DNA of 20,000 nt from an uncultured virus (IMG/VR IMGVR_UViG_3300042554_000984) (lineage: Duplodnaviria > Heunggongvirae > Uroviricota > Caudoviricetes > Kyanoviridae). Below the pieces are notes generated by a model. It saw only the letters and a program-made list of their open reading frames with translations, did not search any database and was not told the DNA's origin. The position numbers and the translations under genes were made by a program. Where the stretch lies: positions 54,550 through 74,549 of the IMG/VR virus record IMGVR_UViG_3300042554_000984. One strand, given 5' to 3'. Positions 1 through 20,000 of the stretch are shown here, one piece after another; the first letter of the stretch is position 1; every line of letters begins with the position of its first letter.

Positions 1-1
1 T

Positions 2-613
2 CTACGCAATCGTGTATCCCTTATGACCAAGGAAGAGAAGGCTGCATATCCAAGCAACTTCTATGCTCTTGCATGGAAATTCAAGAAACTCCTTGAGACA
101 GCCAAGACTCCAACCGAGATTGCCAAGGCCATCGTCGCTCTCTACGACATCCGCGAGAAGACGAAGGAAGACATGGTGAATCCAAAGTCCATCGATGAAG
201 CCGCAAGGATCATCTTCAAGGAAACAAACATCGACCTACAGTCGCTACTTGAAGAGAACCACGATGCCCGTCCGCTTATCGGAAAGTATGAACTAGACGG
301 AAAGCCCGTGTCATTCGAAAAGCCAGTCATGCCGATTGATGAAATCCTTGGATTCCCAATTTACAGAAATGGTGAAGACTTGTTCCTGACTCTTGAGGCA
401 AAGAAGACTAGCAGCGAGGATGGAGCAGCAGCCGTGGCTGTTCCTGCCAACAATGTCGGATCAGGAAACATCGCCGGTGTGTCGCCGGGTCAGGAACCGC
501 CGGGTCCAAAGGGTGGGTTCAAGGCATTGGCCAAGATGAAGAAGAAAAGGATCATGCAACTCAGGAGGGATTCAAAGACCCTCAATGTGATTGCCAAAGA
601 AGACAAGGAGTAA
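2..613 (+). CDS. Hypothetical phage protein, 5'-partial
   Basis: The frame of the 23..613 ORF has no stop back to position 2 (LRNRVSL-MTKEE...), so the gene probably starts upstream. Codon usage matches neighbouring genes. The 'PANNVGSGNIAG' motif resembles hypothetical proteins seen near the primase in T4-like phages (recall, not searched). Confidence 0.75.
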   Translation, partial: LRNRVSLMTKEEKAAYPSNFYALAWKFKKLLETAKTPTEIAKAIVALYDIREKTKEDMVNPKSIDEAARIIFKETNIDLQSLLEENHDARPLIGKYELDGKPVSFEKPVMPIDEILGFPIYRNGEDLFLTLEAKKTSSEDGAAAVAVPANNVGSGNIAGVSPGQEPPGPKGGFKALAKMKKKRIMQLRRDSKTLNVIAKEDKE

Positions 614-616
614 GAC

Positions 617-1507
617 ATGCTTTTTAGATGCTTTGCCGTGGTGTTGGGGGCAACCATCCTATTTGCAAATGGCTGCAAGAGCCTTCCTCCTGTCGAACCT
701 TCCACGGGTGCAGCATCCGCAACCCTCAATTCCGTGGTTGACAGAACCAACGATGAGGTGGCAAACATCAAGCGAGATGCCTTGGAGATCAAGGAAAATA
801 CCAAGAGTGCAATGCTGTCAAAGAGTGGACCAGAGATGGTGTTGGGCAAGATCGACAGCGAGGCAGACGCAATCGTTGCCTCTGCCAATGACATACAGAA
901 GGAAACCGCCAAACTCAAGAAACTCACGGCAGAGGTGACTAAACTTGAAAAGTCCCTGACTACCTTGAGGATTGCCATGGAAGAAGCCAAGGCCGCTGCA
1001 CTTGAACGGCTTTATGGCTACATCACTTTGTTCTGGGTAATCGGCTTCATCTTGATCGCGGCTGGCGCTGCGGTTGCGTTCTTTCTCAACAAGACATATG
1101 GTGGGATGTTGGCGCTCCTAGGTGCCCTGATGCTTGGGTTTGCCTCTGCATCGCATCGCTATCTTGACGAGATCGCCATGGTCGGTGCCATACTTCTTGT
1201 GGCAGGGTTCATCACGGCTGTGGGAATGATTGTCTGGTCAACCATCAACAGCAAGAGAAGCAGCATTGCCGTCAAGGAAATCGTGGAGATGATGCAGATT
1301 CTCAAGGAAACCATGACAGACGATGAGAGAAATCGAATCTTCGGGCCGGATGGGATTGCAAGCAAGGTGCAGTCCGATCTGACCAAGGAGATCATCGCAA
1401 AGGTCAAGGAGAAGAATGGTTTCAAGCGGCTTGAGGAAATCCGCAATGCCATGAAGGAGTCGGAGAAGACAGGAGCAACGGGGGCAGCACCGCCCGAGTC
1501 AAAGTGA
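617..1507 (+). CDS. Predicted lipoprotein with coiled coil and three TM helices (candidate spanin/holin-like envelope protein)
   Basis: RBS AAGGAG at 605-610. Signal peptide MLFRCFAVVLGATILFANG|C with Cys20 at 674-676. Helical heptad-like region at aa ~35-132, hydrophobic segments at aa ~134-157, ~161-179 and ~186-210, then a charged C-terminal tail. Confidence 0.8.
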   Translation: MLFRCFAVVLGATILFANGCKSLPPVEPSTGAASATLNSVVDRTNDEVANIKRDALEIKENTKSAMLSKSGPEMVLGKIDSEADAIVASANDIQKETAKLKKLTAEVTKLEKSLTTLRIAMEEAKAAALERLYGYITLFWVIGFILIAAGAAVAFFLNKTYGGMLALLGALMLGFASASHRYLDEIAMVGAILLVAGFITAVGMIVWSTINSKRSSIAVKEIVEMMQILKETMTDDERNRIFGPDGIASKVQSDLTKEIIAKVKEKNGFKRLEEIRNAMKESEKTGATGAAPPESK

Positions 1508-1630
1508 CGCTATGTATGCGTGACCGTTGCTGAAAATCCCACTTTTTCGGGCAGTTACAACAATTATTTTTGCGGCGAGAAAAAGAGGGCGGAAGTCAAC
1601 TTTTAGTGAGCGAATCGTTGAGATTTGCTG

Positions 1631-1658
1631 TTGACTGTCTTCGTTGGTGGTGTATACT
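1631..1658 (+). promoter_or_regulatory. Sigma70-like early promoter for the primase
   Basis: TTGACT (1631-1636), 16-bp spacer, TATACT (1653-1658), ending 11 nt before the ATG at 1670. Confidence 0.65.
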
Positions 1659-1669
1659 TTCCGAACCAC

Positions 1670-2710
1670 ATGAGCAACTACATCGACAGCAAGTACATCA
1701 ACATCATCTCCCCTAGGCTGCAACGCTTTGGGTGGAAGAAGCAGAGCCTTGCTGTCTGTCGATGCCCCATCTGTGGAGACAGCCAGAAGTCCAAGAGCAA
1801 GACGAGGTTCTACTTCTACGAGAAGAAGGGCGGATTCTTCGTCCGTTGCCACAATTGCGACTATGGCACCACCTTGGGGAAGTTCATCGAATACATCGAT
1901 CCGTTCGTGTACAAGCAGTACATGCTTGAGAAGTACCGTGATGGTCTTGAGGGTCGCCATGACGGAAAGGCCGATGCCGAGAAGCAGTTCAAGTTTGAAA
2001 AGCCCGTGTTCGAAAGCAAGCGCAGGGAACTTCTGCTTGAATCCCTTGAGCCCTTGACCGATCTGCCCGATGACCACAAGGCGGTGGAATTCGTCAGGAA
2101 CCGAAGGATTCCCGTGGAGCAATGGGAGAGGCTTTACTTCACGGAGGACTTTGGGTGGTGGGCCAAGCAAGTCGATCCCGAGATCGAATCCCCTCCCGAC
2201 GAGCGGTTGGTCATTCCAATCATGCGTGGCAATCGATTGGTTGCAGCACAGGGAAGATCGCTGTCTTCCACGGCTTCCGGCAGGATCATTCGCTACATCA
2301 CCATCAAGCGAGACAAGGACTTGCAGTCCATCTGGTTCGGCTTGGAGCGCATCGACAAGACCAAGCCCGTGATTGTGGTCGAAGGACCGCTCGATTCGCT
2401 GTTCCTTCCCAACTGCGTGGCAATGCTTGGAGCAAAGCACATCGGTGAACTGCCTGCGGAACTTGAGGGATGCAACATTACCTTTGCCCTTGACAATGAG
2501 CCAAGGAACAAGGAAGTGGTGGGAATTTATCAAAAACTCGTGGAAGACGGATACCGTGTCTGCTTCTGGCCTGAGAACATTCGGGTGAAGGACATCAACG
2601 ACATGGTGATTGCAGGACACGAACCCAAGGAAATTGAAAGAACGATACGGGAAAATTCGTCAAGTGGGCTGATTGCCAGACTGAAACTGTCCACATGGCG
2701 GCATACATGA
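1670..2710 (+). CDS. gp61: DNA primase, T4 gp61-like
   Basis: Zn-binding CPICGDS...CHNC motif and TOPRIM motifs VVEGPLDSLFL, DNEPRN, KDINDM. The N-terminus MSNYIDSKYINIISPRL is typical of the family, so the start is placed at ATG 1670 rather than TTG 1625, which overlaps the promoter. Confidence 0.95.
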   Translation: MSNYIDSKYINIISPRLQRFGWKKQSLAVCRCPICGDSQKSKSKTRFYFYEKKGGFFVRCHNCDYGTTLGKFIEYIDPFVYKQYMLEKYRDGLEGRHDGKADAEKQFKFEKPVFESKRRELLLESLEPLTDLPDDHKAVEFVRNRRIPVEQWERLYFTEDFGWWAKQVDPEIESPPDERLVIPIMRGNRLVAAQGRSLSSTASGRIIRYITIKRDKDLQSIWFGLERIDKTKPVIVVEGPLDSLFLPNCVAMLGAKHIGELPAELEGCNITFALDNEPRNKEVVGIYQKLVEDGYRVCFWPENIRVKDINDMVIAGHEPKEIERTIRENSSSGLIARLKLSTWRHT

Positions 2711-2711
2711 A

Positions 2712-2718
2712 CTAAATA
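2712..2718 (+). promoter_or_regulatory. T4-like late promoter motif CTAAATA
   Basis: Lies in the 13-nt intergenic gap, 5 nt before ATG 2724. Resembles the T4 gp55 consensus TATAAATA and recurs before other genes here. Confidence 0.7.
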
Positions 2719-2723
2719 CCAAC

Positions 2724-3461
2724 ATGAGCGAAGAATCAACAGAACAACCACAGAATGACGAAACAGAAGTTCAGTCCTCTCCCATTGGCGATCTGATCGA
2801 CCGTCTGCAAAGCAAGGACTTGATCGGAGGAAAGGACATGATTCGTTCCATCCTCTTCTCCAAGTTGAGGGGACGGCTAGACACCCTCAATTCAACTACG
2901 GCTCCTATCGATGGAATCGAAGTCAATGAACCCGAGGTTGAGATTGCTGAAAGCGGCGTTGGTGCTGCCCTGACTCCTGACAAGCAGGGAACCGCCCGTA
3001 GAGGATTCAAGCCTCACTACCGTCAGTTCCCGACCGAGTTCGTGTGGACCGCCGAGAAGGATGGTCAAATCATCGACACCGCAAAGATGAACGCCGAGAC
3101 TCTTGATCGGGCACAGGAAGCCATGAAGGAACTTGGCAAGATCATGGCCGAGAAGGGTGCGGAGGTCATCAAGATTCATGGTCGCGATGGCAAGGTTCTT
3201 TCGTCCATGAAAATCGGTGAGTCCGTGGAGGCCGGGGGGTGGAACCTAGGTGACTTGGACAAGATCACCGGAACAGGCAAGGCCATGGGTGCAAAGGTCA
3301 GCGACATGATGGTGAACATCCGCGAAAAGATCGTCAAGCGTGGCGAGAAGTTCGTCATCCTTTCCAAGGATGGCAGCAAGCAACTTGGCGAGTACGACAA
3401 CCTTGCGGATGCCGAGAAACGCCTGCGGCAGATTGAGTATTTCAAGCACATGAAGAAGTGA
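2724..3461 (+). CDS. Hypothetical late protein, possibly prohead core or internal head protein
   Basis: 245-aa ORF after CTAAATA. Acidic N-terminus, an amphipathic helix pair (IGDLIDRLQSKD...ILFSKLRGRLD), I-x-E sites between segments, and a small C-terminal domain IVKRGEKFVILSKDGSKQLGEY...RLRQIEYFKH. Confidence 0.75.
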   Translation: MSEESTEQPQNDETEVQSSPIGDLIDRLQSKDLIGGKDMIRSILFSKLRGRLDTLNSTTAPIDGIEVNEPEVEIAESGVGAALTPDKQGTARRGFKPHYRQFPTEFVWTAEKDGQIIDTAKMNAETLDRAQEAMKELGKIMAEKGAEVIKIHGRDGKVLSSMKIGESVEAGGWNLGDLDKITGTGKAMGAKVSDMMVNIREKIVKRGEKFVILSKDGSKQLGEYDNLADAEKRLRQIEYFKHMKK

Positions 3462-3475
3462 CAAGGAGATAGATC

Positions 3476-4219
3476 ATGCAAGTTACTGAAGTGTTGGGTG
3501 GGCGACCGAAGAGTGTCCTTGCTTTGGACAAGGGGTTCGTTGAATATATCGATCATCTTGGCGATGACCTGACCGTGGTGAATGCGGCTCGGGTTTCGTT
3601 CCACAAGGAAAGCAGTTGGGAGTGGGAGGATTCACATGTCCCCCGTGGTCATCTGTCCGAGAAGGACCAGAAACTCATCAAGTACCTTGCCAAGCACAAG
3701 CATTGGACACCTTTCGCTCACCCACAGGTGACGCTCCGAATCAAGGCTCCAATCTTCGTTCGGACGCAACTCTTCAAGCACAAGGTAGGATTCACCGAGA
3801 ACGAGGTTTCTCGTCGCTATATCTCTGAGCCGCCACAGGTCTATTACCCCCGTTGGCGTGGCAAGCCCACAAACGGCGCAAAGCAGGGTTCCGATGACTT
3901 TCTGCCCGTCAACGAAGAACTCAATACCATCAATCGACACTACGAGATGACGGTCAGGGAGTCTCTTCTGACCTATCACGAACTAATTGATCGTGGGGTT
4001 GCACCCGAGCAGGCACGGGCGGTCTTGCCGCAGGGAACCTACACGGAGTGGTGGTGGACTGGATCTTTGTCCGCATATGCCCGTGTGTATGCACAGCGCA
4101 TAGACGCACACGCACAATGGGAAGTTCAGCAGTATGCACAGGCCATCAATTTGATTATTGCGCCTTTGTTCAAGCATTCTTGGGCGGCACTCACGGAAAA
4201 GCCATCTGCGGGTATCTAA
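3476..4219 (+). CDS. thyX: Flavin-dependent thymidylate synthase ThyX
   Basis: RBS AAGGAG at 3463-3468. Motifs VVNAARVSF, HWTPFAH, APIFVRTQLFKHK...NEVSRRY, APEQARAVLPQ and HAQWEVQQYA are characteristic of ThyX. Confidence 0.95.
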   Translation: MQVTEVLGGRPKSVLALDKGFVEYIDHLGDDLTVVNAARVSFHKESSWEWEDSHVPRGHLSEKDQKLIKYLAKHKHWTPFAHPQVTLRIKAPIFVRTQLFKHKVGFTENEVSRRYISEPPQVYYPRWRGKPTNGAKQGSDDFLPVNEELNTINRHYEMTVRESLLTYHELIDRGVAPEQARAVLPQGTYTEWWWTGSLSAYARVYAQRIDAHAQWEVQQYAQAINLIIAPLFKHSWAALTEKPSAGI

Positions 4220-4222
4220 ATA
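4216..4222 (+). promoter_or_regulatory. T4-like late promoter motif CTAAATA
   Basis: Overlaps the thyX stop codon and sits 6 nt before ATG 4229; no SD between them. Confidence 0.7.
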
Positions 4223-4228
4223 CCTTGC

Positions 4229-5683
4229 ATGGCCAAATTCCGAGACTTCATAGGCAAGGAACCCGATCCCGAAGGGTTGGAAGAACTGTACAAGGAATTT
4301 CAGGAGTTCATGGAGGCTCCTGAGCCGGATGTAGTCTCGTCTGCAACATCCAAGCAAAAAATCCGAGTAGTGAGGGGTTCACCCGGCCCGAAGGGCGAAA
4401 AGGGTGACAAGGGAGACACCGGCGAACGGGGTCTTCGTGGTTTGCGTGGAATCACAGGCCCAAGGGGCGAAAGAGGTGACCGTGGCGAGAAGGGCGACAA
4501 GGGCGAGCGTGGCGAAAAGGGTCCGCAGGGCGAAAGAGGTCCGCAAGGCGAGGTCGGCCCCCGTGGGGAAAAAGGAAGTGACGGGAAAGCGGGTGCCCAA
4601 GGCACACCTGGACCCCAAGGTCTTCGTGGCGAAAAAGGTGACAAGGGAGACAGAGGAGAAGCAGGGCCGCAAGGACTGAAGGGGGTTGCTGGTCCCAAGG
4701 GGGACAAGGGAGAGAAGGGCGATGTAGGCCCACGGGGTATCGCTGGCCCCAAGGGAGACAAAGGAGATAAGGGCGATAAGGGAGACAAGGGTGAGCCGGG
4801 TCTTCAGGGAATCGCCGGAGTCGCGGGAGCCAAAGGAGAGAAGGGTGCTGTTGGTCCAGTTGGTCCGCAGGGCAAGCGTGGTTCCAAGGGACAAAAGGGT
4901 GACCGTGGAGAAAAGGGCGAGAAGGGTGATGTTGGTCCTGCCGGTCCACAAGGTGAGAAGGGTGCCACGGGAGACTCTGGCGTTCTTCATGCAATCTATC
5001 CACTCAAGTACGATCCCAAGTCAAAGACACTCAAGGTAGACCTTACCAACCTGAATCGCGGAACCACCGTACTGGGCAATCCCGGCGGCGGAATGGGTGA
5101 AGCATTCAAGTTCGTTGAAGTCGCAGGACAGCCCGGTCTTACTGCCATCCAGTATCAGGCAGAGACTCTTCGGTTCGATGCAGGCAACAATGTACAACTG
5201 ATCACCAACCCTGCGACGAACAGCATAACCATATCCTCTTCGGGCACGAACTTCTTCTATCAGCCCGATCCCCCGACATCGGGATTCACCGCCGGTTCAC
5301 GATGGATGGATTCGGATGATGGACAGGAGTACATCTACATCAATGACGGCAACACGCAGCAATGGGTGCAGCCCACGGTGAATCCTGCAATGGTGGTTGC
5401 CGTGACATCGGTAACGGGAAGCACATACCTAGCCACGGGTAGGGATCACTACATCGGTGTCAACGCAACCGGACCCGTGACGATAACTCTTCCTTCCCTG
5501 CCGTTCACGGGAAGGGAAATCATCGTCAAGGATGAGTCGGGTCGGGCAGGAGAGCCTTATCGATACATCACCATAGTCGGTGCAACGGCGGCAGACACGG
5601 TTGACAACCAAGAGTCCGCAACCATCAATCTAAATAACGCAGGACTGCATTTCATATACAACAATGGGTGGAGAATAGTATGA
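4229..5683 (+). CDS. Collagen-like virion fibre protein (charged G-X-Y)
   Basis: About 67 uninterrupted G-X-Y triplets (GEK, GDK, GPQ, GER), then a 'PP...GSRWMDSDDGQEYIY...QWV' module and a beta-rich C-terminal domain ending GWRIV. Confidence 0.88.
   Translation: MAKFRDFIGKEPDPEGLEELYKEFQEFMEAPEPDVVSSATSKQKIRVVRGSPGPKGEKGDKGDTGERGLRGLRGITGPRGERGDRGEKGDKGERGEKGPQGERGPQGEVGPRGEKGSDGKAGAQGTPGPQGLRGEKGDKGDRGEAGPQGLKGVAGPKGDKGEKGDVGPRGIAGPKGDKGDKGDKGDKGEPGLQGIAGVAGAKGEKGAVGPVGPQGKRGSKGQKGDRGEKGEKGDVGPAGPQGEKGATGDSGVLHAIYPLKYDPKSKTLKVDLTNLNRGTTVLGNPGGGMGEAFKFVEVAGQPGLTAIQYQAETLRFDAGNNVQLITNPATNSITISSSGTNFFYQPDPPTSGFTAGSRWMDSDDGQEYIYINDGNTQQWVQPTVNPAMVVAVTSVTGSTYLATGRDHYIGVNATGPVTITLPSLPFTGREIIVKDESGRAGEPYRYITIVGATAADTVDNQESATINLNNAGLHFIYNNGWRIV
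4376..4978 (+). repeat. Coding collagen (G-X-Y)n tract, ~67 triplets
   Basis: Gly at every third residue from aa 50 (GSP) to GDS, counted by hand. Confidence 0.95.
5630..5636 (+). promoter_or_regulatory. Possible internal late promoter CTAAATA
   Basis: Exact motif inside the 3' end of the collagen gene, 43 nt before ATG 5680, which has a GGAG SD at 5670-5673. Confidence 0.5.
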
Positions 5684-6915
5684 GTTACCTTTTCAACGAT
5701 CAAGTGCAATTCAAGGGAAATGCAGTAGATGCCTTCAACCGATTGAAAGTCTCTGCACCTTTCACGCTTTTCGACAGCCAGAATCGCTATCAGATGAACG
5801 ACAAGTGGGACACATTCGGTGCCACCGGAGGTACTGCCACATTCGCAGTACTTGAAAGCGCCATCAACATGACCGTGGGAACAACGGCAGGAAGCAAGGT
5901 CACACGGGAAACCAAGAGGGTGTTCCCCTACCAACCCGGCAAGTCCCTGCTCGTCCTCAACACCTTTGCAATGAACACTCCCAAGGATGGTCTGTTGCAG
6001 CGGGTAGGGTATTTCGGCATCACGGGAGGGGCGACCGCATCCGTTCCCTTCAATGGCATCTACTTGCAGCAAGACGGGCTCACGATGTCCATGTGCTTGG
6101 CTAGTGCGTCACTTGGCAACACAATCACGGTCAATCAGTCAAATTGGAATGGAGACAAGTTCGATGGAAACGGAGAGTCGGGAAGGACTCTTGATCCAAC
6201 CAAGGGAAACATAATGTGGATGGACATTGAATGGCTCGGTGTCGGTGATGTGAGGACAGGGTTCATTGTAGATGGACGGCCAATCGTTGCCCATACATTC
6301 CACAACGACAACCTGAATCCAACGACCTACATGACAACGGCGATATTGCCGATTCGGTATGAACTGATGAATACCAAGGGGCAGACCGGAAGCAGCACGA
6401 TGAAGCAGATATGCTCATCCGTGATAAGCGAGGGTGGATATGAAGGATTCAGCCGCAGACACAATGTCACCCATAACGGAGCAACCCTAAAGACCCTGAC
6501 CACGGCGGGGGTGCAGTATCCGATCATCGCACTTCGACTCAATTCCAATCGGCTCGACAGCGTTGTGGTTCCTTCCAACATCAATGCCGTGATTCAGGAA
6601 ACCAGCAACAACAAGCCCAACACGGCACAGTATCGCATACTGTTCAACCCATCGATAAGCGGCGGTTCATGGGTCACCCACTACAACGGAAATGTTGACT
6701 ACAACAACACAATGGCAAGCATAACTGGTGGAACCGACATCATAGGCGGATACATCAGCAGCAGCGGATCTTTGGTAATATCGGATGTCAATGACTTCAA
6801 TTTCCAAATCGGAAGAACCCAACTTGGAGTTAGCGATGTGATCGTGTTCACCATGACACCAATCTATGATGGTGCAAAGATATGCGCTGACTTCTCTTGG
6901 TTTGAGATCATCTGA
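5680..6915 (+). CDS. Beta-rich hypothetical protein, probably virion-associated
   Basis: Long ORF. ATG 5680 overlaps the upstream TGA (ATGA) and has a GGAG SD, so it is preferred over GTG 5668. Motifs [23 protein letters not shown] and DIEWLGVG recall a conserved hypothetical family of aquatic phages (recall). Confidence 0.82.
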
Positions 6916-8450
6916 TGCCCTTGGACTTTCCGTCGAATCCCTTCCTAAACCAGGTCTATGCTGCCAATGGCAAGGCTTGGCGATGGAACGGAGCCGCATG
7001 GGAGACACACAACGCATCCCTTACGGTTGATTATGTCTCGGACATTAACGGCATATCCGGCAGCGTATCACTCACGGCTGGTGCAAATGTAACCATCACG
7101 AAGTCGGGACAGACCCTGACAATTGCGTCTAGCGGAGGCGGCGGTGGAGGAACAGGAAGCGGCGCAAATGGTGCCACAGGAGCAACAGGTGCTACTGGTC
7201 CTGTGGGTGCCACAGGTCCGCAGGGTGCTACTGGTTCCACGGGTCCGCAGGGTGCCACGGGTACACAAGGCCCAACAGGCCCACAGGGTGCAACGGGTAC
7301 ACAAGGCCCAACAGGCCCACAGGGTGCAACAGGTCCTCAAGGAGAAATTGGCCCTCAAGGCATTCAGGGTGAAAGTTTTTACTTTAGAGGCCCTTACGGT
7401 GGTTCAGAGATTGTTTATAATCTCAATGATGTAGTTACATTCATTGGCAATTCTTATATTTGTTTAACTAATGGTCTTACTGGCTCTCAACCAGATTCTT
7501 TAGTGGGTTGGGATGTATTTGTAGAAAAGGGTTCAACTGGCCCACAGGGTGCAACAGGTCCGCAAGGTGCAACTGGTGCAAATTCAACTGTTCCCGGCCC
7601 AACAGGCCCAACAGGTCTGCAAGGTGCAACGGGCTCACAGGGTGCAACGGGTACACAAGGCCCAACAGGCCCACAGGGTGCAACGGGTACACAAGGATCA
7701 ACAGGCCCACAGGGTGCAACAGGTCCGCAAGGTGCAACGGGCTCACAGGGTGCCACGGGTGCTACAGGAAGAATAGCGTTCACCTATGGTGCAACTGCTC
7801 CATCTTCGCCTCAAATGGGAGATCAATGGCTCAATGAAGTCAATGGAAATCTTTATACTTGGCTGGTCGATGAGGGAGAAGGAACAGGCCAATGGGTCAA
7901 CTACAACACAAGCATCACGACAATAGGTGGCGATGGTGCAACAGGAGTCAACAAATTTACCTACAGTTCTATGGAACCAACTGGTTCCACATCTGGAGAT
8001 GAATGGCTGAATTCTGTTGACGGGAAACTCTACACCTACCTTGTGGATGCAGGCGAAGTGACAGGACAATGGGTAGAACTTTCCGTGATTCCCGATGCCA
8101 TAAACACATCGTTCCGTGGACCATCAGGAAACACCTTGGGACCATTGACATTCTCTCAGCAGGCTACATCCGACTATACGCTTGTCATTGGTGATTCTGC
8201 CAAGACCATAGAGATGGTATATGGTTCTGCCAACACATTGCAGATTCCCTCATACTCCAATGTTGCATTCCCCACGGGTACTCAGATCATGGTCATGCAG
8301 GCTGGGGCAGGGAACACATCATTGACAGGGGCTGCCGGTGTTACCCTGAATTCAAGAAATTCAATGTTTTCTCTGAACGGCCAATGGTCGGTCGTGACTC
8401 TTGTAAATAGGTCAATAGATACTTGGGTCGTACACGGAGACTTGGCCTGA
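6915..8450 (+). CDS. Collagen-like fibre protein (G-X-T/G-P-Q type) with an inserted small domain
   Basis: TGATG coupling to the upstream gene. N-terminal MPLDFPSNP...WRWNGAAW module, two Thr-rich collagen tracts, two 'P...GD(Q/E)WLN...G.LYT.LVD.GE.TGQWV' repeats, and a C-terminal beta domain ending WVVHGDLA. Confidence 0.88.
7161..7775 (+). repeat. Two coding collagen tracts (7161-7376 and ~7530-7775) with 36-bp tandem units
   Basis: The first tract has 24 triplets. The unit ACGGGTACACAAGGCCCAACAGGCCCACAGGGTGCA is tandem at 7257 and 7293. An identical 49-mer occurs at 7282-7330 and 7636-7684. Confidence 0.9.
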
Positions 8451-11400
8451 TGGGAGCAGAAGATATCATCATAAAGTTGAAGCGTGGTGTTTCGGGTGGG
8501 GCAGCACCGACTGGCCTGACCCACGGTGAACTTGCCATAAACACCACGGATGTCCGTCTGTATGTTGGTTCCTTGACTGGCTCGGTTCTGGCGATAAACA
8601 ACAGGTTCTTCACCGGGGCTACCGCTCCCGATTACCCAATCGAAGGAGACAGATGGTACAACGGCACATATGAAAGTGCCTACATCTCTGGTTCTTGGCA
8701 GGCTGTGGGCGGTGGAGGTGGAACTGGATCATTCAATCCTGCAAACTTGCTGATGTTTGTCGCTGGGGCAAGTGGTTCTGGCGGAATTACCTTCTCGGGA
8801 AATTTTACGATCACCAACAATCTTGGTGGAACTACTGAAATTCTAAACGGTCTGACCGTTGTTGGGGGAATCACAGGAAGCATTCTGACCGCAACCCAAC
8901 CAAATATCACCTTGGTGGGAATCCTTTCCTCGCTTACTGCATCGGGGCTGATCTCTGCAAACGCCGGTCTGTCGGCAAGCAACCTGTTTGTTACCAATGG
9001 TGCCACCTTTGGCTCCAACATCTATGCGCCAAACATGGTCACGGGTGTCAATGGAATCACAGGTGCGGTAACCATCACATCCGGTTCCAACATCACGATC
9101 ACTCAGTCGGGCAAACAGATAACAATAGCGGCTGCTGCAACTCCCGCAACTCTTGCCACCTCAAGTGTTACCGGTGTTGCCTCTTTCCGTGCAGCGGACT
9201 TTGATGTATCTGTGACTGGTTCGGTGAGTCTCACGGGAACCGTGGCAAGAACCAATGTTTCTCAGACATTCACCGGATTGCAGACATTTGGTTCCGGCAT
9301 TTCTGGCAACGGCATCACGGGAACTTTGCTGACTTCGACGCAGCCAAACATAACATTGCTTGGTTCGTTGTCTGCGCTTACTGCTGCCAATGTTCAGGTT
9401 TCTGGCGGTGGGCTCAGCGTAACAGGCGGAATCGCGGGAACAATAGTTACGGCTTCTCAACCCAATATTACTGCAATAGGAACTCTATCTTCTTTCAGTA
9501 CGGCAGGACTTACCTCGTTCGAAAGAATCAACATCACCAATGGTGGACTTTCTGCCTCTGGTCCTGTCTTCATTCAGTCCAATGGCCTAAGTGTAACTGG
9601 TGGAATCGCAGGAACCCTGTTGACCGCTGCACAGACCAACATCACATCGGTTGGTGTACTCAACGGATTGTCTGTCAACAACGGACTCAGCGTCACGGGT
9701 TCTCTGGTTGTGACGGGATCAGCAGACATCTTTGGTGGTCTATTCATTGACTCCGGTGGCTTGAGTGTTACTGGCGGCATTGCAGGAACAATAGTCACAC
9801 CATCACAGACCAACATTACATCCGTTGGTGTTCTGAACGGACTTTCTGTTAACAATGGTTTGAGTGTCACGGGTGGAATTAGCGTAACTGGTGGAGTTAG
9901 TGTTGGTGGTGGAGGACTTAGTGTAACTGGCGGAATCGCAGGAACCCTGTTGACTTCTGCACAAACCAACATCACATCAGTTGGAACCTTGTCGAACCTG
10001 ACGGCAACGAATGTTCAAATTTCAAGTGGTGGACTAAGTGTCACGGGTGGCTTGAGTGTGACTGGTGGTGAAACCCTCTTTGGTGGCTCAAGGATTCAAA
10101 GTGGTGGCTTGAGTGTCACGGGAGGCATTGCCGGAACTCTTGTAACTGCTGTACAGACAAACATCACTTCGGTTGGAACCTTGACTTCCTTGTCCACAGC
10201 AGGACTCACTTCCTCTCAGAGGATCAATATCACCAACGGTGGTCTATCGGCAGCAGGACCAATATTCATCCAATCCAATGGCTTGAGTGTGACTGGTGGC
10301 ATTGCGGGAACACTATTGACCGCTGCACAAACCAACATCACATCAGTTGGAACCTTGTCGAACCTGACGGCAACAAATGTTCAAATTTCAAGTGGTGGAC
10401 TGAGCGTCACGGGTGGCTTGAGTGTGACTGGCGGATCTACTCTGTTTGGGGGAGGAACGATACAAAGTGGTGGCTTGAGTGTCACGGGAGGCATTGCCGG
10501 AACTTTGCTCACAGCAGCACAACCCAATATCACATCCGTGGGAACCCTGACTTCACTCAATTCCTCGGGCCTGATCTCTACTACTGCGGGTCTTTCTGGG
10601 AATAGCCTTAATATTGCTGCCGGTGCAACATTCAATGGTGCGGTAAGGATCTTTGGAGACTTGTTGGTGAGTGGTGGAATCACCACGACCGTTAGTGAAA
10701 ATGTCCTGATCGAAGACAACTTCATCGTCCTCAATTCCAACGCAACTGTAGCAGACAGCGGAGGCATAGAAGTTTATCGTGGACCAGCCGCTACTAATCG
10801 TATTCTTAGGTGGAACGAGTCTAGCGGTACATGGCAATACACAAATGATGGAACCACCTATTTCAACATAGCGGCTGCCGGTGCGCTTCCACTAGCATCC
10901 GCTACCGTTACGGGTGTTGCCTCGTTTGGCAATGAGTTTGTCGTATCCGCTCTTGGTGCAGTAAGCCTGACAAGCAATTATGTGCGATCCGTGAATGGTG
11001 TAACAGGTGGTGTTACCGGTGTCGCCTGGAACTTCCTGCCACAGACATTCACAGGGTATCAATCCTTCTCAAGCGGTGTTTCGTCTTCAAACCTCTATGT
11101 CTCCACGGGTGCAACATTTGCCGGTGGAGTAAACATAAGTTCTGGTGGCTTGAGTGTCACGGGAGGAATTGCCGGAACTATCGTAACTCCAAGCCAGACC
11201 AACATCACGACTGTTGGTTCCTTGGTGTCCTTGTCAACGGCAGGACTTACTTCTTCACAGAGAATCAATATCACCAATGGTGGTTTGTCTGCTGCCGGAC
11301 CAGTATTCATCCAATCCAACGGGTTGAGTGTAACTGGCGGAATCGCAGGAACTTTGTTGACAGCGACACAAACAAACATCACATCGGTCGGTGTACTCAA

Positions 11401-14400
11401 CGGACTGTCTGTAAATAATGGCCTGAGTGTCACGGGTTCGATGGTTGTCACGGGATCAGCGGACATCTTTGGTGGTTTGTTTGTTGACTCGGGTGGTTTG
11501 AGCGTAACTGGCGGCATTGCCGGAACTCTTCTAACTGCTGCACAGACCAACATCACTTCGGTTGGAACCTTGACTTCCTTGGCTTCCGCAGGACTCACTT
11601 CCTCTCAGAGGATCAATATCACCAATGGTGGTCTATCGGCAGCAGGACCAGTATTCATCCAATCCAATGGCTTGAGTGTAACTGGCGGCATCGCAGGAAC
11701 CCTGTTGACCGCTGCACAGACCAATATCACTTCGGTCGGTGTACTTAATGGTCTTTCGGTTAACAATGGATTGAGTGTAACTGGTGGAATTTCAATTACG
11801 GGTGGTATTCTTCAATTTGGACCATCAAGGATTGCTGATGGCTTGAGTGTCACAGGTTCGATGGTGGTAACCGGAGGTGCCGACATCTTCGGTGGACTAT
11901 TTGTTGACTCTGGTGGCTTGAGTGTCACAGGTGGGGCAAGCATAACGGGCGGAGAAGCAATCTTTGGCGGATCAAGGATTCAATCGGGTGGCTTGAGTGT
12001 GACTGGCGGGATTGCGGGAACCTTGGTAACGCCATCACAGACCAACATCACGGCTGTGGGTTCCTTGGTGTCTTTGTCAACGGCAGGACTTACCTCGTCC
12101 GAAAGAATCAATATCACAAATGGCGGTATCTCTGCGGCTGGTCCTGTATTCATTCAGTCCAATGGGTTGAGTGTGACTGGTGGCATTGCAGGTATTCTTC
12201 TAACTGCTGCACAGACCAACATCACTTCGGTTGGTGTACTAAACGGTCTATCTGTCAACAATGGTCTTAGCGTTACTGGTGGAGTAAGTATAACAGGAGG
12301 AGAAACGATCTTTGGTGGGTCTAGAATTCAATCAGGTGGATTGAGTGTTACGGGTTCCATGGTTGTTACAGGATCAGCAGACATCTTTGGTGGGTTGTTT
12401 GTTGACTCGGGTGGCTTGAGTGTGACTGGTGGCATCGCTGGAACTCTAGTCACTTCATCACAGACCAACATCACTTCAATCGGAACTTTGACTTCCTTGT
12501 CTACGGCAGGACTTACCTCGTCTGAAAGAGTCAACATTACCAATGGTGGTCTGTCTGCTTCTGGTCCTGTCTTCATCCAATCCAATGGCTTGAGTGTGAC
12601 TGGTGGCATCGCTGGAACTTTGTTGACCGCTGCACAGACCAATATCACGACTGTTGGTTCCTTGGTGTCCTTGTCTACCGCAGGACTCACTTCCTCTCAG
12701 AGGATCAATATCACCAATGGTGGTCTATCGGCAGCAGGACCAGTATTCATCCAATCCAATGGCTTGAGTGTAACTGGCGGAATCGCAGGAACTTTGATCA
12801 CGCCAAGTCAAACGAACATTACTGGCTTGGGTACATTGACTTCACTAAGCACAGCAGGACTTACTTCATCCGAGAGAGTAAACATCACCAATGGTGGTTT
12901 ATCCGCAGCAGGACCAGTATTCATTCAGTCCAACGGTTTGAGTGTAACCGGTGGAATCGCCGGAACTCTTCTAACTCCTGCACAGACCAACATCACATCG
13001 GTCGGTGTACTCAACGGACTGTCTGTAAATAATGGCCTGAGTGTCACGGGTTCCATGGTTGTGACTGGTGGCGAATCAATCTTTGGTGGATCAAGGATAC
13101 AATCTGGTGGATTGAGTGTCACGGGTAGTGCCACAATCACGGGCGGATTGAATGCGTATGGTCAATTGAGTGCTTACAATGGCATCGAAATACTACAATC
13201 GGGGTTGAGGGTAAGTAAAGGAGGAATCGATACCAATCTTGGTGTAACTTTCGGAAATCCCGCATATGGTTTCGGGGATGATCCTGTAATCAATCTGTAT
13301 CGTGGCACCAACGAATTGCTGAGAATAGGTGCAGCCCGTGGTGGAAGTTTCCTAGGTGGACTGAACAATGTGTATGTCTTTGACATCTTGGGTCCAAATG
13401 CCGCACAGACAAGAGCAATCAACTTCAGAAGAGGAACCAACTTTGACGGGGCATCGGCAAGCAACCATGTGACCATCATGTCGTTTGATACGAGCGACAA
13501 TGTAGGCATAAGGACTGCATCTCCGGGTGCTACATTTGATGTAGCGGGAACTCTTCGTGCTAGCGGAATCGGAACATTCACAAGTGGACTGACAACCAAC
13601 AATCTTTATGTCTCCCAAGGAACCACATTTGCAAGTGGTATCAACATTGCTTCGGGAGGCATTAGCGTCACAGGTGGTATCGCTGGAACAATAACCAATC
13701 CATCACAGAACAACATCACGGCTGTGGGTTCCTTGGTATCCTTGTCCACGGCAGGACTTACATCTTCGCAGAGAGTCAACATCACCAATGGTGGTCTGTC
13801 TGCCGGTGGTGGAATATGGGTACAGAGCGGTGGAATAAGCGTCACGGGGGGTATCGCTGGAACCCTGTTGACCGCTGCACAGACCAACATCACATCGGTT
13901 GGTGTACTTAATGGTCTATCTGTAAACAATGGACTCAGCGTGACTGGTGGCATTAGTATCACGGGTGGACTTCTTCAGTTTGGTCCTAGCCGAATTGCAG
14001 ATGGACTTAGCGTTACTGGTGGTGTAAACATTACCGGTGGTGCAAACTTCTTCGGCAACATCATTGCAAATGGTGGAGTCACGGCATATGGCGGTGTATC
14101 GACTCCTAGGATATTGTTTGGCAACACAGGTGCAAATTCCATAAGCGCAATCTATGACTTTGATACCTATGACACCCTCTCCTTTGAGGGATCTGCCGGA
14201 CAACTATTCTCTATTTACAACAACTTGTCCTCGGGAACAATATTCTCCGTAAATGACATTTCGGGAATACCGAGCATAGAGGTAAATGCAGATGGAACTG
14301 TGTTGCTTGCAGGATTTACGGGAAATGTAGGCATCGGCATCACTTCTGCATCTGGAACTGAAAAAGTCCATGTCGGTGGTTCCTTGCGGGTACTGGGTTC

Positions 14401-16876
14401 AGTCAATTCTAGTGGACTGAGTGTCACAGGCTCTGCCATAATCACAGGTGGTGCCGATGTGTTTGGTGGATTGTTTGTTGATTCAGGTGGCTTGAGTGTC
14501 ACGGGAGGTATTGCAGGAACTCTGTTGACTGCTGCACAACCCAACATCACATCAGTTGGTGTACTCAATGGTCTATCTGTAAACAATGGACTCAGCGTTA
14601 CTGGTGGATTAAGTGTAACTGGTGGTTTTGTTCTCTATGGTCCTTTGACTTTGCCAGAAGGGACTCTGAATCTATCCATTATTAATGCATCTAATGCGAT
14701 TTCGATAACGGGAAATCTTTTCATCACGGGTGGCAATCTCACCGCAAATTCATTGTTTGCCAACCGTGCATCATTCTTGCAACCATTGACCATCAGCAAT
14801 GCCGGTGATGTGTCCTCGATTGGGAGCAGAAGCATAACATCTCATCATTTGAACTCCGATGTTCTCTATACGAGATCAATTGTTACAAGCAGCCCAACAG
14901 GAAACATCTACCTTGAAGGTCAAAATGTTTGGGTGAGAAATTCTGTGCTTACCATAACTGGACCGCATGGATTCGGAGCAGGAGCATCCGCTTATGTCTT
15001 GATAGACAGACCCGCTTATATCACGGGAAGTTCCACTCAATCCATTCGTGCCTTGACTTCCAAGGGGAATAACTCCTTTGAAAATGGATACATTTGGTTA
15101 GGAAAGCAAGTAGACATGCCTTGGGATTGGTATTGGGGCTCTCCGTCCTACGGTCTGACATATCCCGGTTCAAATGTCTTTGATGTTGAATGCTATTTGC
15201 CGTCCGAATTCTTCAATACCACGACACATAACTTCAAATCAAGTTGGACAACAAGACTCGCAATAAACAAAGATCGTCCCGAGTCACCCGGTGTCTCTGG
15301 CGGAATAGTTTCTCCAATTCCAAGCGATTACAACATACTGAGACTTACTCAGAGAACAGCACCAACAGGAACCGTTTCTGCCGGACACGGTTTTGTGGCA
15401 CCTTCGGGTCTTTTGAATGTTGGTTACTCTGTATATGGTACAGGTGTGCCTATCATAAGTGATCCCAGATATGATGTTGTCTCTCTTGCGGTAGCAACTA
15501 CTGGCCCAACATCTGTGATCGGTGTAGTTGTTCATACCGGTGGTGTAGAAATTACTGGAAATTCTAGTTTCAATCAGGATTTGACTATTCGAGGAAACCT
15601 CTTCGTATTTGGGTCTTATCCTGGTTCAACTGGTTCTTCTACAGGTGTCACGAGTTTGAACGGGCTTGTTGGTTCCTTGACATTGACTGGTGGAACTGGC
15701 GTTTCGGTAACCTCGGTTGGTACGAACATCTTGAGAATCAGTTTCTCTGGTGCGGGTTCATTCACCGGTGGCATCGAAGTTTATGGCGGTGCCAAAATTC
15801 AATCAGGTGGCATGAGTCTTACTGGCGGTGCATCGATTACTGGTGGCCTAACGGTATATGGCAGTTCGATGATGGCAAACGGTCTGAGTGTGACGGGCGG
15901 AATGTATCTCACGGGAGGAATGACTGCTTACGGTCGATTGAATCTCCAAAGTGGGTTAGATGTCGATAGCGGTTTGGTTAATATTCGAAATGGTTGTGTC
16001 TTTCAGTCATCGATAAATTCTGTTGACTTCTATCCTGATGTCTATTTTACCAGCAACAGCACTATAAGGATGTTGTCTGGAACAAATTTCTTGGGATTGG
16101 GAATCAGCGGCGGTGCAACTGCATACGGTGGAATCAAGATACAGAGCGGTGGATTGAGCGTAACTGGTGGCATGGCGATTACCGGAGCGATTGTTTCGTT
16201 CGGTGGAGTACAGATCAACAGCGGGGGGTTGAGTGTAACTGGTGGAGCAAGAATTCAAGGACTATTGACAGTTACTGGAACAAACTCATTGACCGTGTTT
16301 GGTGGATTCCGTGTTGAAAATGGTGTCAGTATCACAGGCGGAATAGATGTTACTGGTGGTGCAACGGTGTTTGGAACAATCAATGCCGGTAATGGCATTA
16401 GTGTAACTGGCGGAGCAATAGTAACCGGGTCAGCAGACATCTTTGGTGGACTCTTCGTTGACTCTGGTGGCTTGAGTGTCACGGGTGGTGCAAGCATCAC
16501 CGGAAACATCAGGATCAATGCCTCTTCTCTTTCTCCTGTTGGAGCCGCACCTTCGGCAACCGTTCGAGCATGGGTAAACTACAATCAGGCAACTCCTTCG
16601 ACAAGAGGAAGCATGAATGTCTCAAGCGTTTCGGACAATGCAGCAGGTCTTTTCTCGTTGAATTACACCACAAATCTATCAACCACGGGTTATGCTGTTT
16701 CGGCAATAGGAGAAAGAGTGGGTGCCAACGGAACAACATTGGTAGTTCTGCAAAATACCACCAATCCTCTAGGGACAACCGGTGTTGCTTTGCAGACGAT
16801 TGAAAATGCCGGAGGTGCTGGTGTTCCCGGCACAAACACCGATTTAACTTATGTCACCATCATAGTGGTTCAATGA
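8450..16876 (+). CDS. Giant repeat-rich tail or virion fibre protein (~2808 aa)
   Basis: ATG 8450 is coupled to the upstream TGA and has a GGAG SD at 8436-8439, so it is preferred over TTG 8423. N-terminal IKLKRG...GELAINTTDVRLYVG module (Mtd_N-like), many GLSVTG and QTNITSVG repeats, and a C-terminal RAWVNYN...NVSSVSDN domain typical of fibre tips. Confidence 0.9.
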   Translation: MGAEDIIIKLKRGVSGGAAPTGLTHGELAINTTDVRLYVGSLTGSVLAINNRFFTGATAPDYPIEGDRWYNGTYESAYISGSWQAVGGGGGTGSFNPANLLMFVAGASGSGGITFSGNFTITNNLGGTTEILNGLTVVGGITGSILTATQPNITLVGILSSLTASGLISANAGLSASNLFVTNGATFGSNIYAPNMVTGVNGITGAVTITSGSNITITQSGKQITIAAAATPATLATSSVTGVASFRAADFDVSVTGSVSLTGTVARTNVSQTFTGLQTFGSGISGNGITGTLLTSTQPNITLLGSLSALTAANVQVSGGGLSVTGGIAGTIVTASQPNITAIGTLSSFSTAGLTSFERINITNGGLSASGPVFIQSNGLSVTGGIAGTLLTAAQTNITSVGVLNGLSVNNGLSVTGSLVVTGSADIFGGLFIDSGGLSVTGGIAGTIVTPSQTNITSVGVLNGLSVNNGLSVTGGISVTGGVSVGGGGLSVTGGIAGTLLTSAQTNITSVGTLSNLTATNVQISSGGLSVTGGLSVTGGETLFGGSRIQSGGLSVTGGIAGTLVTAVQTNITSVGTLTSLSTAGLTSSQRINITNGGLSAAGPIFIQSNGLSVTGGIAGTLLTAAQTNITSVGTLSNLTATNVQISSGGLSVTGGLSVTGGSTLFGGGTIQSGGLSVTGGIAGTLLTAAQPNITSVGTLTSLNSSGLISTTAGLSGNSLNIAAGATFNGAVRIFGDLLVSGGITTTVSENVLIEDNFIVLNSNATVADSGGIEVYRGPAATNRILRWNESSGTWQYTNDGTTYFNIAAAGALPLASATVTGVASFGNEFVVSALGAVSLTSNYVRSVNGVTGGVTGVAWNFLPQTFTGYQSFSSGVSSSNLYVSTGATFAGGVNISSGGLSVTGGIAGTIVTPSQTNITTVGSLVSLSTAGLTSSQRINITNGGLSAAGPVFIQSNGLSVTGGIAGTLLTATQTNITSVGVLNGLSVNNGLSVTGSMVVTGSADIFGGLFVDSGGLSVTGGIAGTLLTAAQTNITSVGTLTSLASAGLTSSQRINITNGGLSAAGPVFIQSNGLSVTGGIAGTLLTAAQTNITSVGVLNGLSVNNGLSVTGGISITGGILQFGPSRIADGLSVTGSMVVTGGADIFGGLFVDSGGLSVTGGASITGGEAIFGGSRIQSGGLSVTGGIAGTLVTPSQTNITAVGSLVSLSTAGLTSSERINITNGGISAAGPVFIQSNGLSVTGGIAGILLTAAQTNITSVGVLNGLSVNNGLSVTGGVSITGGETIFGGSRIQSGGLSVTGSMVVTGSADIFGGLFVDSGGLSVTGGIAGTLVTSSQTNITSIGTLTSLSTAGLTSSERVNITNGGLSASGPVFIQSNGLSVTGGIAGTLLTAAQTNITTVGSLVSLSTAGLTSSQRINITNGGLSAAGPVFIQSNGLSVTGGIAGTLITPSQTNITGLGTLTSLSTAGLTSSERVNITNGGLSAAGPVFIQSNGLSVTGGIAGTLLTPAQTNITSVGVLNGLSVNNGLSVTGSMVVTGGESIFGGSRIQSGGLSVTGSATITGGLNAYGQLSAYNGIEILQSGLRVSKGGIDTNLGVTFGNPAYGFGDDPVINLYRGTNELLRIGAARGGSFLGGLNNVYVFDILGPNAAQTRAINFRRGTNFDGASASNHVTIMSFDTSDNVGIRTASPGATFDVAGTLRASGIGTFTSGLTTNNLYVSQGTTFASGINIASGGISVTGGIAGTITNPSQNNITAVGSLVSLSTAGLTSSQRVNITNGGLSAGGGIWVQSGGISVTGGIAGTLLTAAQTNITSVGVLNGLSVNNGLSVTGGISITGGLLQFGPSRIADGLSVTGGVNITGGANFFGNIIANGGVTAYGGVSTPRILFGNTGANSISAIYDFDTYDTLSFEGSAGQLFSIYNNLSSGTIFSVNDISGIPSIEVNADGTVLLAGFTGNVGIGITSASGTEKVHVGGSLRVLGSVNSSGLSVTGSAIITGGADVFGGLFVDSGGLSVTGGIAGTLLTAAQPNITSVGVLNGLSVNNGLSVTGGLSVTGGFVLYGPLTLPEGTLNLSIINASNAISITGNLFITGGNLTANSLFANRASFLQPLTISNAGDVSSIGSRSITSHHLNSDVLYTRSIVTSSPTGNIYLEGQNVWVRNSVLTITGPHGFGAGASAYVLIDRPAYITGSSTQSIRALTSKGNNSFENGYIWLGKQVDMPWDWYWGSPSYGLTYPGSNVFDVECYLPSEFFNTTTHNFKSSWTTRLAINKDRPESPGVSGGIVSPIPSDYNILRLTQRTAPTGTVSAGHGFVAPSGLLNVGYSVYGTGVPIISDPRYDVVSLAVATTGPTSVIGVVVHTGGVEITGNSSFNQDLTIRGNLFVFGSYPGSTGSSTGVTSLNGLVGSLTLTGGTGVSVTSVGTNILRISFSGAGSFTGGIEVYGGAKIQSGGMSLTGGASITGGLTVYGSSMMANGLSVTGGMYLTGGMTAYGRLNLQSGLDVDSGLVNIRNGCVFQSSINSVDFYPDVYFTSNSTIRMLSGTNFLGLGISGGATAYGGIKIQSGGLSVTGGMAITGAIVSFGGVQINSGGLSVTGGARIQGLLTVTGTNSLTVFGGFRVENGVSITGGIDVTGGATVFGTINAGNGISVTGGAIVTGSADIFGGLFVDSGGLSVTGGASITGNIRINASSLSPVGAAPSATVRAWVNYNQATPSTRGSMNVSSVSDNAAGLFSLNYTTNLSTTGYAVSAIGERVGANGTTLVVLQNTTNPLGTTGVALQTIENAGGAGVPGTNTDLTYVTIIVVQ
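9310..14630 (+). repeat. Dispersed coding repeats of the giant fibre
   Basis: Many near-identical DNA blocks. 11586-11688 equals 12678-12780 (103 nt identical). 9957-10065 and 10323-10431 differ at 3 synonymous positions. Confidence 0.9.
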
Positions 16877-16909
16877 CATATCTACTATTAAGAAACGGAG
16901 GGAATACAC

Positions 16910-17119
16910 ATGGCTTTGTCTGACATTTCAAAGAGGGTGGTATCTGTCAATGACGATGGAACGATTCGGATATTGATTCCTACTCCTGAGTATCTTGAAA
17001 ATCACACAATAGAGGATTTGATAGCAAAGGACATCCCTCCCGGGATTCAATACTACATCATCGATGCATCGGAGATGCCCACCGACAGAACATTCAGGAA
17101 TGCATGGACATGGGAATAA
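16910..17119 (+). CDS. Small probable tail-fibre assembly protein (part 1)
   Basis: GGAGG SD, directly after the giant fibre. Motif IEDLIAKDIP...DASEMPTDRTFRNAW resembles small genes that follow fibres with this tip domain (recall). Confidence 0.75.
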   Translation: MALSDISKRVVSVNDDGTIRILIPTPEYLENHTIEDLIAKDIPPGIQYYIIDASEMPTDRTFRNAWTWE

Positions 17120-17361
17120 AGATAAACATCGAGAAGGCCAAGGAGATATCCCACGACATTCGCAGGCGAGTTCGTGCAAAGGAATTTGAACCACTTGACA
17201 ACATCATTGCCAAGCGCATTCCGGGCACACCTGAGGCAGCCGTGGAGGTGCAGCGGCAGGAAATCCGCGACCGCTATGCCGCCATTCAAGAGCAGATAGA
17301 TGCCGCCGAAACCGTGGAAGAATTGAAGGCTTTGCCGATATTTGATAATCGAAACACCTGA
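17104..17361 (+). CDS. Small probable tail-fibre assembly protein (part 2); start is 17104 or 17110
   Basis: Helical protein INIEKAKEISHDIRRRVRAKEFEPLD...RQEIRD...IDAAETVEELKA, a pattern like phage fibre chaperones. AGGA at 17096-17099. Overlaps the previous gene. Confidence 0.75.
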   Translation: MDMGIKINIEKAKEISHDIRRRVRAKEFEPLDNIIAKRIPGTPEAAVEVQRQEIRDRYAAIQEQIDAAETVEELKALPIFDNRNT

Positions 17362-17383
17362 ATTTCGTGTGTTTCTTTAGAAA

Positions 17384-17390
17384 CTAAATA
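17384..17390 (+). promoter_or_regulatory. T4-like late promoter motif CTAAATA
   Basis: Intergenic, 9 nt before ATG 17400, no SD. Confidence 0.7.
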
Positions 17391-17399
17391 CTCGGCACT

Positions 17400-17828
17400 A
17401 TGCCCCTAAATTTCCCGTCTGGCCCAACTTCAGGTGCGATTTACTCGTTCAATGGCAAGACATGGACATGGAATGGATATGCCTGGGACATCCTCGTAGC
17501 CACCGTAGGAACCACAGGAACCGTTTCAACCATCAATGGCATTACCGCCGACTCGTTCGGCAATGTCACCCTTGAACTTGAGGATTTATCCAATGTCAAC
17601 ATCGGCTCCAAGCAGGACGATGACATACTGCGTTGGGATGCCGACACTTCAAAGTGGATCACCCTGAGTTCGGGAGTCAGCGCAGGCAATTTTATAATTC
17701 TGTCAGCAGGAGGAACCGCAGGAACGGGCAAGTTGCCTGCCGTGGATGGTTCCCTGCTCTTGGATGTCAACGCTTACTATTTGAGAAACAAATCACCAGA
17801 TCAGATCACCGATGGCGGTTCGTTCTGA
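17400..17828 (+). CDS. Short virion fibre or adaptor protein
   Basis: N-terminus MPLNFPSGP...WTWNGYAW is paralogous to the 6915 gene. Contains LEDLSNVNI...DDILRWD...KW and GKLPAVDGSLL motifs, and ends in DGGSF. Confidence 0.82.
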   Translation: MPLNFPSGPTSGAIYSFNGKTWTWNGYAWDILVATVGTTGTVSTINGITADSFGNVTLELEDLSNVNIGSKQDDDILRWDADTSKWITLSSGVSAGNFIILSAGGTAGTGKLPAVDGSLLLDVNAYYLRNKSPDQITDGGSF

Positions 17829-17831
17829 ATG

Positions 17832-17838
17832 CTAAATA
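17832..17838 (+). promoter_or_regulatory. T4-like late promoter motif CTAAATA
   Basis: Intergenic, 43 nt before ATG 17882, which has an AGGAG SD at 17871-17875. Confidence 0.65.
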
Positions 17839-17881
17839 ACCAGCCATCACCTCAACAATGGGTCAATAACAGGAGATAGAT

Positions 17882-19417
17882 ATGCCAAGAGAGAGTTTAA
17901 TTCGTATTCTTCGTTCTACGACTACCGATGTCCCCGCAGGGTTGACATTCGGTGAACTTGCTTATTCTGATCTCAACGGCAAGTTGTTTGCAGGCAAGAA
18001 CGATGGAACAAGTCTCTGGATTGGCGCTCAGGTAACCGGTGGTGACATTGCCAACGACAGCCCATACATGGTTCCGACCCAATCTGCGGTCAAGGCTTAT
18101 GTTACAGGGGTGGTCGGTGGTGGATCAGGAGTTGTAAACAGCGTAAACGCAACCGGTGGTGCAATTACCATCACGGGTGACGGTGGTGCAATCAGCAATG
18201 TTCAGGTCAACAAGGCCAACACCATCACGGCTCGTCTTGCAAGCACATCCGTCACAGGTGTTGCATCTTTCTCTTCTGACAACTTTGCCGTTGATGCAAA
18301 CGGACAAGTCACGGTAAAGAACGGCGGAATCGCCAACGACGAACTGGTTAATTCTTCAGTAACTGTCAACTCAGGTACAGGTCTTGCCGGTGGTGGTGCG
18401 GTTGCACTTGGTGGTTCCATCACCCTAACAAATATCGGCGTGGTCAGCCTAAACGGACTGACAGGTGCAAGAAGCCTGACAGGTGACGGTGGTGCAGTAT
18501 ACGGCGTGGGTAACGACAGAATCGCTGCTCGTGTTGCAAGCACATCGCTCACAGGTGTGGCTTACTTCTCCTCCGACAACTTTGCCGTCGCTGGCGATGG
18601 CTTAGTCACCGTGAAGGATGGCGGCATCGCAAATGTTGAACTCGTCAATTCCTCGGTCACGGTGAATACGGGTGTTGGTCTTGATGGTGGTGGCACGGTT
18701 GCACTCGGCTCCTCCATCACAATCAACAACAATGGTGTTCGTTCCTTCAATGGCGCAACGGGTGCAGTAACCTTCTCCGTCACGGGTGACGGTGGTGCGC
18801 TGTTTGGCACAGGAAACGGCACAAGCACAAGCACTATTGCTGCCCGTGTTGCCACGGCAAGTCTTACCGGCGTTGCCTCCTTCAACAGCGGAAACTTCAA
18901 CATCGGCTCTACGGGACATGTGGAAATCAAGGCTGGTGGCGTAAGCAATACAAACCTTGCAAATTCCTCGGTTACCGTAAATGCTGGCGGCAGCAGCACC
19001 CTGAGCCTAGGAAACACGCTTACGCTGACGGGTGGCGCTCAGGACAACATCAAGTTCACCAACAGCGGAAACACGATCACCGCCACGCTTTCGGACAATG
19101 TGACGATTTCCGGCAACCTGACCGTCAATGGCACGGTCATGACGGCGAATGTCGATACCTTCACGGTCGAAGATTCGCTCATCATGCTTGCCACGGGAAA
19201 CAACCTGAACAGCCTTGATATTGGCTTCTTCGGTCAATATGCACCATCAGGCGTAGGCGTTCAGTTCACGGGTCTGTTCCGTGATGCTGATGATGGAAAG
19301 TGGAACCTCTTCGCCGGATTGACAAGCGGCTCTGTGCCGGGAACCACGGTAAACAAGAGCGGTTCCGGTTACACGGTGGCAACACTCATCGCCAACATCG
19401 ACGGCGGAACATTCTAA
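17882..19417 (+). CDS. Virion fibre protein with Mtd_N-like N-terminus and three internal repeats
   Basis: N-terminal IRILRS...GLTFGELAYSDLNGKLFAG. Three repeats of ~100 aa containing 'TGDGGA...AR(L/V)A..S(V/L)TGVA.F.S.NF.....G.V..K.GG..N..L.NSSVTVN'. Ends in DGGTF. Confidence 0.88.
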   Translation: MPRESLIRILRSTTTDVPAGLTFGELAYSDLNGKLFAGKNDGTSLWIGAQVTGGDIANDSPYMVPTQSAVKAYVTGVVGGGSGVVNSVNATGGAITITGDGGAISNVQVNKANTITARLASTSVTGVASFSSDNFAVDANGQVTVKNGGIANDELVNSSVTVNSGTGLAGGGAVALGGSITLTNIGVVSLNGLTGARSLTGDGGAVYGVGNDRIAARVASTSLTGVAYFSSDNFAVAGDGLVTVKDGGIANVELVNSSVTVNTGVGLDGGGTVALGSSITINNNGVRSFNGATGAVTFSVTGDGGALFGTGNGTSTSTIAARVATASLTGVASFNSGNFNIGSTGHVEIKAGGVSNTNLANSSVTVNAGGSSTLSLGNTLTLTGGAQDNIKFTNSGNTITATLSDNVTISGNLTVNGTVMTANVDTFTVEDSLIMLATGNNLNSLDIGFFGQYAPSGVGVQFTGLFRDADDGKWNLFAGLTSGSVPGTTVNKSGSGYTVATLIANIDGGTF

Positions 19418-19425
19418 AAAACAAA

Positions 19426-19469
19426 GTAGACATCCCGAATCCATAAAACCGTGGGTTCGGGCTGTCTAC
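19426..19469 (+). other. Long intergenic stem-loop
   Basis: GTAGACA-t-CCCGAA-TCCAT [AAAACC] GTGGG-TTCGGG-c-TGTCTAC gives 18 pairs, including 2 G-U, with one mismatch. Confidence 0.85.
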
Positions 19470-19481
19470 ATACTTTAGGTC

Positions 19482-20000
19482 ATGCCGAGAGAAAGTACCA
19501 TACGAATCTACCGCTCGGATACGGCAGGAACAGTACCGTCCCTGACTGCCGGTGAAATCGCCATAAACATACCCGATAGTAGGCTCTTCGTGGGCAACTC
19601 TACGGGTGGGGTGATACCATTCTTTGGAAATGGGGTCACGGGTGTCAATGGAATCACGGGTGCCGTTGTCTTGGCTCAAGGTTCTGGTATCAGCATCACC
19701 CCATCCGGTAAGCAACTTACGATTGCTTCGACCATTACTCAATACACCGCACCTTTGGCTACCTCTAGCGTCACAGGTGTTGCTTCGTTCAGGGCAGCAG
19801 ATTTTGATGTGTCTACAACTGGTTCCGTGAGTTTGACCGGGAATGTTGCAAGAACCAATGTTGCACAGACATTCACGGCGATACAGTCATTCCCGAATGG
19901 ACTTTCTGCCCAAGGCGCAACCTTTGCGGGAATGGTAAGTGTTGCCGATTTCTTGGCGAGAACTGTTGGTGGTGACGAGGGAGGTGAGATCAAACTTGGT
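19482..20000 (+). CDS. Virion fibre protein, 3'-partial (not in the ORF track)
   Basis: Hand translation is open to the window end: MPRESTIRIYRSDTAGTVPSLTAGEIAINIPDSRLFVGN...LATSSVTGVASFRAADFDVSTTGSVSLTGNVARTNVAQTF...GGEIKLG. Paralogous to the 17882 N-terminus and to part of the giant fibre. Confidence 0.92.
   Translation, partial: MPRESTIRIYRSDTAGTVPSLTAGEIAINIPDSRLFVGNSTGGVIPFFGNGVTGVNGITGAVVLAQGSGISITPSGKQLTIASTITQYTAPLATSSVTGVASFRAADFDVSTTGSVSLTGNVARTNVAQTFTAIQSFPNGLSAQGATFAGMVSVADFLARTVGGDEGGEIKLG

Follow-up and report, generated by a model that had tools for sequence, protein, structure and literature searches.

Spanins are proposed to act by a collapse that draws the two membranes together, and in those known the transmembrane domain (TMD) is merely an anchor. 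Class I holins are proteins of ~100 aa. Where the endolysin is exported by a signal or SAR segment, a trigger that depolarizes the membrane suffices. To our knowledge, no holin or spanin has been described for aquatic T4-like phages in general. In a survey of spanins, the definition of a unimolecular spanin (u-spanin) requires one C-terminal TMD (Kongari et al. 2018, PMC6139136). The same survey describes the prototype, T1 gp11, as having a mainly β periplasmic domain and a gene in the lysis cassette, gives all 58 u-spanins as being without periplasmic Cys, and depicts the two-component pair as Rz1, which has a lipid and a Pro-rich region, and Rz, built as CC1-linker-CC2 (PMC6139136).

The window analysed here, 20,000 nucleotides from an uncultured virus of the Kyanoviridae, contains at 617..1507 on the plus strand a gene whose product an earlier note, made from the sequence alone, had read as possibly a unimolecular spanin fused to a class I holin. 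Judging by its sequence relatives, the product belongs to an uncharacterised phage family of envelope proteins. It appears to be a previously undescribed membrane protein, with a possible part in the phage's disruption of the host cell envelope.

The gene, its family and its genomic setting

The gene is a genuine ORF of 296 aa. A Shine-Dalgarno sequence, AAGGAG (605..610, plus strand), was read six bases 5' of the ATG, and the stop codon of the upstream ORF, TAA (611-613), falls within the spacer between the two; the gene is thus tightly coupled to the upstream gene. A chance reading frame was rejected based on at least 148 homologs and the Shine-Dalgarno sequence. A virion or tail protein was likewise rejected based on the lipoprotein signal and the lack of any structural-family match.

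The gene is flanked by a hypothetical gene and a primase. It closes a replication-module unit, directly before the primase, and lies 29 kb from the sole lysozyme candidate. The sister genome G001 is 98% complete and 99.99% identical to G000 over the shared 74.5 kb. In G001, the exact T4 late-promoter motif TATAAATA occurs in just two copies, neither close to the gene, and NATAAATA was absent upstream of the unit that holds it. The positional neighbours of the primase in S-CREM2 and Melnitz include no counterpart of the product, the S-CREM2 neighbour (gp160) being a soluble charged protein.

The family comprises 322 clusters at 50% identity, and all members found were on contigs of uncultured phages, most of them T4-like. 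The gene was present in one copy per genome in all five long records and shifts between genome positions and lineages. Scans of the protein against Pfam, PHROGs and NCBIfam turned up nothing beyond coiled-coil or membrane noise below threshold, led by AAA_13 (E 1.3e-4, 21 bits vs a cut-off of 36) and DUF2207_C (18 bits vs 33); no HMM match to an unrelated characterised family, of the kind that the earlier note had named as telling against its proposal, was found in these collections. Foldseek comparison of the full model with the PDB and BFVD gave nothing at E <= 0.001, and the top BFVD rows were unnamed proteins of uncultured phages. A search of the ESM Atlas yielded only the protein's own viral clusters, and the structural neighbours were helical hairpins (MCP, AprE) at TM <0.5. 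In a tblastn search of 50,697 cultured-phage records, four family members had no match. Among prokaryotes, sampled at one genome per species, a single relative turned up; the 3-kb contig that carries it is phage-like and comes from a Bacteroidetes MAG. When single distant proteins served as locus queries, P0150 and P0240 each led to one locus, and P0217 and P0178 led to none.

Lipid anchor, periplasmic hairpin and membrane module

Signal and TM assignments were based on hydropathy, motif and model. The predicted signal peptide (residues 1-19, MLFRCFAVVLGATILFANG; 617..673, plus strand), assigned from the translation, a hydropathy score and homolog N-termini, is hydrophobic and includes R4. It is followed by the lipobox A-N-G-C, with Cys20 as the predicted lipidation site (codon at 674..676, plus strand), and by K21. 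At motif level, these data bear out the lipoprotein-type signal with Cys20 and a Lys at +2 that had been described earlier. The conservation check suggested at that time found Cys20 invariant in 52 of 52 aligned homologs, and the residue is one of just three invariant columns among 51 distant members at 20-30% identity. Among the matches listed, a hydrophobic stretch ending in [AGS]C was found in 107 of 120 homologs; the other 13 are mostly N-terminally cut, and P0063 carries Ser at this position. The lipobox regex matched at 75 of 80 viral loci and four of the remaining five read ...QPGGC by eye; at the fifth (L048), 180 bases lie upstream of the match. Of 121 distant representatives of >=250 aa, 109 likewise carry a lipobox-type stretch.

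The +2 residue in 107 close homologs was K, N, S, A, R, P, T, E, Q, G or C and never Asp. Five distant family members have Asp at +2, which, as a sequence feature, counts against outer-membrane bridging. Asn is an uncommon residue at -2 of the lipobox. The phiKZ o-spanin gp141.1, however, reportedly has a functional lipobox that reads LNGC (PMC12894885), and o-spanin lipobox variants include LNGC in the spanin survey (PMC6139136). According to the translation, the mature protein has no Cys beyond C20 and hence no periplasmic Cys.

Cys20 is followed by a Pro-rich, lipid-proximal linker (residues 21-30, KSLPPVEPST; 677..706, plus strand) that is matched by P-rich stretches in homologs. In the AF2 model, pLDDT was low at residues 21-23 and the first helix began only at residue 31. 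The model contains helices at 31-68 and 73-156 and no strands. Periplasmic helix 1 thus corresponds to residues 31-68 (707..820, plus strand) and periplasmic helix 2 to residues 73-133 (833..1015, plus strand), the latter being a heptad coiled coil that continues into TM1 based on AF2 and a heptad test. The a/d pattern at residues 90-117 was matched by 1 of 2000 shuffles, consistent with the ~110 aa of coiled-coil-like sequence noted previously. The helix break between the two, at residues 69-72 (821..832, plus strand), is the predicted hairpin tip and the site of homolog insertions of up to ~45 residues (alignment A1 columns 101-145). In total, the periplasmic domain comprises 113 residues, with helices of 38 and 61 residues whose mean column identity is 0.49-0.55. 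Among 230 members, the distance from the Cys to TM1 has a median of 131 aa; it falls between 100 and 159 aa in 208 of them and below 80 aa in 11.

The oligomer prediction proposed in the earlier note yielded a dimer that passed its controls, with a score of 0.42 vs 0.00 for the best of three controls; this score was attained by 20 of 30 proteins solved as same-chain pairs and by 1 of 23 solved as single chains. Contact agreement in the dimer runs was at least 43% and partner pLDDT at least 59. The model is an antiparallel helical hairpin, in which helix 1 contacts helix 2 (residue 51 with 86-93, 58 with 79-86, and 44 with 93), and has symmetric dimer contacts at residues 79, 86, 93, 100, 107, 110, 114 and 117. 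The N-terminal end of the hairpin is found close to helix 2 residue 107, which in the dimer model brings the lipid and TM anchors to the same end.

AF2 and hydropathy agreed on an odd number of TM helices, the three seen earlier, at residues ~134-156, 159-181 and 186-210 (1016..1246, plus strand). The predicted topology is N-out/C-in, with which K159 in loop 1 and SKRSS past TM3 are consistent. The helices are rich in small residues, contain invariant Gly, Phe, Ala and Tyr positions, and have a mean column identity of 0.74. TM3 is followed by 86 cytoplasmic residues, which the earlier note had called a charged tail. This description is only partly right. A variable C-terminal tail is confined to residues 273-296 (1433..1507 including the stop codon, plus strand; column identity 0.26), in which pLDDT was <50 at residues 286-291. 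Residues 212-272 are instead a conserved domain of ~60 residues that is folded in the model, and the net charge of residues 212-296 is +2. The predicted cytoplasmic helical domain (residues 211-272; 1247..1432, plus strand), delimited by column identity and AF2, carries the motif EIVEM..ILKE...ER.RIFG..G.AS.VQSD.TK...K.KNGF. Nowhere in the protein is conservation stronger than in residues ~212-272 (mean column identity 0.79), and residues 206-272 modelled alone in AF2 had a pLDDT of 85.9 and a pTM of 0.67. Foldseek comparison of this domain with the PDB found nothing at E <= 0.001, and the wide VIA-align search gave generic helical matches with a best Z of 6.1. Overall, identity was ~70% in the membrane and cytoplasmic parts vs ~41% in the periplasmic coil.

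Candidate roles at the envelope

Based on these models, the mature protein is predicted to consist of a lipid anchor with a Pro-rich linker, a dimerising antiparallel hairpin, three inner-membrane helices, and a cytoplasmic helical domain. We tentatively favour, short of calling it probable, a spanin-like lysis protein that bridges the envelope and represents a new type, alpha-helical and with several TM helices. Following Sec export and lipidation at Cys20, the lipid would be sorted to the outer membrane, as suggested by the +2 Lys and the lack of Asp in close homologs, although the host's sorting rules may differ. The protein would be stretched across the periplasm, spanning ~195 Å with both helices and the linkers extended. 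After degradation of the cell wall by the phage's exported Destabilase-type lysozyme, the protein would collapse into the predicted hairpin, drawing the inner and outer membranes towards each other and breaching the latter. Besides serving as an anchor, the three-TM and cytoplasmic module would probably control this collapse or set its timing.

Bridging is favoured because the lipid anchor would be redundant beside three inner-membrane helices and indispensable for attachment to the outer membrane. The part of the earlier proposal that concerned spanins gains indirect support from the invariant lipidation site, the Pro-rich linker, the Rz-like two-helix layout, and the predicted same-end anchors; it fails in that the protein departs from the published u-spanin definition. 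The spanin-like reading also gains from the narrow distribution of periplasmic lengths and from a distant homolog (L099) that follows a 117-aa, 3-TM ORF and lies 740 bases from a divergent PF00959 lysozyme with an N-terminal TM.

In G001, no PHROG lysis-category match was obtained among the 199 ORFs scanned and no small o-spanin-like lipoprotein ORF was found. PF03245 had no match in any of the five family-bearing genomes and matched the E. coli control; the Phage_holin_T profile had no match anywhere, controls included, and so does not count as evidence. The search for other lysis genes suggested earlier revealed no canonical holin or spanin in the 98%-complete G001, and in none of the five long genomes with the family could either be recognised. 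In the spanin survey, ~13% of the phages are without an identifiable spanin (PMC6139136), so the absence of alternative spanin genes is weak evidence. A Destabilase-family lysozyme scored above the Pfam cut-off in 5/5 genomes with the family, and all four ORFs inspected have an N-terminal hydrophobic signal or SAR-like segment. No lysis gene was a consistent neighbour across 67 loci, a lysozyme being nearby at one locus only. A conserved, convergent 2-TM ORF (~70-89 aa) lies 28 to 1484 bases after the gene at 9 of the 67 distinct loci, at 7 of them within 117 bases.

Somewhat doubtful, and nearly as likely as the spanin-like reading, is a protein that acts during infection and not lysis. Specifically, an inner-membrane-resident periplasmic hairpin could serve exclusion or envelope remodelling, or could be a scaffold, inhibitor or regulator of exported enzymes, candidates being the secreted lysozyme, the DegS-like lipoprotein protease and the dockerin-bearing subtilase. 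The lipid and the TM helices would all reside in the inner membrane, a dimeric four-helix bundle would reach ~95 Å into the periplasm, and the conserved cytoplasmic domain would couple the protein to a cytoplasmic partner. In the models, a permanent inner-membrane location of both anchors is just as compatible with the geometry of the hairpin. Both structure predictions favour a closed hairpin, and its N-terminal end is ~25 residues above TM1, from where the 10-residue linker would be just able to reach the membrane. The strongest conservation, in the TM and cytoplasmic parts, suggests specific partners there and is left unexplained by a pure spanin reading. In this lineage, the place of the gene ahead of the primase, within a replication module of early type, is also in keeping with a role during infection, and the T4 exclusion gene sp presumably occupies a similar position. 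The 11 of 230 members with a Cys-TM1 distance of <80 aa, which if helical is too short for bridging a periplasm, and the five with Asp at +2 fit this alternative as well. Against it, three TM helices would seem to make a lipid in their own membrane superfluous, and still the Cys never varies; none of the 107 close homologs has Asp at +2; and no similarity to a known exclusion protein was found in PHROGs or Pfam.

The neighbouring proteases bear on the same alternative. An exported serine protease adjoins the gene at 31 of 67 distinct loci, in keeping with a regulatory role: at 9 of the 67, an S8 subtilase ends 27-72 bases upstream of the gene, and at 22, a convergent trypsin-like lipoprotein is encoded within 3 kb. 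Among the five long records, the trypsin-like gene was found in G001, in G002, and in G005 via its locus L076, and the S8 protease domain in G001 only. Neither was found in the 100%-complete G003 and G004, which argues that the proteases are not obligatory partners.

A holin- or antiholin-type lysis timer, including a fused holin-spanin, is rather unlikely. The three TM helices would permeabilise or depolarise the inner membrane, and the hairpin and cytoplasmic domain would regulate them, much as in the T4 holin T, with its large periplasmic domain and its regulators. The predicted class-I-like topology, the small-residue-rich helices with invariant Gly and Ala, and the well-conserved membrane core would suit such an effector, as would the lack of another recognisable holin in G001 and the export of the conserved candidate endolysin by a signal or SAR-like segment. 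However, no holin match was obtained in Pfam or PHROGs (rows to E 10) or in NCBIfam at E <= 0.01, the best lysis-category rows being 'hemolysin' phrog_1193 (E 0.13) and 'Rz-like spanin' phrog_7584 (E 1.1). At 296 aa, the protein is far above class I holin size, and its C-terminus is folded, conserved and nearly neutral, not a basic tail. Moreover, the gene is not beside the lysozyme gene, and G001 has other small TM ORFs as possible holins (127 aa with 2 TM, 80 aa, and 76 aa). Finally, a separate 3-TM ORF accompanies the L099 homolog; that ORF had no similarity to the 127-aa ORF of G001 (E 0.37). The class I holin module suggested earlier therefore amounts to TM number and topology in a protein with no holin sequence similarity, ~3x holin size and a folded C-terminus, encoded 29 kb from the lysozyme, and the fused holin is unsupported.

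A bolder version of bridging strikes us as improbable: a new class of spring-loaded, single-chain envelope fusogen that uncultured T4-like phages would use in lysis, with an outer-membrane lipid, a coiled-coil hairpin collapsing in the manner of class I viral fusion proteins, three-TM and cytoplasmic control, and protease priming. The three-TM and cytoplasmic module would sense a trigger, such as loss of membrane potential, or would itself be the holin. In many lineages, the exported trypsin-like or subtilisin-like phage protease would cut the variable hairpin tip and thereby convert the precursor into a two-piece spanin.

Very unlikely is a transmembrane signalling substrate of regulated proteolysis, modelled on the RseA/DegS anti-sigma pathway, in which a DegS-like phage (or host) protease would cut the hairpin and free or activate the cytoplasmic domain: the adjacent or co-encoded lipoprotein protease, within 3 kb at 22 of 67 loci, matches DegP/DegS-type models (TIGR02037, E 1.3e-17; TIGR02038, E 3.9e-14; both far below curated cut-offs), its only phage-collection matches are annotated degS/DegS (two Acinetobacter phage records and one Salmonella enterica record), and the cytoplasmic domain combines small size with a predicted fold and strong conservation, but it resembles anti-sigma or DNA-binding domains neither in fold nor in sequence, no trypsin-like gene was detectable in the 100%-complete G003 and G004, and the invariant lipid anchor would be left unexplained.

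The family is a concrete candidate for the outer-membrane step or for lysis control. If envelope bridging is correct, the spanin concept would extend to alpha-helical, multi-TM, single-chain proteins, and the current rules for finding spanins, which demand one C-terminal TMD, would overlook them. Should the protein not bridge, what is left is a phage envelope protein that is under strong constraint, has not been described before and possesses a conserved cytoplasmic domain.

Comparison with known systems

The Braun lipoprotein Lpp (NCBIfam NF011925) resembles the product in that a lipoprotein signal is followed by a helical coiled coil. The match was weak (residues 7-61, E 0.0029, 17.8 bits vs a family cut-off of 108 bits), and Lpp, a host protein, is without TM helices or a cytoplasmic domain.

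Class I viral fusion proteins form a helical hairpin in which an element inserted in the membrane, at the N-terminus, and a TM anchor, at the C-terminus, come to lie at the same end. By analogy, the product has a predicted hairpin with same-end anchors, and trypsin- or subtilisin-like proteases are encoded nearby at some loci. Unlike these proteins, it has no homology to them, is a predicted dimer and not a trimer, carries a lipid in place of a fusion peptide, and belongs to a family in which the proteases were not found in two complete genomes.

With the class I holin lambda S105, the product shares three TM helices in a predicted N-out/C-in arrangement, based on AF2 and hydropathy. Whereas holins of this type are small, with a short N-terminus and a C-terminal tail that is charged and unstructured, the product is ~3x larger, has a 113-residue, lipid-anchored periplasmic domain and a folded, conserved, nearly neutral C-terminus, matches no holin family, and has no adjoining endolysin gene.

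Like T1 gp11, the product is a single polypeptide with inner-membrane helices and an N-terminal lipoprotein signal with a non-Asp +2 residue, represented at motif level by ANGC20 and K21. As in u-spanins generally, periplasmic Cys is absent, and, as for T1, a family genome holds a signal- or SAR-type lysozyme candidate and no two-component spanin was found in it. Unlike T1 gp11, with which it has no sequence similarity, the product has three TM helices and a ~60-residue cytoplasmic domain in place of one C-terminal TMD. In the AF2 model, its periplasmic domain is an all-alpha coiled coil and not mainly β. It is 296 aa long and its gene lies outside any lysis cassette of holin and endolysin genes. 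On the bridging reading, it would be a functional analogue of a unimolecular spanin, a tentative assignment in which every functional step is a prediction.

The layout of lipid, Pro-rich segment and two helices joined by a flexible linker, in a predicted homodimer, is shared with lambda Rz/Rz1 (and T4 PseT.3/PseT.2). Unlike Rz/Rz1, the product is one chain in which the helical part is reversed relative to the TMD. It has no intermolecular disulfide cysteines and it has extra TM helices and a cytoplasmic domain. It also differs from an Rz-like i-spanin in that the two-helix periplasmic layout precedes the TMDs and no separate o-spanin ORF was found in G001. The hairpin-collapse mechanism, as proposed for Rz/Rz1, nevertheless fits the predicted fold of the product.

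Gene setting and predicted protein anatomy

The target gene was present in the ORF list where the earlier note had placed it (617-1507, + strand, 296 aa). A perfect Shine-Dalgarno motif, AAGGAG, was read on the + strand 6 bases before its ATG, and the stop codon of the upstream ORF falls within the intervening spacer, so that the target closes a same-strand unit to which it is tightly coupled. The window makes up the final 20 kb of G000, a viral contig of 74.5 kb whose source was identified by PHROG and Pfam scans as a T4-like myophage. Its whole genome was represented by G001, a 177,364-bp sister record that is 98% complete (CheckV) and 99.99% identical to G000 over the common 74.5 kb. The replication module contains clamp, clamp loader, RegA, DNA polymerase, UvsX, and helicase genes; beyond it lie, in order, DUF7207, a charged protein, the target, primase, ThyX, and then collagen-like fibre proteins and a 2817-aa giant protein.

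Several features of the surrounding sequence were recorded. A sigma-70-like site, TTGACT-16 bases-TATACT (1631-1658, 10/12 matches), is a weak hint of a promoter before the primase gene, the region holding two such sites versus 1.2 ± 1.2 in shuffles. It directly precedes the ATG at 1661, where the primase is likely to start in truth, so the longer TTG-initiated ORF from 1625 is probably mis-started. Collagen-repeat (PF01391) tail-fibre-like proteins (4229-5683 and 6915-8450) stand either side of a 415-aa virion structural protein (phrog_1645). The giant ORF (8423-16876; 2841 aa in the sister record) gave weak tail-fibre-like matches at its C-terminus only, and its DNA contains internal repeats of ~210-330 bases with 81-91% identity by BLAST.

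The lipoprotein signal described in the earlier note was borne out: residues 1-19 form the signal peptide, with A-N-G before Cys20 and Lys at +2. An AF2 model based on a 52-sequence alignment (mean pLDDT 75.8) placed helices at residues 31-68, 73-156, 159-181, and 186-232, followed by short C-terminal helices. Based on these boundaries, the mature protein comprises a Pro-rich linker of 10 residues, a helix of 38 residues, a 4-residue tip, a helix of 61 residues continuous with TM1, two more TM helices, and a cytoplasmic domain C-terminal to them. The model agrees with the three TM helices noted earlier, helix 73-156 entering TM1 with two others following. The coiled coil also held up: an a/d heptad pattern at residues 90-117, where AF2 placed helices, was matched by 1 of 2000 shuffles. 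The "charged tail" needed revision, as the variable C-terminal tail is preceded by a conserved folded domain: modelled alone, residues 206-272 gave a pLDDT of 85.9 and a pTM of 0.67. With this domain, Foldseek found no hit at E ≤ 0.001 and VIA-align reached at most Z 6.1, among generic helical rows; none of these matches was convincing.

A two-copy prediction of the target passed its test, scoring 0.42 versus 0.00 for the best of three controls; this score was attained by 20 of 30 one-chain-pair structures and 1 of 23 single-chain structures. Contact agreement in the two-copy runs was at least 43% and partner pLDDT at least 59. These predictions support, but do not show, that the target dimerises. 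Symmetric contacts occurred on both helices (residues 44, 51, 58, 79, 86, 93, 100, 107, 110, 114, and 117), together with antiparallel contacts between helices 1 and 2 (51 with 86-93, 58 with 79-86, 44 with 93, and 62 with 79). The predicted architecture can be described as a dimer of hairpins, with a four-helix bundle atop a two-stranded stalk. By arithmetic, the N-terminal arm measures ~87 Å (10 extended and 38 helical residues) and the C-terminal arm ~91 Å (61 helical residues), so that both anchors would meet at one end of the hairpin. Fully opened, the chain would reach ~195 Å.

Extent and conservation of the family

A word-indexed search yielded 148 proteins at E ≤ 0.001 from 7,999 scored candidates, none with an informative name. 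A profile of the TM and cytoplasmic core, run against 1.84 billion proteins, matched 322 representative clusters at E ≤ 0.001, 106 of them scoring ≤ 1e-10. Nearly all of the best 150 of these 322 representatives measure 215-410 aa and carry the core in their C-terminal half. In the ESM Atlas, the target belongs to viral clusters of 182, 106, and 117 members. Using four tblastn queries, no family member was found in 50,697 cultured-phage records, and the only relative in 185,579 prokaryotic species genomes was on a 3-kb phage-like contig. Five long viral records contain a single copy each.

The predicted lipidation site, whose conservation the earlier note had singled out for checking, is invariant in 52/52 close homologs. 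The lipobox Cys was found in 107 of the 120 homologs listed (of the other 13, most are truncated at the N-terminus and one carries Ser), in 109/121 distant representatives, and in 79 of 80 viral loci (75 by regex, 4 by eye), locus L048 being left out as it has only 180 bases upstream of the match. Among 51 members of 20-30% identity, no more than three columns are invariant, and this Cys is one of them. Mean column identity was 0.49 for helix 1, 0.55 for helix 2, 0.74 for the TM region, 0.79 for the cytoplasmic domain, and 0.26 for the C-terminal tail. Indels in the alignment of close homologs cluster at the tip joining the periplasmic helices. The distance from the Cys to TM1 was 100-159 residues in 208 of 230 members (median 131), less than 80 in 11, and at least 160 in 8.

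Gene neighbourhoods and lysis genes

The target gene changes genomic context between phages. None of the window's neighbour genes that were tested recurs beside its closest relatives (50-73% identity); in annotated loci these follow capsid and tail-tube genes or lie near RNR and GroES. In the syntenic loci (L037-L041), primase and DUF7207 are 81-84% and 79-82% identical, while the target copies are merely 45-48% identical. The target's history differs from that of its neighbours, which suggests allele replacement or movement between T4-like phages.

Among 67 distinct loci, DUF7207 was upstream of the target in 24 and primase downstream in 5. A convergent trypsin-like lipoprotein gene lay within 3 kb downstream in 22 (Pfam Trypsin was above cut-off in 3/3 proteins examined), and an S8 subtilase gene ended 27-72 bases upstream in 9. 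One or other protease neighbours the target in 31/67 loci, and in 14 of the 35 having at least 3 kb on each side. Homologs of both occur side by side in G001, 33 kb from the target: a 265-aa DegS/DegP-like trypsin-domain lipoprotein and a 468-aa S8 subtilase (G000 19690-22000 region, equivalent to G001 122417-124663, outside the window). The exact TATAAATA motif occurs only twice in G001, once preceding the DegS-like protease. At its end the subtilase carries a dockerin of GC type (34.3 bits, cut-off 29); cohesin/dockerin modules are reported for freshwater Nemodlikiaceae (PMC6461901). Among the five long records, the trypsin-like gene was found in G001, G002, and, via locus L076, G005. The S8 protease domain was found in G001 only, G002 and G003 matching just the C-terminal, dockerin-bearing end of the G001 protein. 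The proteases are not obligatory: neither protease domain was found in the 100%-complete G003 and G004.

A conserved 2-TM ORF of 70-89 aa (L014:6886-7575 and eight further loci) is convergent with the target homolog in 9/67 loci, 28-1484 bases downstream: seven lie within 117 bases and two ~1.5 kb off. A DUF7717 protein (136 aa in L014) follows this ORF in 11 listed loci. No homolog of the 2-TM ORF was found in G001.

To survey lysis genes, 199 ORFs of G001/G000 were scanned against PHROGs (11 + 75 + 113) and 125 against Pfam. The PHROG scan matched no holin, spanin, or endolysin family, and neither scan recognised a holin or spanin, a point that the earlier note had marked for checking. A gp5-like hub matched through its OB domain only. 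A 139-aa Destabilase-family (i-type) lysozyme (G000 26199-26618, equivalent to G001 128926-129345; Pfam 46.2 bits, cut-off 26.2) is encoded outside the window, 29 kb from the target, between dUTPase-side genes and speD. Its N-terminus carries a hydrophobic segment that is signal- or SAR-like. This family was above cut-off in 5/5 target-bearing genomes, with a signal-like start in all four ORFs inspected, and is likely the endolysin of this phage group; its cultured-phage relatives were limited to seven Cellulophaga phage records. T4-type lysozyme (PF00959) was found in 0/5 of these genomes and Rz (PF03245) was absent from all five, the Rz control matching. The holin-T search matched neither the genomes nor its controls and is uninformative. 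G001 contained no small o-spanin-like lipoprotein ORF; its possible holins are small TM ORFs of 127 aa (2 TM), 80 aa, and 76 aa.

In one 124-kb contig (L099, 34% GC), a PF00959 lysozyme with an N-terminal TM segment and an E-x8-D-x5-T triad is divergent from an opposite-strand unit of a 122-aa ORF, a 117-aa 3-TM ORF, and a distant target homolog (L099:6415-8969). This may be a lysis cluster; the adjacency could also be due to chance, about eight context types having been examined.

Elsewhere, a DNA methyltransferase gene (G000 27707-29407; L003:8707-10404) appears to be interrupted by an HNH endonuclease ORF that separates a 71-aa N-terminal piece from one of 314 aa; this looks like a homing-endonuclease or intron insertion. 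LPS-heptose pathway genes (PfkB-type kinase, adenylyltransferase, and phosphoheptose isomerase-like) are carried in two G001 regions (11981-14708 and 102469-103185), along with genes for an epimerase, sulfotransferase, RCC1-repeat protein, and PAP2 phosphatase. This gene set suggests that the phage remodels the surface of a diderm host; the LPS-heptose and PAP2 genes agree with such a host. Should the phage infect planctomycetes, the sorting rules and periplasm widths of E. coli might not apply.

Possible functions and comparison with spanins

We tentatively favour an envelope-bridging, spanin-like lysis protein. The invariant lipid anchor, which would be redundant on an inner-membrane protein, argues for this role, as do the non-Asp +2 residue in close homologs, periplasmic elements like those of Rz1 and Rz, the narrow spread of periplasmic length, the conserved exported lysozyme (signal-like start), and the lack of another recognised spanin in the genome. 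The predicted hairpin, which brings both anchors to one end, also favours it. Against this role, conservation is highest in the TM and cytoplasmic parts, neighbourhoods lack a consistent lysis-gene link, the periplasmic segment of some members is too short for spanning the periplasm, and Asp occurs at +2 in five distant members.

Almost as probable is the main rival, an inner-membrane hairpin protein for exclusion, envelope remodelling, or exported-enzyme control. The predicted geometry fits both anchors in the inner membrane and would suit a static hairpin there and a collapsing bridge equally; the invariant lipid anchor would be redundant in the former. A holin or antiholin role is unlikely, and a proteolysis-gated signalling role is highly improbable.

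The earlier note had proposed a unimolecular spanin fused to a class I holin. The spanin-like part is retained as our tentative preference, although the protein falls outside the u-spanin definition, which counts against it; the holin part has the TM count as its only ground. Literature searches on unimolecular spanins, holins, T4-like superinfection exclusion, and cyanophage lysis genes gave no description of a coiled-coil phage lipoprotein that also has three TM helices, although the spanin database of PMC6139136 could list multi-TM entries. As defined in PMC6139136, a u-spanin has a single C-terminal TMD, and the prototype, T1 gp11, has a mainly beta periplasmic part and is encoded in a lysis cassette. 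In contrast, the target has three TM helices and a cytoplasmic domain, a helical periplasmic part, and no lysis cassette.
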